Shown: positions 1-64,000 of the stretch, in pieces
Numbering within the stretch: position 1 is the stretch's first letter
Layout of the letters: each line of letters opens with the position of its first letter
DNA from: Sphingomonas sp.
Lineage (GTDB): Bacteria > Pseudomonadota > Alphaproteobacteria > Sphingomonadales > Sphingomonadaceae
Assembly: GCF_036387535.1 (NCBI RefSeq)
Contig: NZ_DASVTO010000072.1
Location: 219-64,218 of the forward strand
DNA length: 64,000 nucleotides
Reading direction: 5' to 3'
The notes under the pieces: model-generated
Told to the model about the DNA's origin: nothing
Database searches by the model: none
Seen by the model: the letters and a program-made list of their open reading frames with translations, nothing else
Made by a program: the position numbers and the translations under genes

Positions 1-668
1 CCGCCGACGCCGCGGCACTCGCCGCCTGCACCGCGCGCGCCAACGACCTGATGGCGTTGTCGCGGGAACGGATCGCGTCCGAACTGCTGAAATTGCTGGC
101 TCTGCCCGATCCGGTCGCCACGATCGCGCTGATGATCGACGGCGGGCTGTTCGTGCCGGTCCTGCCGGAAATCACGGCCGCTGCCCTCCCGACCTTGGCC
201 GCGCTGGCGACGGCCGAGGCGGCGGCCGACATCGCGCCTGACGGTCTCCGCCGGCTGGCCGCGCTGCTGCCGGTCGATCCTGTCCGGGCGGAGGCGATTG
301 CCCGCCGTTTGAAACTCTCCAAGGCGCAGACGCTGCGCCTGCGCCTGGCCGCGACCCGCGATGGCCCCGAAACGCCGGCCGCGCTCGCCTACCGCATCCG
401 CCTGGAACCCGCGATCGACCGCTTGCTGCTGACCGGCGGCGATGCGCGTGCGCTGATCGGCTGGGAACGACCGGCATTGGGGTTGAGCGGTGGGGATCTG
501 ATCGCGATGGGCCTGCCGCCCGGCCCCTTGGTGGCGGCGACGTTGCAGCGTGTCGAACGCGCCTGGTCCGACGCCGGATTTCCGGACGATGGCGCGAACG
601 CCATCGCGCGCGCCGCGGTCGCCGCCGCGCTGGCCGACGGCGTTCAGCCGGCGCGTTCCGCCCAATAG
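1..668 (+). CDS. cca: CCA-adding tRNA nucleotidyltransferase, C-terminal part (5' end outside window)
   Basis: LSRERIASELLKLL and LSGGDLIAMGLPPGPLV motifs typical of the class II CCA enzyme C-terminus. Confidence 0.85.
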   Translation, partial: ADAAALAACTARANDLMALSRERIASELLKLLALPDPVATIALMIDGGLFVPVLPEITAAALPTLAALATAEAAADIAPDGLRRLAALLPVDPVRAEAIARRLKLSKAQTLRLRLAATRDGPETPAALAYRIRLEPAIDRLLLTGGDARALIGWERPALGLSGGDLIAMGLPPGPLVAATLQRVERAWSDAGFPDDGANAIARAAVAAALADGVQPARSAQ

Positions 669-2398
669 GCGAAGGCCGCCGCGGCCGGCAGCGGCTTCGC
701 ATAATACCACCCCTGCCCCAGCGTGCAGCCCAGCGCACCAAGCGTCTGGCCGAGTTCCAGCGTCTCGACCCCTTCGGCAGTGGTGTTCATGCCCAGCGCC
801 GCCGCCAGGCTCAGCACCGCGCGCACGATCGCGAGCGAATCGCGATCGTGCAGCATCGGGGTCACGAAACTGCGGTCGATCTTCAGATCGTCGATCGGCA
901 GTTTCTGCAGATAGGCGAGTGAGGAATAGCCGGTCCCGAAATCGTCCATCGCCAACCGGACATCCTGTTCCCGCAGCGCATTCAGCACACGCATCGCATG
1001 TTCCGGATCGGCGACAATGCAGCTTTCGGTCAGTTCCAGTTTCAGCCGCCCGGCGACATCGTGCCGACCGAGCACGGCGGCCACGGTCGCGGCGACATCG
1101 TCGCGCTGCAACTGCACCGCGGACACATTGACGCAGACATGCACGGGCAGCTTGCGCCCGGCGGCCCGGTCCCATTCCGCCAAGGTCTGCGCCGCGCGTT
1201 CGATCGCCCAGCGGCCCAGCGGCAGGATCAGCCCGGATTCTTCCGCCACCGGAATGAACTCCGCCGGCCCGATCGTGCCATGATGCGGATCGTCCCACCG
1301 GGCCAGCGCCTCGAACCCCGAAATCGCGCCGGTGCGCAGATCGATCAGCGGCTGATAGGCCAGTGTCAGCCGATCGCCCTCGATCGCACGCCGCAATTCG
1401 GTTTCCAGGCTGAACCGCCGACGGACCGCGTTGACTTCGCCGGGTTGGTACAGCTCGACCCGGCCTGATGCCTTGGCGCGCTTGACCGCGAACAGGGCAT
1501 TGCGGAACAGTTCCGCGCCCTGCACGGATCGTCCGTCCGGCAGCGCGCACCCGATCGCGCAATCGACGCGGATTTCCATTTCCGACAGCCGGAACGGCGT
1601 GGACAAGGCCGCCTGGATGCGATGTGCCGCCACCATCGCGTCGTCGCTGTCCGGCCCCAGCCGCAAAAGGATCGCAAATTCATTGCCGCCGATTCGCGCC
1701 AGCATGTCGCCGCTGCGCACCGCCCCGACCAGCCGGCGCGCCACCGTGATGATCAATTCATCACCGGCCAGCGATCCCAGACATTCGTTGACCAGGCTGA
1801 ACCGCGCCAGATCCACGATCACCACCGCCAGGTCGCCACCGGCCCGGCTATATTCGCCACCGCCCGCGGTCGCGTCCCCGGTCGGCAGCGCGTCCACCGC
1901 GTCGGACAATGCGTCGCAAAACGCGGTACGGTTCGGCAACCCGGTCAGGCTGTCATGCATCATCTCGGCGCGCAGCGATCGTTGGCTCTGGACCTCCGCC
2001 GTCCGGTTCAACGCGGAAATCATCAGCCGATGGACGTTGCGTTCCACCTGGAACAGCCGCGCGATGCGGATCCGGTAATGATATCCCTGGATCTCGTCCC
2101 CATCGATCCAATCGAACTCCGCGGTCTTTGCATCGCTGTTCGCGAACTGAAGCACGCGGTCGAGCAGCGCGGGCCGGCTCAGCAGACCGCCCGACGAATC
2201 CCGGCCGACCCTGGCATAGCATTCGTTGTAATGCTGCAGCGTCAGAACATTGTCCCGCACGTCGGCGATGGCGGTGGGAATGGGCAACGCGTCCAGATAT
2301 GCCTGTCGTGCGCTGCCTACGATCGTCATCTGTTCGAACGTGTCCGGTCCGGAACGATCGGTCCTGTAATCGGACGAAGGAAGGATGGAGCCGCGCAT
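644..2398 (-). CDS. GGDEF-EAL protein with degenerate GGNEF and intact EAL; likely c-di-GMP phosphodiesterase
   Basis: HDSLTGLPNR, RIGGNEF, GFEALARW, DDFGTGYSSL motifs. Confidence 0.9.
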   Translation of the reverse strand: MRGSILPSSDYRTDRSGPDTFEQMTIVGSARQAYLDALPIPTAIADVRDNVLTLQHYNECYARVGRDSSGGLLSRPALLDRVLQFANSDAKTAEFDWIDGDEIQGYHYRIRIARLFQVERNVHRLMISALNRTAEVQSQRSLRAEMMHDSLTGLPNRTAFCDALSDAVDALPTGDATAGGGEYSRAGGDLAVVIVDLARFSLVNECLGSLAGDELIITVARRLVGAVRSGDMLARIGGNEFAILLRLGPDSDDAMVAAHRIQAALSTPFRLSEMEIRVDCAIGCALPDGRSVQGAELFRNALFAVKRAKASGRVELYQPGEVNAVRRRFSLETELRRAIEGDRLTLAYQPLIDLRTGAISGFEALARWDDPHHGTIGPAEFIPVAEESGLILPLGRWAIERAAQTLAEWDRAAGRKLPVHVCVNVSAVQLQRDDVAATVAAVLGRHDVAGRLKLELTESCIVADPEHAMRVLNALREQDVRLAMDDFGTGYSSLAYLQKLPIDDLKIDRSFVTPMLHDRDSLAIVRAVLSLAAALGMNTTAEGVETLELGQTLGALGCTLGQGWYYAKPLPAAAAFAYWAERAG

Positions 2399-2425
2399 GG
2401 TCGACTCCGATTAACCGGAAAAGCC

Positions 2426-4735
2426 TTAATTCTTCGTTGGCGCGGCCGGTTGTGCGATCGTCGACGCGCTGATCCGCCGTTCCTCGAACCGGTTGTCGCG
2501 CGGAAACCCGTTTGGCGGCATCCGCCCGCCCGCCCCGCGCGCGGTGCGCCACGCGCTCAGGTCGCTTTCGGTACGCATGCGTCCGCTGCCGCCGCCCATT
2601 GCCCAGCTGAGCCCCCGGTCGAACGCCAGCGTGATCGCATCGGAAAGGCCGCCGTCGCGGTACCGCTGCAACTGCACCCCCGCGCCGCGCGCCAGTTCGG
2701 GCAGCTCCGCGATCGGAAACACCACCAGCTTGCGGTTCTCGCCGATCACCGCGACGTAATCGTCACCCGGCGCGACATGGCGGACCACGCGCAGCTTGGA
2801 TCCCGGCCGCACATTCACCACCTGCCGCCCTTTCCGGGTTTCCGCCACCACGTCCGCCATCCGCGCCAGGAATCCGCGCCCGTCGCCGCTGGCCAGCAAC
2901 AGCCGGCCATCCGCCTGCGCCGGGAACATCGCCAGCAACGCCGCATCGCCCTCGACGTCGACCATCAACCGTACCGGCTCCCCGAACCCGCGGCCGCCCG
3001 GCAGCTTGTCCGCCGCCAACGTGTAGAACCGGCCATTGTCGGCGATCAGCAACAGCTTGTCCGTGGTCTGCGCATGGAATGCGAAGGCGGGGCCATCCCC
3101 CTCCTTGAACTTCAGCGTATCCGCCGCCGCCAGATCGCGGTGCCCGGTCATCGCGCGGATCCAGCCGCGTTCGGACAGGATCACCGTGATCGGTTCACGC
3201 TCGATCATCGCCTCCAGCGGGATTTCGCGTGCCGGCCCCGACTCGATCAGCATCGTGCGGCGCCGGCCAAGCGCCGTGTCCGGGGCATAGCGCTCGCGCA
3301 GCTTGCCCAGATCCTTCTTCATCCGCGCGCGCTGCTTGCCCGGACTGTCGAGCAACGCGACCAGCCCCGCGCGTTCTTTCGCCAGCCCGTCGCGCTCGCG
3401 CACGATCTCCATCTCCTCCAGCTTGCGCAGCGACCGCAGCCGCATGTTGAGGATCGCTTCCGCCTGCCGATCGGTCAGCCCCGCAAATTCCGCCAGCATC
3501 ACCGGCTTGGGCTCGTCCTCGGTGCGGATGATCTGGATCACGCGGTCCAGGTTCAGATACGCGATCAGATAGCCTTCGAGCAGTTCGATCCGGTCGTCGA
3601 TCTTGTCCAGCCGATGTCGCGTCCGCCGCACCAGCACCACGAACTGATGCTGCAACCATGCGTTTAGCGCCTGCGGCAGGCTCATCACCCCCGGCGTGCG
3701 CGTCGCATCCAGCACGTTCAGGTTGAGCGGCACCCGCACTTCCAGGTCGGTCATCCGGAACAGGCTGTCCATCAGCATCTGCGGATCGACCTTGCGGTCG
3801 CGCGGCTCCAGCACCAGCCGGATCGCCTCGTCGCTTTCGTCGCGCACATCCTCCAGGATCGGCAGCTTCTTGCTGGTGATCAGGTCGGCGATCTGCTCGA
3901 TCAGCTTGGATTTCTGCACCTGATACGGAATATCGTGGACGATGATCGCATAGGCCGATCGCTTGTCGGCCGGCTCTGCCACCTCCCACCGCGCCCGCAC
4001 CCGGAACGATCCACGCCCGGTCGCATAGGCTTCGCGGATCGCGACCGTCCCGTCGACCAGAACGCCGCCGGTCGGGAAATCCGGCCCGCGCACCGGGCCC
4101 TGTTCGGGGTCGACCAGCGCGGCGACGGGCGTGTCCGGGGCATCGATCAGGATCAGCGCGGCGTCGATCAGCTCGGCGACATTGTGCGGCGGGATCGACG
4201 TCGCCATCCCCACCGCGATCCCGCTCGCGCCATTGGCCAGCAGGTTGGGGAACAGGCCGGGAAACACCTCCGGCTCGATCTCGGCGCCATTGTAGCTCGG
4301 CCGGAAATCGACCGTGCCCTCGTCCAGACCCGCCATCAGATCGGCCGCGGCCAGCGTCATCCGTGCTTCGGTATAGCGCATCGCCGCGGCGTTATCGCCA
4401 TCGACATTGCCGAAATTGCCCTGCCCGTCGACCAGCGGATAACGGAGCGAGAATGTCTGCGCCAACCGGGCCATCGCGTCGTAGATCGACTGGTCGCCAT
4501 GCGGATGGTATTTGCCCATCACCTCGCCGACGACGCGCGCGCATTTCTGGTATCCGGCGGTGGGATCCAGCCGCAGCAGCCGCATCCCCCACAACAACCG
4601 CCGATGCACCGGCTTCAACCCGTCGCGCACGTCGGGCAACGACCGCGCCGTGATCGTCGACATCGCATAGACCAGGTACCGCTGCTCCAGCGCCTGATCG
4701 AACGGGGTATCGATGATGTCGGTGGGATGGGCCAT
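2426..4735 (-). CDS. parC: DNA topoisomerase IV subunit A
   Basis: RSLPDVRDGLKPVHRR, YHPHGDQSIYD, AAMRYTE; start taken at MAHPTD. Confidence 0.95.
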   Translation of the reverse strand: MAHPTDIIDTPFDQALEQRYLVYAMSTITARSLPDVRDGLKPVHRRLLWGMRLLRLDPTAGYQKCARVVGEVMGKYHPHGDQSIYDAMARLAQTFSLRYPLVDGQGNFGNVDGDNAAAMRYTEARMTLAAADLMAGLDEGTVDFRPSYNGAEIEPEVFPGLFPNLLANGASGIAVGMATSIPPHNVAELIDAALILIDAPDTPVAALVDPEQGPVRGPDFPTGGVLVDGTVAIREAYATGRGSFRVRARWEVAEPADKRSAYAIIVHDIPYQVQKSKLIEQIADLITSKKLPILEDVRDESDEAIRLVLEPRDRKVDPQMLMDSLFRMTDLEVRVPLNLNVLDATRTPGVMSLPQALNAWLQHQFVVLVRRTRHRLDKIDDRIELLEGYLIAYLNLDRVIQIIRTEDEPKPVMLAEFAGLTDRQAEAILNMRLRSLRKLEEMEIVRERDGLAKERAGLVALLDSPGKQRARMKKDLGKLRERYAPDTALGRRRTMLIESGPAREIPLEAMIEREPITVILSERGWIRAMTGHRDLAAADTLKFKEGDGPAFAFHAQTTDKLLLIADNGRFYTLAADKLPGGRGFGEPVRLMVDVEGDAALLAMFPAQADGRLLLASGDGRGFLARMADVVAETRKGRQVVNVRPGSKLRVVRHVAPGDDYVAVIGENRKLVVFPIAELPELARGAGVQLQRYRDGGLSDAITLAFDRGLSWAMGGGSGRMRTESDLSAWRTARGAGGRMPPNGFPRDNRFEERRISASTIAQPAAPTKN

Positions 4736-4941
4736 GTCCCCGCGATAGCAAAGCGGGAGGAACGAAGCGAGTACCCGCATCGCCGGCCGCTTCAGCGCGT
4801 CAGGGCATGGTTCCGGATCAGGATGTTTCCGGAATGTCCGGCCCGCAGCGATTTGCCGATCATGGCCGGCGCATGGCCGCCATGCACCCATCTCGCGTCC
4901 GACGCGTTCCTGCCCCGAACCCAAAGCGAAGGAGTCACCCC

Positions 4942-5175
4942 ATGGCCGACATCAGCCAGATCCGGGAACATATGAACGTCATCGGCGCCGACGGCGTGCA
5001 TGTCGGGACGGTCGATCATCTCGACGGCGATCGCATCAAGCTGACGAAGACCGACAGCGGCGACGGCAAGCATCATTATATCGCGACCGGGCTGGTGGCG
5101 GAGGTCGAAGGCGACGATGTACGGTTGTCCGCCAACGCGGATGTCGCGGTGTCGATCTTCGAAGAGTCCGAATGA
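4942..5175 (+). CDS. DUF2171-family small protein
   Basis: IREHMNVIGADGVHVGTVDHLDGDRIKLTK signature; GGAG RBS upstream. Confidence 0.8.
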   Translation: MADISQIREHMNVIGADGVHVGTVDHLDGDRIKLTKTDSGDGKHHYIATGLVAEVEGDDVRLSANADVAVSIFEESE

Positions 5176-5324
5176 TCCCATTTCCGGATCGCGCGCCATT
5201 TGCGTGGGGGCCGCGGCTCCGCTAAGAGCGACTCCCGTCCGCCCCGGCTGCGCATCGATCCGATGCCGCGTCCGGGGCGGTCCTCTTTCTACGGACATGT
5301 CCGTCCGAACTGCCGGAGCCGCCC

Positions 5325-6104
5325 ATGACCCGCCGCCGCCAGATCTACGAAGGCAAGGCCAAGATTCTTTATGAAGGCCCCGAACCCGGCACGCTGATCC
5401 AGTATTTCAAGGACGATGCCACTGCGTTCAACGCGCAGAAGAAGGGCACGATCAACGGCAAGGGCGTCCTCAACAACCGGATTTCCGAACATATCTTCAC
5501 CATGCTCGGCACGATCGGGGTGCCGACGCACTTCATCCGCCGCCTCAACATGCGCGAACAGCTGATCCGCCAGGTCGAGATCATCCCGATCGAGGTCGTG
5601 GTCCGCAATGTCGCCGCCGGGTCGATCGTCAAGCGGCTGGGGATCGAAGAGGGGCTGCAACTGCCCCGCACGATCATCGAATATTATTACAAGGACGATG
5701 CGCTCGGCGATCCGATGGTCGCCGACGAACATATCGCCTGCTTCGGCTGGGCCAGCCAGGAGGAGATGCACGACATCGCCGACATGGCGATCCGCGTGAA
5801 CGATTTCCTGTGCGGCCTGTTCGCCGGCATCGGCATCCGGCTGGTGGACTTCAAGCTGGAATTCGGCCGCATCTGGGACAATGATTTCGGGCGCATCCTG
5901 CTGGCCGACGAAATCAGCCCGGACGGCTGCCGGCTGTGGGATATCGCCACCGGCGAAAAGCTCGACAAGGATCGCTTCCGTCAGGATCTGGGCGGCGAAG
6001 TCGAAGCCTATCAGGAAATCGCCCGCCGTCTTGGTCTCTTGCCCGAGGGTGCCGACACGACGGTTCTCGACATGGAAAAGCACCGGAAAAAGCGGGACAA
6101 ATAG
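5325..6104 (+). CDS. purC: SAICAR synthetase
   Basis: [41 protein letters not shown]. Confidence 0.97.
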
Positions 6105-6138
6105 GGCGCCGATCGACGGCGTCATCCCCAGCCTCTTC

Positions 6139-6224
6139 CGTCATCCCGGCGAAAGCCGGGATCTCCCTTGGGCTGGACGTGGGCTCTTTACCTGCGCGAG
6201 ATCCCGGCATGCGCCGGGATGACG
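6139..6224. repeat. REP-like composite palindrome between the convergent purC and bpt genes
   Basis: CGTCATCCCGGCGAAAGCCGGGATCTC ... GAGATCCCGGCATGCGCCGGGATGACG: two internal hairpins in inverted orientation. Confidence 0.75.
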
Positions 6225-6259
6225 AAATTTGGCTGTAGTGCCTGACCGCTAAGCCACCC

Positions 6260-7066
6260 TCACTCCGCCGCGCGCACCACGCCGTCCTTGGCCGGCATCG
6301 CCGCCTTGCCCGCCGATGTCGACGCGGCGACCGGCGGCGCCATCCGCACCCAACCGCCCGGTCCCAGCCGTTCCAGCGGCTGATAACGGGTCTTGTACTG
6401 CATGCGCGGGCTCTGCTCGACCCAATAGCCGAGATAGACATAGGCCAGCCCCGACTGCGCCGCGCGCAGGATATGATCGAGGATGATGAACGTCCCCAAC
6501 CCCTGCCGCACGCCTTCGTCCGGTTCGAAAAAGCTGTAGACCATCGACAGCCCGTCCGCCTGGCGATCGGTCAGGCAGGCGCCGACCAGACGACCCGGAC
6601 GACCATTTACGGACGGCTCGCGATATTCGACCACCAGCGTGTCGACCGGCGTCTGTTCGACCATGTCGGCGAAATCCAGCTCGTCCATCTCAGCCATTCC
6701 GCCACCGGGGTGGCGCGCCGCCAGATAGCGGCGCAACAGCGCGAACTGCTCTTCGGTGGTCCACGGCTTGCACGCGCTGATGTCGAGGTCGGCGTGCCGG
6801 CGCAGCAACTTGCGCTGGCTGGCGTTGGGCTTGAACTCGCCCGCCACCACGCGCACCGAAATGCAGGCGGTGCAATCCTGGCAGGACGGGCGATAAGCGA
6901 CCCCCTGGCTGCGGCGGAACCCGATTCGCCCGAGCGCATCGTTCAGCTCAGCCGCATGCGCGCCCGACAACTCCGTAAACACCTTCCGCTCGCTCCGCCC
7001 CGGGATATAGGGGCACGGCGCGGGCGTGGTCACGAAGAAACGGGGGAAACGGAACTGCGCGCTCAC
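6260..7066 (-). CDS. bpt: ATE-family aminoacyl-tRNA-protein transferase (Asp/Glu leucyltransferase, often annotated arginyltransferase)
   Basis: [38 protein letters not shown] motifs. Confidence 0.9.
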
Positions 7067-7189
7067 CGGCGGTGAAGCCTCTCGGTCGGGGTGAATCGAT
7101 CACACAGTTATGGGCGTAGCGGACGATCGTGAAAAGAGCGTTCCTCCGCATTATTGCGGAGCGCCCCGCCGCGGAAGTATCTATGGCCG

Positions 7190-8431
7190 TCAGGCGAGTT
7201 CGACCGGCGTCACCTCATACCCCGCCGTCTCCAGCGCGGCCATCAATCGCTCCAGATGCGCGCGGTCCCGCGTCTCGCATTCGATATCGGTGATCAGGCC
7301 CTTCGCCGGCAACGTCGTGAACACGCGTTGATGATAGATTTCGATGATGTTGACCTGCTGCTCGTCGAACACGCGGGCCACGTTGAACAATTGTCCCGGT
7401 CGATCCTTCAACCGGATCCGCAACCGCGCCAGCCGGCCCGACCGCGCCAGATCGCGCAACAGCACATTGGCGAGCAGCCGGGTGTCGATATTGCCGCCGC
7501 ACAACACCACGCCCACCGTCCGCCCGCGGAACCGCTCCGGGTCGGACAGCAACGCCGCCAGCCCGGCCGCGCCGGCGCCTTCCACGACCGTCTTCTCGAT
7601 CTGCAACAGCAGCGACACCGCGCGTTCCAGGTCGCGTTCGGAAACCAGGACGATGCCGTCGACGCGTTCGGCGATGATCTGCGCGGTGATCCCGCCCGGC
7701 TGTTTGACCGCGATGCCCTCCGCCAGCGTATCGCCACCGCACGGCATCTCCGTGCCGTGGATGCGGTTGTACATCGACGGATAGAGTTCGGCCTCGACCC
7801 CGATCACCTCGATCGGCCGGTCCTGCGCCTTGGCGACGGTCGCAACCCCCGAAATCAGCCCCCCGCCACCGATCGGCACCGCGAACATGTCGATCGCCGG
7901 CACATCCTGCAGCATCTCGATCGCGGTGGTACCCTGCCCGGCAATGATCTCCGCATCGTCGAACGGATGGACGATGGTCTGCCCCTCGGTCGCCGCGACG
8001 GCCTTCGCATGCGCCAGCGACTCGTCGACATTCTCCCCGAACAGGATGATCCGCGCCTGGTGGCTTTCGGTCTGCTGCACCTTCACGATCGGCGTCGTCG
8101 TCGGCATCACGATCGTCGCCGGCACGCCCAGCCGCCGGGCATGATAGGCCAGCCCCTGCGCATGATTGCCCGCCGACGCCGCGATCACGCCGCACCGCCG
8201 CTGCACCTCGCCCATCTGCAACAATTTGTTCAGCGCCCCGCGTTCCTTGTACGCGGCGGTGAACTGCAGATTCTCGAATTTCAGATACACCGTCGCGCCG
8301 GTCAGCTCGGACAGCGTCCGGCTGAGCAGCGTCGGCGTCCGCACGATCGCCGGTGCGATCCGGGCATGCGCCGCACGGACATCATCGAAGGAGACCGGAA
8401 GGTCGGCGGGAAGGACGGGTGCGGTGGCCAT
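7190..8431 (-). CDS. ilvA: Threonine ammonia-lyase (dehydratase) with C-terminal ACT domain
   Basis: LKFENLQFTAAYKERGA PLP lysine motif, SAGNHAQG, PIGGGGL, DRPGQL ACT; true start MATAPV lies inside the 977-aa ORF. Confidence 0.9.
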   Translation of the reverse strand: MATAPVLPADLPVSFDDVRAAHARIAPAIVRTPTLLSRTLSELTGATVYLKFENLQFTAAYKERGALNKLLQMGEVQRRCGVIAASAGNHAQGLAYHARRLGVPATIVMPTTTPIVKVQQTESHQARIILFGENVDESLAHAKAVAATEGQTIVHPFDDAEIIAGQGTTAIEMLQDVPAIDMFAVPIGGGGLISGVATVAKAQDRPIEVIGVEAELYPSMYNRIHGTEMPCGGDTLAEGIAVKQPGGITAQIIAERVDGIVLVSERDLERAVSLLLQIEKTVVEGAGAAGLAALLSDPERFRGRTVGVVLCGGNIDTRLLANVLLRDLARSGRLARLRIRLKDRPGQLFNVARVFDEQQVNIIEIYHQRVFTTLPAKGLITDIECETRDRAHLERLMAALETAGYEVTPVELA

Positions 8432-8539
8432 GATGCCTCCTATCGGACTGATGCGCGATAGAGAACCCTCTTGCCCACACGCCGGCGCCGGGCGGACAGG
8501 GCCGTGGCAATCATGGCGGCACCGTTCTAAGAACGGCCG

Positions 8540-10240
8540 ATGCAGATCTTCCGCCTTGTCGCGCCCGCACTTCTGGTCGCAATCGTCGTGGCCGCCCCCG
8601 CGGATGCCCGCCGCAAACCGGCCGCAACCTTGCCGCCGCCCCCGAATGCCGGCGGACTGATCGACAATGTCAACGGCTATACGTTGGACGACAAGGGCCG
8701 CGTCGTCCGGTTCACCGGCATGCTGGTCGACAAGGCCGGCAAGATCGCCAAACTGTACCAGGCCGGCGACACGCGTGAGAAATGGCTGGATTTCAAGCTC
8801 GACGCCGGCGGCCGCACGCTGTTGCCGGGCATGATCGACGCGCATGGCCATGTCATGGAACTCGGCTTCCGCGCGACGGAGCTGGATCTGTCCGCCACCA
8901 CCAGCCTGGCGGACGCGCAAACGAAGCTGTCCGCTTATGCCCGCGCCCATCCGACGCCGATCTGGATTCGTGGCGGCGGCTGGAACCAGGAACGCTGGGG
9001 GCTGGGCCGCTTCCCGACCGCGGCCGATCTGGATGCGGCGGTGCGCGACCGGCCGGTGGTGCTGGCGCGTGTCGATGGCCATGCGCTGCTCGCCAACCGC
9101 GCCGCGCTGTCCGCCGCCGGGATCACGGCCCGGACGAAGGATCCCGCCGGCGGCCGGATCGAACGCGATGCGCAGGGCAATCCCACCGGCGTGCTGGTCG
9201 ATGCCGCACAGGATCTGCTGCAGCGGGTCGTGCCCGCGCCGCTGCCGCGCGAACGCGATGCCGCGCTGGCATCGGCGCAGGATCAGCTGCTGGCCGACGG
9301 CATCGTCGCCACCGCCGACATGGGCACCTCGGTCGAGGATTGGAACACCTATCGCCGCGCCGGCGACATCGGCCAGCTTCGCGTACGGCTGATCGCCTAT
9401 GCCGCGGGCATCGACCCGCTGCTGTCGATCGCCGGTGGCGGCCCCACGCCGTGGCTGTACGACAGCCGGCTGAAAATGGTCGGGGTCAAGCTGTATGGCG
9501 ATGGTGCGCTCGGATCGCGCGGCGCCTGGCTGAAACGCCCTTATGCCGATGCACCCGGGCAACGCGGGCTGTCGTTCCTGGACGATACCAAATTGCGCAA
9601 CCTGATGAGCCGTGCCGCGATGGACGGGTTTCAGGTTGCGATTCACGCCATCGGCGACGCCGCCAATGCTCAGGCGCTCGACGCGATCGAGGAGGTCGCA
9701 CTCACCTACAAGGGCGATCGCCGCTGGCGGATCGAACATGCCCAGATCGTCGATCCCGTCGATCTGCCACGCTTCGGCAAGAACGGCATCATCGCCTCGA
9801 TGCAACCGGTGCACCAGACCAGCGACCGTCTGATGGCAGAGGCTCGGCTGGGGCCGGACCGGCTGACCGATGCCTATGCCTGGAAAGCGATGCTGGCTGC
9901 CGGCGCGAAACTCGCCTTCGGGTCGGACTATCCGGTCGAAAGCCCCGATCCGTTCGCCGGCCTCGCCGCCGCGATCAGCCGCGAGGATCCCGCCGGCCAA
10001 CCGCCCGGCGGCTGGCATCCCGAACAGAAACTCGACCTTCCCACCGCGCTGGCCGCCTTCACGACCGGCGCGGCCTATGCCAGCTTCACCGAATCGATGC
10101 TCGGCAGCCTGCAACCCGGCCATCTCGCCGACTTCATCCTGGTCGACACCGATCCCTTCACCGCCACCCCTGCCCAGATCCGTGCCACCAAGGTCCAGGA
10201 AACCTGGGTCGGCGGGCGGCGCGTGTGGCGGCGGAAATAG
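8540..10240 (+). CDS. Secreted amidohydrolase family 3 (YtcJ-like)
   Basis: Signal peptide; PGMIDAHGH, DGALGSRGA, HAIGD, RIEHAQ, FGSDYP. Confidence 0.88.
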   Translation: MQIFRLVAPALLVAIVVAAPADARRKPAATLPPPPNAGGLIDNVNGYTLDDKGRVVRFTGMLVDKAGKIAKLYQAGDTREKWLDFKLDAGGRTLLPGMIDAHGHVMELGFRATELDLSATTSLADAQTKLSAYARAHPTPIWIRGGGWNQERWGLGRFPTAADLDAAVRDRPVVLARVDGHALLANRAALSAAGITARTKDPAGGRIERDAQGNPTGVLVDAAQDLLQRVVPAPLPRERDAALASAQDQLLADGIVATADMGTSVEDWNTYRRAGDIGQLRVRLIAYAAGIDPLLSIAGGGPTPWLYDSRLKMVGVKLYGDGALGSRGAWLKRPYADAPGQRGLSFLDDTKLRNLMSRAAMDGFQVAIHAIGDAANAQALDAIEEVALTYKGDRRWRIEHAQIVDPVDLPRFGKNGIIASMQPVHQTSDRLMAEARLGPDRLTDAYAWKAMLAAGAKLAFGSDYPVESPDPFAGLAAAISREDPAGQPPGGWHPEQKLDLPTALAAFTTGAAYASFTESMLGSLQPGHLADFILVDTDPFTATPAQIRATKVQETWVGGRRVWRRK

Positions 10241-10246
10241 CGCGGC

Positions 10247-11227
10247 TCACCCCGCCTCCAGCGCGAGCAGCGCGAAGGTCGCCAGCCAATGCTCGCCCAT
10301 ATAGTCGCCCGCGACGTGCGGCAGCGCCGCGTCCAGGTGGCGTTCAGCGATCGCGCGCAACGCCGGCATCCCTGCCGCATCGGCCAGCAGGAACCAGCAC
10401 CAGGCACGGCTGAGGTTCAGCCCGTCGAGATGCGCGATCTTGCCGTCGCTGCGATCGGATACCGTCGCTGGCCGGAACAGCGTCGCCGGGTCGCCGGCCG
10501 CGATCGTCGGGAGGAACGTCGCGAACCACGCACCGAACCCGTCGCCCAATACCCGCGCCATCAAGACCGCCTCGACCAGCGTCGGTGACAGGAAATCATC
10601 CCCGCCAGGCTCCCACGCCTGCGCGGCCCGATCCTGCCCGAACCAACCGGCCGCGCGGGCGCGGATCAACGCCGCCAGCGCCGGCGCCTGCGTCTCCGCC
10701 CAGTCCAGCGTCAGGATCAGCGCGAACGCCGTGCTGCCATGCGTCCCCGTCCGCACCGGATAGGTCAGCTTCGGCAGATAGGCCAGCCAGCGATCCCGAA
10801 ACGCCTCCGCCAGCGGCCGCATCGCCGCCGCCCACTCCGGTCGGTCATGCCGGTCCAGTTCGCGGTGCAGCGCCAGCGCCCAGGCCCAGCCATAGGGCCG
10901 CTCGAACCCGCCCGTTCCCGGCCGATCGAGATAGGCACGCTCGCCGCCCAGCTTTGCGGGTGTCAGCGTGCGATCGGCTTGCGCCCGGATTGCCGCCGCC
11001 AACTCCAGGTCCGGATACCGCCGTGCGATCCGCATCAGTTGCCACCAGCCATGCACGCAGCTGTGCCAGTCGAAGCTGCCATGGAAAGCAGGGTGCAGCA
11101 TGGCCGGCGACTGGACATCCTCGGGTCCGGTCAGAACCTGGTCCAGCTTGAACGGCCATGGCCGGCCGACATGACCCAGCGTCAGTTCGGCGAAGCCCGT
11201 GGCGATCTCCGCGGTCAGCAGCGTCAT
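10247..11227 (-). CDS. DUF2891-family protein
   Basis: HPAFHGSFDWHSCVHGWW, FERPYGWAW, HLDGLNLSRAW, YMGEHWLATFA. Confidence 0.85.
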   Translation of the reverse strand: MTLLTAEIATGFAELTLGHVGRPWPFKLDQVLTGPEDVQSPAMLHPAFHGSFDWHSCVHGWWQLMRIARRYPDLELAAAIRAQADRTLTPAKLGGERAYLDRPGTGGFERPYGWAWALALHRELDRHDRPEWAAAMRPLAEAFRDRWLAYLPKLTYPVRTGTHGSTAFALILTLDWAETQAPALAALIRARAAGWFGQDRAAQAWEPGGDDFLSPTLVEAVLMARVLGDGFGAWFATFLPTIAAGDPATLFRPATVSDRSDGKIAHLDGLNLSRAWCWFLLADAAGMPALRAIAERHLDAALPHVAGDYMGEHWLATFALLALEAG

Positions 11228-12153
11228 GTCCGGAACCCCAGATAATAGATCAGCAGGATGTTGACGCCCAGCAGGACGACCGCAGTCGGCGCCTGCGCGC
11301 GGATCACCGCATTGCGATCCTGCAGATCGAGCAGCACCGCTGGCACCAGGTTGAAATTGGCCGCCATCGGGGTCAGCAACGTGCCGCAGAAGCCGGCCAG
11401 CATCCCCACCGCCGCGATCACCGCCGGATCGCCGCCCAGCGTGCGGACCAGCACCGGGACCCCGATCGCCGCGGTCATCACCGGAAATGCGGCGAAGGCG
11501 TTGCCCATCACGATCGTGAACCCCGCCATGCCCAGTCCGTAAGCCAGCACGGCAACGAACAGATTGCCGTCGGGGATCGCCCGCGCCGCCAGTCCGCCGA
11601 CGACCTCCCCCACCCCTGCCAGCGCGAAGACCGCGCCCAGCGCCGCCAGCATCTGCGGCAGCACCGCGGCCCAGCCGACGCCGTCCATCAACCGTCGCCC
11701 GGCATCGAACGGCGCGGCCACGCCCGGCCGCAGCCACGCATAACAGGCTGCCAATGCCACCAGCACGCCGGCGGACAGCGACACCAGCGTCACCTGCTTC
11801 GGATCGATCCAGTCGGGCTTCCACACCGTCCCCGCCAGCGCGACCAGCGGGATGAGCAGCGCGGGCAGGAACAACCGGTTGCCCGATGCCGACGCATCCA
11901 CCCCGCCATCATTCGCCTGCCCGGCCGCCGCCCGACCCACCGCACCGCTGCCTGCCAGCGCAACCAGCGCCAGCACCAGAACGCCATTCCCGACATCGCC
12001 CAGCCGGTCGCCGGCCAGGAAGCTGACCGCGATCAGGCCATAGAAGGCGGCGGTGCCCCTGCGCTTCGGATGGTCCGGGTCGCGCGCCGTCCGCCACCCG
12101 AATGCCGCGAACATCGCACCCGCGACGCCGTAGACGAAGTCCAGCCCGATCAT
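11224..12153 (-). CDS. DUF979-family membrane protein (putative 5-oxoproline transporter subunit)
   Basis: Multi-TM; LPQMLAALG, MGNAFAAF, CGTLLTPMAANFN. Confidence 0.85.
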   Translation of the reverse strand: MIGLDFVYGVAGAMFAAFGWRTARDPDHPKRRGTAAFYGLIAVSFLAGDRLGDVGNGVLVLALVALAGSGAVGRAAAGQANDGGVDASASGNRLFLPALLIPLVALAGTVWKPDWIDPKQVTLVSLSAGVLVALAACYAWLRPGVAAPFDAGRRLMDGVGWAAVLPQMLAALGAVFALAGVGEVVGGLAARAIPDGNLFVAVLAYGLGMAGFTIVMGNAFAAFPVMTAAIGVPVLVRTLGGDPAVIAAVGMLAGFCGTLLTPMAANFNLVPAVLLDLQDRNAVIRAQAPTAVVLLGVNILLIYYLGFRT

Positions 12154-12794
12154 CGCCGCCGGTCCAGCCACAGCAGCCGTGCGCCATGCACCAGCAGCGC
12201 CGCGATCGCGGTCGGAATCGCCCAGAGCGACAGATGGATGGGCGCGATGTCATAGCCATATTGCGCCATCGTCCCCTTGATCAGCAGGATCGATCCGATC
12301 GCGATGAAGATATCCTCGCCGAAGAACAGCCCGATATTGTCGGTCCCCGCGGCCAGCGCCTTCACACGGCTGCGCGCGGCCGCATCCATGCCCTGCATTT
12401 CGGCCGCGGCGTCCGCCATCGGTGCCACCAGCGGCCGCACCGTCTGCGCATGGCCCGCAAGCGACGTCAGCCCCAGCGCCGACGTGATCTGCCGGAACAG
12501 CAGATAGCCCAGCAGCAGCCGCCCGACCGTCGCCCCGCGCATCGCCGCCACCAGCCCGCGCGCCCGCGCCTGCAAGCCGTGCCGTTCCAGCACGCCGATC
12601 ACGGGCAACACGATATAGATGATCGTCACATAGCGCGTGTCGTTATACGCCTTGCCGAACGCGGCCAGGATCGCGACCGGGTCCAGCCCCGCCGCCAGCC
12701 CGGTCACCAGCGCCGCCGCCACAACGACAAGCAACGGATTGAAGCGCAAGAGAAATCCCAGCGCGACGACCAGGATACCCGACAGCACTAGCAT
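12150..12794 (-). CDS. DUF969-family membrane protein (putative 5-oxoproline transporter subunit)
   Basis: RFNPLLVV, LPVIGVLERHGL, GHAQTVRPLVAPM, NIGLFFGEDIF. Confidence 0.85.
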   Translation of the reverse strand: MLVLSGILVVALGFLLRFNPLLVVVAAALVTGLAAGLDPVAILAAFGKAYNDTRYVTIIYIVLPVIGVLERHGLQARARGLVAAMRGATVGRLLLGYLLFRQITSALGLTSLAGHAQTVRPLVAPMADAAAEMQGMDAAARSRVKALAAGTDNIGLFFGEDIFIAIGSILLIKGTMAQYGYDIAPIHLSLWAIPTAIAALLVHGARLLWLDRRR

Positions 12795-12861
12795 GACCGC
12801 ACCCGCCGTTCGTCATGCCGGCGCGCACCGCGATCAGGCTCGACATTCCGGCACCCGCACC

Positions 12862-15800
12862 TCACGCCCCGAACCCGCCGCCGCCCGGCGTCTCGATCAG
12901 GAACGCATCGCCGGCCGCCATTTCCACCAGCGCGGTGGACCCCAGTTGCTCGATCGTCCCATCCACCCGCCGCACCCGGTTCACGCCCGGCGCGCCGTCG
13001 GCGCCACCCGCCAGGCCGAACGGCGCCACCCGTCGACGATTGGACAGGATGCCCGCGGTCATCGCTTCCCGGAACCGCACATGTCGCACCACGCCGTCAC
13101 CGCCACGCCGCGCACCGGCACCACCGGAGCCGCGCCGGATCGCAAAGCGTTCCAGCAGCACCGGAAACCGATCCTCGAAGATTTCCGGATCGGTCAGCCG
13201 GCTGTTGGTCATGTGCGTCTGCACCGCGCTCGCCCCATCCGCCGTCGCGCTGGCACCGGCGCCGCCCGCGATCGTCTCATAATATTGATGGCGATCGTTG
13301 CCGAACGTGAAATTGTTCATCGTCCCTTGCGATCCGGCCAGAAGCCCCAGCGCACCGTACAGCGCATCGGTCACGACCTGGCTCGTCTCGACATTCCCCG
13401 CCACCACCGCCGCGGGATAGCGCGGCGCCAGCATCGATCCATCGGGCACGACGATCTCCACGCTGCGCAGGCACCCGTCATTCATCGGGATCGCACCCGC
13501 CACCAGTGTCCGGAACACATACATCACCGCGGCCCGCGTGATCGATCGCGGTGCGTTGAAATTGGTTGGCAACTGCGCGCTGGTGCCGGTGAAATCCACC
13601 CGCGCGGTGCGCGCGGTCCGATCGATCGTCACCGCCACCCGCACCACCGCGCCGCCGTCCATCTCATAGCTGAAGGCACCGTCCGCCAGCTCCGCGATCA
13701 AAGCCTTTACCGCGGCATCGGCATTCGCCTGGACATGCTCCATATAGGCCGCGACGGTGACCAGGCCATAGCCGTCCACCAGCATATCCAGCCCCGCCCG
13801 GCCGCGCGCGCAGGCGGCGATCTGCGCCCGCAGGTCGGCGATGTTGCGGTCGGGGTCGCGCGCCGGCCATGCACCTCCGGCCAGCAGCGCGCGCACCGCA
13901 CGTTCCCGGAATCGTCCTTCGTCCACCACCAGCACGTCGTCGAACAGCACGCCTTCCTCCAGCACGCTGGTGCTGGCCGGCGGCATCGATCCGGGCGTCG
14001 ATCCGCCGATGTCGGCATGGTGCCCGCGCGCCGCGACGAAGAAATCGGGTGCATCGCCCCCACTTGTCGCGAACACCGGCATCACCACGGTCAGGTCGGG
14101 CAGATGCGTCCCACCGGCATAGGGCGCGTTCAGCGCATAGACGTCTCCCCGCCGGATCCCGCGTCCGTCGGCCGCGCCGCCCCGCTGGTTCAGGATGGTG
14201 CGGATGCCGTCGCCCATCGATCCCAGATGCACCGGAATATGCGGTGCATTGGCGATCAGGTTGCCGCCACCGTCGAACAGCGCGCAGGAAAAATCCAGGC
14301 GTTCGCGGATGTTGACCGACGATGCGCTGTGTTGAAGCGCGGCGCCCATCTCCTCTGCGATGCTCATGAACTGCCCGTCGAAGATTTCCAGCCGCACCGG
14401 ATCCAGCGCCGGCCCGACCGCGACGTCCGCGACCGCCGCGACGCGCTCCAGCATCAGATTGCCGAGCGCATCGACCCGAGCCGCCCAGCCCGGATCGACC
14501 ACCACGGTCGATGTCGCATCGACGATCAGCGCCGGCCCGGAAATGTGCGTATCCGCCGCCAACGTGCCCCGCCGGCGCACCGCCACGTCGCGTGGCCCGC
14601 CATCCATCCAGGCGGTGACGGTTTCGGTGACGTCCGCGCCTGTGGGCGCCCATCTGATATCGTCGCCGGCATCGCCCGCCGCCACCGCTTCGATCCGCAG
14701 CATGTCCAGCACCGGCACCGCATCGCTGCCATAGCCGAACCGCGCGCGATAGGCAGCGGCGTACGCGACTGCCATGGCGGCCGGTGCGTCCAGCGTCACC
14801 TCGATCGCGCTTTCGCTACCCGGCTGGCGCAGTTGCGCGCTGCCCTCGATCCGCGCGTCCATGATCCCCTGCTCCGCCAGTTCGGCGCGCGCCGCCGCGG
14901 CCAGCGTCGCGACCGCCGCCGTGATCGCCGGCCCGGCCGCCTCGTCCAACGGGATGCCCAACGTGCGTTCGCGCACGGCCGACTGCTGCGCCAGGCCCAT
15001 GCCGTAAGCGGACAACAGGCTGGCATAGCGGTGGATCATCACCCGGCGCATCCCCAGCGCGTCGGCGACCAGGCACGCATGCTGCCCGCCCGCCCCGCCG
15101 AAGCAGGCGAGCGTATAGCGTGTTACATCATGCCCGCGCGCGGTGGAGATCGCCTTGATCGCATTGGCCATGTTGGCGACCGCGATCGCCAGGAACCCCT
15201 CCGCCGCCACCTCTGCCGCCATGGTCAGGTCCAGCTCGGCAAAACGGGCCGCAACCGCGTCGCGGTCCAGCGGCGCGTCCCCTGTCGGCCCGAACAGGTT
15301 GGGAAAATGCTCGGCACGGATCCGCCCGAGCAACAGGTTGCAATCGGTGACGGTCAGCGGCCCGCCGCGGCGGTAACAGGCCGGCCCCGGCACCGCACCG
15401 GCCGACGCCGGCCCGACCCGGAACCGCCCCGCTTCGACCGTGCAGATCGATCCGCCCCCGGCGGCCACGGTATGGATGCGCATCATCGGCGCGCGGATGC
15501 GCACACCCGCGATCACGCCTTCATTGGTGCGTTCGTAACGGCCCGCATAATGCGACACGTCGGTCGACGTCCCGCCCATGTCGAACCCGATCACGTCGGA
15601 TACCCCCGCCGCCGCCGCGCTGTGCGCCATGCCGACGATCCCGCCCGCAGGCCCCGACAGGATGGCGTCGCGCCCGTGGAACAGCGCGCCCTTGACCAAC
15701 CCACCGCTCGATCGCATGAACAGGGCGCGCGCCTGCCCGCCCAGCGCCGCGCGCACCCGATCGACATAGGCGGCCAGCCCCGGCGAAAGATAGGCGTCTG

Positions 15801-16410
15801 CGACAGTGGTATCGCCCCGCCCGATCAGCTTGACCAGCGGCCCGACGACATGGCTGACCGACACCTGCGCGAACCCGACCTCGCGCGCGATGTCCGCCAC
15901 CATCCGTTCATGCGCGGGATGCCGGTGCCCGTGCATCAGCACGATCGCGATCGCCTCCATCCCGCGCGCATGCGCCGCCGTCAGGTCCGCGCGCACCCGC
16001 GCCGGATCCGGCGTCGCCAGCACCACCCCGTCCGATGTCACCCGCTCGGCAATCTCCACCACATCGGCATAGAGCGGCTCCGGCAGGCGGATGTCGCGCG
16101 CGAAGATATCCGGACGGTTCTGGTTGCCGATGCGGAGCGCGTCGCCGAACCCGGCGGTGATCGCGAGCAGGGTCGGGGTTCCCGTCCGTTCCAGCAAGGC
16201 GTTGGTGGCGACCGTCGTCCCCATCCGCAGTTCCAGCGGCGGCAACGGCCCGGTTTCCATACCCGTCAGCCGGCGGATGCCCGCCACCGCCGCATCGTCA
16301 TGGCGTCCGGGATCCTCCGACAGCAGCTTCGCGGTCCGGATCGTTCCGTCCGGCGCGCGCGCCACGATATCGGTGAACGTGCCGCCGCGATCGACCCAGA
16401 ACCGCCACAT
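12862..16410 (-). CDS. oplA: ATP-dependent 5-oxoprolinase, fused hydantoinase A/B type
   Basis: [48 protein letters not shown]. Confidence 0.88.
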
Positions 16411-16427
16411 CGCCGCGCAGCCGCCGA

Positions 16428-18368
16428 TCAGCGCGCCGTCAGCAGCGTGTCGAGCCGCGTCGTCCCCGCCCCCGTCTTTTCCAGCCGCGGATATTTCGGC
16501 CCGTCATAATATGGGATGGCAACCGTGCGATACCGATCGCCCTGCTTCACCAGCAACTGGATCGGCTGGCGACTGGTCTGCGCCGCCTTGATCGCCGCTT
16601 TCAACGCATCCCCGCTATACGCCTTGCCCCCGACGGCGGTCAGCATCGCGCTGTTGGTCAGGCCAGCGCGAAATGCCGGGCTGTCCCATATCACCTGGCC
16701 CAGCGCGCCGTCCGACGCGACGCTGAATCCCAGCGAATAGGTGAAATCACTGTTCTTCGCCGTCTTCTCGCGGTTCTTCCACCATTGTGTCGGCTCGGCG
16801 GCATAGACCAGCCGGTATCCGCCCTTCTCCAGCCAGGCGAGCGGCGCACGCGGCGCGATCTGGTTGACGCGCGCATCCAGGAACCCGTTCCAATCATAGG
16901 GCACGACCCGGTTCAGCGTCGCCGCCACGTCGGCGAACGTATAGGTCAGCACGCCCCAGTCGCGATCGTTGACCCCGAAGAACAGCTTGGCGAAATCGTC
17001 CAGCGACTTCCGACCCCTGGTCAGTTCGCGGATCTGCATGTCCGCTTCCAGCCAGATCAGCAGCCCCTCATTGTAATAATCCTCCGACCGCTGCCAGCTG
17101 ACCCAGGGTTGTGGGCGCCGTGCGGACAGGATCGGATCGTTGGTGGTGTCGACCAGTGGCCGCCACGTCCGGCCGGGCCGCGTATCCAGCTGCGCCGCGA
17201 TCGACGCATAGGCGGCAAGCGTATCCTCCTTGGACACCAGCCCGGACCGCGCCTGCAGCACATAGCCCCAATATTGAGTCTGCCCTTCATATACCCACAG
17301 CAGCGAATTGCGCATCGGTACCGAATATTCTGCGGTATAAAGATCGGCGCCACGCCGATATTTGCCGTCCCAGCTATGCGTATATTCGTGGGGCAACAGG
17401 TTGCGTTCGCCGGCCCCGTCGTCCCACTTGGTGAAATACCCCGGATCGACGCCATTTTCCGACGACCGGTGATGCTCCAGGCCGATGCTGCCCATCTTGT
17501 CGGTGATGGCCAGCAGGAAATCATAATGGTCATAATGCTGCGCGCCGAACAGCCGCGTCGCCTGCGCCACCAGATTCCTGTGCTTCTGGATCTGCTCGGG
17601 CGTCGCCGCCAGTTCCTCCGGCGTATCCGCCACGATGTTCAGCCGCACGCCCGGCGCCAGCTGCTCCTGCCGGAAATAGGCGCCCGCGAACATCGGACTG
17701 TCGACCAGCGTCTCGAACGACACCGGTTTGAACGCCACCGTGCCGGTCGCCGCCGGATCGACCGGCTCCAATGCGACGCCGTACCGCCATCCCGCCGGCA
17801 GGATCGCGGTCGCCGCCACGGGAATCCGGCGCACATAATAGCCGGCCGGATAGAAGGCGGTCAGGTTCCATTGCAGGTTCAGCATCTCGGGCGTCATCAC
17901 CACCCGCCCCTGCGCACCCGCCACGGGCGAGACATATTGGAATTCGACCGACAGCTCGGTCGCGCCCTGCGGCACGTCGACATGGATGGCATAGACTTCG
18001 ACCGGGTCGCGAACCCAGCGCAACACCTGCCCACCCGCGCTGATCTTCAGGCCCGCCACATCGTCGATGCTGCCGCGCGGTGCATGATTTCCGGGCAGCC
18101 ATTTCGGATAGAGCAGGGTCGTCCGTCCCGCGGCGGTGACCGGGATCGTCTCCCGCACCGTGAAGATCCCGCGCTGCACGTCGGTCGCATCCACCACCAG
18201 CTTCAGCGTGCCGGGATAGGCGACGTCACGCGCCGCCGGCACCGCGTTCGGCACCGGCGTGACCGCCGGCATCGTCTGGACAGGCTGCGCGGTCGCGATC
18301 GCGGGCAGGGCAACGGACAGCAGACAAGCCGCACGCGCGGCGAGACGGGCACTAAGGAGAGACGACAT
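16428..18368 (-). CDS. M61 glycyl aminopeptidase with C-terminal PDZ-like domain, secreted
   Basis: PKWLPGNH, GLEHHRSS, HEYTHSW zincin motif, LWVYEGQTQY. Confidence 0.88.
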   Translation of the reverse strand: MSSLLSARLAARAACLLSVALPAIATAQPVQTMPAVTPVPNAVPAARDVAYPGTLKLVVDATDVQRGIFTVRETIPVTAAGRTTLLYPKWLPGNHAPRGSIDDVAGLKISAGGQVLRWVRDPVEVYAIHVDVPQGATELSVEFQYVSPVAGAQGRVVMTPEMLNLQWNLTAFYPAGYYVRRIPVAATAILPAGWRYGVALEPVDPAATGTVAFKPVSFETLVDSPMFAGAYFRQEQLAPGVRLNIVADTPEELAATPEQIQKHRNLVAQATRLFGAQHYDHYDFLLAITDKMGSIGLEHHRSSENGVDPGYFTKWDDGAGERNLLPHEYTHSWDGKYRRGADLYTAEYSVPMRNSLLWVYEGQTQYWGYVLQARSGLVSKEDTLAAYASIAAQLDTRPGRTWRPLVDTTNDPILSARRPQPWVSWQRSEDYYNEGLLIWLEADMQIRELTRGRKSLDDFAKLFFGVNDRDWGVLTYTFADVAATLNRVVPYDWNGFLDARVNQIAPRAPLAWLEKGGYRLVYAAEPTQWWKNREKTAKNSDFTYSLGFSVASDGALGQVIWDSPAFRAGLTNSAMLTAVGGKAYSGDALKAAIKAAQTSRQPIQLLVKQGDRYRTVAIPYYDGPKYPRLEKTGAGTTRLDTLLTAR

Positions 18369-18604
18369 CGACGGCAAAGCTCCGGCACGACAAGGAGCCG
18401 CAGGGATGGAACGCCGCGCCCGGTCCGTCAATCCGTACCGCACCCGCGCCTCGCAAGTCCCGCACCCGCGATGCCGACTTCTTGTCGCGCCGATACAGCG
18501 CAAAGGCATTTTATATTATGAAATAGACAATATCGGGATTCATATTGCCTTGGGGCGACAGATATACCACCATGCCGCAATAAAGCGATTATGGGGCATG
18601 CACG

Positions 18605-19075
18605 ATGACGACCGAACCAGACGAAACCATTCTCGCACTGACCGCAGATATCGTCGCTGCGCATGTCGGCAACAATATCGTCGCGATCGAAGATCTGCCC
18701 ATGCTGATCAAGCAGGTCCACGCTGCTCTTGCGACTGCCGGAGATCCCGTGGTTCAACCGGAGGCGGAGCCGCAACCCGCCGTCCCCATCCGCGGTTCGG
18801 TCAAGCCGGACTACATCATCTGCCTTGAAGACGGAAAGAAACTGAAGATGTTGCGGCGATATCTCCGCACGCGCTTCGACATGTCGCCCGAACAATATCG
18901 CGCGAAATGGAAACTGCCCGAAACTTACCCGATGGTGGCGCCCAACTACACCGAACAGCGCCGGGCGCTGGCCAATGCCATCGGCCTCGGCCGCAAACCG
19001 GCGGCGCCAGCACCGACCCCGGCACCCGCACCGAAGAAGCGCGGACGCAAACCGGCGACGGCGACGGCCGCCTGA
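18605..19075 (+). CDS. mucR: MucR/Ros zinc-finger nucleoid-associated regulator
   Basis: LTADIVAAHV, ICLEDGKKLKMLRRYL, YPMVAPNY; AT-rich upstream region. Confidence 0.93.
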   Translation: MTTEPDETILALTADIVAAHVGNNIVAIEDLPMLIKQVHAALATAGDPVVQPEAEPQPAVPIRGSVKPDYIICLEDGKKLKMLRRYLRTRFDMSPEQYRAKWKLPETYPMVAPNYTEQRRALANAIGLGRKPAAPAPTPAPAPKKRGRKPATATAA

Positions 19076-19126
19076 CCGGTCATCATCGCGATCAAACTGG
19101 ACGGACGGCGTAGCGCGCCGTCCGGA

Positions 19127-19945
19127 TCAGCGCTCCACCTTCACCCAATCAACCAGAAAGCGCGGCTTGGCATCGCCGGGGGCGGGTTGGCCGATCCAGG
19201 GCCATCCGCTCGACCCGATCGCCATGCCGATCATGATGACCATCGGCTTGGTCATGCGCGGCGTGGTCGCCACGGTGCAGTTCACCCGGCCGTCATATCC
19301 GAACACGATCTTTTTCGGATCACGCCAGTCGGCGTAGAATTCGTGCCAGCCTTCCGTCGGGATCGCGACCTTCGGGCACCCCGAATTCACCTTGGATTCG
19401 CCATCGTGCATGGCCTGCGATACATTGCCCTGCGGATCGCTTCCCGCTCGGCCGGAACCCTCGAAGACATCGATTTCGGTGTGGTTGACATAGTCATAGC
19501 CCCATACCGCGGGCCAGGCGGCCGCCGCGACCGGCAACTTCACCCGTGCGGACAAACGCGTCCCGGGGGCAAACGGCGTCGCGGGAAACGTCGTGATCTG
19601 TCCGGAAACCCGATCGATCTGCAACATGTTGCGCAGGTTGGAACCGGCATATTTGAACTTCGGATCGCGCACCCGTTCGGCCCACCGACGGCGCTCGCCT
19701 TCCGTCATCATCCGTCCGTCGATCTGCAACAGGCCCTTGGCGATCCGGATCTGGCCGGGATCATAGCGCTGGGATTCGCCGTTCCCCGCGCGCGTCTCGT
19801 CGGACGGCACCCCGGAAAATCGTTCGGCATCGGCTTTCCAACGTCCGGCGATGCGCTTGTCGAAATGGTCCTGCCACAGCACGGTCTGTGCCTGGGCGCA
19901 GCCTGCGGCCACCAACAGGCAGGACGGGAGTAGAAAACGCGTCAT
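19127..19945 (-). CDS. Glycoside hydrolase family 16, exported
   Basis: WPAVW and EIDVFE (ExDxxE) catalytic motif; N-terminal signal or lipobox-like LVAAGC. Confidence 0.75.
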   Translation of the reverse strand: MTRFLLPSCLLVAAGCAQAQTVLWQDHFDKRIAGRWKADAERFSGVPSDETRAGNGESQRYDPGQIRIAKGLLQIDGRMMTEGERRRWAERVRDPKFKYAGSNLRNMLQIDRVSGQITTFPATPFAPGTRLSARVKLPVAAAAWPAVWGYDYVNHTEIDVFEGSGRAGSDPQGNVSQAMHDGESKVNSGCPKVAIPTEGWHEFYADWRDPKKIVFGYDGRVNCTVATTPRMTKPMVIMIGMAIGSSGWPWIGQPAPGDAKPRFLVDWVKVER

Positions 19946-20068
19946 AGGCTTATGGCTCCTGTCGCGATCCGGTCTTTGTCGGCTGCTTGGCGCCGCCCAT
20001 CCGGCCCTGCACCGGCCACCGATCCGGCGTACCGCCGCGTGCGGATCCACCGATCGTCGCGGGGTGGA

Positions 20069-20082
20069 TGGTGGACAGGGCT
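20069..20082. repeat. att core (distal junction): TGGTGGACAGGGCT, a copy of the tRNA-Tyr 3' end
   Basis: Identical to 62903-62916. Confidence 0.92.
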
Positions 20083-20113
20083 ACAATCGATCTATCCAGA
20101 TATGGCGCGGAAT

Positions 20114-20166
20114 TATCAAGCATTTTTCGTTACCCCCAAGTCCGGATACCCCCGGAAATACCCCCA
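20114..20166. promoter_or_regulatory. Integrase arm-type sites (TACCCCC x3) and an IHF-like site
   Basis: TACCCCC at 20131, 20147 and 20159, mirrored at 62727/62749/62760; TATCAAGCATTTT at 20114 resembles WATCAA-N4-TTR. Confidence 0.7.
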
Positions 20167-20186
20167 ATCGATCTGCCTGCCGGCCG

Positions 20187-20387
20187 TCAGGTCACCATGC
20201 GCGTGTTGATCCAGTGGTCGATTTCGGAGCGTTTCCAGCCGACTGCGCGCATGGCGAGCGGGTGCTTTTTCGGGAACAGGCCGATTCCCATCAGCCGGTA
20301 GATCGAGGCGCGACTCAGGCCGGTGCGTTCGATTACGGCGGGAAGGCGTAGGATGCTGTCGGCGATGGGGGCGTGGCGGTCAGGCAT
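20187..20387 (-). CDS. alpA: AlpA-family excisionase / recombination directionality factor
   Basis: ILRLPAVIERTGLSRASIYRLM...FPK...RAVGWKRSEIDHW; next to att. Confidence 0.9.
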   Translation of the reverse strand: MPDRHAPIADSILRLPAVIERTGLSRASIYRLMGIGLFPKKHPLAMRAVGWKRSEIDHWINTRMVT

Positions 20388-20434
20388 GGCGTCCTCGGGT
20401 GATTCGCATTCGGTTGTGGGTGGAAGGGCGCCGG

Positions 20435-20680
20435 TCATGGCGACCGCGCGGCGATCGCGGTTTCAATATCGAGTTGAAGGCCGTCCGAGTCGTTGCGGCC
20501 GTACCGGACGGTCATGACCACCTCCGCCCAAGTCGCGTGGCCGGTAGCATCGTGATGGCGCGCTGCGGTTCCTTGGGCTTGCGGGCCGAACCAATTCGCG
20601 GCGGCCCCGTGACAGACGAAACAGCCGCCGATCACGTCGCGCGAGGTTGACGTCTGACGAACGAGGAGTGCGGACGCCAT
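20435..20680 (-). CDS. Hypothetical phage protein
   Basis: Start overlaps upstream stop codon; in early operon. Confidence 0.45.
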   Translation of the reverse strand: MASALLVRQTSTSRDVIGGCFVCHGAAANWFGPQAQGTAARHHDATGHATWAEVVMTVRYGRNDSDGLQLDIETAIAARSP

Positions 20681-21150
20681 CAGAACATCGCCAGTTGTGG
20701 GCCGGCACTGAACGTCGCGACGGCAGCGAGCCGCCTCTGCGCCGCCTCGTCAATCGCCGTTGCCGCCGCAGGCTGATCATCATCAGGGCGGCTGCCGTCC
20801 GGCCGGGCGCGTGCAGCATGGGCCTCGTAGTTTTGTGCCACGGCCTCCTGGCCAGCCGATCGCATCGTTTCCGCGCTGCGCAACATGCGCTGGCGCCACG
20901 TCCCGGTCAGGATCTCCGCGGCACCAGCTGGGCCGGCGGAAACGGGTGCAACCGGAACCGCCGACGTCGGCTGCGCCACGGTGATCGGCGCCGCTGCGAG
21001 CGCATCACGGTGACGGACGATAATGGCCCGCAGGCATGACAGGATTACGGCCTCGCCTTCTCTCCCGGTTCCGACGCCTTCATGAAGGATGATCTTCGCT
21101 TCCAGATCGCCGACGAAGCGCTCGGCCCAGGCACGATGCGACGGCGTCAC
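20680..21150 (-). CDS. Hypothetical phage protein
   Basis: Translationally coupled in early operon (GTGA overlap). Confidence 0.55.
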   Translation of the reverse strand: MTPSHRAWAERFVGDLEAKIILHEGVGTGREGEAVILSCLRAIIVRHRDALAAAPITVAQPTSAVPVAPVSAGPAGAAEILTGTWRQRMLRSAETMRSAGQEAVAQNYEAHAARARPDGSRPDDDQPAAATAIDEAAQRRLAAVATFSAGPQLAMF

Positions 21151-21743
21151 GACCGCGCACTCTTCGCCTGGTCATACGCCGCTTGGACTCGTGCCCACCC
21201 GTCGCGGTCGCCGCCGCGGTCGGGGTGCATGGCCATGGCGAGACCCCGATACGCTGCGCCGATTTCGGCCTCCGGGGCCGTTGGGCTTACCCGCAGGATA
21301 TCCCACCAGCTTTCAGGCGCCGGCAAGGCGAGATGGCCGGCAAATGCTTGGCGCAGATCGGCTACGCCCCAGCGTTCCTGGCCGCGCAGCGCCTCGATAT
21401 GAGCGGCGATCGCTGCGATGTTGTCGGCGACCCGATCCCACTTGTCGCAGGCCAGGACATGCGGTCGATTTTCAAGATCGAAATAGATGGCGGCGCCGAC
21501 ATCGACTGGCTCGCCGCGGCTGGCGTTCATGTCGCGACGTCCGGTCAGGGTCAGCTTGATGTTCATCGACAAGATGACGTTGGTCGCGCCGAGCTTCGTC
21601 AGCTGCAGCTCCGCCCGATCGCGTGCCATGTCGAGCGACACGCTCTCCCCGCCCCGATTGCCCGCGCGGAAGCGGGCCGGCGCGGTGCTGCACGCACGGG
21701 GGCGGCCCGACGGCCAGGCGAGTGGATATGCGGTGATGGTCAT
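21147..21743 (-). CDS. Phage protein with C-terminal J domain
   Basis: WWDILRVSPTA...AYRGLAMAMHPDRGG (HPD motif); N-terminal AYPLAWPSG and LACDKW typical of phage J proteins. Confidence 0.85.
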   Translation of the reverse strand: MTITAYPLAWPSGRPRACSTAPARFRAGNRGGESVSLDMARDRAELQLTKLGATNVILSMNIKLTLTGRRDMNASRGEPVDVGAAIYFDLENRPHVLACDKWDRVADNIAAIAAHIEALRGQERWGVADLRQAFAGHLALPAPESWWDILRVSPTAPEAEIGAAYRGLAMAMHPDRGGDRDGWARVQAAYDQAKSARS

Positions 21744-22018
21744 GGCCGCGGCTCCGGATGCGTAGCCTCGAACCGCGCCCAGCGGGGCGCGGGGGTCAGG
21801 CGAGTGTCAGGGTTCGCATCAAACCAGGAGACGGCGCGGCGGCCGGCGGCGCGCCAGTCGTCTATCCGGCCCTGGCGCCAGGCGGCGGTGATGTCGTTCT
21901 GCAGCCGTGCCGGCAGACGCGCCCAATGATCGCGACACAGCAGCATCGCAGTCGGGAGCGGCGTAATGCAGCCCGGCGCGGTGCAGCGGCGCCGGGCCGT
22001 TGTTACGGAGGCGCGCAT
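21740..22018 (-). CDS. Small Cys/His (zinc-finger-like) phage protein
   Basis: CTAPGC...LCRDHWARLP; coupled starts and stops. Confidence 0.6.
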   Translation of the reverse strand: MRASVTTARRRCTAPGCITPLPTAMLLCRDHWARLPARLQNDITAAWRQGRIDDWRAAGRRAVSWFDANPDTRLTPAPRWARFEATHPEPRP

Positions 22019-22260
22019 CAGTGCAGGCCCAGCGCGTTGCGATAGGTTTCGAGGAGCGCGTCCATCTCGTCGCGCGCGTCCTTCTCCATTTTACGCAGGC
22101 GGACGATGGACCGCATCGTCTTGCCGTCGAAGCCCTGGCTCTTGGCTTCGAGATAGACGTCGCGAATGTCGTCGCTCATGCCCTTCTTCTCTTCCTCGAG
22201 CCGCTCGATGCGTTCGATGAACAGGCGCAGCTGGTCGGCGGCGACGATGTCGTCAGCCAT
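22018..22260 (-). CDS. gapR: GapR (DUF2312) nucleoid-associated protein homolog
   Basis: [20 protein letters not shown]...[12 protein letters not shown]...[10 protein letters not shown]; AGGGAG RBS. Confidence 0.92.
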
Positions 22261-22468
22261 GCACTTTCTCCCTTTGGTAGGCGGGTGCGCGGAAGATCGC
22301 CGCGTCGACGGCGGTGAGATCACCATCGGTGAAGATGCGCCCCGCCATTACGCGGGCGAGGCGGCGATCGTCGGCGAGCAGCGCGCCGACGAAGTCGATC
22401 AATGCGGCGCGATCATTGACCTGATCGTCGTCCCAATCATTGTCTTCGGCGCAGATCGGGCAGGTCAC
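22253..22468 (-). CDS. Hypothetical phage protein
   Basis: Overlapping start/stop chain; N-terminal CPIC. Confidence 0.5.
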
Positions 22469-24237
22469 TGGCCTGCCTCCGGATCGTCGACGTTGGCGCC
22501 GCCCGATCCCGATCGGTGCCGCTCATATTCCGCGAAGGTCGCGAAATAGCGGTCGACGACAGCGACCCCGTCGAGCAGCACCGTGAGGCTTCCGAACGCG
22601 TCGATGTAGCGACGTTCGTCGTTCTCGGGCTGGTCGGCGTAGAAGCCATCCGACCAGCGGTAGAAGGTTTCGCCGTCCGCGATGATCACGGCGGGCTGTT
22701 CATCGGCGGGGTCGATGCCGCCGGTGCGAGCCTCGGCCTGGACCAGTGCACCCCGCGCGCGTTGCTCTTCATCCAGGTGCGCCTTGGCCGCGCCGACCTG
22801 GGCGTCGGCGTCGGCCTGGGGCACGAACAGGCGGACATAGACCGCATGTCCCGCCCCGAGCGTCGGGTGGATCATCGGCGCGGTCTTGTCCTGATAAGGC
22901 TGCGGCCAGAATGCGCGCCCGGCGAATTTGGTATCTTCGAACCCGCCCAATCCCAGGCGGTGCGACCAGAGATCGACGTCGCGTGCGCGCTGCGCCTCCT
23001 GCCGCTCCTCCAAGGTCGGCGCGACATACACCTCCCGCTTGGGTTCCGGCGGCCGGACTTCCTTGGCTTTGTCCTTGTCGACGAAGAAGACGCTATCGAC
23101 CAGGACCAGCCTGCCCTGGGTATCGAGGCCGACGATGCCCTTGACCTGCGCGCCGCAATTGCGGGCGGCGTTCCAGCGCTTTTCCTTGTCGTACTGGCAC
23201 TGGATCTCGACGAACCCGGCGGGCGGCTTGGGGCGGGTCCACTGCCAGTAGCCAACCTCGAGATCGGGGGCGATCAGGGCGCCGGCGTTGATCCCTGCCC
23301 CATCACGGTTGAGGCGTGACACGGTCTCGACCAGGCCGTCCTGGATCTTCTCGACCGCAAGGCGCTTGGCGAGCATGCTGTCGGCCAGTCTGCGGCCATT
23401 GTCTGCCAGCGGGTTCGCGAAGAGATCGTCGTCGTAGCGACCGCCGGCGGCTTCATAGGCTTCCAGCCCGATGAACCGCACGACCGCGCTATCGGCGGTC
23501 ATGATCTTGATCGCCAAGTCGCGCCGGATCGCATCGACGTCGTGCGATTTCCAGGCCCCGACGCGGTTGTGAACGGCAAACACGCGCAGCTGCAGATCGC
23601 GATCCTGGCTGGTGGCGTAGGCCATGGCGGCGTCGAGCGTCAGCTTGCGGTCGCGCAGCGCCTCCAGGATCGCCGGCGCGAGCTGGGCGAGGCGGAGGCG
23701 CTGCTTCACATAGCGTTCGGTAAAGCCGAACCGCTTGGCCAGGCCGGCGGCGTCGATCGTGCCCGGCCGCATGAGATGCTCGAACGCGAAGAACTCGTCG
23801 GCCGGGCTCATGTCGCGGCGGGCGAGATTTTCCGACAGCGACAGCTCGATCGCTTCGTCCATGCCGCGCACCAGGACCGGGACGCGGTAGTCGTCACCGA
23901 TCAGGCCGCGCTCGCGCAGGATGCCCAGCGCCGCCAGCCGGCGCCCGCCCCCCACGATCCAGGTGAAGCCGTCCGGAAAAATATTCTGCGAGGCATCCTG
24001 ATAGCCGATCAGTGATTGCAGCAGCCCGTGCGCGGCGATGTCGTCCGCCAGCTCGGCGGCGTCTTCGGCCACGCGGGTGACGCGGACATTTTCCGGGGCG
24101 CGGTCGAGCAGCGCGAGCGGCACCAGCTGGACGATCGTCTCGACGATCGCCGCCGGCGGCGGTGCGGCCGGTGACGGATCGATCGTGCGGGATTTCGCCG
24201 CACGGGGCTTTGACGTGGTCGATGCTTTGGTGGACAT
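22465..24237 (-). CDS. ParB/Spo0J-like protein (long form, no ParA partner)
   Basis: APENVR, IAAHGLLQSL, GGGRRLAAL, SLSENLARRDM, then HTH LAKRFGFTERYVKQRLRL; GGAG RBS before MSTKAS. Confidence 0.85.
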   Translation of the reverse strand: MSTKASTTSKPRAAKSRTIDPSPAAPPPAAIVETIVQLVPLALLDRAPENVRVTRVAEDAAELADDIAAHGLLQSLIGYQDASQNIFPDGFTWIVGGGRRLAALGILRERGLIGDDYRVPVLVRGMDEAIELSLSENLARRDMSPADEFFAFEHLMRPGTIDAAGLAKRFGFTERYVKQRLRLAQLAPAILEALRDRKLTLDAAMAYATSQDRDLQLRVFAVHNRVGAWKSHDVDAIRRDLAIKIMTADSAVVRFIGLEAYEAAGGRYDDDLFANPLADNGRRLADSMLAKRLAVEKIQDGLVETVSRLNRDGAGINAGALIAPDLEVGYWQWTRPKPPAGFVEIQCQYDKEKRWNAARNCGAQVKGIVGLDTQGRLVLVDSVFFVDKDKAKEVRPPEPKREVYVAPTLEERQEAQRARDVDLWSHRLGLGGFEDTKFAGRAFWPQPYQDKTAPMIHPTLGAGHAVYVRLFVPQADADAQVGAAKAHLDEEQRARGALVQAEARTGGIDPADEQPAVIIADGETFYRWSDGFYADQPENDERRYIDAFGSLTVLLDGVAVVDRYFATFAEYERHRSGSGGANVDDPEAGQ

Positions 24238-24413
24238 GGGGACATTCTCCGGGGCCAGTCGAGGGGCGCCCGGAGCGCAGAGGTCCGACCGGGCAGTCAT
24301 GCTCACAGTCGCGGGGGCAACCGCGACTGCCTCGGAATTCGGCGGCAGGCCGGCCGACCCGCCGGCCTGCCGATCGCCCGGCGCCGGACGGTTCTGGGCC
24401 GGATCGACGCGCA

Positions 24414-24644
24414 TCACAGGAACAGCCCCGCGACACCGGCCGCGATCTGCTGCGGCGTGATGGCGTAGCCCAGCGTCCCGCCGATCAGCGTGGCGATCGT
24501 GAACATGACGGCGCGGACGCGGCGCTCGCGCGGATCGCCACGCAGCACGCCTGGATGACGGCAGCCGGGGCAGCGGCATGCCTGCGCATGGATTGCACGC
24601 ACGACCGGCGACACATGGTCCCAGGCAATGAACTGATAGCTCAT
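24414..24644 (-). CDS. Small membrane protein, hypothetical
   Basis: CRCPGC motif plus hydrophobic C-terminus; ATGA coupling. Confidence 0.55.
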   Translation of the reverse strand: MSYQFIAWDHVSPVVRAIHAQACRCPGCRHPGVLRGDPRERRVRAVMFTIATLIGGTLGYAITPQQIAAGVAGLFL

Positions 24645-25063
24645 GCGGTAGCCCCTTCGCCGTCGGTGCTGTGGACGATCGCACGATACATCCAGGCGAC
24701 CGATGAGCGGGTGGCGCTATCCTCGCACGCGCTGCAGAGGTCGTCGGCGACCCAATGGCAGGCGGTCGAAACGTCATCGATGCAGGCGTCGTTCTGCGTA
24801 CAGCCGCAGCCGGTGCAGATCGTCGGGTGGCGATCCGCGGGTTCCTCCGCCAGCTGGCGGTACACGTCGACGTCGAACGGATACAGCGTCCGGAGCCGGG
24901 CAACGTCACCCGCCTCCCCCACGACACCGTCCGTTTCCCACAGGCGGAGCAGCGCATAGGCGACGCGGCGATCGGCGATGCGCGGTGCGAGTGCGCAGGC
25001 GGCGGCATCCAGGGTCAGGCCGGCAGCGGCGCGGCGGGTGCGGAGATAGGCGGCGGGCGTCAC
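24641..25063 (-). CDS. XRE-like HTH plus Cys-rich zinc-binding protein
   Basis: YLRTRRAAAGLTL; ICTGCGCTQNDAC...CHWVADDLCSAC. Confidence 0.7.
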   Translation of the reverse strand: MTPAAYLRTRRAAAGLTLDAAACALAPRIADRRVAYALLRLWETDGVVGEAGDVARLRTLYPFDVDVYRQLAEEPADRHPTICTGCGCTQNDACIDDVSTACHWVADDLCSACEDSATRSSVAWMYRAIVHSTDGEGATA

Positions 25064-25239
25064 CGGCGGGCGCCCTGCAGGCGTGCGAACGCGACGATCA
25101 GCAGCGCGGGGACGACGAAGAAGGCGACCAGGATCGCAATCCCCAGCCCGACCCAGCGCGGATGCGCAATGGCGGCCGAGATGGCGACGTCACCGGCGCG
25201 GCCGGCGGAAGGTTGCGAGGTCGAAGGATCGGGTAGCAT
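25060..25239 (-). CDS. 59-aa single-TM protein (below ORF-track cutoff)
   Basis: AAGGAG RBS, MLPDPST...WVGLGIAILVAFFVVPALLIVAF; stop overlaps next GTG. Confidence 0.6.
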   Translation of the reverse strand: MLPDPSTSQPSAGRAGDVAISAAIAHPRWVGLGIAILVAFFVVPALLIVAFARLQGARR

Positions 25240-25354
25240 CGTTGGGCTCCTTTGCCGGGCAAGGCGGGGGCGTTCCCGGCGGCGGGGGAGCCGCGGCCGG
25301 GTGGGTGAGTTCGGGGCACTGGTGCGTCAGGCGGGCGGCGCGGCCCGCGTGAGA

Positions 25355-25693
25355 TCAGCCGGAGGCGATGGTCGCCGCGGCCGGGGGCAGGACGGCGTCG
25401 TCATTTGCCGGTGCCGGCGCAATGTCGTTGGCGGGCCGCAACGGCGATCGATGTCGTGGGTCCGCCAGGCCCTTGCTGGAGAAAGGGAGGCGGATGTCCG
25501 GGTTCGGCCGCTCGCTGGCGCGGACGGTCAAGATGATCGACAGCTGCGCGACGCAGCTGAAGCCGCAGCCGTCGCAGGCCATGCGGGTTTCGCGGACGGT
25601 GGACGTCACCTGCTCGCTGGTTCGCGTGATCATGCGGTTGCTGCAATGCGGGCAACCGATGCCGATATTCCTAGGACGTTGAACGCGCTTCAC
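25355..25693 (-). CDS. ogr: Ogr/Delta-family zinc-finger late transcription activator
   Basis: CPHC...RTSEQVTSTVRETRMACDGCGFSCVA. Confidence 0.85.
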   Translation of the reverse strand: MKRVQRPRNIGIGCPHCSNRMITRTSEQVTSTVRETRMACDGCGFSCVAQLSIILTVRASERPNPDIRLPFSSKGLADPRHRSPLRPANDIAPAPANDDAVLPPAAATIASG

Positions 25694-26187
25694 TTCTGGG
25701 CTCCCCCCACTGATCCTGCGCCGGCCACCCCGGCCGGCTTCAGGAAACTGGCGAGGCGGCGCAGGATCGACGTCAGCCGTCCGCGCGCTTCCTCTGTCTC
25801 GGCAATCGCGCGGTGAACCATGGCGGGTGATGCCCCGCTCGCGGTCACGGCCAGCGCATGCTGGATGGCTTCGCCGACATCCTGGGCGGCAAGGCCGATG
25901 TCGGTGGTAAGTTCGAGCCGGCAGGCGAGATCGTCGGCAAACGCGACATCAAGCTGCGCGGCATAGCTGTCCAGGATCGGCGCGCCATCGCCGCCGGCCG
26001 CGCGCCAAGCGAGGTCGAGGGACAGCGCATCCTGCAAGCGCGGTTCGCCGTCCTGATCGTCTTCGCTCCAATAGCGCACGGTGCGCTCGGACCGGCCGAC
26101 CAGGCGGGCGGCTTCGGGGTAGCCGATCAGACCGGCGATGCGGGTGACGGCCTGGGCGAAGGTGAGGGCAGGGCGAGGCTTGGTCAT
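25690..26187 (-). CDS. CII-like phage regulatory protein
   Basis: N-terminal HTH (AARLVGRSERTVRYWSE), helical C-terminus, position downstream of cro. Confidence 0.6.
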   Translation of the reverse strand: MTKPRPALTFAQAVTRIAGLIGYPEAARLVGRSERTVRYWSEDDQDGEPRLQDALSLDLAWRAAGGDGAPILDSYAAQLDVAFADDLACRLELTTDIGLAAQDVGEAIQHALAVTASGASPAMVHRAIAETEEARGRLTSILRRLASFLKPAGVAGAGSVGGAQK

Positions 26188-26369
26188 ACCCCGCTCCCTC
26201 CATTTTCTAGTTGATCGCTTGTCAGGCGCATACGAGCGATCAACCGGGCGAGATCAAGCAGCGCCTGGGCACCCTCGGTATCACCACAACTGCTGCTGAT
26301 TTCGGCACTGATGCGGGCCATTGCAGCGGCCCGTGCCCGAACTTCCGCGGGTGTTAGCTTGCGCCTCAT
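26184..26369 (-). CDS. Hypothetical protein
   Basis: ATGA-coupled to cro and to the CII-like gene. Confidence 0.5.
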   Translation of the reverse strand: MRRKLTPAEVRARAAAMARISAEISSSCGDTEGAQALLDLARLIARMRLTSDQLENGGSGV

Positions 26370-26656
26370 GCCCGTGCCGCCTTCTTTTTTGGAGCGGGAT
26401 CGCAAGCGACCGGCTCGGACTTTGCGACTAAAGGTGCAGTGTCCTCCGGATAGATGTCCGGGCGGAGATGATGACGGGAAACACCGGTGGCCGCTTCAAC
26501 CGACAGAACATATTCAGCCGGTATGCGCTTGCTGCTCTGCAGCCACTTCCAAACGGCCGGCTGCCCGATCCCGCAGAGCCGCGCCATGGCCGACTGACTG
26601 CCGATCCGGTTCACTGCTGCCCTCAAGGCTTCATAAGGCGTTGGAGATTGTTCCAT
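26366..26656 (-). CDS. cro: Cro/YdaS-like repressor
   Basis: GSQSAMARLCGIGQPAVWKWL...VEAATGVSRHHLRPDIY; divergent from CI. Confidence 0.85.
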   Translation of the reverse strand: MEQSPTPYEALRAAVNRIGSQSAMARLCGIGQPAVWKWLQSSKRIPAEYVLSVEAATGVSRHHLRPDIYPEDTAPLVAKSEPVACDPAPKKKAARA

Positions 26657-26659
26657 AAG

Positions 26660-26735
26660 TATTCACCTATTCCATGCGGATTAGGTGGTCAATGAGAATT
26701 CTCCGATAGCCGATTATTCCTTAAGCGATAGGTCA
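26660..26735. promoter_or_regulatory. CI/Cro switch region with candidate operators
   Basis: AT-rich; palindrome CACCTATTCC-ATGC-GGATTAGGTG at 26664-26687 and related TATTCCTTAAGCGATAGG at 26715-26732. Confidence 0.65.
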
Positions 26736-26741
26736 TGAGCC

Positions 26742-27404
26742 ATGATCGTGGCGGAACGAGTGCGGGAGCGGCTGGCGGTAAAGGGGCTTTCCCAATCCGA
26801 ACTGGCTCGTCGTGTAGGTGTCACCCAAGGCGCTATCGCAAAGATCGTGAGCGGCATTTCGCAAGGATCGTCGCATCTCCACCGGGTGGCGCGGGAACTC
26901 GAAACTACCCCCGCATATCTTACCGGCGAGACCCAGGATCCTAGCTTGGGAGCTGCACCGGCGCCAACTCCAGAGACGGTCGCCGAGCAGCTTGACCTGC
27001 TCATGATCCCGGAAATGGACATTCAATATGGGATGGGCGGCGGCACGATCGTGATCGAAGGGGCCGACATGACGTCGATCCCGTTCCCCCGCGCGTGGCT
27101 GGAATCGGTCACGAAATCGCCGGTGGAGTTGCTGTTCTTCGCGCGCGGCCGGGGAGACTCGATGCAGCCGACGGTAATGGACGGCGACATCGTGCTGATC
27201 GACCGTTCCGACACGCGCATCATCGACCAGGACCGGATCTGGGCGATCGGCTTTGGCGAACTGGGCGCGATCAAGCGGGTGCGGCGGCGCGGCGGCGGTG
27301 GGTGGAAGTTGATGTCGGACAACCCGCTGGTGTCGGACGAGATGCTCGCCGACGACGAGATGTTCGTGGTGGGCCGCGTGATCTGGGTGGGTCGCAAGAT
27401 CTAG
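26742..27404 (+). CDS. cI: CI-type repressor (XRE HTH + S24 peptidase)
   Basis: GLSQSELARRVGVTQGAI HTH; GDSMQP (Ser) and AIKRV (Lys) dyad; YGMG at the cleavage-site position. Confidence 0.92.
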   Translation: MIVAERVRERLAVKGLSQSELARRVGVTQGAIAKIVSGISQGSSHLHRVARELETTPAYLTGETQDPSLGAAPAPTPETVAEQLDLLMIPEMDIQYGMGGGTIVIEGADMTSIPFPRAWLESVTKSPVELLFFARGRGDSMQPTVMDGDIVLIDRSDTRIIDQDRIWAIGFGELGAIKRVRRRGGGGWKLMSDNPLVSDEMLADDEMFVVGRVIWVGRKI

Positions 27405-27413
27405 GGGAAATTT

Positions 27414-28298
27414 ATGCTATCGAGAGTGGGACGGGCTGCAGGTTGGCTTTGGGTGGCGTTAGCCCTTCTGCTAGCGATTGGCGCGGCGTCCGACCGCATG
27501 ATCCTGGCTGTTGTGCTTCTGCTACTTTCTGCAGCTATGGCCGCGCCACCCTTGCGTCCCGGGCTGGCGCGATACGGCTTGCCACGGAAATGGGCCGTCA
27601 CCGTTGGCTTCATTTCCGGCTTTGCTGGCTTTCTGACGATCGGGGCAATGGCCAAACGTCCTGATTTGCCCATTACCGGAACGACTTCTCAGATCGCTAT
27701 GGCGGAACGTGGGAAGGCGCCTGCGGTGCCGGTGGCGAAGGTCAGCGTCCCGATAGTCTCGCCTCAGAAGGAAGCCTATCTTGCGCAACTTCGGCGCGAG
27801 ATCGCGTCGCTGCGCAAATATGAGCTTCCGCTCAAGGAAGAGATTGCGAGCAAAGAGATGATTCAGCTGCAATTGGCTGCGATCGGGGCCTGGGCAAAGG
27901 TGTACGCGGACGGCTCGGACATGGCTCTTATTGGCTCCGATGAGGCGGAGCGGCAAACTTTCAAATCATTGCTTGCCGGCGTGCAGAAGCGGCTGTTTCC
28001 TGCGCTGCGCAAGGCGGAGGGGCCCGTCTTGGATAAAGCGCTTTGGGAGAGTGATATCGATGTTGCTACACTCGGTGCGGGGTTCAACACGATGCGGTTC
28101 ACGGGGGGCCTGTTCGCTGCCAATCGCAATATCAAGTCGGTTCAAGATACCTTCGAAGAAACAGCCTCCCTGCTGCGGTTCAAGCGGGTAAATTATGAGT
28201 GGTATCGTGGTGCAGGATCGCAGGGTTATGACATGAGCCCGATCGGCGACGATGACGTGGCTTCATTGAGCGTCGCGGGTTGGACGGCGCTTCCATGA
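27414..28298 (+). CDS. Membrane-anchored accessory protein downstream of cI
   Basis: Three N-terminal hydrophobic segments, soluble C-domain, lower GC, 9 bp after cI. Confidence 0.7.
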   Translation: MLSRVGRAAGWLWVALALLLAIGAASDRMILAVVLLLLSAAMAAPPLRPGLARYGLPRKWAVTVGFISGFAGFLTIGAMAKRPDLPITGTTSQIAMAERGKAPAVPVAKVSVPIVSPQKEAYLAQLRREIASLRKYELPLKEEIASKEMIQLQLAAIGAWAKVYADGSDMALIGSDEAERQTFKSLLAGVQKRLFPALRKAEGPVLDKALWESDIDVATLGAGFNTMRFTGGLFAANRNIKSVQDTFEETASLLRFKRVNYEWYRGAGSQGYDMSPIGDDDVASLSVAGWTALP

Positions 28299-28430
28299 TA
28301 CTGAGGATGGTTCCCGACCACGATCAGTGGCCAGTGACGCCGGTGCAGGATATCTAACCCCCGGTTCATTGGGGACAAGCAATGGCGTGACGCGGCGATC
28401 CAAGCAATGCTGGGTGTTCGCGGTTCCGGC

Positions 28431-28459
28431 TTGACGTGACTATGTAAATCACACATAGT
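28431..28459 (+). promoter_or_regulatory. TA promoter with overlapping operator
   Basis: TTGACG-N17-CATAGT; inverted repeat ACTATGT (28439-28445) / ACATAGT (28453-28459). Confidence 0.7.
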
Positions 28460-28465
28460 GTGGCC

Positions 28466-28735
28466 ATGCAGATCGAGTTCGACCCCGCCAAGGATGCGAT
28501 CAACCGGGAGCGCCACGGCGTCCCGCTGGCGCTGGGCGCGGCGATCTTCGACGATGCGGATCATCTGGTGATCGCGACCGTCCGCCCCGAGGATGGCGAG
28601 GATCGTTACAAGGTGGTGGGTCTGGTGAACGGGCGGCTTCACACCGGCGTGCATGTCATGCGCGGTGCGGTCGTCCGGTTCATTTCGGTGCGCAGGAGCA
28701 ACGCTGGTGAAGAAAGAGCCTATCATGGCCATTGA
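28466..28735 (+). CDS. brnT: BrnT-family ribonuclease toxin
   Basis: IEFDPAKDAINRERHGV...GEDRYKVVG...RFISVRRSN. Confidence 0.9.
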   Translation: MQIEFDPAKDAINRERHGVPLALGAAIFDDADHLVIATVRPEDGEDRYKVVGLVNGRLHTGVHVMRGAVVRFISVRRSNAGEERAYHGH

Positions 28736-29000
28736 GGCCGATCCGAACGATCCGGAGGACTTCGCCGTCGACGCGGCGGCGGTCGAGCGGGCGCAGATGG
28801 GGCGGACGATCCGCAAGCTGCGCAACCGGCTGGGGCTTTCGCAGGATGCGTTCGCCGAGCGATACGGGATCCCGGTCGCCAATATCCGGCAGTATGAGAT
28901 CGGCAGGACGATGCCGCCCCCGGCGGTCCGGTCCTATCTGGTGGTGATCGATCGCGAACCGGAGATGGCGGCGGCGGCGTTGCACCGCACAGCGGCGTGA
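28725..29000 (+). CDS. XRE-HTH antitoxin (HigA/MqsA-like)
   Basis: IRKLRNRLGLSQDAFAERYGIPVANIRQYEIGRTMP...YLVVIDREPE; overlaps the toxin gene. Confidence 0.85.
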   Translation: MAIEADPNDPEDFAVDAAAVERAQMGRTIRKLRNRLGLSQDAFAERYGIPVANIRQYEIGRTMPPPAVRSYLVVIDREPEMAAAALHRTAA

Positions 29001-30014
29001 TCAGGCGGCTTCCAGCGAAAGCGTGCTGCTCAACCCGCCGTTGCCGTCCAGCGTATGCGTCACCTCCGCGATTAGCCATGAGGCGGCATCGATCTCGCTC
29101 TTGAATCCCGTCACCTTCAGGCGCTGTTCGGGGTGCAGATCCGGCCGGCCGAGCGCCGGCGCAAGAGTCAGCTTGCGCGGCGCGCGGGCGGCGCGGCCCA
29201 GCTCGGCCGAGGCGGCTTTCTTGGCGGCATCCTCGCTCGCATAGACCTTGGCCAGCTTGCGTGTCTTGCCCTCCGTTCCTGCGGTCACGCTCTGCTTTTT
29301 CGCAGTGGCGCGATCGTGCCAGTCGGCGGTGACTCCGCTGGCCTCGTCGCGCTTTTCGACGGTGTAGCTGTGCTGGTCGCCGTCCTGTCGGCGGAAGGTG
29401 GCGGTGGGGATCGTCCGGCCGGACGCGGTGACGCCCGCGCCGATCGCCGCGAAGATCAGCCGCCCCGCCTTGATCGTGGCCACGGCGTCATGCTCCCGGC
29501 CGAGCCGCTTGAGTAGCGCCAAATCGCCTTCGCGGCTTTGCGCCAGATACGGCACCGGGATCGACGCCAGCGCCGGCGCGACATGCGGCTCGAGCGCCTG
29601 GCGCTTTGCGATTTCGGTGACGATCGCGCCGAGCGTGGTGGCGCGCCAGCTCTGTTCGCGGCGTGCGCGGCCGGCGCTGGTGAAGTCGGCGGCGCGCGCG
29701 CGGATCGTGATGCGGTCGGGCGGGCCATCATGGGCGACCTCGTCGACGACAAAGCTGCCCTTGTCGATCAACCCGGGTTGCACCTGACTGCCGCTCGCCC
29801 AGCCGAGCGCGACCGACAGTCGCGCGCCGGCGCGCGGGAGCGCCATGCGCCCGTCGCTGTCGTCGATGACGACGTCGAGCTGATCGGCTTCGTCGCCGCG
29901 TTTCTCGGTCAGCGTCAATGACACCAGGCGCGGGGCGAAGCGGGCGGTCAGGTCGGTGCCGTCGAGCAGGACGCGGAAGGCGGCGACGTTGGCGACGAAC
30001 GACGTCTGCCCCAT
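29001..30014 (-). CDS. D: P2 gpD-like late control / baseplate hub protein
   Basis: RLVSLTLTEKRGDEADQL, DKGSFVVDEVAHDGPPD, QSREGDLALLKRL. Confidence 0.9.
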   Translation of the reverse strand: MGQTSFVANVAAFRVLLDGTDLTARFAPRLVSLTLTEKRGDEADQLDVVIDDSDGRMALPRAGARLSVALGWASGSQVQPGLIDKGSFVVDEVAHDGPPDRITIRARAADFTSAGRARREQSWRATTLGAIVTEIAKRQALEPHVAPALASIPVPYLAQSREGDLALLKRLGREHDAVATIKAGRLIFAAIGAGVTASGRTIPTATFRRQDGDQHSYTVEKRDEASGVTADWHDRATAKKQSVTAGTEGKTRKLAKVYASEDAAKKAASAELGRAARAPRKLTLAPALGRPDLHPEQRLKVTGFKSEIDAASWLIAEVTHTLDGNGGLSSTLSLEAA

Positions 30015-30439
30015 CAGAACAGACCGAAGCTGGCAATGCCCAGCGGTTCCGCCGTGGCGGCGCTGTCGTCGACGCGGCGGAGATCGATGCCGAAGTCGAT
30101 CTGGCGCGCGGTGCCGTCGGCATGGAACTCGCGGTGGCGTTCGTCCAGGCCGGTGATGACATAGGCGCCGTACGCTCGGCCGGAGCCGTCGACCAGCGAC
30201 CATGCCTCGCCGCTGGCCCCCATGTCGCGCAGCTGGTCAAGCGACGCCTGTCCATCCTGCAGCTCGGCGATGGCGGACCCATTGAGCGCAATGGTCTCGT
30301 CGCCGACCCCGAGGAATTGCGAGGCGTCGCGCGCACCGACGCGGGCCTGCTGCGCGTGGCGGTAATCGGTGCGGCGTTGCAGCTCCTGATAGGCGAGCGT
30401 TGGGAGGCTGAAGAGGAACAGGCCGAGCGACATCATCAT
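30014..30439 (-). CDS. U: P2 gpU tail protein
   Basis: MMSLGLFLFSLPTLAYQELQR, QFLGVGDETI, IDFGIDLRRVD. Confidence 0.9.
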   Translation of the reverse strand: MMMSLGLFLFSLPTLAYQELQRRTDYRHAQQARVGARDASQFLGVGDETIALNGSAIAELQDGQASLDQLRDMGASGEAWSLVDGSGRAYGAYVITGLDERHREFHADGTARQIDFGIDLRRVDDSAATAEPLGIASFGLF

Positions 30440-30445
30440 GGTGAA

Positions 30446-33223
30446 TTATCCGTCCTGGGAGTCGGCGTAGGTCGAGCGGGCGCGGGCGGCCTTGTCCCGC
30501 TCGATCTTGCGAAGCGCCTGTTCGAGCAACCGCACGATCATCTGTTCGTCCTGGCCGGGAGCAGCCTGGACTGTGATGTTGTAGGTGTCGCCGCCATAGC
30601 TCCCTGCACGGGAGGCGCCTCGGCCGCTCGATCTGAAACCGGCCTCGCTATGGTCGGCACCCCGAGGAGCCATGCGCGGGGTGGCATCGATGGCGACCTT
30701 TGCAGTGGCCATGGCGGGGGCCGCTGGTAGCGCCAGCGCGGCTGCCATGGTGGGCGCCAGGCGCCTGATCCGGTCGATCGGTCCGCGTTCGCCGCCGGCC
30801 AAGCCCAAGGTCAGGCCGTTCATGACGTGGCCGCCCAACGCCCTGAAGACACGGCTGGGCGAGCGGATAGCCGCGCCGTCCTTGAACCCGCCGGACAGCG
30901 AAGACGCCAACGCCTTGCCGGCGTTCCACAGTCGCCCTGGCGCGCTCTTGATCCCGTTCCACAGGCCCTTGATGATCATGACACCGAAGTCGAAAAACAT
31001 CGTCGGCAAGGTGATGAACGCCGCGCGCATCGCACCCTTGAACGCGTTGATCGCCATGTTCCAGCCGCTCACCAGCATCGCCGGCAGCCGCGTGGTCAGC
31101 CACGCCCACGACCCGGTGACGGCGCCAGTGAGCATGTTCCAGGCTGCGGTCCACCCGGATGCCAGCAGGCCAGGCAGTGTCCTGGTCAACCAACCATAAG
31201 TGGCGGTGCCGAAGCGCACGAGCGCGCCGAACGCATAGCCGATGAAGTAGGCGATCCCCTTCCAAACATCGAGCAGGCTCAGCGAGAAGATTGCCTTTAC
31301 CCCGCTCCACATGTTCTGGAAGACGCCGGTGACCGCCGCGCTGGCGGTTGCGAACCGGGTCTGGATCCCGGTCCACAAGTTGCCGAAGAAGCCGCCGATC
31401 GCGCCCCAATTGCTGTAGATCAGGTAGGCAGCGGCGCCGAGCGCCACGATCGACGCCACGACGGCGGTGGCGATGCCGACGACGGGCAGCAGCCCGACCC
31501 CGAGCGCCGTCGCCACGAACGACAGGGCGGCAAACGGCGCCATGACGGCCGCCAGTGCGATGGCCGCGCCGCCGAAGACGAACAGCAGCCCGGCCACCGC
31601 CGCGGCGAGGATGGCGATGCTCTTGGCGGCGCGCGGGTTGCGGTCCGCCCAGGCGCCGAAGCGGTCCGCCAGCTCGGCCGCCTTGGTCATCAGCGAGGTC
31701 GCGGCGGGCAACAGCACCGAGCCCATGGTGAGGCCGAGTGCCCTGGTCGCAATCTCGTAGCGCTTGGCCTGTTCGGCGCCGTCCTTCAGCCGTTCGGCAA
31801 AGTCGGTGTCGGTGACGCCTTTCGCATTCATGGCGTCGTCGCGGATCCTGCGAAACTCGGCCAGGTTCTCGAGCAGCGGGCGAAGCGCGCCCTGGACCTG
31901 CGCGTCGCCGAACAGATAGGAGAGCTTCGAGCGGTCGCCCTTCAACGCCTTGTCGGTCAGCTCCGTGATGGCCTCGATCGGCGCTTTGCCCTCGGCCGCG
32001 GCCTTCTTCAACGCGGCGGGAAGATCGATGCCGAACTTCGCGAAGTTCTGGTTGGTTTCCTTCGACCCGATCTTGGTGAGCAGGTTGAGCAGGTTGTTGC
32101 CGGCGGTGGCGGCATCGCCGGCGCCCTTGCGCGCGATCTGTGCGCCCGCCGCCAGGTCCGCGACCGCGCGCGTGCCGGTCTGGCCGAGCGCTTGATAGGC
32201 GGCGGTGAGCGCCGGAAACTGGCCGGCCATATCCTTGATCTCGAACGCGCCGGATTTTCCGGCGGCGGCCATGATGTCGATGACCTTGGCGGTTTGCGCG
32301 ATCGGCACCTTGAGATTGTCGTTGGCGGCAAAGGCGGCGGCCGACAGATCGCGGATCTCCGCCTTGTAAGCGGTAGCGCCGCGGCCGATCGGCTTCATCA
32401 TGGCGACCGCCTTGCGCGGATCGAGCCCAAGACCGGACAGCACGTCGACCCCTTCCTGGAGCGCGTCGGGAAGCTGGTTGGCGGCCTTGGCGGCGGCGAT
32501 GAGGCCGAGGCCCATCTTGCGCGCTTCCTCGCGGCTCAGATTGGCCTTTTGGGCGATGTCGGTCATGACCGACTGGTAGGCCATTGCTTCGCGCACCGAC
32601 CCGGTGACCGGGCGGGCCACGGCAATGCCGGCCCCGACGCCGGCGGCGCCGGAGGCGAGCGCGCCGGTGGCGATGTTCATGTTGCGGCCGAAGCCCGCCC
32701 GTGCGGTCGACAGGCGACGGCTGCGATCGGCCAGCGTCTGCATGCGCCTGGTCTGTTCGGACAGCTCCTGGTTGGTCCGACTGGCCTCCTGGCGCAACTC
32801 GCGTTCGTGGCGGGTGAGATCGGTGGTGGCAATGCCGGTGGCGCGCAGCCGGTCGCGCAGCTCGCCGAGCCGGTGGGTATTGGCCTGGTGCTGCGTCTCG
32901 AGGCCGGCGGCCTCGCGCTTGGCCTGGTTGAACTCGGCGCGCAGCTTACGGCTCGGCGCCTCCGTCTGCGCCAGCGCGCGGCCGAGCGCTGTCACCCGCG
33001 TGCGCGCCGCATCGAGCGCGGCCTCCGACGTCTTCAGCCCGCCCTTCAGCTCGCGGAAGCCGGCAATATCCTTCTGTGCGCGGTCGATAGCCTGGAGCCG
33101 ATCGCGCATCGCCTTCAACGAAGCGGCCGCCTTGGTGGAGCCGCCGGCGAGATCGCGAAGCGGCCGGGTGAACTTGTCCGACGCTTCGAGCAGCATGCGG
33201 ATCCGCAGGTTGCGATCGGCCAC
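30446..33223 (-). CDS. T: Tail tape measure protein
   Basis: 925 aa Ala-rich coiled coil, TP901-like core, hydrophobic segment, IRSPSRVF. Confidence 0.93.
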   Translation of the reverse strand: MADRNLRIRMLLEASDKFTRPLRDLAGGSTKAAASLKAMRDRLQAIDRAQKDIAGFRELKGGLKTSEAALDAARTRVTALGRALAQTEAPSRKLRAEFNQAKREAAGLETQHQANTHRLGELRDRLRATGIATTDLTRHERELRQEASRTNQELSEQTRRMQTLADRSRRLSTARAGFGRNMNIATGALASGAAGVGAGIAVARPVTGSVREAMAYQSVMTDIAQKANLSREEARKMGLGLIAAAKAANQLPDALQEGVDVLSGLGLDPRKAVAMMKPIGRGATAYKAEIRDLSAAAFAANDNLKVPIAQTAKVIDIMAAAGKSGAFEIKDMAGQFPALTAAYQALGQTGTRAVADLAAGAQIARKGAGDAATAGNNLLNLLTKIGSKETNQNFAKFGIDLPAALKKAAAEGKAPIEAITELTDKALKGDRSKLSYLFGDAQVQGALRPLLENLAEFRRIRDDAMNAKGVTDTDFAERLKDGAEQAKRYEIATRALGLTMGSVLLPAATSLMTKAAELADRFGAWADRNPRAAKSIAILAAAVAGLLFVFGGAAIALAAVMAPFAALSFVATALGVGLLPVVGIATAVVASIVALGAAAYLIYSNWGAIGGFFGNLWTGIQTRFATASAAVTGVFQNMWSGVKAIFSLSLLDVWKGIAYFIGYAFGALVRFGTATYGWLTRTLPGLLASGWTAAWNMLTGAVTGSWAWLTTRLPAMLVSGWNMAINAFKGAMRAAFITLPTMFFDFGVMIIKGLWNGIKSAPGRLWNAGKALASSLSGGFKDGAAIRSPSRVFRALGGHVMNGLTLGLAGGERGPIDRIRRLAPTMAAALALPAAPAMATAKVAIDATPRMAPRGADHSEAGFRSSGRGASRAGSYGGDTYNITVQAAPGQDEQMIVRLLEQALRKIERDKAARARSTYADSQDG

Positions 33224-33232
33224 GGCGGTTCC

Positions 33233-33349
33233 TTACTGATCGAGATTATGGCGGGCGATGGCACGCGCGCGCCACTGCATCAGCTCGGGCAGGCTCATCT
33301 GATCCATGACAGACGGCGACCAGTGGAAGACGATCGCCAGATCCGCCAT
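33233..33349 (-). CDS. E': gpE' frameshift extension of the tail assembly chaperone
   Basis: MADLAIVFHWSPSVMDQMSLPELMQWRARA, open in the -1 frame from the slippery site. Confidence 0.85.
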   Translation of the reverse strand: MADLAIVFHWSPSVMDQMSLPELMQWRARAIARHNLDQ

Positions 33350-33357
33350 CGGCTCTT

Positions 33358-33678
33358 CTACGCGGTCGGGAAGTCCGCCTTCGCGGCTTTCGGCAACAAA
33401 AAATCGATGACCTCGCTACCGAACTGCATCAGGTCGGCCGGGTCCATGGCGGCGACGTGCTGCTTGTGCAGGATCGGCGATGTAATGCGCGGCGCGATGG
33501 TTTCGAGCGACGCATAGTCACCCTGGCCTAGCGCGACGAGGGTCAAGCCGCGCAGCTCGCCGGCGCCGGGCTTCCGCACCGTTACGGTCGTGCCAGCCTG
33601 GTGGACGACGGTGTCGGCGACCTTGATGTCATAGTCGAGCGTGAAGCTGGCGAGGGCGACGGTGGACGTATCAGTCAT
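33358..33678 (-). CDS. E: gpE tail assembly chaperone
   Basis: VRKPGAGELRGL, PRITSP, MDPADL; TTTTTTG slippery site at 33397-33403. Confidence 0.9.
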   Translation of the reverse strand: MTDTSTVALASFTLDYDIKVADTVVHQAGTTVTVRKPGAGELRGLTLVALGQGDYASLETIAPRITSPILHKQHVAAMDPADLMQFGSEVIDFLLPKAAKADFPTA

Positions 33679-33734
33679 GGGACGGCTTTCGATCTAGGAG
33701 GCGGAGGGGATGCCCGGCCGGTGCCGAGCGGGGG

Positions 33735-34241
33735 TCAGATGCCGAGCGCGTTGCGCCGCTGCTCGAGAAGGTCGATGCCGTTCACGATCTCGACCATGTT
33801 GATGACGTCGACCTCGATCAGCGTCTCGCCGTTCCAGATCATCTTGTAGTAGGCGAGCGCGAGCTTGGTCTTCTGCTCGGTCTTCTCGCCCACCTTCTGT
33901 TCGCCGGGGTCCAGCTCCTCGGTGCGACCGCGCACGACATGCTCGACCACGTCCAACTCGCCCGTATCGTCATTCTGGTAGGTGCCGACCAGGCGCAGCA
34001 TCTGGCCGGAGATGCTGCCGCCATATTGCGCATAGAGATCGCGCATCGGGCTGGCGGTGACGATCTCGCATTCCAGCGCCTCGCCACCCATGTCGATCTT
34101 GACCGGCCGGTCCATGCCGCCCGAGCGATGATCTTCGAGCTTGCGGACCAGCTTCGGCGGGGTGAACGCCATGGCATCGCCGACATAGGCAGCGCCGGCG
34201 TTGAAGATCATGATGTCCTTGATGTTGCGCGGAAAGGCCAT
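33735..34241 (-). CDS. FII: Tail tube protein FII
   Basis: PPKLVRKLEDHRSGGM, YYKMIWNGETLIEVD, RRNALGI. Confidence 0.93.
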   Translation of the reverse strand: MAFPRNIKDIMIFNAGAAYVGDAMAFTPPKLVRKLEDHRSGGMDRPVKIDMGGEALECEIVTASPMRDLYAQYGGSISGQMLRLVGTYQNDDTGELDVVEHVVRGRTEELDPGEQKVGEKTEQKTKLALAYYKMIWNGETLIEVDVINMVEIVNGIDLLEQRRNALGI

Positions 34242-34292
34242 GCGGGGCTCCTGTCGGTCGAATCGGGCGGGCTAAGAGGCGATGCGCCGCGA

Positions 34293-35468
34293 TCAGGCGG
34301 CGTTGGCGGCGACGCCGGCGGCGAGATCGGCGAAATAGCTGTCGGTGATGCGCTGGATCAGCGTCATCGATTCCAGCGGCGGCGTCGGGGTGTAATCGTA
34401 ATCGATCGTCACCTTGCCGGCCGACAGGCTCGTCGTCGGGTTCTTGGCGACGTCGAACCACGCCTCCCCGCCCAGGATCAGCCCGGCGGTGCGCAGCTGG
34501 CGCAGCTCCGCATTGATGATCTCGACGATGTCGCGCACCAGGCTCGGCCGCAGCGGCTTGTCGATCGCCCAGGTCATGCCGGCGGCGATCGTATCCTGCA
34601 GCACCTGGGCGGTGCGGGTCGCGCTTTCGAACGCGAACAGCGGGTCGGCCGAGCAGGTGCGCTGACCCCAGATGCGGAAGCCGCCGCCAGTGCGGACGAT
34701 GGTCGAGACCTGCGCGGCGTTGAGCAGGTTCGCCTCGCACGCCGGATCCTGGATATCGAACTGGATATCCTTGGTGGTGCCCAGCACGCCCAGGACCGGG
34801 ACATTGCTGATCGTCTTGTTCCAGCCCTGCTCGGCATCGATCGCGGCGCGCAGGCCCATCGCGCGGGCGGTGGCGAAACTGGTGGCGTTGGCGCCGGTGG
34901 CGGCATCGAACGCGATGAAATCGGGGGTGAGCAGCATCAGCTCGCGCGACGCGAAGCCGCCGCGGTAGGTGATGGCGGCGGCGATGTCGGCGCCGATCGC
35001 GGCGGCATAGACCATCGCGCGCAGCTTCTTCGCGATCACAGTCAGCGCGGTGGTGACCGCCGCCGTGTCGAGGCCAGGCGCGCCGAGGATGCGCGGTTTG
35101 ATGCCGAGCCGGCCCTCGGCCGCGAGCAGCGCCTGCATGCCCGTCTTTAGCCCTTGTGGCGTCGTGGTGCCGATGACGCTGGCGTTCGTGGCGGCGGCGT
35201 CTGCACCGGGGGCGACGCGGATCACGATCAGGACCGGCCGCGCCTGATCGGCGATGGCGCGGAGCGCGCCGTGGAGCGTGCCGGCGACACCGGCCTTCCC
35301 GATCGCGGCGTCCAGGTCGGTGATGAGGACGGGCGTGTCGAGCGGGAAGACGGTCGCATCGGCATCGGGCGCGGTCGCGAGCAGGCCGATGACGGCGGTG
35401 GCGACGGTGACCAGGCTGCGCTGGGCCGCGCTGGTCTCGGTAACGGAAATGCCGTGCGAATAGGCCAT
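34293..35468 (-). CDS. FI: Tail sheath protein FI
   Basis: MAYSHGISV, FPLDTPVL, KPRILGAPG, GWNKTISN, GFRIWGQRTCS, DYDYTPTPPLE. Confidence 0.95.
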   Translation of the reverse strand: MAYSHGISVTETSAAQRSLVTVATAVIGLLATAPDADATVFPLDTPVLITDLDAAIGKAGVAGTLHGALRAIADQARPVLIVIRVAPGADAAATNASVIGTTTPQGLKTGMQALLAAEGRLGIKPRILGAPGLDTAAVTTALTVIAKKLRAMVYAAAIGADIAAAITYRGGFASRELMLLTPDFIAFDAATGANATSFATARAMGLRAAIDAEQGWNKTISNVPVLGVLGTTKDIQFDIQDPACEANLLNAAQVSTIVRTGGGFRIWGQRTCSADPLFAFESATRTAQVLQDTIAAGMTWAIDKPLRPSLVRDIVEIINAELRQLRTAGLILGGEAWFDVAKNPTTSLSAGKVTIDYDYTPTPPLESMTLIQRITDSYFADLAAGVAANAA

Positions 35469-35479
35469 GCGGAATCCTT

Positions 35480-35851
35480 TCAGGCGAGCGAAGCGGAGGT
35501 GTAGGAGACGTCGAGACGGACGCGGGTGCCGGCGCCGGCGGGGGCGAGGACATCGAGACGCTGCGCATCGAGCGAGAGGACAAAGGCCCCCGGGACAGCG
35601 CCCGCCGCCAAGGTCACCGCCAGCAGGCGGATGCGCGGTTCCCAGCGGAGCAGCGCCATGGCGGTCGCGGCATAGATGCGCAGGCGCAGCGCCGGGGTGA
35701 CGGGCCGGTCGATCAGGTCGGGAAGATCGGAGCCATAGTCGCGGAGCGCGACGCGCGATCCGATCGGCGTGAACAGGATGTCGGCGACCGACTGGCGGAG
35801 ATGGTCGGCGCCGGCGAGCGGCTTGCCGGTGCGCGCGTCCATGCCGGTCAT
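35480..35851 (-). CDS. W: gpW/gp25 baseplate wedge protein
   Basis: GMDARTGKPL, HLRQSVADILFTPIGSRV, RDYGS, RWEPRI. Confidence 0.92.
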   Translation of the reverse strand: MTGMDARTGKPLAGADHLRQSVADILFTPIGSRVALRDYGSDLPDLIDRPVTPALRLRIYAATAMALLRWEPRIRLLAVTLAAGAVPGAFVLSLDAQRLDVLAPAGAGTRVRLDVSYTSASLA

Positions 35852-36429
35852 GGCAGCGCCAGCGGTGCGAGCGTCTTGGCTGGGCCAGATTGGACACCGG
35901 GATGGACATGCTTGGCCAGGCTGATCCCGGCGCCCTTCACATCGCCATCGACATCGGCCTTGCCGCCGACGTCGAGATCGTCGCGGACGCTGAGCGTCCC
36001 CCAGATTTCGACCGGGCCGACCAGCGTGATGCCGTCCGGTGCCTCGATCTCGGCTCGGCCGCCGGCGGGCAGCTTGGCGACCAGCCGATGCGCCGCAGCG
36101 TCGTAGCTGATCTCGGCGCCGTCGACGAAGCGCAGCAGCTCGACATCCTCGGCCGCGGCCGGGGCAGGATTGGCATCCGAATAGAGGCCGAGCAGCACGA
36201 CGCCGGCGGCGGTGTCGCCCTCCGGGCAGAGCAGAAGGCATTGCTCGCCGATGGTCGGTGGCGACCAGGCCGCGGTGCCGCCGGCGCGGAACGCCAGCCA
36301 CGGCACCTCGTCAGTCAGCAGATTGCCGATCCGGACGATGCAGGTGGCGTTGGCGTGATCGATCGACGCGACGATGCCCGTACGGATGACATCGCCGATC
36401 AGGCGCTGGAGGTCGGCAGGGTCGCTCAT
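35848..36429 (-). CDS. V: gpV baseplate spike
   Basis: IRTGIVASID, WSPPTIGEQ, C-terminal KHVHPGVQSG. Confidence 0.93.
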   Translation of the reverse strand: MSDPADLQRLIGDVIRTGIVASIDHANATCIVRIGNLLTDEVPWLAFRAGGTAAWSPPTIGEQCLLLCPEGDTAAGVVLLGLYSDANPAPAAAEDVELLRFVDGAEISYDAAAHRLVAKLPAGGRAEIEAPDGITLVGPVEIWGTLSVRDDLDVGGKADVDGDVKGAGISLAKHVHPGVQSGPAKTLAPLALP

Positions 36430-36475
36430 GGTGCCGAACCATGGCGCGCGCGCCGATTTCGTGCGCGGCCCCGGT

Positions 36476-36498
36476 CTTGTAGAATGCGTTTCTACAAG
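36476..36498. promoter_or_regulatory. Late-promoter activator site upstream of V
   Basis: CTTGTAGA-N7-TCTACAAG palindrome, repeated at 45206 and 56405. Confidence 0.8.
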
Positions 36499-36746
36499 GC
36501 TCGACGGTTCGGAGGAGCATCGATCGCGGCCTCAAGCTGATCGCCCAGGACCGCCATCAGAGCGGAGAGATCGCCGCGCGAGACCGGGGCTTCGCCGCAC
36601 CAGGTCACCGTGCCGCCGTCATGGAGCAGGTCGGCCAGTCCCCGCATCGCATCGCGCACGGTGATCAGGCGCGCATGCGGGTCCGGATCGATGACGTCCC
36701 GCGATCGATCGACCGGGCTGATATCCTCGGTGGCCAGCAACCGCAT
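36492..36746 (-). CDS. Hypothetical protein
   Basis: Follows 36748-36966 after 1 bp; TAG stop lies within the palindrome. Confidence 0.55.
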   Translation of the reverse strand: MRLLATEDISPVDRSRDVIDPDPHARLITVRDAMRGLADLLHDGGTVTWCGEAPVSRGDLSALMAVLGDQLEAAIDAPPNRRAL

Positions 36747-36747
36747 T

Positions 36748-36966
36748 TCAATGCACCCGCGACGGGATGCGAAGCGGTCGGACCGCAAGCACGGCCAGCT
36801 CGGCGCGGTGCAGGCGTTCGATCAGTTCGTCGCGGGCGCCCGTCACCACCGCGCAGCGGATGGTGCAGCGTGCGCACCCGATCGCACAACCGGGCGTGTC
36901 GCGGAGGAGGTCCGCGTCCTGCCATTCGGGCAAGACTATGCTATGGCTGCGCTCAGCTTGGGCCAT
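36748..36966 (-). CDS. Small hypothetical protein with structured leader
   Basis: GGAG RBS, MAQAERSHSI start, leader hairpin at 36992-37026. Confidence 0.55.
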   Translation of the reverse strand: MAQAERSHSIVLPEWQDADLLRDTPGCAIGCARCTIRCAVVTGARDELIERLHRAELAVLAVRPLRIPSRVH

Positions 36967-37034
36967 CGGGTAAGCTCCGTGGTTCGAGTTAGGAGCGGGA
37001 GAGCGCTGTAACGCTCTTCCGCTTCCGCATTTCT
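36950..37034 (+). ncRNA. Putative cis-antisense RNA to the 36966 gene leader
   Basis: CTGCCA-N17-TATGGC (36919-36947) inside the gene 5' end; terminator-like hairpin 36992-37026 followed by GCATTTCT. Confidence 0.4.
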
Positions 37035-37051
37035 GACGTTATAAACTCCGC

Positions 37052-37228
37052 ATGTCAATTGTTGCCGTCAAAAAGGTAGGACGTCCAAAGGCGGACACCG
37101 AAGCTGTCACTGTCAGGGTGGAGCGCCGCATGCTCGCCGCCATTGATAGCTGGATCGCGCAACAGCCGGACGCGCCGTCCCGACCGGAGGCGCTACGCCG
37201 ACTGGCGCGCAAGGGTTTGGACCTATGA
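37052..37228 (+). CDS. 58-aa ribbon-helix-helix (Arc/CopG-like) regulator (not in ORF track)
   Basis: MSIVAVKKVGRPKADTEAVTVRVERRMLAAIDSWIAQQPDAPSRPEALRRLARKGLDL. Confidence 0.8.
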   Translation: MSIVAVKKVGRPKADTEAVTVRVERRMLAAIDSWIAQQPDAPSRPEALRRLARKGLDL

Positions 37229-37596
37229 TATGGTCCCCAATCATAGACACATTGAACGGCATCGCCTTAACGCTGGCGATCGTTGCGCTTATCAACTTGA
37301 TCAAGCTGCGCCGTACGATCGGTGGGGCTGAGCCGCTCATACAGGGACATCAGGCGGAGGATCTCGATATACGGCGCCGGCGTGCGGCCAAGCGGTTCAA
37401 TGAGCGACTGAAGCTCCTAGCGAACTTTTTGAACACGGTCGGTGCGGCATGCCTGTTAACGATCCTTGTGGTTCCTTTTGCTACAGCGGACGTTGTACGA
37501 GAACCTGTGCTAAGAGCGCTGTTCGGTACAGGCATCGCAGCCGTACTGCATATCAGCGCACAGCTTGTGCTGTTCGCGTGGAAGTCGGAGGAGTGA
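37225..37596 (+). CDS. Three-TM accessory membrane protein
   Basis: Hydrophobic helices, NERLKLLANFLNTVG, lower GC, ATGA-coupled to the RHH gene. Confidence 0.65.
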   Translation: MIWSPIIDTLNGIALTLAIVALINLIKLRRTIGGAEPLIQGHQAEDLDIRRRRAAKRFNERLKLLANFLNTVGAACLLTILVVPFATADVVREPVLRALFGTGIAAVLHISAQLVLFAWKSEE

Positions 37597-37601
37597 AGCG
37601 T

Positions 37602-37718
37602 ATGGAACTGCCGATTGCGATCGCATCCTGCGCGTTCCTGCTCGCCACTCTTTCGGTCGTAATCGTTCAGCGTGCCTCGCGTGCGTTCGACCGTAAATAT
37701 CATATCGGCGGGGAGTAG
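37602..37718 (+). CDS. 38-aa single-TM peptide
   Basis: GGAGGAG RBS; MELPIAIASCAFLLATLSVVIVQRASRAFDRKYHIGGE. Confidence 0.5.
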   Translation: MELPIAIASCAFLLATLSVVIVQRASRAFDRKYHIGGE

Positions 37719-37749
37719 GCGCTGAGGCGGATAGTAATCCGCCCCGCTC

Positions 37750-38580
37750 CTAATCGTTTGCCGCTTCCAACAGGATGCTCCTCTCGTTCGAGATCAGCAG
37801 CTCGGCGGCCTTGGTCGGCATGCCGGAACCAACCGTGTAGATGGTCGGCACCGGGACCATGCAGAAGCCGGCGAAGATCGTCCGCACGTCCGGATTGTCG
37901 TTGATCGACAACAGGAAGCCGCCCTTGATCGCGCGCAGCTGCGCCGCCAGGCGGGCGAAGTCGTCGGGTGCGAAGACCCCAGGGCCATAGTCCCCTTCGC
38001 ACTGCCAGTAGGGCGGATCGAGGTAGAAGAGCGCGCCGTCGCGGTCATATCGGCGAATGAAGTCGCCATAGGGCAGACGCTCGATCGTCACGCCCTGGAG
38101 CCGGTCATGCAGATCGGCGAGCATGGGTTCGAGCTTGCCGACGTCGAACCGCGCCGGGTTGCTCGCATCGACGCCGTAGGTCCGCCCGGCCACCCGCCCG
38201 CCGAACGCCAGCCGCTGCAAATACAGGAACCGGCAGGCGCGTTGCAGATCGGTCAGCCGTTCCGGATCCTGCCCGAGCAGGCGTTCAAATTCGGCGCGGC
38301 CGGCGACACGGAAGCGCAGCATGTCGATCATGTAAGGATAATGCTCGGCAAGACAGCGGAACAGGCCGGACACGTCACCGCTGATATCGTTGATCGCCTC
38401 GGCGCGCGGCCGGCGCGTGCGGCGCAGGAAGATGCCGCCCATGCCGACGAAGGGTTCGGCGTAGCTGGTGTGCGGCGTGCGATCGAGGATCGCGCAGATG
38501 CGCTTGGCGAGGTTGCGCTTGCCGCCGATATAGCCGGCGACGGGTCGCGTGGGGGCGACGGGGAAAAGGTCGATAGACAA
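37750..38580 (-). CDS. Orphan D12-class N6-adenine DNA methyltransferase
   Basis: YIGGKRNLA, YAEPFVGMGGI (motif I), YLDPPY (motif IV); TTG start. Confidence 0.92.
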   Translation of the reverse strand: MSIDLFPVAPTRPVAGYIGGKRNLAKRICAILDRTPHTSYAEPFVGMGGIFLRRTRRPRAEAINDISGDVSGLFRCLAEHYPYMIDMLRFRVAGRAEFERLLGQDPERLTDLQRACRFLYLQRLAFGGRVAGRTYGVDASNPARFDVGKLEPMLADLHDRLQGVTIERLPYGDFIRRYDRDGALFYLDPPYWQCEGDYGPGVFAPDDFARLAAQLRAIKGGFLLSINDNPDVRTIFAGFCMVPVPTIYTVGSGMPTKAAELLISNERSILLEAAND

Positions 38581-38674
38581 GTAGGATTTCCTGCAAGAGA
38601 TGGCGTCCCGGCCGGGTCCACTGGCGGGGGATGCGCGCGTGCAGGCGCTTCAGGATCGGGGCACCGTTCCGCCC

Positions 38675-39280
38675 CTATTCGGGCCAGCCGTCCTCGACAT
38701 CGACCGGGGTGCCGGCCGCGATCCTATCTTTCAAGTCCCAGCTATGCGCCAGGATCGCGCGGCCCCAGCCGGCCATGCCGAGCAGCACGTCCAGCCCCTC
38801 CTGATAGGTGACGGTGATCGTGGCATTCGACGCGGTCCGGAAGCTGGCGTCTACGACGTCACCGAAGCCGGCCGCGACTGCGGCGGAATAGCTGATCTGA
38901 CTGGTGAGCCAGTTGGTCTTGTCGTCGACGTCGCGCAGCTGGAGACGGTGGCCCGCGAACGCCGGTGACGCCGGCGCATAGCCGCCCAGGAACACGCGCT
39001 GGGCGCGCGCATCGACCGCGTCGCGGCGCGCGGCCATGGCAGCGGCGGCACGGGCGGCGAGGATGTCGGCCGCGATCGGCGTCACCCGCCAGTCGCCATC
39101 CACCCAGGCGATCGTCTCGATCTCCGGATCGATCGCAGGCGCGGCCGGCGCTTCGACCCAGCCGCAGGCGACGCGGCCGTCCGGATTGTTGGCGAGGTCC
39201 GACCAGAGATTTTGATCGGCATCCTGGTCGAAATAGGGGAGCGGTTGCGGTTCGCCGCCGGCGCGCATCCAGAGCGTCAT
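38675..39280 (-). CDS. Tail fibre assembly-like / DUF4376-like protein
   Basis: Last gene of the fibre module; FRTASNATITVT...HSWDLKDRI. Confidence 0.55.
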   Translation of the reverse strand: MTLWMRAGGEPQPLPYFDQDADQNLWSDLANNPDGRVACGWVEAPAAPAIDPEIETIAWVDGDWRVTPIAADILAARAAAAMAARRDAVDARAQRVFLGGYAPASPAFAGHRLQLRDVDDKTNWLTSQISYSAAVAAGFGDVVDASFRTASNATITVTYQEGLDVLLGMAGWGRAILAHSWDLKDRIAAGTPVDVEDGWPE

Positions 39281-39909
39281 CCGTAGAACTCCATCACGAT
39301 ATAGCCGTCGCCGCCCCCGCCACCCGGCGTGAATTCAGGACGCGGAACACCGCTGCCTCCGCCGCAGCCCAGCCGCCCGGCATAGCCGGAGCCGTCGCTC
39401 GGGTGGCCGCCATATTCACCGCCACCGCGAAGGCCGGAGCCGCTGGCACCGGTGAAATTGCCGAACGCGAAGCCCGCGCTTCCGATCATCGTCAGGTCGA
39501 CCCCATCTGCCCCCGGCTGCGCGTTGTCGCTGTTCGGTCCCGGCGAGACGAACGGAATCCCGATCTTCCCGGCCTTGGCGGTATAGCCAAGAGCCGAACT
39601 GTCTTCAGACGGGTAATATTGGTTCGCAGGGAAGCCGTTGCGCCCGCCGCGGCCGATCGTCACCGTGACGCTGCTGTCGCGCAGCCGAATGAACCGGCGT
39701 TCGGTCTGGGCCTCGCCCCCACCGTTGCTACCCTGATTGTTACTTTGCGCACCGCCAGCGCCGCCCCCGCCTTTCATCTCGAACCGCACCATCGTCGTGC
39801 CGCGCGGGACGGGCACGACGATGGTGCCGGGTTCGACACGACGGAACGTGCCGAGCCGGCGAAGCTGGCTGGTCGCGGTGGTTGCCGGGTTGGCAACGCG
39901 GCCCGCCAT
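39277..39909 (-). CDS. Gly-rich tail-associated / receptor-binding protein candidate
   Basis: VPVPRGTT..MKGGGGAGG, VTIGRGG, GGGGGDGYIVMEF. Confidence 0.65.
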   Translation of the reverse strand: MAGRVANPATTATSQLRRLGTFRRVEPGTIVVPVPRGTTMVRFEMKGGGGAGGAQSNNQGSNGGGEAQTERRFIRLRDSSVTVTIGRGGRNGFPANQYYPSEDSSALGYTAKAGKIGIPFVSPGPNSDNAQPGADGVDLTMIGSAGFAFGNFTGASGSGLRGGGEYGGHPSDGSGYAGRLGCGGGSGVPRPEFTPGGGGGDGYIVMEFYG

Positions 39910-40235
39910 CAGACGCTCCGCTTCGCAGCGGTGTAGCTGGCATCGACATAGCCAGCCCCGGAGCGGTCCCACAGCTCATAGCCGGCGGGCAGCAGCAGAT
40001 CGGTTTCGACATCATAGGGCGCGCCGCCAAGGTCGACCAGATGACCGCGCGCGCGGTAGCAGGCATTGCTGCCATCGGCTTTGCGGATGCGCAGATCGAA
40101 CGCGTCGTTGCCGCCACCATTGTTGGAGATCCGAACGCGGACGCGCCATTCCTCGCCCGCCGGCACCGGGCCAAAGGCGCGGGCGAGCAGGGTCGAGGCG
40201 GTGTGGTTGACGGGGTCGACGGTGGCGGCGGTCAT
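39909..40235 (-). CDS. Beta-rich tail-associated protein
   Basis: GAGGA RBS, coupled to the downstream gene. Confidence 0.6.
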   Translation of the reverse strand: MTAATVDPVNHTASTLLARAFGPVPAGEEWRVRVRISNNGGGNDAFDLRIRKADGSNACYRARGHLVDLGGAPYDVETDLLLPAGYELWDRSGAGYVDASYTAAKRSV

Positions 40236-40245
40236 GGGTGCATCC

Positions 40246-40662
40246 TCATGCGAAGAACCAGCGGTCGACGGCTTGCGCGTCGAGCTGCGCGCGGACCTTG
40301 CCGAGGTCGGTGCTGACCAGATCGATCCGGCTGTCGAGATCGTCGGAGATCGCGTCGAACTGGAGATCGAAGGCGGCGAGGATTTCCGCCTTCATGATCG
40401 TGATCGCGTTGTCCGCGACCCACCGGTCATGGACCTCCGCCAGCTCGGCCGCGAGCGCATTGGCGCGTTCGACCACCGGTTGCAGCGCCGCCACCAGTCG
40501 CGCCAGCCCGACATCGCGCAGCTCGGCGAGTGCGATTTCATAATCGGGCTTGAGCGCGAGCGCCTGGCGCAGCGCGGCCGCAATATATTCCATCGCGCGG
40601 TTCATGCGCGCGGGCGAAGCATCGCGGTCGCGCTGGAAATCCAGCTCAGGCGGGAGCGACAT
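40246..40662 (-). CDS. Coiled-coil tail-associated protein
   Basis: Heptad-rich helix, in late operon. Confidence 0.6.
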   Translation of the reverse strand: MSLPPELDFQRDRDASPARMNRAMEYIAAALRQALALKPDYEIALAELRDVGLARLVAALQPVVERANALAAELAEVHDRWVADNAITIMKAEILAAFDLQFDAISDDLDSRIDLVSTDLGKVRAQLDAQAVDRWFFA

Positions 40663-40816
40663 CGGTCACCAGCTCGGCTGCGATCATCGCGTCCAGGATG
40701 TCCTGGTTGACCGTGTGGTCATGGCCGGGCTTGTAGTCGAACCCGGCGTGCGGAAAGACGCGCGCGAGGCCGACCTTGTAAAAGCCCGACTTGGAAACCT
40801 TGTATGTCGTGACCAT
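40646..40816 (-). CDS. 56-aa tail-region protein (not in ORF track)
   Basis: TAAGGAG RBS; MVTTYKVSKSGFYKVGLARVFPHAGFDYKPGHDHTVNQDILDAMIAAELVTDVAPA. Confidence 0.65.
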   Translation of the reverse strand: MVTTYKVSKSGFYKVGLARVFPHAGFDYKPGHDHTVNQDILDAMIAAELVTDVAPA

Positions 40817-40828
40817 GGTCGATGCTCC

Positions 40829-43081
40829 TTAAAGGGCGAAGTCTTTGCGCCAACCGAAGTGGAAGGTGCGGAGCGCGGAGTCCGTGGTCGCGTCGAACTG
40901 GATTTTGTACGACGGCACGGCAGCGCCGAGGTTAAAGACCCATGTCCGCTCGATCGAACCGTCGTCAGCGACGACGTCGGAGAAGGATGAGGGCGATACG
41001 AGCGTGGCGTAACCTGCACCGGTGCGCAGCTTCGCGGTGGCGGTGTGATGGCCCGCCTCAAAATATTCGAGCCGGCCGATCACGCGGATCTGCGCCGAGC
41101 CCGCGCCGGGCAGCAGCCGCGGCATCGAGACATGGGTGAGGCTGAGCCGCGGCCGCGAGACGCGGACGCGTGAGCCGGTGAGTTTTACCGCGGGCATGAC
41201 GTCGGGGGTGCCGGTCATGACCAGGCGGAGCGGCACGAGCGGCGGGATGTTGCCGCCGGCGCCCAGCACCGACTGCTCGGTCCGCGCCAGCGGCGTCCAG
41301 ATCCCGCCGACCTGGACCTCATAGGTGAGGTCGGTCGATTTCGGGATGATCGCCTCGGCCAGGATGTCGATCGCGGTCATGCCACCGGCGAGCGACAGCG
41401 GCGCCATGTCGATGACGGCCCGCGCCGCGGTGAACTTGGCCGCGTAGAGCGAGAAGCACAGATCGCGGGTGCCGTCCCCTTGCTGATAGGCGCCGTCGAG
41501 CACGTAGAAGAGCGTGCCCTGCGGGAAATTGGTCCCTTGCGTCGTCGCGATCCAGTGATCGGCGGCCGAGATCACGACCAGCGCATAGCGCTTGCCGCCT
41601 TCGAGATAGACCGGCTGGACCGGGATGACGGTCTCGGCATTGACGAGCAGGCTGGCGCGCGGGACGGTGGTGACCGAGATCACCTTGTCGAGCGCCGGCG
41701 CGCCGCGATCGGTTTCGCACAGCGCCAGCGTGATGCCGCCGTTCGCGGCCAGGCGGGTAAAGGTCAGGCCGACCGCGTCGAGCCAGAGATCATTGGCGTT
41801 GAGGAAGGTCTCGGCGACCTGCGCGCCGGGCACGGCATGGTTGACGGTGGTATAGTCCCAATAGGGTTCCTGATACACGTCTACCCACAGCCGGCGGACG
41901 CGTACCCAGCCATGCGCGGGGCCGTCCCAATCGACCTTGACGGTCTGGAACAGCTCGCCGTTGCGCTCGAAGGTCTCGGGGATGTAGCGATCGGTGACCG
42001 CACCCCACCAACCACTGTTGGTGCAGACGGTGAATTCCTCGCCGTAGCGCGTGCGGGTCCGCGACATCATGCGCTGAACCATCTGGTGGCTCTGGTAGCT
42101 ATAGGCGGCGATCTGGGTTTCGGCCTGGCGCGGGCCGACATTCATGCGCAGCTCGCGCGCATAGGCCGGGAACAGCACGTCGCCGGTGACCTTGGCGCGC
42201 GGGTTGAGCGCGTCGAAGACGGCGAGTTGGCTGTCCTTTACATCCTCGTCGGCGAAGCGGATGCCTTCCTCGATCTTCGCGCGGAAATTGGGATGGGCGA
42301 GATCGGATTCCTCCTTGTCCAGGAAGAAGTCCGCATCGCTGTCGGACGCCGCGACCGGGATGCCGGCCTGCTCCTCCAGCGTCGCCATGCGCGCGAGCAG
42401 CCGGCCGAAGGCGGCGGTGTTGACATTGTTCGCGACGCCGACCTTCAAGGTGGCGATGTCGGAGCCGAGCGCCACGATCTGAGGGCCGGCCTTGGCCTGG
42501 AACGCCTCGAGGCTGGCGGCGCGGGCGGCGACGTCGGCGACGCTGTCGAGGCGGTTGCCGGCGATCATGTCGACGCGGTCGACGCCGGTCGGGGTCAGCA
42601 CGACCCGCGCGACCGCCAGGACGCCGGCGTCGAGGACGGGATCGATCGGGTCGGGGCTCTCCTGGCCGGAGGCGACGTTGATGTTGCAGAGCCGCGCCAG
42701 CTCCATAGCGACGACGCGCGGTTCGGAGGCGCCGGTTTCCTCGTTGATCAGGAATTCGCGCGGACGCGCGTCGGTCTCGCTCTCCTGGCCGAAGATCACG
42801 ATCAGGACATGCTTCTTGGTCGCGATCGGTAGCGAGGTGGTGAAGTCCTTCACGAACGCGGCGTCGCGGGCGAAGACCTTGCCGGCCGAATAAAGCCGGC
42901 CAGGCTGGACGGTCACCTCGGTCGCGCTGCTGCGCGCGGCGGTGAAACCCGCATATTTGCGATCGGCGGTCACCGCGTCCGCGACGAGATCGTCCATCGA
43001 TCCCTGCGCGAAATCCTGCAGCTGATTATAGTCGGCGGGATCATTGTCCATGCCGTCACGGAAGATGACGCGGCTTTGCAT
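40829..43081 (-). CDS. 750-aa baseplate/tail protein at the gpH position
   Basis: Follows gpI with TAATG overlap and an AAAGG RBS; beta-rich; lacks the canonical P2 gpH N-terminus. Confidence 0.7.
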   Translation of the reverse strand: MQSRVIFRDGMDNDPADYNQLQDFAQGSMDDLVADAVTADRKYAGFTAARSSATEVTVQPGRLYSAGKVFARDAAFVKDFTTSLPIATKKHVLIVIFGQESETDARPREFLINEETGASEPRVVAMELARLCNINVASGQESPDPIDPVLDAGVLAVARVVLTPTGVDRVDMIAGNRLDSVADVAARAASLEAFQAKAGPQIVALGSDIATLKVGVANNVNTAAFGRLLARMATLEEQAGIPVAASDSDADFFLDKEESDLAHPNFRAKIEEGIRFADEDVKDSQLAVFDALNPRAKVTGDVLFPAYARELRMNVGPRQAETQIAAYSYQSHQMVQRMMSRTRTRYGEEFTVCTNSGWWGAVTDRYIPETFERNGELFQTVKVDWDGPAHGWVRVRRLWVDVYQEPYWDYTTVNHAVPGAQVAETFLNANDLWLDAVGLTFTRLAANGGITLALCETDRGAPALDKVISVTTVPRASLLVNAETVIPVQPVYLEGGKRYALVVISAADHWIATTQGTNFPQGTLFYVLDGAYQQGDGTRDLCFSLYAAKFTAARAVIDMAPLSLAGGMTAIDILAEAIIPKSTDLTYEVQVGGIWTPLARTEQSVLGAGGNIPPLVPLRLVMTGTPDVMPAVKLTGSRVRVSRPRLSLTHVSMPRLLPGAGSAQIRVIGRLEYFEAGHHTATAKLRTGAGYATLVSPSSFSDVVADDGSIERTWVFNLGAAVPSYKIQFDATTDSALRTFHFGWRKDFAL

Positions 43082-44274
43082 TATGCGGCCTTTCTGGTTT
43101 CGCCGAAGGTGAAGTCGCCGAAGCGGAGGCCCCCACCGAACTGGACCGGGCCGTGGACGGCCGTGTCGATCAGGATGGTGTCGCGGAACGCCTTGCTGAC
43201 GCGCACCGCCTCGATCGTTTGGTCGAGCCGGCCGAGATCGGCGGCAGCGCGGAAGCCGGCGCCGTGCCACTTGCCCGAGCGGCGCACCGGCCGCTGGAGC
43301 GGGACCGCGACCCGCAGTTCCGCGGTGAACGGCGCCATGCCGAAACGGCCGGCGCCGTGGAAGCTGCGCGTGTGGCGGCGTGCGCCCATCCGGTCGGGGG
43401 CGTGGAGCGCGACCCGGTCATAGACCAGGAACGGGGCATGGCTGGTGCGGAGGAAGCGGGCGCGGGCGCGCGGGCCGAAGAAGGAGCGCGCGGCGGGCGC
43501 GGTGCGCGGCTGTGCGACGCGGGTCGGGCGGACGTCGACCGGATCGAGCCCGGCCTCGACCGCGAAGGACCCGGCATCGTCGCCCAGGCGCAGCGTGACC
43601 ACACCCTTCGCGGCCTGGCTGCGCGTCAGATAGCCGCCGATCGCGCCCGCACCGTGCCAGCCACGGCGCGCGGTGCGCGCGATCAGCAGCCGGATCGCGG
43701 TCGCGTCGGGGGTCTCGTAGCGGATCGCGCGCTCGGCGCCCTGGTCATAGAAAGTGGCGCGGATGCCGGTGAGGTCGATGCCGCGGTTCGGGCGGAGATG
43801 GCCGCGGCCGTGGAAGTAGCGGCCGGCCGGGCCGGTGGCGAAGATGCGGTGGCTGGCGATGACGGTGCGGACGAAAGGATAGATCCGGACCTGCGGCAGG
43901 CCGTCGAGCCAGGCGGCGCGCTGCGCGTCGGTCATCGCCGCATAGAGGAAGCCGGTGGCGGGCGGGCGAACCGCGCGCAGCAGCTGCGATCCGGTCAGCG
44001 CGACATGCGCCTTGATCCCGGCGAGCGTGGTCTTGAGGCTGTGCAGCTTCAGCGCATTACGACAGACGTCGCGCTTCTGCGTTTCCGGCCAGCGATCGTC
44101 CCACAGATCGACCGACAGCCCCCAGGCGAGATGGCCGAGCAGGCCGGCCGGGCAGCTGTCCGGGTTCCAGACCGCCGCGATGCGGTCGGCGGGAAGCGCC
44201 AGGCGCTCGGCGATCGTCCCCTCGATCGCGGTCTCGAGCGCGGTGCAATTGGGCGGGAGCAGCGAGGCGGTCAT
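43081..44274 (-). CDS. I: gpI tail/baseplate protein with long C-terminal extension
   Basis: SLLPPNCTALE, WNPDSCPAGLLGHLAWGLSVDLWD..WPE..KR. Confidence 0.88.
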   Translation of the reverse strand: MTASLLPPNCTALETAIEGTIAERLALPADRIAAVWNPDSCPAGLLGHLAWGLSVDLWDDRWPETQKRDVCRNALKLHSLKTTLAGIKAHVALTGSQLLRAVRPPATGFLYAAMTDAQRAAWLDGLPQVRIYPFVRTVIASHRIFATGPAGRYFHGRGHLRPNRGIDLTGIRATFYDQGAERAIRYETPDATAIRLLIARTARRGWHGAGAIGGYLTRSQAAKGVVTLRLGDDAGSFAVEAGLDPVDVRPTRVAQPRTAPAARSFFGPRARARFLRTSHAPFLVYDRVALHAPDRMGARRHTRSFHGAGRFGMAPFTAELRVAVPLQRPVRRSGKWHGAGFRAAADLGRLDQTIEAVRVSKAFRDTILIDTAVHGPVQFGGGLRFGDFTFGETRKAA

Positions 44275-45161
44275 GCCGCAATCTCGACGGTGACCGTCAG
44301 GCCGGTGAGGTACGGCGCCTGGTGCGGCGCGGGGACGACATCGCCGCCATCGACGATCGCCTGCTCGACGCCGCCGACCGATGCCGCAGATTCCAGCATC
44401 TGCGCATAGACGGTGTGCCCAACGCGGTGGCGGTCGGTCGCATAGAGGCGGATCGCGGCCTCGGCCGCGGCGCCGACGATGGCGGGATCGGGGCCGCGGC
44501 GAATGCGCAGGCGGACGTTGCGCGCATAGGGCAGGATCTCGGCCGAGCGCACCGAGACGATATCGGTGAGTTGGGCGCCGTCGTCGGCCGCTAGGGCCTG
44601 ATAAACGCGCTGGACAGTCAAAGTGGGGACAGCACCGTCGCCGTCGCGGCCGAGCAGCACGACATCGACACGGCCCGCAGCACGCTTGATAACGGCGACG
44701 TCGCGCACGGATGGGGCGACGCGCAGCGCGGTGGCGCGGTAGCCGCCGCCGGTCAGGCCCGCCGCGGCGAGCGTCTCGGGGGCGAGCTGGATCCGCGTGC
44801 GCAGATCCGCGTCGCTTTCCAGGATGGCGGGGGCGCGATCGGTGGCGGGGATGATGACCAGGCGTTCGACGCCGTAGAAGGCGCCGAGCTGGTCGAGATC
44901 GGCGCCGGTGGCGAAAGCGAGCAGGACAGAGCGCGCGGCGTCGTTGATGGCGCCGCGCAACAGCAGCTCGCGGTAGGCGGAGATTTCGAGCAGCTTGATG
45001 ACCGGATCGGACGCGACCGTCGCGTCGAAGCTCGGCAGGCGCGCCTGTAAGGCTGCAATAAGGTCGGCGCGGATCCGGTCATAGGAGAGCGGCTGCACCA
45101 CCGCGGGTGCAGGGAGCCGCGACAGATCGAGCGCGGGAGATAGGAATGCGGGGTCGGCCAC
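44271..45161 (-). CDS. J: gpJ baseplate protein
   Basis: DLSRLPAPAVV, SDPVIKLLE, AYRELLLR, ATGADLDQL, ESDADLR. Confidence 0.93.
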   Translation of the reverse strand: MADPAFLSPALDLSRLPAPAVVQPLSYDRIRADLIAALQARLPSFDATVASDPVIKLLEISAYRELLLRGAINDAARSVLLAFATGADLDQLGAFYGVERLVIIPATDRAPAILESDADLRTRIQLAPETLAAAGLTGGGYRATALRVAPSVRDVAVIKRAAGRVDVVLLGRDGDGAVPTLTVQRVYQALAADDGAQLTDIVSVRSAEILPYARNVRLRIRRGPDPAIVGAAAEAAIRLYATDRHRVGHTVYAQMLESAASVGGVEQAIVDGGDVVPAPHQAPYLTGLTVTVEIAA

Positions 45162-45205
45162 CGCCCTATGTCGGCCGGGGCGGGGCTCGTGGGCTATATG
45201 CCAGC

Positions 45206-45228
45206 CTTGTAGAGTGGGTTTCTACAAG
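45206..45228. promoter_or_regulatory. Late-promoter activator site upstream of J
   Basis: CTTGTAGAGTGGGTTTCTACAAG. Confidence 0.8.
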
Positions 45229-45941
45229 GGCGTCTTCCGAGAGCTCATCTTATCCGGGGCCGGTAGAGCCTTGGACCGTCGTGGGATAGACCCTTTCATT
45301 TCCAGTGCGCTGCCTCCCTCGATGAACGCCTTGCGGAGGAACAGCTCCATGGCGCCGATCAGCTTTCTAAGCTGATCGGCATCTGGCGACCAACCACGAT
45401 GGGCGGCCGCATTCCCTGCATCAGTTACAACCTCAAGCTGCTCGAGCTCGTTCTGACCTATACGACCTGTCTCCAGCAATTTGTCGAGCTTCTTCCTAAA
45501 GCTGAGCTCAGTATCAATCTCAAGAAGTTCAGTGGCACGATCGAGAGCGGTTCGCAGCCCTATGGCAGCGAGGATGGCAGACCCGCCCTCGGAGGCTAAA
45601 TACATTTGTTCAAGAATGACTCTCAGCTGATGGTCAGTCGCTTCCAGCTGGGCAACCCACTCCGGCCGCTCCCGCGCCCCTGGATGTGGAAACGTCTGCA
45701 CGGTAGGCGTGTGGCAAGCATAAGATCGTTCTTCGGCATGATCATACTCATCCTCCCATTCCTCGCTATTAGTGGCGCTCTGATGGAAGAAGACGGTTTC
45801 GCATCCTCGGCATTCAAGAAGGCTGTAGACTGTTTCCTCCCAGAAAAAGTCCTGCTCAAAACGCTGAGTGGTGGAGCCGTGAATTTTGCAGGAGCGCTTG
45901 CCGTTGCAATTTGGGCAATGGGCGCTTGTCTTCTTCGGCAT
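45222..45941 (-). CDS. DUF4145 (HEPN-like) moron with N-terminal zinc ribbon
   Basis: CPNC...CRGC; AAIGLRTALD, FRKKLDKL, DAGNAAAH; lower GC. Confidence 0.8.
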   Translation of the reverse strand: MPKKTSAHCPNCNGKRSCKIHGSTTQRFEQDFFWEETVYSLLECRGCETVFFHQSATNSEEWEDEYDHAEERSYACHTPTVQTFPHPGARERPEWVAQLEATDHQLRVILEQMYLASEGGSAILAAIGLRTALDRATELLEIDTELSFRKKLDKLLETGRIGQNELEQLEVVTDAGNAAAHRGWSPDADQLRKLIGAMELFLRKAFIEGGSALEMKGSIPRRSKALPAPDKMSSRKTPL

Positions 45942-45967
45942 GAGTCCGCCTTGAAATATGCTGATCT

Positions 45968-46435
45968 TTAGGCTGGCATTGATGCCAGCACCGCGTCCAG
46001 CATGATTTTTCGCTCGGTATCGGTCAGACCAAGAATCTCGCGCTTCGCATAGCGAACCTTGGCCTGACCCTTCGCCGGTGCATCCTCCCGGCCCTCTTGG
46101 TGGATACGCGCCACGCGCGCCGCCTCACCGCTGAAACCGATCCAGGCTTCCCGGTCGGTGGCGCCCGCCTGCAGATGCTTCGCCAGGCGAAGCCTGCGGA
46201 ACATTGCGGCGCGTTTGATCCGGCCCTTCCGGCGCAGCCGCCCCTTTGGCTGATCTTTGGCCTTGCGCGGGGCAAACGGTGTCCCGTCCGGCTGGATCTG
46301 GGCGGCGATCCGGGTGCGCTGACTCTTTGCGATCTCGCGCGCCACGGTGCGCAGCAGCGTGCGGCGCTCGGCCGGCGCGACACCCCGCAAGAGCGCGCCC
46401 GCCAGATCCTCGAGCTGGTCGAGGCCGTCGCTCAT
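45968..46435 (-). CDS. S: gpS virion morphogenesis / tail completion protein
   Basis: SQRTRIAAQIQPDGTPFAPRK, MFRRLR, ARIHQEG, YAKREILG. Confidence 0.92.
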   Translation of the reverse strand: MSDGLDQLEDLAGALLRGVAPAERRTLLRTVAREIAKSQRTRIAAQIQPDGTPFAPRKAKDQPKGRLRRKGRIKRAAMFRRLRLAKHLQAGATDREAWIGFSGEAARVARIHQEGREDAPAKGQAKVRYAKREILGLTDTERKIMLDAVLASMPA

Positions 46436-46941
46436 GGCGCGGGCGGCTGGAAGGCGGGATCGCGGGTTTCGGCGATCAATTCATCGCGCAGGAACAGTTG
46501 CCACAGATTTTGGCCGCAGACGCCGGGAAAGTGATCCGGCTGGGCCGCGTCGTCGTCGAGATGGACGACGTCATAGCCGACGCCGGCGGCGCGCGGGGTG
46601 ACCCGGACGCGTTCGGTCAGATCGATGTCGATTCTGACGTCCGCGGACTCTTCGTCCTGGATCTCGGTTTCGAAAGTGAAGGGCTGCTGATCCTCACGCT
46701 TGAGCAGATCGGGTTGCTGCTCGGCGATCCATGCGACGATCGGGACCATGACCGCGTCCACATTGCCGGCGAACGCAAGCAGCGTGACGGTCAGCGTGTA
46801 GCGATATTCGAACGACAGCGATGCTCCGGCGCGCGCGCCGATCGCGCCGCGCTCGACCGACATTTGCAGCCGATCGGGGTTGTCCGCCAGACCGGGGACA
46901 GCCTTGAGCAGCAGGCGGCGGAGGCCGTTTGGCTTATTCAT
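46432..46941 (-). CDS. R: gpR tail completion protein
   Basis: MNKPNGLR, SFEYRYTL, QQPDLL, IDLTERVRV. Confidence 0.92.
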   Translation of the reverse strand: MNKPNGLRRLLLKAVPGLADNPDRLQMSVERGAIGARAGASLSFEYRYTLTVTLLAFAGNVDAVMVPIVAWIAEQQPDLLKREDQQPFTFETEIQDEESADVRIDIDLTERVRVTPRAAGVGYDVVHLDDDAAQPDHFPGVCGQNLWQLFLRDELIAETRDPAFQPPAP

Positions 46942-47260
46942 CGGAGATCCTCACGCCATAGCCCCAAGCCCGGATCGTCTCGATCGTCAGGCCCTCGGGC
47001 AGACGTCGGCGCAGGTTGCAGATCGCGACCTTCAACTGGTCGGGGTTGGTATCTTCGCCGGTGCCGACCAGCGTCAGGCCGAGCGTCGACACATCGCCGC
47101 GTTGCGCCAGCAGCCCCAGCATTGCGATCTGGCGCGGCGACAGCTTTATCCTGACCCCCCGCCAATAGGCGGCGGGGGGATCGGACTGGACGGTGAGCGG
47201 ACCGCGACGATGGGTGCCGCCGCGCACCGCGCCGCATTCGGAGCAGATCGCGCAGCTCAT
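46934..47260 (-). CDS. Stand-alone OmpR/PhoB-type winged-helix protein
   Basis: IKLSPRQIAMLGLL...LKVAICNLRRRLPEGLTIETIRAWGY; N-terminal CAICSEC; no receiver domain. Confidence 0.75.
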   Translation of the reverse strand: MSCAICSECGAVRGGTHRRGPLTVQSDPPAAYWRGVRIKLSPRQIAMLGLLAQRGDVSTLGLTLVGTGEDTNPDQLKVAICNLRRRLPEGLTIETIRAWGYGVRISDE

Positions 47261-47694
47261 CCGGCATAGGCGGCAGCGCGGGCGATCAACCGTTGCTTGC
47301 CTGCGGCCCAGCCGGCCGAAGCGATCTTGGCCTGCACATGCTGTTCGGTCGCGTGCGTGCAGTCGATCGTCGAGACCGGTTCGATCGTGACGTCCACCGC
47401 ATGATCGAGCGCGACCTTCGCGTTGCCGGCGAGTCGACAGGTCCATGTTCCATTCACGTTGTCGACCGGCGCGATCCCATCGTTCAGCGTAATGAACTCG
47501 CGCGTTCCACCGGCCCCGCCGTCGATGACGTAGCTGTGCCCCAGCTCCGGTTTGAAGTCGAGGACGACGCTGGTCGGGGTGCCCGCCACCGTCGCGACCT
47601 TGAGCTTACCCTTCGCGCCCGCAGGAACCGGCCAGCGATTCTCGTTGGGGCTGGCGTTCTTGAGGGTCAGGTCATGGTCGAAGACCCCCTCCAT
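47257..47694 (-). CDS. C-terminal part of the SGNH domain, in frame with the upstream gene
   Basis: Same frame, 12 nt after the TAA; contains GVFDHD and DCTH (DxxH). Confidence 0.6.
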   Translation of the reverse strand: MEGVFDHDLTLKNASPNENRWPVPAGAKGKLKVATVAGTPTSVVLDFKPELGHSYVIDGGAGGTREFITLNDGIAPVDNVNGTWTCRLAGNAKVALDHAVDVTIEPVSTIDCTHATEQHVQAKIASAGWAAGKQRLIARAAAYAG

Positions 47695-47706
47695 GATGCC
47701 TTCGGC

Positions 47707-50235
47707 TTAGACCCCGGCAGATCCGCGATACCATGCGATGACGGCCTGCCGATCGGTGGTCCCATTCGGCTCCATGAGTACCTGATCGGTGACCGTCGCG
47801 TATGAGCCGGTGGGCACAGGCCCGGCTGGGACGCTTGACGGCCCCTGCACGTAGAAGTCGGGCGTCACGCCAAACACCTGAATGTTCGGGTCTTTTGCGC
47901 GGAGGCGACCGATGCCGGTTTTTGCGTTCGCAATGAAGTTGGTGACGCCGTTGCGCCAATGCTGCAGGACCACCTGCCGGAACAGCCAGCGGTCGGTCTG
48001 GCCGACCAGAACGCCGAATTCCTCCCACGTCGACAGTGCGTCACGACCGTTGGTATTCGGTCCGAAGAACGCCCCCGGTCCCGCCCCGTAGCGGACGTTT
48101 CCGACCACTGGAACCGCACCGCCATTGGACGGGTCGGTGAGCAGATGGCGCAGCGGACCTTCGGACGAGCGTCCGTTCACGACCCGCCCATAATGTTCGA
48201 TGCTGTCTCCGGCCACGACCACCGATGGGCCAGAGCTGTCGTCGACCTGCGACCACATGCCGCACACCGGATAGGCCGAGATCGAGCCGACAGCAGCGGG
48301 GGAACCGGTGCCGGTATGGAATGCGACATCGCTGATCTTGGACGCGATCAGGCGGTTGCGGTGATTGAGGCGGCGACCGCCGATCGGAACCTGATCCCAG
48401 ACCCGGAGATGGAGATCGGCCGCCGGCAGCGCGCCGTGGCGGAATGCGAAAATGGCACCGGCCTCGAACACGAACGGGTTACCGGCCGCAATCGGCTGAC
48501 CATTGGCGGGGTGCAGCACCGGATAGACCGTGCTGGTCGCCGGATCGAGGATATCGACGCGGTGATAGGTATTCTGGCTGGTGCCGGTGGTCGACATCGC
48601 GTCACCATTGGTGCTGCCCGAGAAATAGCGATTACCGCCCAGCAACCAGCCGCCCGTGCAGGCGCGGGGATGGTTCAGAAGCGTGGTGCTTTGCGAGAAT
48701 TCGCGCTTCGTCCCGTTGGTTGCCGTGGCGCTGTCGGGGACCACCCCATAGGCGTCCAGCTCCATCGGCCAGTTGAGGCCGGTCGATGCAATCGCCATCC
48801 GCGCGGCAGCGGCGGTCACCACCACGCGAGCGGTTGCACCGGTAGCGCCGGCGGCGGCGACGGCATAGTCGGTCGTGCCGGCCGTCGACACGGTCAGGCC
48901 GATAACGCCCTTCCACCCGTTGGTCGCATCGCCGGCAACGACGACGCGGCCATCGGCCGGCGTGATCGTCGGGGTCACCCCGGCCGGAACGCCTGCGATG
49001 TTGAAGACCAGCGTCCCGGCCGGCGCGCCGGCGGTGAAGGCCAGCGGGCCGGTGATGACCAGCGTCGGCGTGACGGCCGGGGTCGCGATCGTCACGACAT
49101 GCGTGAACAGCGTGGCGTTGCCCGCCGCGTCGATGGCGCGCAGATTGGCGGTGAAGGTCGGCTTGCCGGCATTGTAGGCCTGCGCCGGCAGGGTCAACGT
49201 GGTCCCGGCGAGGCCGAACAGATCCGTGTCGGCGCCGGTCCGCTTCTCGAACGTCACCGCCTCATTGGCCGCAAGGGTGACGCTGTACGCCGTGGAGGCC
49301 GCGACCGTGGCGGTTGCAGCCGACGTGACCAGCGGCGCGATCTCGTCGAGATCCGTGACGTTCACCGTCACCGCGAAGTTGGTCGCATTGCCGGCGGCAT
49401 CGGTGGCGGTCAGGTTGCAGACGAAGGCGGTCTTGCCGCCTTCATAATCCTGCGCGGGCAGCGACAGGGTCGCGCCAGCGAGGGTGAACGATGCACTGTC
49501 GGCTCCCGTGCGCTTCGAGAAGGTCACCGCTTCGTCGGCGGTCAGCGTGATCGCCCAGCCGGTGTTTTCGACGACGGTGGCGGTCAGCGCGGAGGTAATG
49601 ACAGGCGGGCGCGTATCCACGACGGGCGCCGGGGCGGCGACCGTCACGACATGGGTGAACAGGGTGGCGTTGCCGGCGCCGTCGAGCGCGCGCAGGTTGA
49701 CGGTGAAGGTGACCTTGCCAGCATTATAGGTCTGCGCGGGCAGCGTCAGCGTGGTGCCGGCCAGCCCGAACAGGTCGCCATCCGCGCCGGTGCGCTTTTC
49801 GAAGGACACCGCCTCATTGGCGGTCAGCGTCACCGCATAGCCGGTCGCGGCTGCGATCGTCGCGGTCGGTGCCGACGTGATCAGCGGCGCAATTTCATCG
49901 ACGTCGGTCACGGTGACGGTCACCGCAAAGTTGGTGACGTTGCCGGCCGTGTCCATAGCCACGAGGTTGCAGACGAACGCGGTCTGCCCGCCCTCATAAT
50001 CCTGCGCCGGCAGCGACAGCGTCGCGCCCGCCAGCGTAAAGGCCGCGCTGTCTGCAGCGGTGCGCTTGACGAAGCTGACATTCTCGTTCGCCAGCAGCGT
50101 CATGCTCCACGCGGTGTTTTCGCGCGTGGTGGCGGTGAGCGGCGAGGTGATGATCGGCGCGACGCCGTCGATCGGTGCGACGATGGTGGCGCTGCCACCG
50201 ATTTCGATCACTTGGATCCCGTGCATATAGGCCAT
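47707..50235 (-). CDS. Cadherin-like repeat / SGNH-hydrolase virion protein candidate, interrupted by an in-frame TAA
   Basis: Sheath-like N-terminus MAYMHGIQVIE; four ~90-aa repeats (DYE, D.AGN, VTDxDE); VVVAGDS motif near 48205. Confidence 0.75.
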   Translation of the reverse strand: MAYMHGIQVIEIGGSATIVAPIDGVAPIITSPLTATTRENTAWSMTLLANENVSFVKRTAADSAAFTLAGATLSLPAQDYEGGQTAFVCNLVAMDTAGNVTNFAVTVTVTDVDEIAPLITSAPTATIAAATGYAVTLTANEAVSFEKRTGADGDLFGLAGTTLTLPAQTYNAGKVTFTVNLRALDGAGNATLFTHVVTVAAPAPVVDTRPPVITSALTATVVENTGWAITLTADEAVTFSKRTGADSASFTLAGATLSLPAQDYEGGKTAFVCNLTATDAAGNATNFAVTVNVTDLDEIAPLVTSAATATVAASTAYSVTLAANEAVTFEKRTGADTDLFGLAGTTLTLPAQAYNAGKPTFTANLRAIDAAGNATLFTHVVTIATPAVTPTLVITGPLAFTAGAPAGTLVFNIAGVPAGVTPTITPADGRVVVAGDATNGWKGVIGLTVSTAGTTDYAVAAAGATGATARVVVTAAAARMAIASTGLNWPMELDAYGVVPDSATATNGTKREFSQSTTLLNHPRACTGGWLLGGNRYFSGSTNGDAMSTTGTSQNTYHRVDILDPATSTVYPVLHPANGQPIAAGNPFVFEAGAIFAFRHGALPAADLHLRVWDQVPIGGRRLNHRNRLIASKISDVAFHTGTGSPAAVGSISAYPVCGMWSQVDDSSGPSVVVAGDSIEHYGRVVNGRSSEGPLRHLLTDPSNGGAVPVVGNVRYGAGPGAFFGPNTNGRDALSTWEEFGVLVGQTDRWLFRQVVLQHWRNGVTNFIANAKTGIGRLRAKDPNIQVFGVTPDFYVQGPSSVPAGPVPTGSYATVTDQVLMEPNGTTDRQAVIAWYRGSAGV
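49080..50163 (-). repeat. Four cadherin-like domains arranged A-B-A-B
   Basis: Repeats 1 and 3 share FTLAGATLSLPAQDYEGG.TAFVCNL; repeats 2 and 4 share DLFGLAGTTLTLPAQ.YNAGK.TFT.NLRA. Confidence 0.85.
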
Positions 50236-50239
50236 GGGT

Positions 50240-50785
50240 TCAGTCTTTCGCGGGAGAGAGGGTGACGCCGGCGCGGCCGAGCAGCGTTTCCAGCCGCGAC
50301 CAGGCGCCGAGCGCATCGAGCGCGGGGTTGAGCCAGTCGGTCAGGACGCAGTAGCGCCGGTCGGACGGGGGGCGATGGTGGCCGGCATGATGGGCGGGCG
50401 ACTGGAGGATGCCGATCTGCTGCAGCACGCGCGCCAGGCGCGGCGCGTGGGCGGGCGCATGCGTCCAGCCATGCACGGTCGACGATAGCGCCGCGCCGAT
50501 CGCCGCCGCCAGCAGCACGACGGACGGACCGAGCAGCAGCAGCCAGAGCGCGGCGCCGATCGCCGCCGTGATCCAGGTCGACAGGTTGCGGGTCAGCAGC
50601 GACCCGGCCAGGAAAGCCACCGGATCACGGTGATGGCGGCGATTCGGCGCGATCACGGTGCGGCCGAGCCACGGCCAGTCCTCGCGGCCGAGCCGATCCT
50701 CCCACCAGTGGACGATGCCGCCGAGCAGATCGGCGATGAGCCAGCCGACGAGCAGCTGACCGATGATCGCGAACAGGTCCATCAT
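50240..50785 (-). CDS. CarF/TMEM189/FAD4-family lipid desaturase
   Basis: ADLLGGIVHWWED, RRHHRDP, HGWTH, LQQIGILQSPAHHAGHH, YCVLTDWLNPALD. Confidence 0.85.
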   Translation of the reverse strand: MMDLFAIIGQLLVGWLIADLLGGIVHWWEDRLGREDWPWLGRTVIAPNRRHHRDPVAFLAGSLLTRNLSTWITAAIGAALWLLLLGPSVVLLAAAIGAALSSTVHGWTHAPAHAPRLARVLQQIGILQSPAHHAGHHRPPSDRRYCVLTDWLNPALDALGAWSRLETLLGRAGVTLSPAKD

Positions 50786-51105
50786 CTGGCCTCCGGACAG
50801 GAGGCGGGATCGTTCCAGTCGATCAGGCGGCCGAGCTGGCGGGCGAGCGCGGCATAGGCGGTGGCCAGCCGGATCGCTGCGAAGCGGACGGCCGGCGGCA
50901 TGGTCGCCTCCGCATCGCGCGGGAAACCCTCGGGTGCGACCGGGCAGGCGAGCAGCTCGGCCGGCGGGCGGGTCGGCGTGGCGACCGCGACCGCGCTCGG
51001 GGCGGCGGGCCTAGCGGGCTGCATCGCGCAGCCCGGCAGTGCGATTGAGAGCATCGAACCAATCGCGACCGACGCGATCGTCCGGACCGACCTTGGCATT
51101 GGCAT
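50782..51105 (-). CDS. o-spanin (Rz1-like lipoprotein)
   Basis: Lipobox ALPGC, Pro-rich, PPAELLACP; overlaps the i-spanin 3' end. Confidence 0.75.
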   Translation of the reverse strand: MPMPRSVRTIASVAIGSMLSIALPGCAMQPARPAAPSAVAVATPTRPPAELLACPVAPEGFPRDAEATMPPAVRFAAIRLATAYAALARQLGRLIDWNDPASCPEAR

Positions 51106-51523
51106 TCTCCATGATGGTGGCGGCGGCGCGCGCATCGCGGGCGGCGCGGGCGGCCGTGGCGACGTCGCGGGTGCGCTTGGCGTCCTGTTCGGCGATGGCG
51201 TCGGCGAGCAGCCGCGCCGTGGATATGGCGGCGTCGTGGCGGAAGGCGACGAGCGCGCGGATCTCGGCCTCGCAACGGGTGCCGCGCGGATAGACCAGCA
51301 CCGTGCCGACCGGCGTCGCCGGATCGACGGCGCTGGCGGCGAAGGGGACGGCGGTGGCCGCGCAGGTGCGATCCGCCCAGGCGATCAGGCCGTCGCGTTC
51401 GGCTCGGACATGTGCCCCCCAGGCGTAGAGCGTGGCAGCGGCGGCGGCGACCGCTAGCAGCAGCAGCCAGCGGCCTTGGCCGGCGACCAGGCCCCACGCC
51501 CATTTGGCGGTGGCGACGATCAC
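51011..51523 (-). CDS. i-spanin (Rz-like)
   Basis: N-terminal TM followed by an Ala-rich coiled coil; follows the endolysin. Confidence 0.7.
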   Translation of the reverse strand: MIVATAKWAWGLVAGQGRWLLLLAVAAAAATLYAWGAHVRAERDGLIAWADRTCAATAVPFAASAVDPATPVGTVLVYPRGTRCEAEIRALVAFRHDAAISTARLLADAIAEQDAKRTRDVATAARAARDARAAATIMENANAKVGPDDRVGRDWFDALNRTAGLRDAAR

Positions 51524-51996
51524 AGCGCCAGTTCCTTGACCAGGTCGGCGACCTCGAAGCACGGGCAGTTCTTCAGCCATTCGAACTTGTCGATGCGTCC
51601 GTTGGCGTTGACGTCGGGCGACCAGTCGCGATGGCCGAGGATCTTCGCCTTGGGGAACTGAACGCGCAGCGCCTGCAACAGCAGCGCCATGGACTCGCGC
51701 TGGGGGGCGGTCCGCGTGTCAGCGGCCGTCTTCGCATCCGCCTCGACACCGCCCACATAGCAAATGCCGATATTGCCGCTGTTCTTGCCACCGACGTGCG
51801 CGCCGCGCTGGTCGTGGCGCAGCGTCTGCACGACGTTGCCGTCCAGCTCGATCACATAATGATAGCTGGCCTGGCCGAACTTGGCGGTATCCCATTTAGA
51901 GATGGTCGCCGCCTTCACGTTGCGGCCGCGCGGGGTCGCGGCGCAGTGGATCGTGATGGCGGTGATGGCGTTCGGGTTCATCCATGCGACGGACAT
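51520..51996 (-). CDS. Endolysin, N-acetylmuramoyl-L-alanine amidase (T7 lysozyme-like)
   Basis: ITIHCAAT, SYHYVIELDG, GAHVGGKN, IGICYVGG, GHRD, KNCPCF. Confidence 0.92.
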   Translation of the reverse strand: MSVAWMNPNAITAITIHCAATPRGRNVKAATISKWDTAKFGQASYHYVIELDGNVVQTLRHDQRGAHVGGKNSGNIGICYVGGVEADAKTAADTRTAPQRESMALLLQALRVQFPKAKILGHRDWSPDVNANGRIDKFEWLKNCPCFEVADLVKELAL

Positions 51997-52340
51997 CAGG
52001 CGGCGTCCTTCTTCCGCGCGATCCAGTCGCGCACCACGGTGGGAAGGGAGGCGATCATGTCGATCAGCGCGGCGGCGAACTTTGGCGCAGCCTTGTAGGC
52101 GATCATGGCCAGCACGAAGCCGACCGCCTGACTGACGAACTGATCGAAATGGAACCACGATGTCAGGCCGAGCGTGACATAATAGGAGACCAGGATGCCG
52201 ACGACATAGGCGATCAGCCGGTCGCGCCAGTCCATGCCGCGCTCATAGAGCTGCGCCACCAGCGAGCCGAGCGCGGCCGGGGCGAGCGCCGAGCAGGCCG
52301 CCTTGGCGGCATCGGCGAGATCGAGGAAGGGGGTGGCCAT
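51996..52340 (-). CDS. Holin candidate
   Basis: Small multi-TM protein with basic C-terminus, between X and the endolysin. Confidence 0.75.
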   Translation of the reverse strand: MATPFLDLADAAKAACSALAPAALGSLVAQLYERGMDWRDRLIAYVVGILVSYYVTLGLTSWFHFDQFVSQAVGFVLAMIAYKAAPKFAAALIDMIASLPTVVRDWIARKKDAA

Positions 52341-52344
52341 GCGA

Positions 52345-52560
52345 TCAGTCCCAGAGATTGACGACGGCGCGGGTCGCGGTGGTCGGAGCGGAGAGCGGCA
52401 CGCGGATGGCGGTGCCGATCGGCAGCACCGCGCCCAGCCCGGCCACCCCGGCGTTCGCATCCAACAGCGCGGGGAGATCGGCCGGGCCGAGGCCGCGTTC
52501 GCGCCAGGCGAGTTCGTCGAGCGTGTCGCCCTGGCGCGCGTGGAGGATATCGTCGGCCAT
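52345..52560 (-). CDS. X: gpX tail protein (LysM-like)
   Basis: ARQGDTLDEL, ANAGVAGLGAVLPIGT, VNLWD. Confidence 0.9.
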   Translation of the reverse strand: MADDILHARQGDTLDELAWRERGLGPADLPALLDANAGVAGLGAVLPIGTAIRVPLSAPTTATRAVVNLWD

Positions 52561-53063
52561 CAGATCAGATCGACCGTGGTGCGGTCGCGGCCGAGCAGAT
52601 CGCGGATGGCGTGGCGGCCGTCGCGGCGGAGATCGTCGGGCGTCTGATCGAGCGCGTCGGCCTTGCGGTCGCCGGCGGCGGTGGTGTCGATGTCGCGGTA
52701 GCGCTCGACCAGCTCGGCCTTGGCGAAACAGGCGACGGCGCGGATGTAGAGGATGGTGTTGCGGCTCTGGCCGTCGAGACGCGGCGCGGGGATGGCGGCG
52801 AGCGTGGCGTGGCCTTCGGCTTGGCGCGCGGCCTGCCATTCGACCAGGTCGTTGCTGACGGTCAGCACCGCGCCGACCGCCGCCGATCGCAGCCGCTCCG
52901 GGGTGACGGACTCGCGCACGCGGATCTCGCGGCGCAGCCGTGCCAGGTCGATGTCCGGCAACCAGCCGTCATTGACGATCGGCGCGTCGATCATCGGAAC
53001 GGCGGGTGGAATGACGGACGTCCCGCAATCGTCCGATCCGCCGCTGTAGACGAACCCGCTCAT
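52560..53063 (-). CDS. L: gpL head completion protein
   Basis: NDGWLPDIDL, VTPERLR, ERYRDIDTT, RTTVDLI. Confidence 0.92.
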   Translation of the reverse strand: MSGFVYSGGSDDCGTSVIPPAVPMIDAPIVNDGWLPDIDLARLRREIRVRESVTPERLRSAAVGAVLTVSNDLVEWQAARQAEGHATLAAIPAPRLDGQSRNTILYIRAVACFAKAELVERYRDIDTTAAGDRKADALDQTPDDLRRDGRHAIRDLLGRDRTTVDLI

Positions 53064-53272
53064 GCGAGCATCAGCCGGGCGAAGCGGTCACCGGCCAGCA
53101 CGAACAGGCCGAGCCCGACCGTGATGTAGAAGATCATCGACAAGAGCAGGATCAGGCGGCGATCGGCGGGGATGTCCGGATGGTCCGCGCAGGCCAAGGC
53201 AGCGCTGGCGACGATCTGCACGGCGGCCAGCGCCATGAACAGCATCAGCAGGGCGGCGGCGACGAACGTCAT
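53060..53272 (-). CDS. Two-TM small protein inserted between M and L
   Basis: AAGGA RBS, ATGA-coupled to L. Confidence 0.6.
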   Translation of the reverse strand: MTFVAAALLMLFMALAAVQIVASAALACADHPDIPADRRLILLLSMIFYITVGLGLFVLAGDRFARLMLA

Positions 53273-53387
53273 GGTGCGATCCTTGGTAGTTACGGGGGTG
53301 GGGATCGGGACGTGCCGCGGCCCTCAAGCCCCGAAGGGCTCCTCCCGCGTCGTGCGATCCGTCCCCGAGCGCCGGGGGGCGAGCTGG

Positions 53388-54317
53388 TTAGGCGGCCGGT
53401 GGGCCGGATTGTTCGGTGTCGGCCGGGGGCGCCGGCGGCGTGACGTCGGTAGCGGGCGGGGCTTCGGGCGCGACCGGGGGCGCCAACAGCAGCTTCTCCA
53501 GCCGCTTGATATGGCCCTTTACGCCGCTGCGATCGTGGAGCGCCTGCGCGCGGCGAAGCGGCGCCAGCGCCCGTTCGGTGAGCCCACGATATTCGGGGCC
53601 GGCCGCGTCGAGATCGTCGGCTTGGCGGATCAGCTCGACGCCGATCGCCTTCATCAGCTTGGCGCGGATTTCGTCGTGCATGTCGGCATGCGCGGTGAGT
53701 GCGTCGACCTCTTCCAGGATCTCGAGCGAGAAGGGTTGGTCGGCCGCCTGCGCCTTCAAGGCTGCCTCCGCCATCTCCTCCGCGATCAGCGCCGGCGCCG
53801 ACCGATTGTAGCGCACGGGCAGCGGGATATCGTGGCGCAGAACATAGGCGGCGAGAGGGAGCGCGCCGGCATAGTCGCCGGCATCGATCCGCCAGATCAT
53901 GACGGTCGGCAGGATCTCTCCGCCGACCGCATGATCGGCATCTTCGGAGGCGGCCAGGATCCCGTCGACCCAGGCCGCATATTCCGGCAGCAGTTCGTCG
54001 CGCTTGATCTCCGCGCGGCGCTCGATCGAGGCGACGTCCTTCAGGCGGCGCAGATCGTGGCGCAGGCGAAGGCGCATCTGCGCCTCGACCCCGTTCGCCG
54101 GCGGGCGTGCCAGCGGATCGCCCTCGCTGGTTTCCGACAGGTCGACGGCCTCGCCCGCGGCGTGCAGCACCTGGTGCAGGCGCGCGGGCGAATGTCCGTC
54201 GATGATGACGACGGCCGTCATGTCCGGCTTCTCGGCCAGATCGACGCCGACCACGACCAAGTCGCCGCTTGCCGCCAGCGCGGCGAGGCGTTCACGATGG
54301 TGACGGGCTGGGCTCAT
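53388..54317 (-). CDS. M: gpM terminase small/endonuclease subunit
   Basis: SPARHH, DLRRLKDVASIERR, LPEYAAWVDG, MIWRIDAGD, DMHDEIRAKL, GVKGHIKRLE. Confidence 0.92.
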   Translation of the reverse strand: MSPARHHRERLAALAASGDLVVVGVDLAEKPDMTAVVIIDGHSPARLHQVLHAAGEAVDLSETSEGDPLARPPANGVEAQMRLRLRHDLRRLKDVASIERRAEIKRDELLPEYAAWVDGILAASEDADHAVGGEILPTVMIWRIDAGDYAGALPLAAYVLRHDIPLPVRYNRSAPALIAEEMAEAALKAQAADQPFSLEILEEVDALTAHADMHDEIRAKLMKAIGVELIRQADDLDAAGPEYRGLTERALAPLRRAQALHDRSGVKGHIKRLEKLLLAPPVAPEAPPATDVTPPAPPADTEQSGPPAA

Positions 54318-54363
54318 GGGATCGGTCCTGGAACGAGGGGGCGGGCTGGATCGGCGAAGCGGA

Positions 54364-55416
54364 CTAGAGCTTCGGCGACAGCTGGATGTTCTCGATCAGG
54401 CAGGCCTTGCCGTATTCCTCGACCATGAAGGCGTCGTTGATGCTTTCATAGTTCTCGATCTGGTCGAGCGCGGGCTCTTCCTTCACGTGGCGGCGCGCCG
54501 AACCCATCTGCCAATAATAGGACAGGTTCTTGAGGCTCGTGATCATGATGGCGTTGGCGGGGAAAAACGGCACCTGCATGGTCGGCTTTCCGCCCAGCTG
54601 GCGGCTCGACATGATGATGTCGCGCGCCACCTGTTCGGTCGCCTTGTCGCCTGCCGCTGAGATGATCTTGAAATACTTGTCCTGGACCAGGTCGCTGCCG
54701 ACGATCACGACCAGGTCGGTCGCGGTCCGAAACTGGTCGGCGAGCAGGTTGTGGATGGCGTCGAACACCAGCGCATCGAGGTTCACATAGTCGGCGTTGC
54801 CGGTGTCCGACACGTAGACCTTGAGATTGTCCTTGGTGCCGTGCGTCATGACGCGCGCGCCGGCATAGGTCCGCATCTTGTAGAGCCAGCCCCAGTTTAC
54901 GTCCTGGAGCAGCGGATAGGCGGTGCGGTCGGTCTGCACCGCGGCGTTCACGCCGTTGAACCCGATCGTGATAACGTCGGCCGCCTTCTGGATGATGACG
55001 GCGTCACGGCAGAGCTGTTGGAATTCCGGACGATGCACCCAGGCGTCGAGCAGGCCGTAGCTCCACGCGTAATCATAGTCGGTCTTCTTGCAGAAATACT
55101 GGTCGATCGCGTCGCTGCCGGTCGGATCGGTCGGCGTCCGGCGGTTGCCCGCGGCGCGGTTCGTGCGGCTGGCGAGCGAACGGTTGATGCCGACCCCGAC
55201 ACGCGCGCCCTGCTGGGCCGGCACCGGGATCACGTTGATCCGCGACATGAAGTCGCTGGTCAACGCCAGCTTGGCCTGCAACTTCTGTTCGATGACGGCC
55301 GAGACCGCGAACTGGCGGATCTCGCCGGGGACGGCCGTGAAGCTGAAGTCCAGCCCGTTCAGCTGGGCGACCTGCCCAATATACGCGTTGAAGAGGACGC
55401 GGGTGTTGTTCTGCAT
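54364..55416 (-). CDS. N: gpN major capsid protein
   Basis: MQNNTRVLFNAY, IGFNG, PLLQDVNWGW, DYVNLDALV, VPFFP, NLSYYWQ. Confidence 0.95.
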   Translation of the reverse strand: MQNNTRVLFNAYIGQVAQLNGLDFSFTAVPGEIRQFAVSAVIEQKLQAKLALTSDFMSRINVIPVPAQQGARVGVGINRSLASRTNRAAGNRRTPTDPTGSDAIDQYFCKKTDYDYAWSYGLLDAWVHRPEFQQLCRDAVIIQKAADVITIGFNGVNAAVQTDRTAYPLLQDVNWGWLYKMRTYAGARVMTHGTKDNLKVYVSDTGNADYVNLDALVFDAIHNLLADQFRTATDLVVIVGSDLVQDKYFKIISAAGDKATEQVARDIIMSSRQLGGKPTMQVPFFPANAIMITSLKNLSYYWQMGSARRHVKEEPALDQIENYESINDAFMVEEYGKACLIENIQLSPKL

Positions 55417-55475
55417 GGTGGGGTCCTATGGCTGGACGATAATCGGGGGCGGGGTCGGCGGGGGCGGCGGGCGGA

Positions 55476-56306
55476 TCAGCAGTCGGTCGCGTACTGCGCG
55501 TCGGCGGCCGCGCCGGTGGCCGGTTGGCGGCTGAAGCCAGGTAGCTCGGTCTTGTCGAGCTTGCCGGTCAGCACCGCGAAGTCGGCGGCAAGCTTCGTCA
55601 CCTGGGCGGTGATCGGGCCGGTCGCGGCGGCGACACCGGCGGACACGGCCTCGCTCATGGCGGTGTAGAGCGCGGCATTGTCGTTGGCGGGCGCGGGCGG
55701 GGTCACGACGGGTTCGGGCTTCGGTTCGGTCGGCTTGAACCCGAGCCGGGCGAAGGTGGCGGCGACCGCGGCGGATACGGTCGCCGCGAGACCGGCGGGC
55801 TCGATCTGCGCCGCCTCGAACTCGATCGCCACGGCTTCGTCCGCCAGGCCGAAGACGGTCCCGGGGCCGCTGCGCGAGAAGTTGAGTGGCTGGGTGGCGA
55901 TGCTGGCCGGCGTATCGGTGAACGCCAGGCCGACGACGCCGACCTTGCCGCAGCCGGCATAGCTGTCGGTCAGCTCGACCGACGGGAACGGCTTCTGGTC
56001 TTCCTTGGCGAGCTTCACCAGCTGCGCGTTGCCGTCGACCTGCATGTAGAGCGCGCGGCGCTTCTCGACCTTGCCGGCGATCGTGATGTCGTCGGTCTGC
56101 GCCTTGACCGCGGTAACGGTGCCATAACCGTTGAACGGGGGTTCGGGGCTGTAGCCGGCGATATGTTCGATGTTGATGCGCGGCGAATAGGTCTCCGCGT
56201 TGAAGGTCTCGACGATCTGGTCGATCATGTCCGCCGTGATCTTCCGGCCGTCGCTGATCGTATTGCCTTCGACAAAGGCGCGGAAGAATTTGCTCTTGGT
56301 GCCCAT
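55476..56306 (-). CDS. O: gpO capsid scaffolding/protease protein
   Basis: SKFFRAFVEGNTISDGRKI, RINIEH, GLAFTDTPAS, C-terminal TDC. Confidence 0.93.
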   Translation of the reverse strand: MGTKSKFFRAFVEGNTISDGRKITADMIDQIVETFNAETYSPRINIEHIAGYSPEPPFNGYGTVTAVKAQTDDITIAGKVEKRRALYMQVDGNAQLVKLAKEDQKPFPSVELTDSYAGCGKVGVVGLAFTDTPASIATQPLNFSRSGPGTVFGLADEAVAIEFEAAQIEPAGLAATVSAAVAATFARLGFKPTEPKPEPVVTPPAPANDNAALYTAMSEAVSAGVAAATGPITAQVTKLAADFAVLTGKLDKTELPGFSRQPATGAAADAQYATDC

Positions 56307-56404
56307 GGCGGCAGGATCCTCGGTCTCGGTTCGGCGGTTGATGCCCATCGGGCCTCTGACGCGCTGAAAAGGGACTGATCCCGGCCGCTTCTCAAGGCGG
56401 TGGT

Positions 56405-56427
56405 CTTGTAGAAAGCCACTCTACAAG
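56405..56427. promoter_or_regulatory. Late-promoter activator site between the divergent O and P genes
   Basis: CTTGTAGAAAGCCACTCTACAAG. Confidence 0.8.
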
Positions 56428-56474
56428 AGCGCTGCCTGATATGGCCATCCGGATCGTGGCTAGGTTCCGGCGCC

Positions 56475-58262
56475 ATGATCGCCCACAGCCACCCGCAGCC
56501 GGCACCGGCCGATGCCCGCCGCCAGGCGCGCAGCCTGTTCTGGCGTGGCTGGAGCGTGTCGCAGGCGGCCGAGGAGCTGGGCCTCAACCGCGCGACCGTC
56601 GAAAGCTGGAAACAGCGGGAGAAATGGGACGAAGCGCCCATGATCCGCAAGCTCGAGGACAGTCTCGAGCTGCAATATATGGCGCTGGTCGCCAAGCAGA
56701 AATGGACGCCGGAGGAATATAAGCGGCTCGACGCGCTCGGCCGGCAGGTGACGACGCTGGCGCGGGTGCGGCGGTTTGTGGCCGAGGGCGGCCATGAAGG
56801 CGACCTCAACGACAATGTCGCCAAGCGCAACGCCGCGCCGAAGAAGAAGGCGAAGCGCAACCATTTCACGGCCGAGCAGGCCGAGCAGCTTCGCCAGCTC
56901 TTCGAAGAGGAGCTATTCGGCTACCAGACCGACTGGCGCGCCAGCTCGTCGCTCCGCACGCGGATCATCCTCAAGTCGCGCCAGATCGGCGCCACCTGGT
57001 ATTTCGCGCGCGAGGCGCTGATCGACGCGATCGAGACCGGTCGCAACCAGATCTTCCTGTCGGCGTCGAAGGCGCAGGCGCACGTCTTCAAAAACTATAT
57101 CGTGCAGTTCGCGCTCCGGGTCGGCGTCGAGCTGAAGGGCGATCCCATCGTCCTGACCAGCGACCTGATCCCCGACGGCGAACCGGCCGCCGAGCTGCAT
57201 TTCCTTGGCACGAACTCGAAAACCGCGCAGAGCTATCACGGCAATTTCTACTTCGATGAATTCTTCTGGGTCTATAATTTCACCAAGCTCAACAATGTCG
57301 CCGCGGCGATGGCGAGCCACAAGAAGTGGCGGAAAACCTATTTCTCGACGCCATCGTCGATCGCGCATGAGGCCTATGACTTCTGGACCGGCGAGGATCA
57401 GAAGAAGCGTCCGGATTATCAGAAGGTCGACCATAGCCATGCCGCGCTGAAGGGTGGGCAGCTGTGCGTCGATCATCGCTGGCGCCAGATCGTCACCCTG
57501 ACCGACGCGGAGGCGCGCGGGTGCGACCTGTTCGACCATGACGAGATCCGTCGCGACAACGCGCCCGACGTCTATGCCAACCTCTATGACTGCCAGTTCG
57601 TCGACGACAGCCTGTCGGCATTCAAGTTCAACGACATGCTCGCCTGCGGGAAGGACAGCCTGGTCGAATGGCTGGACGTCGATAGCGAGGCACGGCGGCC
57701 CTATGGGGACCGGACGGTCTGGGCAGGCTATGATCCGCAGGAGAGTGACGAGGGAGACTATGCGGCGCTGGTGATCTGTGCCGCGCCGAACGGGCCGCAT
57801 GAGCCGTTTCGGCTGCTCGAGCGCCACCAGCTGCGCGGCGATTTCGACGAGCAGGCTACCTTCATCAAGGCGATGCTGGCGCGGTACAATTGCACCTATC
57901 TCGGGATCGACGCCACCGGCGTCGGCGCCGGCGTCTACCAGATCCTCGCCAAACCCGATTCCGGCATCAAGGGCCTGCGCAAGATCGAATATTCGCTCGA
58001 GGTGAAGAGCCACATGATCATGAAGGCGCAGCACACGATCAAGCGCGGCCGGTTGCAGTTCGATGCCGGCTGGCTCGACGTCGTCTCGGCCTTCGTCTCG
58101 ATCAAGAAGACGCTGACCACCAGCGGGCGCAACATCACCTTCAAGGCCGGGCGCAGCGGCGGCGATGGCCATGCCGATCTCGCCTGGGCCGTGATGCACA
58201 TTCTCATGAACGAACCGCTCGACGGCAAGCAAACGCCCGGTGGCACGATGGAGATTTTCTGA
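56475..58262 (+). CDS. P: gpP terminase ATPase subunit
   Basis: ILKSRQIGATWYFAREA, YFDEFFW, TYFSTPS, GYDP, HADLAWA. Confidence 0.96.
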   Translation: MIAHSHPQPAPADARRQARSLFWRGWSVSQAAEELGLNRATVESWKQREKWDEAPMIRKLEDSLELQYMALVAKQKWTPEEYKRLDALGRQVTTLARVRRFVAEGGHEGDLNDNVAKRNAAPKKKAKRNHFTAEQAEQLRQLFEEELFGYQTDWRASSSLRTRIILKSRQIGATWYFAREALIDAIETGRNQIFLSASKAQAHVFKNYIVQFALRVGVELKGDPIVLTSDLIPDGEPAAELHFLGTNSKTAQSYHGNFYFDEFFWVYNFTKLNNVAAAMASHKKWRKTYFSTPSSIAHEAYDFWTGEDQKKRPDYQKVDHSHAALKGGQLCVDHRWRQIVTLTDAEARGCDLFDHDEIRRDNAPDVYANLYDCQFVDDSLSAFKFNDMLACGKDSLVEWLDVDSEARRPYGDRTVWAGYDPQESDEGDYAALVICAAPNGPHEPFRLLERHQLRGDFDEQATFIKAMLARYNCTYLGIDATGVGAGVYQILAKPDSGIKGLRKIEYSLEVKSHMIMKAQHTIKRGRLQFDAGWLDVVSAFVSIKKTLTTSGRNITFKAGRSGGDGHADLAWAVMHILMNEPLDGKQTPGGTMEIF

Positions 58263-59323
58263 TGAGCAAGCGATCGGCCGCAGCCCGGCGGATGTCCAGG
58301 ACCGAGGCGGTGTCGGCCGCGCAGGGCGCTATCGTCGCGGGTGGGCGGCGCGAGGCGGTGGAGGCGTTCACGTTCGGGGATCCGGAGCCGGTGCTGAACC
58401 GGCGCGAGTTGCTCGACCTGATCGAATGTCCGCATAATGGCCGCTGGTACGAGCCACCGCTGTCGATGGACGGCCTGGCGCGGACCTACCGGGTGTCGCC
58501 GCATCATTCGAGCGCGATCATCCTGAAGCGCAAGCTGCTGGTGGCGTCGTTCGTGCCGTCGCCCTGGCTGAGCCGGGCGACGTTCGAGAAAGTGGTCCAG
58601 GACTTCCTGATCTTCGGCAACGCGTATGTCGAGCGGCGCGACAACCTGCTCGGGATGCCGCTCCGGCTGGATCATTCGCTGGCGAAATTCACGCGGCGCG
58701 GCGTGGTGGCGGGCGAATTCTTCTTCGTACCTGGCGGGATGGTGGAGACGCCGTTCCGGCCGGGCAGCATGTTCCAGCTGATGCAGCCCGACATCAATCA
58801 GGAGATCTATGGCCTGCCGGAATATGTTTCGGCGCTTCAGTCGGCCCTGCTCAACGAGAATGCGACGTTGTTCCGGCGTCGCTATTACCTCAACGGCTCG
58901 CACGCCGGGTTCATCCTGCACACCACCGGCGATTTCGCGGAAGGCGCGATCGACAGCATCAAGGCAGCGTTGAAGAATTCCAAGGGTCCGGGCAATTTCC
59001 GTAACCTGCTGATCCACCAAGCCGGCGGCAAGGATGGCGGGGTCAAGCTGATCCCGATCGCCGAGGTGGGGGCGAAGGATGAGTTTCTCGGGATCAAGAA
59101 CACCACGCGCGACGATATCCTGGCCGCGCACCGGACGCCGCCGGCGCTGCTTGGCATCATCCCGACCAATGCCGGCGGGCTGGGCGACCCCGTGAAGGCA
59201 ACCGACATGTTCTATGAGCTGGAAATTGAACCGATGCAGCCGACCTTCAAGCAGATCAACGACTGGCTGGGGCTCCCGGCGGTCGCGTTCAAAGAGCGCG
59301 TGAAGCCGGCCGCCGGCGTTTGA
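58262..59323 (+). CDS. Q: gpQ portal protein (PBSX family)
   Basis: FTFGDPEPV, WYEPP, DINQEIYGLPEY, YYLNGSHAG, KGPGNFRNL. Confidence 0.96.
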   Translation: MSKRSAAARRMSRTEAVSAAQGAIVAGGRREAVEAFTFGDPEPVLNRRELLDLIECPHNGRWYEPPLSMDGLARTYRVSPHHSSAIILKRKLLVASFVPSPWLSRATFEKVVQDFLIFGNAYVERRDNLLGMPLRLDHSLAKFTRRGVVAGEFFFVPGGMVETPFRPGSMFQLMQPDINQEIYGLPEYVSALQSALLNENATLFRRRYYLNGSHAGFILHTTGDFAEGAIDSIKAALKNSKGPGNFRNLLIHQAGGKDGGVKLIPIAEVGAKDEFLGIKNTTRDDILAAHRTPPALLGIIPTNAGGLGDPVKATDMFYELEIEPMQPTFKQINDWLGLPAVAFKERVKPAAGV

Positions 59324-59537
59324 ACGATCGCTTTTGCGGCTCGGGCGGGCTCGGGCGCGCGTCGACGGGCGGGCCGAGGCTCTCCGCGATCCGGGCGGGG
59401 ACGGTCACGAACAGCGCGTGTCGATCCGGATCCCAATCGGCCATGCCGGCCGCGATGGCGTCCGCGTGCGCATCGGCCAGGGTCGGGCGCCAGGGTGCGA
59501 CGGGGCGTTGCAGCATCATCAGCCGGTAGCGTTTCAC
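59289..59537 (-). CDS. Hypothetical protein, second gene of the LexA-boxed unit
   Basis: GTGA-coupled to the upstream gene. Confidence 0.5.
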   Translation of the reverse strand: MKRYRLMMLQRPVAPWRPTLADAHADAIAAGMADWDPDRHALFVTVPARIAESLGPPVDARPSPPEPQKRSFKRRRPASRAL

Positions 59538-59893
59538 ATCCCCGGCCCTCTGCATGGCGCTGCATCCTTCAATTTGGGCTCGGCGGCCTTGGCACCCGCG
59601 GCCATCAGCGCCGGCGTTCGCGCGACACCGACTGCCAGGCATACACGGTTCATGAGTGTGTTCGCATTCTGGGTCGCCAAGAGCCTTTGCGGGCCGGGTT
59701 CGCATGGCTGGTTGAGCATGCCCCGCCAGAATTCATCGAACACCGATCGATCGCCGTTACTGACCGCGAACAGGAAGGCGAGGGCCAAGCGCAGGCCGGG
59801 CGACGGCTCGATCGTCACCTTGCCGACGAGATATTGGGTCTCCTCCAGCACCATCAGAGCCTTCATCGTCAGCGACTCGATCGGCATCCGCAT
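59534..59893 (-). CDS. Hypothetical protein, predicted SOS-inducible
   Basis: ORF directly downstream of the LexA box. Confidence 0.65.
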   Translation of the reverse strand: MRMPIESLTMKALMVLEETQYLVGKVTIEPSPGLRLALAFLFAVSNGDRSVFDEFWRGMLNQPCEPGPQRLLATQNANTLMNRVCLAVGVARTPALMAAGAKAAEPKLKDAAPCRGPGM

Positions 59894-59905
59894 CGGACTA
59901 TATGA

Positions 59906-59920
59906 GAACATATAAGGAAC
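59906..59920 (-). promoter_or_regulatory. Alphaproteobacterial LexA (SOS) box
   Basis: GTTCCTTATATGTTC = GTTC-N7-GTTC, lying between TTGAAC and an AT-rich -10 region. Confidence 0.85.
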
Positions 59921-59939
59921 GGTTCAAGCCGTTCCAACG

Positions 59940-60242
59940 CTATGCCAGCAGATACCAAGCCAGGATCGCGAGGAAGACGATCACCGCCGGGACGATCGCC
60001 GCGCGCAACCGCTTCGATGTCGTTGCGGACCTGTCGGCTGGCACCAGCGCCTCGATCGAGGAGACGCTCAGTTCACTGAACCCCACGCGGATGCCTTCGA
60101 TCCGGACGCGCTGGCCGACTAGGCGGCGGGCGCGGCGGGGTACGTTCAGCTGCCAGCGTCCACCTGCCTCGCGCAGCAGGCCATAGGACTGGCCGTCATG
60201 GTCCAGCTGGCCGATCTCGACGTGGTGGGTTCCGCGCGGCAT
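59940..60242 (-). CDS. DUF5818-like small protein with C-terminal TM
   Basis: LLREAGGRWQL...LVGQRVRIEGIRVGF. Confidence 0.6.
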   Translation of the reverse strand: MPRGTHHVEIGQLDHDGQSYGLLREAGGRWQLNVPRRARRLVGQRVRIEGIRVGFSELSVSSIEALVPADRSATTSKRLRAAIVPAVIVFLAILAWYLLA

Positions 60243-60311
60243 CGTGCGACCATGCCCCAGGCCGCGGCGGGGTGCCACCCCCCTCGATTGGCCAGCGTTG
60301 CGACCCCAAAT

Positions 60312-60366
60312 CGCGCGCTTTTCCCCCCGCCTCGCCTGCCCGCTTTTCGTGTCGCTTTTGATGCAC
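60312..60366 (-). other. P2-type cos packaging site
   Basis: Minus strand GGCGAGGCGGGGGGAAAAGCGC resembles P2 cos GGCGAGGCGGGGAAAGCAC; downstream of the portal gene; flanking ATGCA elements. Confidence 0.8.
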
Positions 60367-60747
60367 CTTCATCCGCCCTCCGAAGGCTCGGAAAAACTAG
60401 GCCACGCGGGCGGTTCTTTAGGCCCTAAGAGCCGCGGAGGAGTGATGCGGATTGATGCAGCTTGAGGGGTATTTCTCGGTAGGTGCCGTCTGTGGCCAAG
60501 AAACTTCGCGAGCTGGCCATCTGGCACCGCTCCTGGCCCCATAGAGGCGATCTCGCCCGGACATGAGGTCGCGGCTCGCGCGCTGCCGAATTCGCCTGCT
60601 CTCCCCGGAGAGCACCGGGGCGGCGAAGCTGCACCGTCCGAGAACATGGCTAGACCGTCCGCTTGTCGCGGTCGCAACGGCAGCTGCCTTAAACCCTTCA
60701 AATTGCGCACGCCGAAGGCGTTCATCATTCCCCTTTGATACTACCCG

Positions 60748-61443
60748 TTACGGATTCTCACCGCTTGGAGGAACCGCGTTAGCCTCATCAACGGCCAAGC
60801 CCAGGCGAGCAAAAGACGCGGCTAAACGTGGGTCGTTGAACCGCATCGCCATCTCTTCCCGGTGCGGCTGGCTCCGGAGCATGCGCTCTGTTTCGGCCGC
60901 GTCAGCGGCTCGGCGATCGGCGTCGTCGACGGGTTGGGGGGCCTTCCCGCGGATGCGTTGAACGAACGCCCGTGCCTTTGCAGGCAGGTCGAGCCGGTAG
61001 GCGTTGCTGACTTGGCGAACCTGTGGACCGCGGCCGGGGTTGTCGACCGGCTCGGTCCGCCTGATCCAATCCAAGAAGCCGTGATCTTTGAGCGCCGCCA
61101 ATGCTTTGCAGACAGCGCTCGGCGCACGCTTCACGCGCTCGGCTATCGTCGCAATGGCCGGGTCCAGTCGACCGGTCCGGCGGCATACCATCGCGTAGAG
61201 AGCTTCGAGAACCTCGATGCCGACGTGACCTAACGGACCATTGCGCTTTCCGGCCTTCTTATGCGCCCGATTGTACGATTTGGCGGCCAGCATACGCGCG
61301 AAGATCTCGTTCTTGGCGATCGGCCGGTAGAAGCGCTCTTCGCGCTCGCCAACATTGTAGCTGTTGCGCCGCACCGGCTGGAACGTCCGGCGCGCCTTGA
61401 AGGTCGCGCCGGTTGCGACTTCGAAGATGGAGCGAGCGGTCAT
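60748..61443 (-). CDS. Plasmid-type HTH replication initiator candidate
   Basis: GPLGHVGIEVLEAL, TGRLDPAIATIA, ALAALKDHGFLDWIRR, RQVSNAY winged-HTH pattern; GGGAG RBS. Confidence 0.65.
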   Translation of the reverse strand: MTARSIFEVATGATFKARRTFQPVRRNSYNVGEREERFYRPIAKNEIFARMLAAKSYNRAHKKAGKRNGPLGHVGIEVLEALYAMVCRRTGRLDPAIATIAERVKRAPSAVCKALAALKDHGFLDWIRRTEPVDNPGRGPQVRQVSNAYRLDLPAKARAFVQRIRGKAPQPVDDADRRAADAAETERMLRSQPHREEMAMRFNDPRLAASFARLGLAVDEANAVPPSGENP

Positions 61444-61468
61444 GCCACCGCTCCCTTCCGCCGGCCAC

Positions 61469-62722
61469 CTAGCGGCGCCTGCCCTCCAGTAGCGACGATG
61501 CCGGCCGTAAACCGTCCAGCAGCACGTCCGCCCATTCCTGGGCCAGCGCTCGACGGCGCGGCATATAGGCCGCGCGATTGTATTTGCTCTCCACCCCGCT
61601 CGGCAGATGCGCCAGCATCAAATCGATAATGGCCCGGTCGGCAGGGCGATCCATGTCCTGCGCCCGTCCGTTCATCAGCGTCGAGAAGGTTGACCGCCAG
61701 CCATGCGGCACATGACGGCCGCGATACGCAGGCAAACGGTTGTAAAGATAACCGACAGCGTTCTCGCTCATGGGTCGGTTGACGTTCCGTTCGCTTGGAA
61801 AAACGACCTTGCTCTTGGCGCTGAACGTCCGCGCGACCGTCAACACTTCGACTGCTTGACGTGCGAGCGGTACAAGGAAGTCGAACCGGTCGTTCTGCTT
61901 GCGCTCGACGATCAGTTTCATGCGCTCGGCGGGGACGTGCCAAAGCGGAGCGGGACCGTCGAGGTCCAGCAGCTCGGTCCAAGGGAGGAAGCGCACGACG
62001 CCCGGCCGAACCGCCGTCAACGCGATGAAGCGCGACATCAGCTTTGTGATCGGATGGGCGATCGAATCCTCGGCCGCGATCAGAAGCGCCCGAGCCTCCT
62101 CGATCGTCAGCAAGGCAGGCTGGCGCCCCTTGATCAATGGCTGCAAGGCGCCGACGATCACGGCCGCCGGGTCGCTGGTCGCTTTGCTGTCGGCAATGGC
62201 GTAGCTGAATATCGCCGAGATCCGCTGTCGCACGCGTCTCGCCGTCTCGACCGCCGGCCTGGCCTCGATCGCGCGGACGATCGTGAGCACCTGGTCCGAT
62301 CGGATCGCCGCTATATCCAATGATCCGACTGTCGGAAAAACATAGTCCTCCAAACTGCGCAGAACATCCTCCGCGTACTTCGCGGACCAGATCGAAGATT
62401 GAAGCGCATGCCACTCGCGGGCAATCGTCTCGAAGCGACGCGAGAGATCCACGTTCGCCGACAGCGACTTTCCGGCCGTCGCCGGGTCCAGCCCGGCCCT
62501 CAGAACGCGTCGAGCATCCTCTGCCATCCGACGCACCTCCTTTAGCCCGATCTGCGGATACGGGCCGAAGGTGAGCAGCTTTTCCTTCTTCTCGAACCGG
62601 TACTTCATGCGCCACGAGCGATAACCGGACGTCGTAACCAGCAGGAACAACCCCTGCCCGTCGGCAAGCTTGTATGGAGCCGCTCGCTTCTCGGCCGTCT
62701 TGCACTGGATATCGGTCAGCAC
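61469..62722 (-). CDS. int: P4-family tyrosine integrase
   Basis: LTDIQCK..YKLADGQGLFLLV arm-binding domain; AVRPG, HGWRSTFST, LAH, YNRA catalytic residues. Confidence 0.95.
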   Translation of the reverse strand: MLTDIQCKTAEKRAAPYKLADGQGLFLLVTTSGYRSWRMKYRFEKKEKLLTFGPYPQIGLKEVRRMAEDARRVLRAGLDPATAGKSLSANVDLSRRFETIAREWHALQSSIWSAKYAEDVLRSLEDYVFPTVGSLDIAAIRSDQVLTIVRAIEARPAVETARRVRQRISAIFSYAIADSKATSDPAAVIVGALQPLIKGRQPALLTIEEARALLIAAEDSIAHPITKLMSRFIALTAVRPGVVRFLPWTELLDLDGPAPLWHVPAERMKLIVERKQNDRFDFLVPLARQAVEVLTVARTFSAKSKVVFPSERNVNRPMSENAVGYLYNRLPAYRGRHVPHGWRSTFSTLMNGRAQDMDRPADRAIIDLMLAHLPSGVESKYNRAAYMPRRRALAQEWADVLLDGLRPASSLLEGRRR

Positions 62723-62726
62723 CCGA

Positions 62727-62884
62727 TACCCCCACGCGCGGATTGGCGTACCCCCAAAATACCCCCAAACTGGGCAAGCTGTTGTGAGCGGCAGTGAGAC
62801 ATAGCGAGACGTCATCTCGCGGGCAAAACCCTACAAAGCAACGGCTTTCATGTGTTTTTGAGACCTCACGAGATGTCGTGAGAA
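62727..62884. promoter_or_regulatory. att arm: TACCCCCA x3 plus two triplets of 10-bp-spaced GAGA(C)-like repeats
   Basis: TACCCCCA at 62727, 62749, 62760; repeats starting at 62784/62794/62804 and 62858/62868/62878. Confidence 0.7.
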
Positions 62885-62903
62885 GCCCCTCAAATTGGGG
62901 CTT
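62883..62903 (-). terminator. Hairpin immediately 3' of the tRNA (weak terminator or processing signal)
   Basis: AAGCCCC-N7-GGGGCTT; no long U tract. Confidence 0.45.
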
Positions 62904-62988
62904 GGTGGACAGGGCTGGATTCGAACCAGCGTACGCTTGCACGGGCAGATTTACAGTCTGCTGCCTTTAACCACTCGGCCACCTGTCC
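62903..62988 (-). tRNA. tRNA-Tyr (GTA), CCA encoded; integration target
   Basis: GGACAGGTGGCCGAGTGGTTAAAGGCAGCAGACTGTAAATCTGC...GGTTCGAATCCAGCCCTGTCCACCA. Confidence 0.97.
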
Positions 62989-63131
62989 ATGGGGCGTCCC
63001 TGCGGGAGGCGGCTCAATGGCGAATAGGGCCGGGGCTGTCAACGTCCGCATCGCATGTTCCTGCGCGGCCATGATAACGGGCGGCGTGGCAAGCATGGCA
63101 AAAGCATGCGGCGCCCGCTAAGGCCGCAGGC

Positions 63132-63875
63132 ATGCGCAAAGGACACCGCCCCTCTTCTCCCGCCCCAGGCCGGCCCCGTATCTGGGGCCGCCATCCCGTC
63201 CTGGCCGCCCTGGCCAACCCGAATCGCGACGTGCGTCGCATCTGGGGCACTCAGGAGGCGCTGGCCGGGCTGGACATCGACAAGGCGATCCCCGTCACCT
63301 ACGCACAGGGGCCGGATCTTGGCCGGTTGGTCCCGAATGACGCCCCGCACCAGGGGATGGTGATCGAGGTCGATCCGCTGCCCGACATCTGGCTGGGCGA
63401 TCTGCTCGATCTCGGTCGCGACGATCAGCGTCCGTTGGTGGTGCTGGATCAGGTCACCGATCCGCATAATGTCGGCGCGATCATGCGGTCGGCCGTCGCT
63501 TTCGGTGCGCTCGGCCTCATCACGCAGGACCGCCATTCGCCGCCCGAATCCGGCGCGCTCGCGCGATCGGCCTCGGGGGCGCTGGAACAGCTCCCGTGGG
63601 TGCGTGTCGTGAACCTCGCGCGTGCGCTGGACGAGATTGCGGAGGCGAATTACTGGCGCATAGGCCTGACCGGCGATGCGCCGCAGACGCTGGAAACCGC
63701 ACTCGGCACCAGCAAGCTGGCACTGGTTCTGGGTTCCGAAGGCGAAGGCATGCGCGCCAACACGGAGGCGCATTGCGACGCGCTCGCCCGGTTGCCGATC
63801 AGCGCGGACGTGGAGAGCCTCAACGTCTCCAACGCCGCGGCGATCGCGCTCTATGCGGCGTCGGTCCGCAAATAA
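63132..63875 (+). CDS. rlmB: SpoU/TrmH-family rRNA 2'-O-methyltransferase (RlmB-like)
   Basis: HQG, LDQVTDPHNVGAIMRSA, GSEGEGMR, ESLNVSNA. Confidence 0.9.
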   Translation: MRKGHRPSSPAPGRPRIWGRHPVLAALANPNRDVRRIWGTQEALAGLDIDKAIPVTYAQGPDLGRLVPNDAPHQGMVIEVDPLPDIWLGDLLDLGRDDQRPLVVLDQVTDPHNVGAIMRSAVAFGALGLITQDRHSPPESGALARSASGALEQLPWVRVVNLARALDEIAEANYWRIGLTGDAPQTLETALGTSKLALVLGSEGEGMRANTEAHCDALARLPISADVESLNVSNAAAIALYAASVRK

Positions 63876-63903
63876 GCCCTCCCGGGTCCGACGGGTCTGA
63901 CGA

Positions 63904-64000
63904 TCAATCCTCGGGTGCGATCGTCACCCGCAATCCGTCCAGCGCGGCCGTGAACGGCACCTGGCACGACAGCCGCGACGTTGCATCACGCGCATCCGAA
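63904..64000 (-). CDS. 2Fe-2S ferredoxin, C-terminal fragment (starts outside window)
   Basis: SRLSCQVPFTAALDGLRVTIAPED. Confidence 0.8.
   Translation of the reverse strand, partial: SDARDATSRLSCQVPFTAALDGLRVTIAPED

What the first reader, a model, noticed from the sequence alone, without database searches (positions are those of the whole stretch)
46934..51105. Accessory block embedded in the late operon: spanin - lipid desaturase - sheath-tagged adhesin/esterase - winged helix - gpR
Seen: between the o-spanin and gpR, where P2 has no cargo, three genes lie on the same strand with overlapping or 4-bp junctions and host-like GC, so they look long-resident and co-expressed with lysis and tail genes. 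Typical morons instead have their own promoter and lower GC. Inference: a lytic-phase module pairing a membrane-lipid-modifying enzyme with a virion-attached surface-binding esterase, perhaps adapted to the glycosphingolipid/exopolysaccharide envelope of sphingomonads. I know of no described system with this make-up. Best candidate for a new system in the window.
Basis: partly seen in the sequence, partly recalled or inferred. Interest (0 to 1): 0.85.

Follow-up and report, generated by a model that had tools for sequence, protein, structure and literature searches.

The report
Three cargo genes in P2-like operon
Between the lysis genes and the tail-completion genes of a P2-like prophage lie three real, co-oriented accessory genes: a lipid desaturase, a long fibre that copies the tail sheath's linking strand, and a small DNA-binding protein. 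Relatives carry them in different combinations, so they are separate add-ons sharing one slot, not one new system.

Summary
On the minus strand the order is o-spanin, a CarF/FAD4-family desaturase, one large gene, a 108-aa OmpR-type winged-helix gene, then gpR. Junctions are tight and GC is host-like.

The large gene is a single 992-aa ORF. The window's TAA at 47707-47709 reads TAT in an otherwise identical public contig.

Its first 11 residues copy the sheath's N-terminal handshake strand. A complex model places residues 2-16 on the sheath (score 0.66, best control 0.00), though this pass may reflect memory of solved sheaths. It most likely anchors a fibre of four cadherin-like repeats, with a probable SGNH esterase, on the apical sheath ring beside gpR. 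The AlgoCIS cap adaptor is a precedent.

The "one system" reading is only partly supported:
- All three genes co-occur in two of six lineages that carry the tag.
- CarF sits alone before gpR in at least nine other P2-like prophages and also occurs in Mu-like phages.
- The fibre occurs without CarF and without the winged helix.
- Twelve other gpR loci sampled from the host's family had no cargo.

The CarF-like genes form a phage-associated clade that I did not find described. This scan has noted sheath-arm mimics before on other DNA.

The parts
51011..51580 (-). i-spanin-like gene (189 aa, N-terminal TM segment)
   Evidence: ORF and sequence. Conserved at 38-71% identity in the same position in related P2-like loci. 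No Pfam or PHROG hit. Assigned by position, topology and the embedded lipoprotein gene.
50782..51105 (-). o-spanin-like lipoprotein gene (107 aa, lipobox LPGC); its stop overlaps the CarF start (ATGA)
   Evidence: Sequence. Homologues of 82-97 aa occupy the same place in relatives.
50240..50785 (-). CarF/FAD4-family membrane lipid desaturase, short form (181 aa, eight invariant His)
   Evidence: PF10520, E 8e-37. H26, H51, H52, H105, H109, H133, H136 and H137 are invariant in 35 homologues. Phage-associated clade 100/99; P2-slot clade 97/87.
50203..50235 (-). Sheath N-arm (handshake-strand) mimic, MAYMHGIQVIE, at the start of the large gene
   Evidence: 8 of 11 residues identical to this phage's sheath N-terminus MAYSHGISVTE. 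M1, H5, G6, I7 and E11 are invariant in 7 tagged proteins. Third-codon positions differ from the sheath gene. Residues 2-16 form the whole predicted interface.
49066..50160 (-). Four cadherin-like / bacterial Ig-like repeats (start residues 26, 116, 210, 300), made by duplication of a two-repeat unit
   Evidence: Weak Big_3 hits. 846 hits in the representative search, many of them multi-repeat proteins; cadherin names and Pfam labels come. A 300-nt direct repeat at 78% identity, 49076-49375 and 49628-49927. Repeat starts.
47257..49065 (-). Rest of the large gene: an Ig-like stretch, a beta-rich region and a probable SGNH-type esterase (GDS at 48196-48204; DxxH at 47353-47364)
   Evidence: G-D-S and D..H are invariant against P0002 and P0003. 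Atlas structural neighbours of P0002 residues 620-979: nine of the ten rows shown are GDSL/SGNH clusters, TM 0.40-0.54. No HMM, PDB or hhalign support. My AF2 model failed, pLDDT 31.
47707..47709 (-). In-frame TAA that splits the large gene in this assembly only; TAT (Tyr) in an otherwise identical public contig
   Evidence: Translation. P0295, 992 aa, differs only at *843Y and I847F. L105 differs from the window at 47707 and 47697 only, over 10,979 nt. Logan contigs break at 47693-47696.
46934..47260 (-). 108-aa OmpR/PhoB-type winged-helix protein without a receiver domain
   Evidence: Trans_reg_C, E 7.9e-5, below the Pfam cut-off. The profile matches C-terminal domains of response-regulator-sized ORFs in 143 other genomes. 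21 of 23 weak PDB matches are OmpR-family DNA-binding domains. Orthologues seen only in closely related phages.
46432..46941 (-). gpR tail terminator
   Evidence: PF06891, E 6e-44; PHROG 65 tail terminator.
45968..46435 (-). gpS tail completion protein
   Evidence: PF05069, E 8e-28.
56400..56428 (.). Late-promoter-type palindrome (TTGTAGA...TCTACAA) heading the operon that contains the block
   Evidence: Three-copy family D11 at 36471, 45201 and 56400. None lies inside 45230-56400.
45201..45229 (.). Next copy of the palindrome; marks the downstream end of the transcription unit, before the baseplate genes
34293..35468 (-). Tail sheath gene, whose N-terminus the large protein copies
   Evidence: Translation. 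50-67% identical to sheaths of related phages.

Best explanation
The stretch is an accessory-gene slot inside the first late operon of a P2-like prophage. The host is an alphaproteobacterium whose phage relatives are in Sphingomonadales; the sample is a biocrust metagenome. The operon runs capsid, lysis, tail completion. The slot lies between the o-spanin and gpR and holds three separately inherited cargo genes, all read from the late promoter at about 56400.

1. A short CarF/FAD4-family di-iron membrane desaturase. It belongs to a phage-associated clade inherited vertically in this P2-like lineage. It most likely alters a host membrane lipid near the head group late in infection. It is not a plasmalogen (PEDS1-type) enzyme.

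2. A 992-aa fibre. Its first roughly 11 residues mimic the strand that each sheath subunit donates to the ring below. The apical ring has no ring above it, so the fibre most likely plugs in there beside the gpR strand, six copies per virion. This resembles the cap adaptor Alg16B of AlgoCIS. It would display four cadherin-like repeats and a probable SGNH esterase that could bind or de-esterify host surface polysaccharide.

3. A receiver-less OmpR-type winged-helix protein of unknown target, found only in the closest relatives.

Shown: gene content, junctions, family memberships, synteny, tag conservation, the intact allele.

Inferred: co-transcription, virion attachment and its site, esterase activity, the lipid substrate.
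For: - Gene map and junctions.
- Families.
- Single transcription unit: the palindrome occurs only at 36471, 45201 and 56400, with no minus-strand terminator-like site between.
- Independence of the three genes:
  - L001 has all three.
  - L002 and L003/L004 have fibre plus winged helix, without CarF.
  - L027 and L103 have CarF plus tagged protein, without the winged helix.
  - L028-L032, L034, L037, L062, L069 and L071 have CarF alone before gpR.
- CarF also occurs in Mu-like phages, next to gp27/terminase or between the tail-S gene and the sheath gene.
- CarF tree: phage-associated clade 100/99; all 12 P2-slot sequences in one clade, 97/87.
- Eight invariant His. These match the eight His essential in all CarF homologues (PMC9131029).
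- Tag:
  - Sheath N-termini of seven related phages share M..HG[IL].[VFQ]TE.
  - Tagged proteins share M...HGI...E, followed by a variable linker.
  - Only the sheath and this protein are true N-termini among 5 matches in 111,427 candidate starts in the host genome.
- In P2 the handshake sheet uses the sheath N-terminus Gly7-Val10, and gpR anchors the apical ring by a beta-strand (preprint 10.64898/2026.09.14.750843).
- In AlgoCIS the Alg16B N-terminus and the cap C-terminus form a mimicked handshake that ends the sheath (PMC8894135).
- Complex model: score 0.66 (runs 0.73, 0.66, 0.60), best of 3 controls 0.00. That mark was reached by 58 of 80 solved complexes and 2 of 110 mismatched pairs. 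Partner pLDDT is at least 73 and at least 79% of contacts are shared between runs. The interface is partner residues 2-16 against sheath 239-251, 267-269 and 366-377.
- Intact 992-aa allele.
Against: - No expression or virion-protein data exist for this phage.
- The complex pass may come from the model's memory of solved sheath-sheath handshakes. It shows likeness, not binding.
- Whether the apical N-arm socket is empty in P2-like tails is not stated in the P2 preprint.
- The esterase assignment for the window's copy has no HMM, PDB or profile-profile support, and my model failed.
- The winged-helix match is below Pfam's cut-off.
- CarF and the tagged protein co-occur in four of six lineages that carry the tag, so a functional link is not excluded.
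Confidence: 0.6

Rival explanations
1. The three genes are one co-adapted lytic-phase system. The desaturase alters the sphingolipid-rich envelope, the virion-borne esterase acts on the same envelope, and the winged helix controls them.
For: All three are translationally coupled in one operon. They co-occur in the window/L105 and in L001. CarF plus a tagged protein also co-occur in L027 and L103.
Against: Each gene occurs without the others: L002 and L003 lack CarF; L027 and L103 lack the winged helix; at least nine P2-like prophages have CarF alone. CarF also sits in Mu-like phages with no tagged protein nearby. The winged helix is confined to phages sharing 81-90% identical winged-helix proteins and 71-93% identical neighbouring late proteins, so its linkage can be plain descent.
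Confidence: 0.12
2. The N-terminal sheath-like peptide does not anchor a fibre to the virion. Instead it could cap or poison sheath polymerisation, of this phage or of a competitor or tailocin, or serve as an assembly or chaperone signal. The protein itself would be released at lysis as a free adhesin or enzyme.
For: The same peptide could compete with sheath N-arms at every ring. The protein has no signal peptide and would be freed by lysis. This scan has noted small proteins that carry only a sheath arm (e1-5291031, unchecked).
Against: The gene sits next to gpR and gpS in every lineage. A roughly 1000-aa repeat-plus-enzyme architecture is typical of virion fibres. AlgoCIS offers a structural precedent for a mimicked handshake at the cap.
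Confidence: 0.12
3. The cargo serves the lysogen (lysogenic conversion). Low-level expression from the prophage would change host lipids and surface properties, and the late-operon position would be incidental.
For: Accessory genes in P2-like prophages often benefit the host. The host genome has only a distant (25% identical) Lipid_desat paralogue.
Against: There is no promoter-like site, no GC deviation and no own terminator. The genes are translationally coupled to spanin and gpR. The nearby DUF4145 gene shows what a typical moron looks like in this prophage (GC 0.55).
Confidence: 0.08
4. The large gene is dead in this prophage: the TAA is real and fixed in this strain. The block would then be decaying cargo with no present function.
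For: The deposited genome has TAA at 47707-47709, which separates the GDS serine from the DxxH histidine.
Against: An otherwise identical contig and Logan's contigs of the biocrust run read TAT. There are no other lesions. An ATG with a GAAGG upstream follows the stop. The tag and repeats would still be made.
Confidence: 0.08

Closest known systems
AlgoCIS cap adaptor Alg16B (Algoriphagus machipongonensis extracellular contractile injection system; PMC8894135)
   Same: The protein's N-terminus, together with the cap's C-terminus, forms a mimicked sheath handshake at the distal end of the sheath. An Ig-like domain follows the N-terminal strand. It acts next to the cap/terminator.
   Different: Alg16B is 284 aa and has a structural role only. 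The protein here is 992 aa, with four cadherin-like repeats and a probable esterase. It sits in a P2-like phage, shows no detected sequence similarity to Alg16B, and its docking has not been shown.
P2 gpFI sheath N-terminal arm and the gpW / gpR handshake partners (preprint 10.64898/2026.09.14.750843)
   Same: GIQV in the tag corresponds to the sheath N-terminal strand Gly7-Val10 that completes the four-stranded handshake sheet. gpR binds the apical ring by a beta-strand. The gene abuts gpR.
   Different: P2 has no gene between lysC and R, and the preprint's description of the P2 neck names only portal, adaptor and terminator. The tag replaces the sheath's conserved Thr10 with Ile, Leu or Glu.
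CarF / PEDS1 (TMEM189) and plant FAD4, Pfam PF10520 (PMC9131029)
   Same: Same domain, and the same eight His that are essential in all homologues. A membrane protein with predicted hydrophobic segments flanking the His boxes.
   Different: Much shorter: 181 aa against 281 aa for CarF, with three rather than four hydrophobic segments. It lacks the ninth His needed for PEDS1 activity, like the alphaproteobacterial homologue that failed to complement CarF. It is phage-borne and sits in late operons. Its substrate is unknown.
Virion-borne SGNH esterases on phage tail spikes and fibres
   Same: A fibre-like protein that ends in a GDS...DxxH domain. Positional equivalents in relatives (P0004; the L027 459-aa protein) pass Pfam Lipase_GDSL_2.
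   Different: It would be attached at the head end of the tail by a sheath-strand mimic, not at the baseplate. The window's domain is too diverged for any HMM. That such esterases are known on phage spikes is from my own knowledge, not checked here.
Morons and cargo of P2-like phages, such as the hot spot after gene S
   Same: Non-essential genes inserted at a fixed junction of a conserved late operon. Slot occupancy varies among relatives.
   Different: No own promoter or terminator, and host-like GC. Translationally coupled to neighbours. CarF is inherited vertically within the lineage.

Membership tests
CarF/PEDS1/FAD4 (PF10520 Lipid_desat) | Match to the family HMM above the curated cut-off | tested here: met
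   127.4 bits against a cut-off of 26.4, E 8e-37, positions 1-164 of 175.
CarF/PEDS1/FAD4 (PF10520 Lipid_desat) | Eight histidines conserved in all homologues and essential for function | tested here: met
   H26, H51, H52, H105, H109, H133, H136 and H137 are invariant in 35 sequences. The requirement is from PMC9131029.
PEDS1-type plasmanylethanolamine desaturase (functional subgroup) | Ninth essential His (CarF H113 / mouse H131), present in metazoa, myxobacteria and Leptospira | tested here: not met
   No invariant His lies between the HH pair (51/52) and H105. Nine residues after the pair there is Gly61. The review reports its absence in Alphaproteobacteria and that such a homologue does not complement CarF.
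SGNH/GDSL hydrolase | Match to a family HMM (PF13472 / PF00657) | tested here: not met
   No Pfam family at E<=10 for the window's C-terminal 522 aa or for P0002 residues 460-979. The profile finds nothing in PDB. hhalign against relatives' GDSL domains gives probability 1.7%. Positional equivalents P0004 and the L027 459-aa protein do pass.
SGNH/GDSL hydrolase | Block I GDS serine and block V DxxH | tested here: met
   AGDSIEH at residues 675-681 and DCTH at 958-961. G-D-S and D..H are invariant against P0002 and P0003. Motifs alone are weak evidence.
SGNH/GDSL hydrolase | SGNH alpha/beta fold | tested here: inconclusive
   For the Atlas model of homologue P0002 (35% identical), residues 620-979, nine of the ten neighbour rows shown are GDSL/SGNH clusters, TM 0.40-0.54. 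My own model has pLDDT 31.
Sheath handshake mimic (as gp25/gpW, terminator strands, Alg16B) | A terminal strand with the sequence character of the sheath arm, conserved under selection | tested here: met
   8 of 11 residues identical to the phage's own sheath. Invariant M1, H5, G6, I7 and E11 across five 50%-identity clusters, with a variable linker. Synonymous differences from the sheath gene.
Sheath handshake mimic (as gp25/gpW, terminator strands, Alg16B) | The strand pairs in the handshake sheet of a sheath subunit | tested here: inconclusive
   A model only. Score 0.66 against a best control of 0.00; 58 of 80 solved complexes and 2 of 110 mismatched pairs reach that mark. Partner pLDDT is at least 73 and at least 79% of contacts are shared. 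Contacts are tag residues 2-16 with the sheath C-terminal strand region 366-377. The result may reflect memory of solved sheaths.
Sheath handshake mimic (as gp25/gpW, terminator strands, Alg16B) | Presence in the virion at the sheath end | not testable with these tools
   Needs virion proteomics or cryo-EM.
OmpR/PhoB-type winged helix (PF00486 Trans_reg_C) | HMM match above the cut-off | tested here: inconclusive
   23.1 bits against a cut-off of 26.2, E 7.9e-5. A profile of four orthologues hits response-regulator C-domains in 143 other genomes. In PDB, 21 of 23 matches are OmpR-family DNA-binding domains, best E 7.7e-4. The AF2 model (pLDDT 55) has an H-E-H-hairpin core, but Foldseek was uninformative.
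Moron (autonomous accessory unit in a prophage) | Own promoter and/or terminator, and deviant base composition | tested here: not met
   No sigma-70-like site and no minus-strand terminator-like site in the block. GC is 0.67-0.72 against 0.668 for the window. Start and stop codons overlap the neighbours.
Two-component spanin | An i-spanin with an N-terminal TM segment, plus an overlapping o-spanin lipoprotein gene with a lipobox | tested here: met
   TM-like WLLLLAVAAAAATLYAWGA in the 189-aa ORF. Lipobox LPG|C in the overlapping 107-aa ORF. Sequence features only.

The most novel reading that the evidence does not exclude
The short CarF-like enzymes are a previously unrecognised class of phage late or lysis auxiliary enzymes. 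They would desaturate a host membrane lipid (a phosphatidylglycerol acyl chain, as FAD4 does, or a sphingolipid) late in infection, to make the LPS-poor, sphingolipid-rich envelope of sphingomonads permissive for spanin-driven lysis or virion release. In the same lineage, a handshake-mimic fibre would define a general, undescribed way of hanging enzymes on the head end of contractile tails.
Probability: 0.2. Interest if true: 0.8.

Novelty: new variant of a known kind. Interest (0 to 1): 0.55.

Why it matters
The block is not a new three-part system, but two of its parts are leads of wider reach.

First, a clade of minimal CarF/FAD4-type desaturases is carried in late operons of P2-like and Mu-like phages, mostly of Sphingomonadales with a few Caulobacterales. 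This family is known from plasmalogen synthesis in animals and myxobacteria and from a chloroplast lipid in plants. I found no paper on phage copies. A 181-aa version with all eight catalytic histidines would also be a convenient minimal model for a family that has no solved structure.

Second, the fibre gives a concrete, testable case of a protein attaching to a contractile tail by copying the sheath's own linking strand. A structural precedent exists in AlgoCIS, and this scan has noted several similar cases on other DNA. If true, it is a simple rule for predicting, and in laboratory phages for engineering, decorations at the neck of contractile tails.

The work also shows that the apparent nonsense mutation is not a fixed feature of this phage.

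Tried and rejected
- AF2 model of the window's C-terminal 522 aa, read through with TAA=Q and a 3-row alignment: pLDDT 31, unusable.
- AF2 model of the winged helix: pLDDT 55. Foldseek against PDB gave nothing at E<=0.001.
- Profile of the C-terminal region against PDB sequences: no match at E<=10.
- Pfam at E<=10 on the same region: nothing.
- hhalign against relatives' GDSL domains: probability 1.7%.
- Word-indexed homologue search with P0295 residues 640-992 among proteins of 194-618 aa: none.
- Winged-helix orthologues:
  - none in genome contigs with one protein or with the alignment;
  - only response-regulator C-domains in 400 genomes of the order;
  - only the three known relatives in IMG/VR.
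- Tag-plus-repeat alignment in IMG/VR: only the four known relatives.
- No RNA holder listed for the stretch, so expression could not be examined.
- The single listed run is kept as contigs, so allele frequencies at 47707 could not be read.
- DNA alignment across the stop with L001 and L002 was uninformative, because the C-terminal halves are only about 35% identical.
- Literature searches for phage CarF (CarF + prophage; plasmanylethanolamine desaturase + bacteriophage; PF10520) found nothing relevant.
- A first attempt to compare the host's second Lipid_desat gene used the wrong frame and was repeated.
- Considered and rejected: the tag as a recent DNA duplication of the sheath 5' end, because third-codon positions differ.
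- Considered and rejected: CarF as a catalytically dead lysis regulator, because all eight His are invariant.
Full report
**Observation.** The region lies in a P2-like prophage whose late genes run on the minus strand. ORF listing, translation and Pfam/PHROG scans give this order, in the direction of transcription:
- Amidase_2 endolysin, 51996..51520.
- i-spanin-like ORF with an N-terminal TM segment, 51580..51011.
- An overlapping o-spanin-like lipoprotein ORF, 51105..50782, lipobox LPGC.
- A 181-aa Lipid_desat/CarF protein, 50785..50240 (PF10520, E 8e-37).
- A large gene, 50235..47257.
- A 108-aa ORF with a weak Trans_reg_C match, 47260..46934.
- gpR, 46941..46432 (PF06891, E 6e-44).
- gpS, 46435..45968.
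- A low-GC DUF4145 gene, 45941..45222.

There is an ATGA overlap at spanin/CarF, a 4-nt spacer between CarF and the large gene, an ATGA overlap before the winged-helix gene, and an 8-bp overlap with gpR. GC of the three cargo genes is 0.67-0.72, against 0.668 for the window and 0.55 for the DUF4145 gene.

**The large gene is one gene.** In this assembly it reads as 842 aa, then TAA, then four codons, then a 145-aa ORF in the same frame.
- Relatives P0002 (979 aa) and P0003 (977 aa) align straight through the junction.
- The 90%-identity cluster of the 842-aa product holds a 992-aa member, P0295. It equals the window's read-through except *843Y and I847F.
- The ENA contig that carries it is identical to the window over 10,979 nt, except at 47707 and 47697.
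- Logan's contigs of the one run that holds the stretch (a biocrust metagenome) break at 47693-47696, and the piece over the stop carries two other letters.

So the stop is an assembly error or a minor allele, not a fixed split.

**Transcription.** A palindrome of the kind that marks P2-type late promoters (TTGTAGA...TCTACAA; the comparison with P2 is from my own knowledge) occurs three times, at 56400, 45201 and 36471. None lies within 45230-56400, and no sigma-70-like or minus-strand terminator-like site was found there. By inference, the capsid, lysis, cargo and R/S genes form one late transcript. No RNA data were available.

**Is it one system?** Contexts of homologues were fetched and compared by tblastn. 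Six lineages carry a tagged protein in an informative context; a seventh, P0201/L104, lies on a contig too short to judge:

| Lineage | CarF | Tagged protein | Winged helix |
|---|---|---|---|
| window / L105 | yes | yes | yes |
| L001 | yes | yes | yes |
| L002 | no | yes | yes |
| L003 / L004 | no | yes (648 aa, different GDSL C-terminus) | yes |
| L027 | yes | yes (233-aa anchor; separate 123-aa and 459-aa GDSL ORFs) | no |
| L103 | yes | yes (1488 aa) | no |

- CarF alone sits between the o-spanin and gpR in L028-L032, L034, L037, L062, L069 and L071.
- In Mu-like phages CarF lies next to Mu gp27/terminase (for example L033, L035, L038), between the tail-S gene and the sheath gene (L036, L045 and others), or directly after an amidase (L092, L093).
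- In an unbiased sample, 12 other gpR loci among 150 genomes of the host's family had no CarF, tag or winged helix within 1.5 kb. In three of them the o-spanin abuts gpR, as in P2.

So the three genes are separable cargo sharing a rarely used slot.

**CarF-like gene.**
- At least 166 clusters of 165-215-aa homologues exist.
- Eight His are invariant in 35 of them. They match the eight His essential in all CarF homologues. The ninth His needed for PEDS1 activity is absent, as reported for Alphaproteobacteria, whose homologue does not complement CarF (PMC9131029).
- In a maximum-likelihood tree of 53 sequences, the alphaproteobacterial sequences, most of them in phage contexts, form one clade (100/99).
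- All 12 P2-slot sequences fall in one clade (97/87). That clade also holds L090, where CarF lies before a P2-like sheath, and L073. This supports long residence in this lineage.
- Copies in non-phage contexts from Planctomycetota, Burkholderiales and Lysobacterales form a separate clade. In two of those loci, the CarF-like gene overlaps a downstream FA_hydroxylase gene.
- I found no paper on phage copies.
- The most likely role is a late-phase change of a host membrane lipid near the head group. The substrate is unknown.

**The tagged fibre.** The sheath gene starts MAYSHGISVTE (true start 35468). The large protein starts MAYMHGIQVIE.
- Sheaths of seven related phages (this one and six relatives) share M..HG[IL].[VFQ]TE.
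- A search of 1.84 billion representative proteins with residues 1-130 found that the N-terminus itself aligns only in P0001/P0004, P0170, P0191 and P0201. All begin M...HGI...E, followed by a variable linker and then the first repeat. The other hits listed match only the repeats, many of them in long multi-repeat proteins.
- Third-codon positions differ between the two genes, so the likeness is kept at the protein level.
- In the host genome a relaxed motif matches 5 of 111,427 candidate starts. Only the sheath and this protein are real N-termini.

In P2, the handshake sheet contains the sheath N-terminus Gly7-Val10 donated to the unit below, and gpR holds the apical ring by a beta-strand. 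In AlgoCIS, the N-terminus of the cap adaptor Alg16B and the C-terminus of the cap form a mimicked handshake that ends the sheath.

A complex model of sheath residues 22-391 with fibre residues 1-125 supports binding but does not show it:
- Score 0.66 (runs 0.73, 0.66, 0.60), best of three controls 0.00.
- That mark was reached by 58 of 80 solved complexes and 2 of 110 mismatched pairs.
- Partner pLDDT is at least 73, and at least 79% of contacts are shared between runs.
- The interface is tag residues 2-16 against the sheath's C-terminal strand region 366-377 and residues 239-251 and 267-269.
- Because solved sheath-sheath handshakes exist, the pass may reflect that likeness.

My reading is that six copies dock on the apical ring beside gpR.

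**Rest of the fibre.** Four cadherin-like repeats arose by duplication of a two-repeat unit. They are followed by a region with GDS (residues 676-678) and DxxH (958-961), both invariant against P0002 and P0003. For the Atlas model of P0002 residues 620-979, nine of the ten structural-neighbour rows shown are GDSL/SGNH clusters, at TM 0.40-0.54. Every sequence-based test failed. I therefore rate 'esterase' at about two in three.

**Winged helix.** Support comes from a Pfam match below the cut-off, profile hits to response-regulator C-domains and weak PDB matches (21 of 23 are OmpR-family). Together they support an OmpR/PhoB-type DNA-binding domain without a receiver. Orthologues occur only in the closest relatives. 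Its target is unknown.

**Verdict.** The 'new system' reading is only partly supported. The interest lies in the parts: a phage clade of minimal CarF-type desaturases, and one more case of a sheath-arm mimic. This scan has noted such mimics before on other DNA (e1-1992666, e1-5343499, e1-5291031; not checked by me).

Noticed in passing
window 45222-45941 (-): A low-GC (0.55) DUF4145 gene (PHROG 1305, 'DNA binding protein') lies between gpS and the baseplate J gene. It ends at the second late-promoter palindrome. It looks like a classic moron at the P2 S|V hot spot. Relatives have other genes there (FRG domain in L003, a 245-aa ORF in L001).
   Followed up: partly
window 36471-36499, 45201-45229, 56400-56428: Three copies of a palindrome, CTTGTAGA-N-TCTACAAG, sit ahead of the three late gene blocks. 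They are probably binding sites of the late activator.
   Followed up: partly
G000:C133:39037-39396 (L006 1420-2100, minus): The host genome has a second, distant Lipid_desat gene (PF10520, E 6e-14; 25% identical to the phage copy) with the same His-box layout.
   Followed up: partly
L052 8469-10117; L057 5582-7236: In Burkholderiales and Bordetella-like MAGs, a chromosomal short CarF-like gene overlaps the start of a 365-aa FA_hydroxylase (PF04116) gene. This hints that the family works in pairs of di-iron lipid enzymes.
   Followed up: no
L027 3885-6542: In a more distant relative the fibre is in pieces: a 233-aa tag plus two repeats, a 123-aa ORF with a weak T4_gp9_10_N match (E 7e-5, below the cut-off), a 459-aa Lipase_GDSL_2 protein and a 63-aa ORF. 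This suggests an anchor, adaptor and enzyme assembly.
   Followed up: partly
proteins P0009, P0231, P0262: Proteins with the same cadherin-like repeat begin instead with several copies of ATNG[FY]G[IT]PV. This may be a different N-terminal anchor.
   Followed up: no
window 47693-47709: Logan's contigs of the biocrust run end and start at 47693-47696, ten bases from the two sites that differ between assemblies. This suggests a bubble in the assembly graph, meaning two alleles in the sample.
   Followed up: partly
L117, L118: In some P2-like prophages of the same bacterial family, gpX directly abuts gpR, so the lysis cassette must lie elsewhere.
   Followed up: no
window 49076-49375 and 49628-49927: A 300-nt direct repeat (78% identity, spacing 552 nt) inside the large gene. 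The four repeats are a duplicated pair; P0004 has only the first pair.
   Followed up: partly

Follow-up and report, generated by a model that had tools for sequence, protein, structure and literature searches.

Why should a large adhesin-like protein of a P2-like prophage begin with the same residues as the tail sheath of that phage? The question arises from a 64,000-nucleotide stretch of Sphingomonas sp. DNA (assembly GCF_036387535.1, contig NZ_DASVTO010000072.1, positions 219 to 64,218, forward strand), here called the window, whose numbering is used throughout. A preliminary description, made from the sequence alone, noted that the N-terminus of a protein encoded here matches the sheath N-terminus at 8 of 11 positions before diverging into cadherin-like repeats. 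It proposed that the peptide is a docking tag that attaches an adhesin/enzyme fibre to vacant handshake sites of the sheath, as a modular way to decorate a tail. We find that the observation is confirmed, whereas the interpretation is supported only in part and needs correction in its details.

A sheath-like N-terminus on a cadherin-like protein

The 842-residue protein is encoded on the minus strand (47707-50235; ATG at 50235, stop 47707-47709) and starts MAYMHGIQVIE. The sheath protein FI (391 residues; 34293-35468, minus strand) is identified by PHROG 23 (E = 1.7e-118), by Pfam PF04984 and PF17482, and by its similarity to the pyocin sheath 3J9Q (E = 1.6e-64); it starts MAYSHGISVTE at 35468. 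BLASTP aligns residues 1-11 of one with residues 1-11 of the other, both from Met1, with 8 identities, and the similarity ends at residue 11. No PHROG or sheath Pfam family (PF04984, PF17482, PF22671) is matched by the protein.

The resemblance is more than chance. A profile HMM of the first 30 residues of unrelated sheaths from IMG/VR, searched against all 27,145 six-frame ORFs of 60 residues or more in the 3.07-Mb genome, gives E = 5e-8 for the sheath, 0.023 for this protein (aligned from its Met) and 1.7 for the next ORF. A second HMM, from P2-like sheath representatives, gives 0.0032, 0.026 and then 0.53. The sheath N-terminal arm, as a sequence element, follows the consensus [YF]-x-H-G-[IV]-x-[VI]-x-E within the first 12 residues in more than 130 sheaths, with His and Gly nearly invariant, and the protein conforms to it; His5 and Gly6, which are at least 90% conserved in 74 sheaths, are both kept. 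No mimic of the sheath C-terminal arm was found in the genome.

The copy, in codons 1-12 (50200-50235; motif MA-Y-x-H-G-I-x-V-x-E), is not a recent duplication of the 5' end of the sheath gene, as 4 of the 8 identical residues use different codons and the upstream DNA is unrelated. It is kept in three related proviruses, is invariant in 4 homologues, and persists in a relative of 37% identity in another genome. Codons 1-14 show 5 synonymous against 2 amino-acid variants, whereas the Gly/Ser/Ala/Pro-rich linker that follows (codons 13-25, 50161-50199) drifts rapidly, with 4 synonymous against 13 amino-acid variants in codons 15-28, indicating purifying selection on the tag. A start at another codon, which the preliminary description had named as a ground for rejection, is not indicated: in two homologous loci no other in-frame ATG, GTG or TTG exists upstream. 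The leader preceding the ATG (50236-50262), in which the stop of the upstream gene lies 4 nt before the start, is identical or nearly so in all four loci, whatever the upstream gene.

The family is very small. Word-based searches with residues 1-40, at near and shorter lengths, returned only the family itself, which comprises 4 proteins in 5.8 billion clusters, plus one 137-residue ORF at another locus. No phage record in INPHARED encodes a relative, and all 80 IMG/VR loci that match the DNA pattern for MAY-x-HG[IV]-x-V-x-E are sheath genes. Of 20 P2-like prophage regions from 400 Sphingomonadaceae genomes, only that of the genome denoted G545 has a non-sheath protein carrying the tag.

Domain organisation and gene position

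Following the linker are four cadherin-like β-sandwich repeats of about 90 residues (residues 26-115, 116-209, 210-299 and 300-~390; 49066-50160), arranged A-B-A-B. An AF2 model of residues 1-209 (pLDDT 65) has tandem cadherin EC domains as its best Foldseek matches (E about 1e-8), whereas its residues 1-24 have pLDDT below 50 and no fold. Pfam gathering scores are not reached, the only hits being Big_3_2 and Big_3_4, both below cut-off, although relatives carry precomputed PF00028 hits and homologues are annotated as cadherin domain proteins. An Ig-like domain comes next (residues ~391-477; 48805-49065). It is shared with other phage/GTA-type proteins that carry other N-termini, three of which (denoted P0009, P0017 and P0032) share this stretch only.

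The remainder of the ORF (47710-48804) comprises a β-sandwich and the N-terminal part of a predicted SGNH/GDSL-like esterase, with a block I G-D-S at residues 676-678 (48196-48213) that is invariant. An in-frame TAA (47707-47709) separates it from a 145-residue ORF in the same frame (47257-47694, with GAAGG just upstream of its ATG), which carries the rest of the esterase domain and a block V Asp-x-x-His (47353-47364). Asp111 and His114 of this ORF are invariant and align with the DGLH of the Pfam-positive GDSL domain of a protein denoted P0005. The Atlas look-alikes of the region are GDSL clusters (0.92, 200 features). However, Pfam finds nothing on this copy (PF13472, PF00657), the AF2 model of the C-terminal domain was unusable (pLDDT 37), hhalign against the P0005 esterase aligned only 18 columns, and a sequence search of the PDB gave nothing useful. 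Relatives read through as one protein of 977-979 residues; in this genome the predicted esterase is cut before its putative catalytic Asp/His, which could mean that the gene is dispensable or decaying.

The gene does not occupy the position of a P2 gpH-type tail fibre, which lies directly after gpI and carries an N-terminal adaptor that binds the gpI C-terminus; that slot is held by an 813-residue phrog_17470 protein. Instead it is an insert between the lysis genes (spanin) and a desaturase-like gene on one side and, on the other, the tail terminator gpR (169 residues; 46432-46941, minus strand; PF06891, E = 6e-44; PHROG 65), which is followed by a gpS-like tail completion protein (45968-46435, minus strand; PF05069, E = 7.6e-28). 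It sits in the late operon and has the same slot in three proviruses, no promoter- or terminator-like site lies on its strand, and its GC content matches that of the phage. Linkage to the upstream desaturase-like gene can be rejected, as this is absent in 2 of the 3 related proviruses. The gene is the least conserved of the block (60-63% against 80-92%) and swaps its C-terminal enzyme module, as host-recognition proteins do.

A modelled docking mode and a proposed site at the neck

In contractile tails the sheath N-terminal arm forms the outer, fourth strand (S4) of a four-stranded "handshake" or hinge sheet, in which two strands come from the subunit below, one from the C-arm of a subunit above, and one from the N-arm of its neighbour. 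A complex model of sheath residues 25-391 with residues 1-40 of the protein gave an ipSAE of 0.71 (0.69-0.72), compared with 0.00 for the best control; this mark was reached by 58 of 80 solved complexes and by 2 of 110 mismatched pairs. The runs share at least 90% of contacts, and partner pLDDT is at least 54. The modelled interface is formed by residues 2-14, with residues 6-10 in parallel register with sheath residues 366-372 (contacts 7:367, 8:368 and 10:370), within a C-arm strand (residues 363-380; 34329-34382) whose residues 366-375 pair with the tag. The sheath's own N-arm (35433-35468) would sit in this way, and the geometry is that described for the P2 N-arm (Gly7-Val10, parallel to the C-arm; preprint 10.64898/2026.09.14.750843) and for XM1. 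The score may nevertheless come from the model's memory of solved sheath handshakes, as the pyocin sheath 3J9Q is a close homologue. Moreover, the model used the sheath's own C-arm folded back in cis rather than a gpR strand, and therefore bears on the N-arm position and not on the neck itself; a class-level search for gpR returned almost nothing, and gpR has no sequence relative in the PDB.

Published structures suggest where such a position could be vacant. Terminators normally give a single strand to the top hinge sheet, as in P2 (gpR E142-I145), Milano, pyocin and XM1, and as stated in PMC11972413, so that usually only one of the two strand slots on the top sheath ring is filled. The literature indicates a free strand slot only on this head-proximal ring, although the P2 preprint does not state that the fourth-strand slot is empty, and in phiTE the terminator fills all slots.

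We propose, with a probability of about 0.5, that the gene encodes an accessory virion protein, with a 12-residue tag, a flexible linker, a stalk of four cadherin-like repeats plus one Ig-like domain, and a distal SGNH-type esterase. On the head-proximal sheath ring no further sheath ring supplies the C-arm and N-arm strands. In this view gpR would supply the S3 strand in place of the C-arm there, and the tag would fill the open N-arm slot, pairing with the gpR strand. Up to six monomeric whiskers would then hang from the neck, and could bind only after the tail is terminated. Their likely role would be to bind and deacetylate surface polysaccharide of the sphingomonad host. The mimicry, its conservation, the gene position and, apart from the predicted esterase, the domain make-up are shown by the analysis, and docking in the N-arm position is modelled; presence in virions, binding itself, the neck site, the copy number, the order of assembly and the substrate are inferred, without proteomic or structural data for this phage. 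The preliminary description is thus supported in silico as regards a conserved, selected mimic of the sheath arm, but the gene is not a tail fibre in the gpH slot, the likely site is six slots at the neck rather than a general decoration of the sheath, and the predicted esterase is interrupted here.

Strand donation into the hinge sheet is known for core tail parts, namely sheath, initiator and terminator. If an accessory adhesin uses the same device, this would explain how some simple myophages carry extra appendages without a dedicated adaptor protein, would give annotators a short signature for finding them, and would offer a 12-residue tag for loading proteins onto contractile tails or tailocins at a defined site and copy number. 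It also bears on host recognition in sphingomonads, which lack LPS and are coated with acetylated polysaccharides. A broader possibility, which we hold only tentatively and consider less likely than not, is that the copied arm is a general, portable handshake tag. Unrelated myophage lineages (P2-like prophages of sphingomonads; phiTE/PVP-SE1-type phages) would use it to clip accessory fibres or enzymes onto the slot that opens once the terminator has bound, giving a self-timed, six-copy loading site that could also carry foreign cargo.

Alternative readings and related systems

The strongest alternative, although unlikely, is that the protein is not a virion component but cargo, either a moron-like adhesin/esterase made late and released at lysis or a lysogenic-conversion factor. 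Its N-terminus would then be a relic of an old recombination with a sheath gene start, kept for translation initiation or stability rather than for docking. Consistent with this, no PHROG or Pfam structural family matches, the insert lies where cultured P2-like phages have nothing between spanin and gpR and is next to another cargo-like gene (PF10520), the enzyme is split by a stop codon, and in G545 the related ORF sits in a moron-rich region next to a signal-peptide esterase. Against it, the tag is conserved through synonymous changes while the adjacent linker drifts, the residues kept are those invariant in the sheath family, the tag persists at 37% overall identity, there is no signal peptide, promoter or terminator of its own, the GC matches the phage, and the modelled docking scores above its controls.

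More doubtful is that the tag binds the handshake sheet elsewhere or for another purpose, displacing sheath N-arms along the trunk or at the baseplate ring (a "hairy" tail), or capping or modulating sheath polymerisation or contraction. The model is compatible with a trunk-type site built with a sheath C-arm, and in phiTE the first-ring sheath N-arms are displaced from their slot, so such slots can be remodelled. Along the trunk, however, every slot is filled by a tethered sheath arm at very high local concentration, at the baseplate gpW receives both arms of ring 1, and a large adhesin/esterase body is not expected of an assembly regulator. Coincidence between two short N-termini is suggested only by the unanchored pairwise BLASTP (E = 0.094) and the 11-12 residue length of the match, and is disfavoured by both profile searches of the whole genome, which pick out only the sheath and this protein, by the Met1 anchoring and the conservation in all relatives.

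We found this mode of attachment described in no paper, but its elements have parallels. Closest are the C-terminal strands that tail terminators insert into the top sheath ring (P2 gpR E142-I145, the R-pyocin collar, Milano gp18, XM1 gp5 and phiTE pTE221), in which a non-sheath protein likewise imitates a sheath arm and completes the hinge sheet by β-strand augmentation at the head end of the tail. Those proteins imitate the C-arm (strand 3) with a C-terminal tail and are core tail parts, whereas here the N-arm (strand 4) is imitated, at an N-terminus, by a large predicted accessory adhesin/enzyme. The sheath initiator gpW / T4 gp25 / TssE takes part in the same sheet at the other end of the sheath, but imitates the acceptor hairpin rather than a donor arm, and there is no homology.

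An independent parallel is seen in phiTE_215 (1099 residues, annotated as a virion structural protein), considered here with the PVP-SE1-type long fibres of Vequintavirinae, which shares 10 of its first 15 residues with the phiTE sheath. The arm is of a different type (M-A-x-Y-x-D-K-V-V), the phage lineage and the body differ, and the published phiTE structure leaves no free slot and does not mention this protein, so that the fibre there has no known socket. The XM1 gp40 collar spikes (839 residues), T4 wac whiskers and Bas63 collar/whiskers are accessory, host-sensing or stabilising appendages at the head-tail junction of myophages, and XM1 gp40 touches the terminator. They anchor through folded N-terminal domains, coiled coils or "rope" extensions on adaptor, head-completion or terminator proteins, most are trimers or dimers, and no sheath-arm mimicry is described for them. 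Finally, Ig-like or cadherin-like decoration proteins and SGNH esterase tailspikes, such as T4 Hoc and G7C gp63.1, offer a string of Ig-type domains for weak carbohydrate adhesion with a deacetylating enzyme at the tip, but attach to capsid hexamers or to the baseplate rather than to the sheath.

Similarity to the tail sheath and gene context

The protein is encoded on the minus strand by an ORF with its ATG at 50235 and its stop at 47707-47709, and comprises 842 residues beginning MAYMHGIQVIE. The only other place in the window with the pattern Y-x-H-G-[IV]-x-V-x-E is at 35462, the start of a 391-aa protein (34293-35468) that is the tail sheath, as identified by PHROG 23 (E=1.7e-118), by Pfam families PF04984, PF17482 and PF22671, and by similarity to the pyocin sheath 3J9Q (E=1.6e-64). 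BLASTP aligns residues 1-11 of the two proteins at 8/11 identity and finds nothing else. The preliminary description, in which a cadherin-repeat protein was said to begin with a copy of the sheath N-terminal arm, is correct as written.

The window carries a P2-like prophage on its minus strand, in a Sphingomonadaceae genome in which a host gene is at most 76% identical to Sphingomonas/Allosphingosinicella. The gene order is gpL, gpX, holin, amidase and the Rz/Rz1 spanins; a 181-aa PF10520 lipid-desaturase-like membrane protein; the gene described here, followed by a 145-aa ORF; a small zinc-ribbon/winged-helix ORF; gpR (PF06891) and gpS (PF05069); a low-GC DUF4145 gene; gpJ, a long gpI and an 813-aa phrog_17470 protein; and then gpV, sheath, tube and tape measure. 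The protein is therefore not in the gpH tail-fibre slot but is an insert at the spanin/gpR junction, where cultured P2-like phages have nothing. It has no promoter- or terminator-like site on its strand, and its GC content is the same as that of the phage.

The desaturase-like protein (50240-50785, minus strand; PF10520, E=8e-37) lies inside the late operon and, in a sphingolipid-coated host, is a candidate lysogenic-conversion or receptor-modifying gene. The small ORF of about 108 aa between the 145-aa ORF and gpR (46934-47260, minus strand) has a Cys-rich zinc-ribbon start and a winged-helix-like C-terminus, is conserved at 81-90% in all three related proviruses, and has no counterpart there in P2. 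The DUF4145 gene (45222-45941, minus strand; 56% GC), which has an N-terminal zinc ribbon, is inserted between gpS and gpJ; tblastn found no match to it in the three related loci, so it looks like a true moron or a defence-type insert. The gpI protein is 397 aa long, against about 176 in P2, and is followed by the 813-aa phrog_17470 protein, which is 86-91% conserved among the relatives and is probably the real tail fibre, with an extended gpI tether (43081-44274 and 40829-43270, minus strand). A D12-class adenine methyltransferase and a DUF4376 protein (37750-38580 and 38675-39280, minus strand) lie in the variable region between the fibre genes and gpV.

The motif MAY-x-HG[IV]-x-V-x-E proves to be a generic sheath N-terminus, since all 80 IMG/VR loci returned for the back-translated pattern are sheath genes, of several subfamilies. 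An HMM built from their first 30 residues was searched against every six-frame ORF of 60 aa or more in the host genome (27,145 ORFs); the sheath scored E=5e-8 and the present protein E=0.023, with the alignment starting at its Met, whereas the next ORF scored 1.7. A second HMM, built from 71 P2-like sheath representatives that excluded close relatives, gave 0.0032, 0.026 and then 0.53. His5 and Gly6, both kept here, are at least 90% conserved across 74 sheaths, and the tag is closer to the P2-type consensus (8 of 10 to Y-H-H-G-V-Q-V-V-E-I) than to its own sheath.

Conservation of the tag

The tag is not a recent copy. At the DNA level 4 of the 8 identical residues use different codons, and the upstream regions are unrelated. 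Only three close homologues (P0003, P0004 and P0005) were found in 5.8 billion protein clusters, all from IMG/VR proviruses and all starting with the same tag. All are located in the same slot before the winged-helix ORF and gpR, although the desaturase-like gene is present in only one of the three proviruses and missing in two. In one relative, provirus IMGVR_UViG_3300028585_000515, the sheath appears to start with TTG instead of ATG, its arm sequence being otherwise unchanged.

Across the four genes the pattern of change differs by segment and indicates selection on the tag. Codons 1-14 show 5 synonymous against 2 conservative amino-acid variants, whereas the linker codons 15-28 show 4 against 13 and codons 29-120 show 45 against 22. 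In two loci no other in-frame start codon exists upstream.

A fifth, distant relative was found by scanning P2-like prophages of 400 Sphingomonadaceae genomes. It is a 137-aa ORF in one of these genomes, G545 (L265:3918-4328, minus strand), with 37% identity (E=4e-22), and consists only of the sheath-arm tag, a linker and one cadherin-like domain. It starts M-A-G-F-V-H-G-I-R-I-V-E in the same register, and lies in the moron-rich stretch before gpV and the sheath, which in that phage starts M-A-D-F-H-G-I-K. Within the next ∼2.6 kb, about 570 nt downstream, is an SGNH esterase of 600-plus aa with its own signal peptide. That homologues might lack the motif or start elsewhere had been set beforehand as a ground for rejecting the idea, and this is not what is seen.

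Predicted docking and domain organisation

In P2 the sheet that links successive sheath rings has four strands. Two come from the acceptor (sheath, or gpW at the baseplate), one from the C-terminal arm of one subunit of the next ring, and the last, parallel to that one, from the N-terminus (Gly7-Val10) of its neighbour (preprint 10.64898/2026.09.14.750843); XM1 shows the same arrangement. The arms point towards the baseplate, so that acceptors without sheath partners exist only on the head-proximal ring, where the terminator inserts a C-terminal strand, as in P2 (gpR E142-I145), Milano and R-pyocin. Terminators are stated generally to contribute a single strand, whereas that of phiTE contributes three (PMC11972413). 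We therefore infer, although no paper that we read says so explicitly for P2, that in P2-like tails the fourth-strand slot on the top ring is usually unfilled.

To examine whether the tag could occupy the position of a sheath arm, the sheath without its own N-arm (residues 25-391, alignment of 74 sequences) was folded with residues 1-40 of the protein (alignment of 4). The complex scored ipSAE 0.71 (runs 0.69, 0.71 and 0.72), against 0.00 for the best of three controls. That mark was reached by 58 of 80 solved complexes and 2 of 110 mismatched pairs, counts that hold only roughly here because our own alignments were used. The runs agree in at least 90% of contacts, and partner pLDDT is at least 54. 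Residues 2-14 touch sheath residues 366-375, the C-arm strand, in parallel register (7 with 367, 8 with 368, 10 with 370), together with residues 221, 239-251 and 267-268. This is the position of a sheath N-arm. The result may, however, be driven by the memory of solved sheath handshakes, pyocin PA0622 being a close homologue, and the modelled C-arm is the sheath's own, folded back in cis, in a complex that did not include gpR. The model shows compatibility, not binding.

Residues 1-24 are predicted to be unstructured. Residues 26-390 form four ∼90-aa repeats, whose model matches tandem cadherin EC domains, and are followed by an Ig-like domain shared with other phage or GTA-type proteins. The C-terminal part resembles SGNH/GDSL esterases (Atlas 0.92, 200 features), with an invariant G-D-S, whereas the homologue P0005 carries a different, Pfam-positive GDSL module on the same tag and two repeats. 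In this genome an in-frame TAA (47707-47709) ends the ORF and splits the SGNH-like esterase between block I-III and block V. The downstream 145-aa ORF (47257-47694, minus strand), which has its own GAAGG-ATG, holds the block V Asp-x-x-His, aligning with the DGLH of P0005; relatives encode one protein of 977-979 aa. The esterase is thus either split into two polypeptides or inactivated here, and may be a two-piece enzyme or a fresh pseudogene.

Proposed attachment and comparison with known systems

We propose that the tag fills the fourth-strand slot of the top hinge sheet, next to the gpR strand, giving up to six monomeric whiskers of roughly 25-30 nm at the neck. Strand 4 is an edge strand that leans on strand 3, so the site would exist only after gpR has bound, and this would prevent the tag from poisoning sheath growth. 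The distal domains would bind and deacetylate surface polysaccharide. The resemblance to the sheath arm, its conservation and the position of the gene are established from the sequences, and the docking is supported by a model only, whereas the neck site, the number of whiskers, the order of assembly and the binding and enzymatic functions are all inference, for which there is no experimental support as yet. We place the probability of this reading at about 0.5. The suggestion in the preliminary description, that the peptide is a docking tag attaching an adhesin/enzyme fibre to vacant handshake sites of the sheath, is thus partly supported.

The alternative that the protein is cargo with a fossil N-terminus is less likely but survives best among the others. 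Binding to the sheath elsewhere, or for regulation, is more doubtful still, and a chance resemblance can be all but dismissed.

The nearest known counterparts are the terminator C-terminal strands and the sheath initiator, which take part in the same sheet, and neck appendages such as XM1 gp40, T4 wac and the Bas63 whiskers, which use other anchors. Strand augmentation of the sheath hinge sheet is already known, but literature searches found no description of a fibre anchored by a copy of the sheath N-arm. A parallel is seen in phage phiTE (JQ015307; L155:4386-7685 and 11239-12660), in which phiTE_215 (1099 aa, annotated 'virion structural protein') and the sheath phiTE_222 share 10 of their first 15 residues, with M-A-x-Y-x-D-K-V-V-x-V-x-V common to both N-termini. 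The phiTE structure leaves no free slot, however, and the 2025 paper describing it (PMC11972413) does not mention phiTE_215. Compared with phiTE, the present protein belongs to an independent lineage, with a different arm motif and a different body.

Follow-up and report, generated by a model that had tools for sequence, protein, structure and literature searches.

A putative membrane lipid desaturase of the PF10520 family overlaps an o-spanin-like gene in a P2-like prophage of Sphingomonas and has relatives in many phages

Introduction

What would a tailed phage gain from an enzyme of membrane lipid chemistry that is encoded directly behind its lysis genes? What is known of phage genes for the rewiring of host lipids comes mostly from cyanophages, with their fatty-acid desaturases, and from algal viruses, with their sphingolipid pathway. 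The question is raised by a prophage of a Sphingomonas sp. in which an open reading frame (ORF) with the histidine boxes of a lipid desaturase has a start codon that overlaps the stop codon of a putative o-spanin gene. A preliminary description of this DNA had assigned the encoded protein to the CarF/TMEM189 type and had proposed that late remodeling of host lipids could aid spanin-mediated membrane fusion or alter a lipid receptor. Here, we evaluate the identity of this protein (hereafter, the desaturase), the distribution of its relatives, and its association with lysis genes, starting from a stretch of 64,000 nucleotides (NZ_DASVTO010000072.1:219-64218; hereafter, the window).

Results and Discussion

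The Desaturase Gene and the Late Operon

The window holds a complete-looking P2-like prophage of a soil-crust bacterium, with late genes on the minus strand and the terminase (gpP) and portal genes on the plus strand; gpM was also recognized. Among sequencing runs, two biocrust DNA metagenomes are listed as containing this DNA, one of them its likely source, and no RNA run is. The late operon is ordered as holin, amidase, spanins, desaturase, an 842-aa protein, two small ORFs, gpR, and gpS, and beyond gpS lie a DUF4145 gene, gpJ and gpI, a gene for a fibre-like protein, sheath, tube, tape measure, and gpD. The features surrounding the desaturase gene are as follows:

55476-56348 and 54364-55416: ORFs at the scaffold and capsid positions, respectively, assigned by position
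52560-53063, minus strand: gpL (head completion), encoded farther upstream in the late operon (Pfam Phage_GPL, 2e-52)
51996-52460, minus strand: holin (phrog_2359 holin, 1.4e-14)
51520-52158, minus strand: endolysin, an N-acetylmuramoyl-L-alanine amidase (Pfam Amidase_2, 3.6e-17; phrog_822 amidase, 4.6e-47)
51011-51580, minus strand: putative i-spanin with an N-terminal transmembrane helix and an Ala/Arg-rich periplasmic region; start codon uncertain
50782-51105, minus strand (longest ORF 50782-51135): putative o-spanin, a lipoprotein with a signal peptide and the lipobox LPGC (MPMPRSVRTIASVAIGSMLSIALPGC); its TGA overlaps the desaturase ATG
50790-50794, minus strand: Shine-Dalgarno-like GGAGG, by direct reading, separated from the downstream desaturase ATG by 4 nt and located within the o-spanin CDS
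50240-50785, minus strand: PF10520 membrane di-iron lipid desaturase, 181 aa, from ORF translation and Pfam
47707-50235, minus strand: 842-aa accessory protein with weak Big_3 matches, starting 4 nt after the desaturase stop
46432-46941, minus strand: tail completion protein gpR (Pfam P2_Phage_GpR, 6.1e-44)
45968-46435, minus strand: tail completion protein gpS (Pfam Phage_tail_S, 7.6e-28)

The counterparts of the scaffold and capsid ORFs in a locus with 89% identity (L004) carry Phage_GPO_N and Phage_cap_P2, and the true start of the endolysin is probably near 51996. In two relatives that lack extra cargo (L006 and L007), gpR follows directly after the desaturase.

The 181-aa translation contains all of the histidine boxes that had been claimed for it, namely HWWED (residues 26-30), RRHH (49-52), HGWTH (104-108), and HHAGHH (131-136), as well as YCVLTDWLNP at residues 145-154. 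The minus strand at the start of the gene reads GGAGG-CCAG-ATGATG, where the desaturase ATG occupies 50785-50783 and the TGA of the o-spanin ORF occupies 50784-50782. The desaturase ORF and its ATGA overlap with the upstream frame, as given in the preliminary description, are therefore confirmed.

The two genes that precede the desaturase have the architecture of a two-component spanin system downstream of an endolysin, in that a protein with a membrane helix is followed by a lipoprotein whose ORF overlaps the 3' end of the first gene out of frame. No spanin HMM from Pfam, PHROGs, or NCBIfam matched either protein; from architecture and position, we infer that they are the i-spanin and the o-spanin. 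Scanning the coding strand between 46000 and 53500 for sigma-70-type promoters and intrinsic terminators revealed no such site, and adjoining genes within this interval overlap or are separated by a few bases. Because of this tight packing and the lack of promoter- or terminator-like sites, the desaturase would most simply be part of a late transcript together with the lysis genes, gpR, and gpS. Coupling of the gene to the lysis cassette, as had been proposed, thus holds at the level of gene arrangement, since the desaturase is packed into the late operon and shares ATGA with the o-spanin gene.

Of the first 11 residues of the 842-aa protein (MAYMHGIQVIE), 8 are identical to those at the true N-terminus of the tail sheath (MAYSHGISVTE). 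The middle of the 842-aa protein comprises repeated Ig-like segments, and its C-terminal 360 aa contain a GDS motif and resemble clusters of GDSL/SGNH hydrolases, many of them viral (ESM Atlas feature score 0.93, a lead only). Relatives of this protein (959-979 aa) were identified downstream of the desaturase only in L004 and L085. The longest ORF of the tail sheath (34293-35909, minus strand, 538 aa) is over-extended; MAYSHGISVTE begins at residue 148, and therefore the real sheath comprises about 391 aa. Two small ORFs (46934-47446 and 47257-47694, both on the minus strand) that overlap by 190 nt lie between the 842-aa gene and gpR, the downstream one with a weak match to Trans_reg_C (winged helix); a single 108-aa gene was called at their position in L004. 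Between gpS and gpJ, in a stretch of low GC content (0.58 versus ~0.68), is a DUF4145 gene (45222-45941, minus strand; phrog_1305 'DNA binding protein'). It occupies the place of gpV and gpW in P2, neither of which was identified there, and looks like a separate cargo insertion.

Family Membership and Catalytic Residues

An HMM search against the Lipid_desat family, which the preliminary description had named among its checks, returned PF10520 with 127.4 bits (cut-off 26.4; E = 8e-37) over residues 15-169 of the desaturase and positions 1-164 of the 175 in the profile. PF10520 was the only Pfam family to pass its cut-off; a match to FA_hydroxylase was sub-threshold (28.1 bits versus a cut-off of 31). 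PHROGs holds no family for the desaturase.

Mutagenesis of mouse PEDS1 identified H96, D100, H121, H122, H187, H191, H215, H218, and H219 as essential (PMC8960569), and all CarF homologs conserve these eight histidines and require them (PMC9131029). In an alignment of the desaturase with 30 relatives (47-89% identity), H26, D30, H51, H52, H104, H108, H132, H135, and H136 are invariant. They follow the pattern H-x3-D, 25 residues to HH, H-x3-H, and 24 residues to H-x2-HH, and the spacings between conserved residues (25, 1; 4; 24, 3, 1) are identical in the desaturase and in mouse PEDS1. The essential aspartate of the family (D100 in mouse) corresponds to D30 of HWWED, four residues past the first histidine and invariant in the alignment, while the position of mouse F118, mutation of which leaves 6% residual activity, is by spacing an asparagine in the desaturase.

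Eleven pairs drawn from across the desaturase family yielded dN/dS values of 0.06-0.35, which indicates that the family is under purifying selection and probably comprises working enzymes. A search for longer or fused forms of the desaturase found none, which is weak evidence, and no redox partner was recognized beside the gene.

Structural prediction is consistent with these findings. The AlphaFold2 (AF2) model built on the alignment (pLDDT 92.4) has three long membrane helices, at residues 4-31, 63-85, and 89-109, and short helices that bear the histidine boxes; as predicted, this is the fold of the polytopic membrane di-iron desaturase/hydroxylase superfamily. The nearest ESM Atlas cluster (TM 0.88) is 100% PF10520 and 50% viral. 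Among solved structures, the best match is Scs7p (PDB 4zr1), with Z 7.8 over 151 aligned residues, an rmsd of 4.0, and 15% identity; the next unrelated entry scored 4.8 and SCD1 scored 3.7. Foldseek against the PDB returned nothing at E <= 0.001, with Scs7p ranked first at E = 0.83, and querying PDB sequences with the family profile yielded no PF10520 structure. Collectively, the invariant residues, the PEDS1 spacing, the confident model, the structural match, the Atlas cluster, and the low dN/dS point to a protein that is probably a working catalyst rather than a relic or a mere membrane anchor.

Is the Desaturase of the PEDS1/CarF, FAD4, or Hydroxylase Kind?

All plasmalogen-forming members of the family carry a ninth histidine (H113 in CarF, H131 in mouse; PMC9131029, PMC8960569). 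This additional essential residue is found in the plasmalogen formers of animals, myxobacteria, and Leptospira, whereas FAD4-type homologs of plants and alphaproteobacterial homologs (Bradyrhizobium), in which it is absent, fail to complement carF (PMC9131029). The desaturase has no histidine between H52 and H104, and none is conserved there in the 30 relatives. The CarF equivalog model (NF045946) was the only NCBIfam match to the desaturase (E = 1e-22), at 80.8 bits versus a cut-off of 500, and its alignment covers positions 56-233 of 269. Given that the model of the desaturase has three predicted membrane helices rather than the four of the PEDS1/CarF topology, in which both ends are cytoplasmic, the first 55 positions that are left uncovered probably hold the first membrane helix of CarF.

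Judged by its sequence, then, the desaturase is a member of PF10520 but not of the plasmalogen-forming PEDS1/CarF type, since it lacks the ninth histidine and scores far under the equivalog cut-off. The CarF/TMEM189 label that it had been given is valid as a statement of family and fails as a statement of function. That it is nonetheless a true plasmanylethanolamine desaturase, forming plasmalogens in the infected cell, is very improbable: CarF is its sole NCBIfam match and it shares the eight-histidine motif and the aspartate with PEDS1, but the low score, the missing histidine, the unmatched N-terminal part of the CarF model, and the failure of homologs that likewise lack the ninth histidine to complement carF all argue against such an activity.

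The eight-histidine motif without a ninth histidine is the pattern of FAD4, and this pattern was found in the desaturase. However, uncharacterized alphaproteobacterial homologs also lack the ninth histidine, and its absence is therefore no proof of FAD4 activity; 'FAD4-like', if applied to the desaturase, would refer solely to this common absence. The earlier statement that the substrate of the alphaproteobacterial homologs is unclear agrees with the finding that one such homolog fails to complement carF (PMC9131029).

A different reading starts from the structural ranking, in which Scs7p, a sphingolipid alpha-hydroxylase, is the best solved match (Z 7.8 versus 3.7 for SCD1). Together with the weak FA_hydroxylase match, this would be consistent with an enzyme that is a hydroxylase, or that acts on a non-glycerolipid (a sphingolipid, ornithine lipid, carotenoid, or hopanoid), rather than a desaturase of the PEDS1/FAD4 kind. 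The outer membranes of Sphingomonadales are rich in sphingolipids, and the hosts of the relatives are mostly Sphingomonadales (see below), which fits such a substrate. However, because PF10520 is without a solved structure, the match to Scs7p shows a shared superfamily only; the PF10520 score (127 bits) is far above that of FA_hydroxylase (28 bits, below cut-off); and further relatives come from Planctomycetota, Verrucomicrobiota, Burkholderiales, and other taxa. We therefore regard a hydroxylase or a non-glycerolipid enzyme as improbable.

Distribution and Genomic Context of Relatives

Relatives of the desaturase numbered 166 cluster representatives in a word-indexed search and 1761 in an exhaustive search; a look-up of longer matches from the latter gave unnamed metagenomic or Phycisphaerales proteins. 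Matches were also detected in 114 viral contigs of IMG/VR and at 56 loci in species-representative genomes. One carrier was identified in the phage GenBank set, Erythrobacter phage vB_EliS-L02, the copy of which is 48.5% identical, lies between PhoH and portal, and is annotated as 'hypothetical protein'. The hosts are mostly Sphingomonadales, and all 20 matches in Sphingomonadales genomes fell within recognized prophage classes. In the family of the host, the gene is sparse, with the phage type in two of 121 sampled genomes. That the desaturase is phage-encoded, as had been claimed, is borne out both by its location inside the P2-like prophage and by its relatives, which are overwhelmingly phage-borne.

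The relatives were reduced to a non-redundant set of 89 sequences at 80% identity. Neighboring genes were called by GC content per codon position, as suits high-GC DNA, with a caller that misses spanins and small genes, and context classes were assigned from precomputed Pfam tables and from clustered neighbors whose representatives were scanned with Pfam or PHROGs. The following contexts were distinguished (non-redundant loci):

P2-like prophages, between o-spanin and gpR: 11 loci
Mu-like prophages, between tail_S-type protein and Gp37 or sheath: 8 loci
Mu-like prophages, between Gp27 and large terminase: 6 loci
Mu-like prophages, between the Mor/lysis region and Gp27: 6 loci
Siphovirus head-connector modules: 4 loci
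CbK-like large phages, between PhoH and portal: 4 loci
Myoviruses, between gpV-like spike and sheath: 2 loci

Several further desaturase loci are low-GC large viral contigs. The phage branch is thus large, and its carriers are numerous unrelated phages that for the most part infect Sphingomonadales.

Full-text searches of the literature revealed no paper in which PF10520 occurs together with phage, or in which FAD4 and desaturase occur together with bacteriophage, and searches for CarF, TMEM189, or plasmalogen with bacteriophage returned no title concerning a phage desaturase. Neither the description of vB_EliS-L02 (PMC9127768), which does not mention a desaturase, nor the paper on its proteome, which does not mention the protein, refers to it. 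This large phage-borne branch of the CarF/PEDS1/FAD4 family is apparently undescribed.

Forms that look cellular were also encountered. These include proteins of 217-233 aa in Verrucomicrobiota, encoded beside a divergent LysR gene, and copies in Cytophagales and Burkholderiales. A divergent cellular PF10520 paralog (open frames of ~250-275 aa, 38-53 bits) occurs in 10 of the 121 genomes of the host family and in the genome of the prophage host itself. The latter copy (L002, contig C133, ~39037-39396; ~241 aa, 50.5 bits) has the boxes HMYMD, KNHH, HGSLH, and HAHHH and adjoins fliD/fliS-like genes and a gene for a Sir2-type deacetylase.

Two different phage-type copies (L028 and L030) are present on two contigs of the cultured strain Citromicrobium bathyomarinum JL1455, and the L030 desaturase starts 2 nt past the frame of a Phage_lysozyme-type endolysin. 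In three Mu-like prophages of Sphingomonadales (L022, L025, and L029), large unannotated genes (519-845 aa) precede Gp27; they lie between genes for a GH108-type endolysin and spanin-like proteins and those for the small membrane proteins in front of Gp27. This interval between endolysin and Gp27 in Mu-like prophages seems to be a cargo hot spot.

Association with Lysis Genes

In a phylogenetic tree, desaturases of the P2-like class form nearly one clade despite divergence to ~50% identity, which suggests a single acquisition followed by vertical descent in this class. Eight of 11 representatives of the class have an upstream ORF with a signal peptide and lipobox, and in these the end of that ORF and the beginning of the desaturase share 4 nt (ATGA or GTGA). 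As read from these sequences, the overlap is a translational coupling that has long been kept in the P2-like lineage, and as such is real and old.

An endolysin was detected on the same strand as the desaturase in at least 23 of the 89 loci, always upstream and never downstream, where the counts are lower bounds given that the profiles were built from four seed families only. In at least 15 of 89 it lies within 1.3 kb upstream, comprising ten P2-like loci with enough flanking sequence and five others (L011, L023, L009, L030, and L114); in eight further loci, seven of them Mu-like, it is 2-6 kb away. On the tree, the state of being directly behind an endolysin requires at least five changes. 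For at least 18 relatives, the surroundings are a head, connector, or tail module or the PhoH and portal genes. The link to lysis is thus recurrent but not obligatory, since copies in Mu-like phages, siphoviruses, and CbK-like phages are often in head or tail modules.

Would the enzyme then act in lysis? As an accessory, it could alter the lipids of the inner membrane before lysis and thereby aid the spanin-driven fusion of inner and outer membrane or the timing of the holin. Several observations would be in keeping with this: the ATGA overlap with the o-spanin and its retention in eight of 11 P2-class relatives at ~50% identity, the endolysin within 1.3 kb upstream in 15 of 89 loci including five outside the P2-like class, the five or more changes that this state requires on the tree, and the upstream position of the endolysin in all 23 loci where one was detected. 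The junction after the lysis genes is, however, a usual site for phage cargo, and position alone is therefore weak evidence for a role in lysis. Moreover, ten of the 15 cases near an endolysin represent one inherited event, at least 18 relatives belong to morphogenesis modules or neighbor PhoH and portal, at a long distance from detected lysis genes, and the endolysin counts are themselves lower bounds from four seed families. On this evidence, we consider a role as lysis accessory rather unlikely. What stands of the proposed function in spanin-mediated fusion is the coupling of the genes; the function itself had been proposed from position only, and 15 of 89 relatives follow lysis genes, ten of them in one clade, with at least 18 elsewhere. 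In our reading, the coupling would point to co-expression with late genes and not to a function in lysis.

In its strongest form, lipid desaturation would be an unrecognized accessory step of lysis in sphingomonads and their relatives, in which a double bond introduced close to the head group during the final minutes of infection primes the inner membrane for spanin fusion or times lysis. Although we think this unlikely, it would, if true, explain both the retention of the desaturase at the o-spanin stop through deep divergence and its repeated landing behind endolysins.

The temperate lifestyle of most carriers (P2-like and Mu-like phages) and the accessory nature of the gene (two of 121 genomes in the host family) bring a further explanation into view, in which expression from the prophage alters a membrane-lipid receptor or the envelope, and thereby protects the lysogen or stops progeny from binding to debris. 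Such lysogenic conversion or exclusion is improbable, as the desaturase has no promoter-like site of its own and overlaps the o-spanin stop, and the active site of the family faces the cytoplasm, far from the cell surface (PMC9131029). Relatives in large CbK-like phages, among them a phage that was lytic when isolated (PMC9127768), likewise argue against a role that is limited to lysogeny.

Proposed Function and Comparison with Known Systems

The reading that we favor, and consider reasonably probable, is that the prophage encodes a catalytically intact, O2-dependent di-iron enzyme of PF10520 that is made late and modifies a lipid of the host membrane, and that it is not of the plasmalogen-forming type. 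In this scheme, the enzyme would be cut down to a catalytic core of three membrane helices and cytoplasmic helices bearing the histidine boxes. It would share the transcript of the late operon of P2 type (gpL, gpX, holin, endolysin, spanins, desaturase, gpR, and gpS), and would be translationally coupled to the o-spanin, produced late in infection as the gene packing suggests, and inserted into the inner membrane of the host, where it would draw electrons from host donors and use O2. PEDS1 acts at C1' of the sn-1 chain and FAD4 acts at C3 of the sn-2 chain. By analogy, the desaturase may introduce a double bond near the head group of a host glycerolipid or another membrane lipid. A hydroxyl group is a less likely product, and one that is conceivable because the closest solved fold is that of a hydroxylase and because of the sub-threshold FA_hydroxylase match. 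A single acquisition in the P2-like lineage would have brought the gene to the far end of the lysis cassette, where it has since remained. Candidate gains for the phage are changes in membrane fluidity or curvature that favor lysis or assembly, or effects on the lysogen.

These findings place a family associated with animal plasmalogens and with the trans-16:1 lipid of chloroplasts, in stripped-down form, in hundreds of genomes of tailed phages. Also new are the conserved coupling to a spanin gene in P2-like prophages of Sphingomonadales and the family-wide test, which revealed a link to lysis that is recurrent but not general. Should the enzyme prove active, it would be a minimal and easily expressed member of a family without a solved structure, a handle on the activity of the bacterial non-PEDS1 branch, and a means of asking whether phages adjust membrane chemistry in favor of lysis or assembly.

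Among characterized enzymes, FAD4 (the 16:1 delta-3-trans desaturase of phosphatidylglycerol in plant and algal chloroplasts) resembles the desaturase in its PF10520 membership, in its eight histidines and aspartate, and in its lack of the ninth histidine. Unlike FAD4, the desaturase is phage-borne, comprises ~180 aa with three predicted membrane helices, and has no transit peptide. Uncharacterized alphaproteobacterial homologs of PF10520 share with it the eight-histidine motif and the aspartate, likewise without the ninth histidine. PEDS1/TMEM189 of animals and CarF of Myxococcus xanthus, the plasmanylethanolamine delta-1' desaturases, have the family, the spacing of the eight histidines, and the aspartate (D100 = D30) in common with the desaturase, which differs from them in lacking the ninth histidine, in the asparagine at the position of F118, and in its missing N-terminal part. 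The fatty-acid 2-hydroxylases Scs7p and FA2H have the same membrane di-iron fold with histidine boxes, whereas Scs7p is a hydroxylase, comes from a different Pfam family, and has an additional cytochrome b5 domain.

The lipid desaturases of cyanophages are members of the classical fatty-acid desaturase family. As the known precedent for phage lipid desaturases, they are, like the desaturase described here, phage-borne, membrane-bound proteins with histidine boxes that are presumed to alter host lipids (Roitman et al., PMC5776448). In contrast to the cyanophage genes, the desaturase is carried by phages and prophages of Sphingomonadales and other heterotrophs, and its gene is situated at the boundaries of lysis or structural modules.
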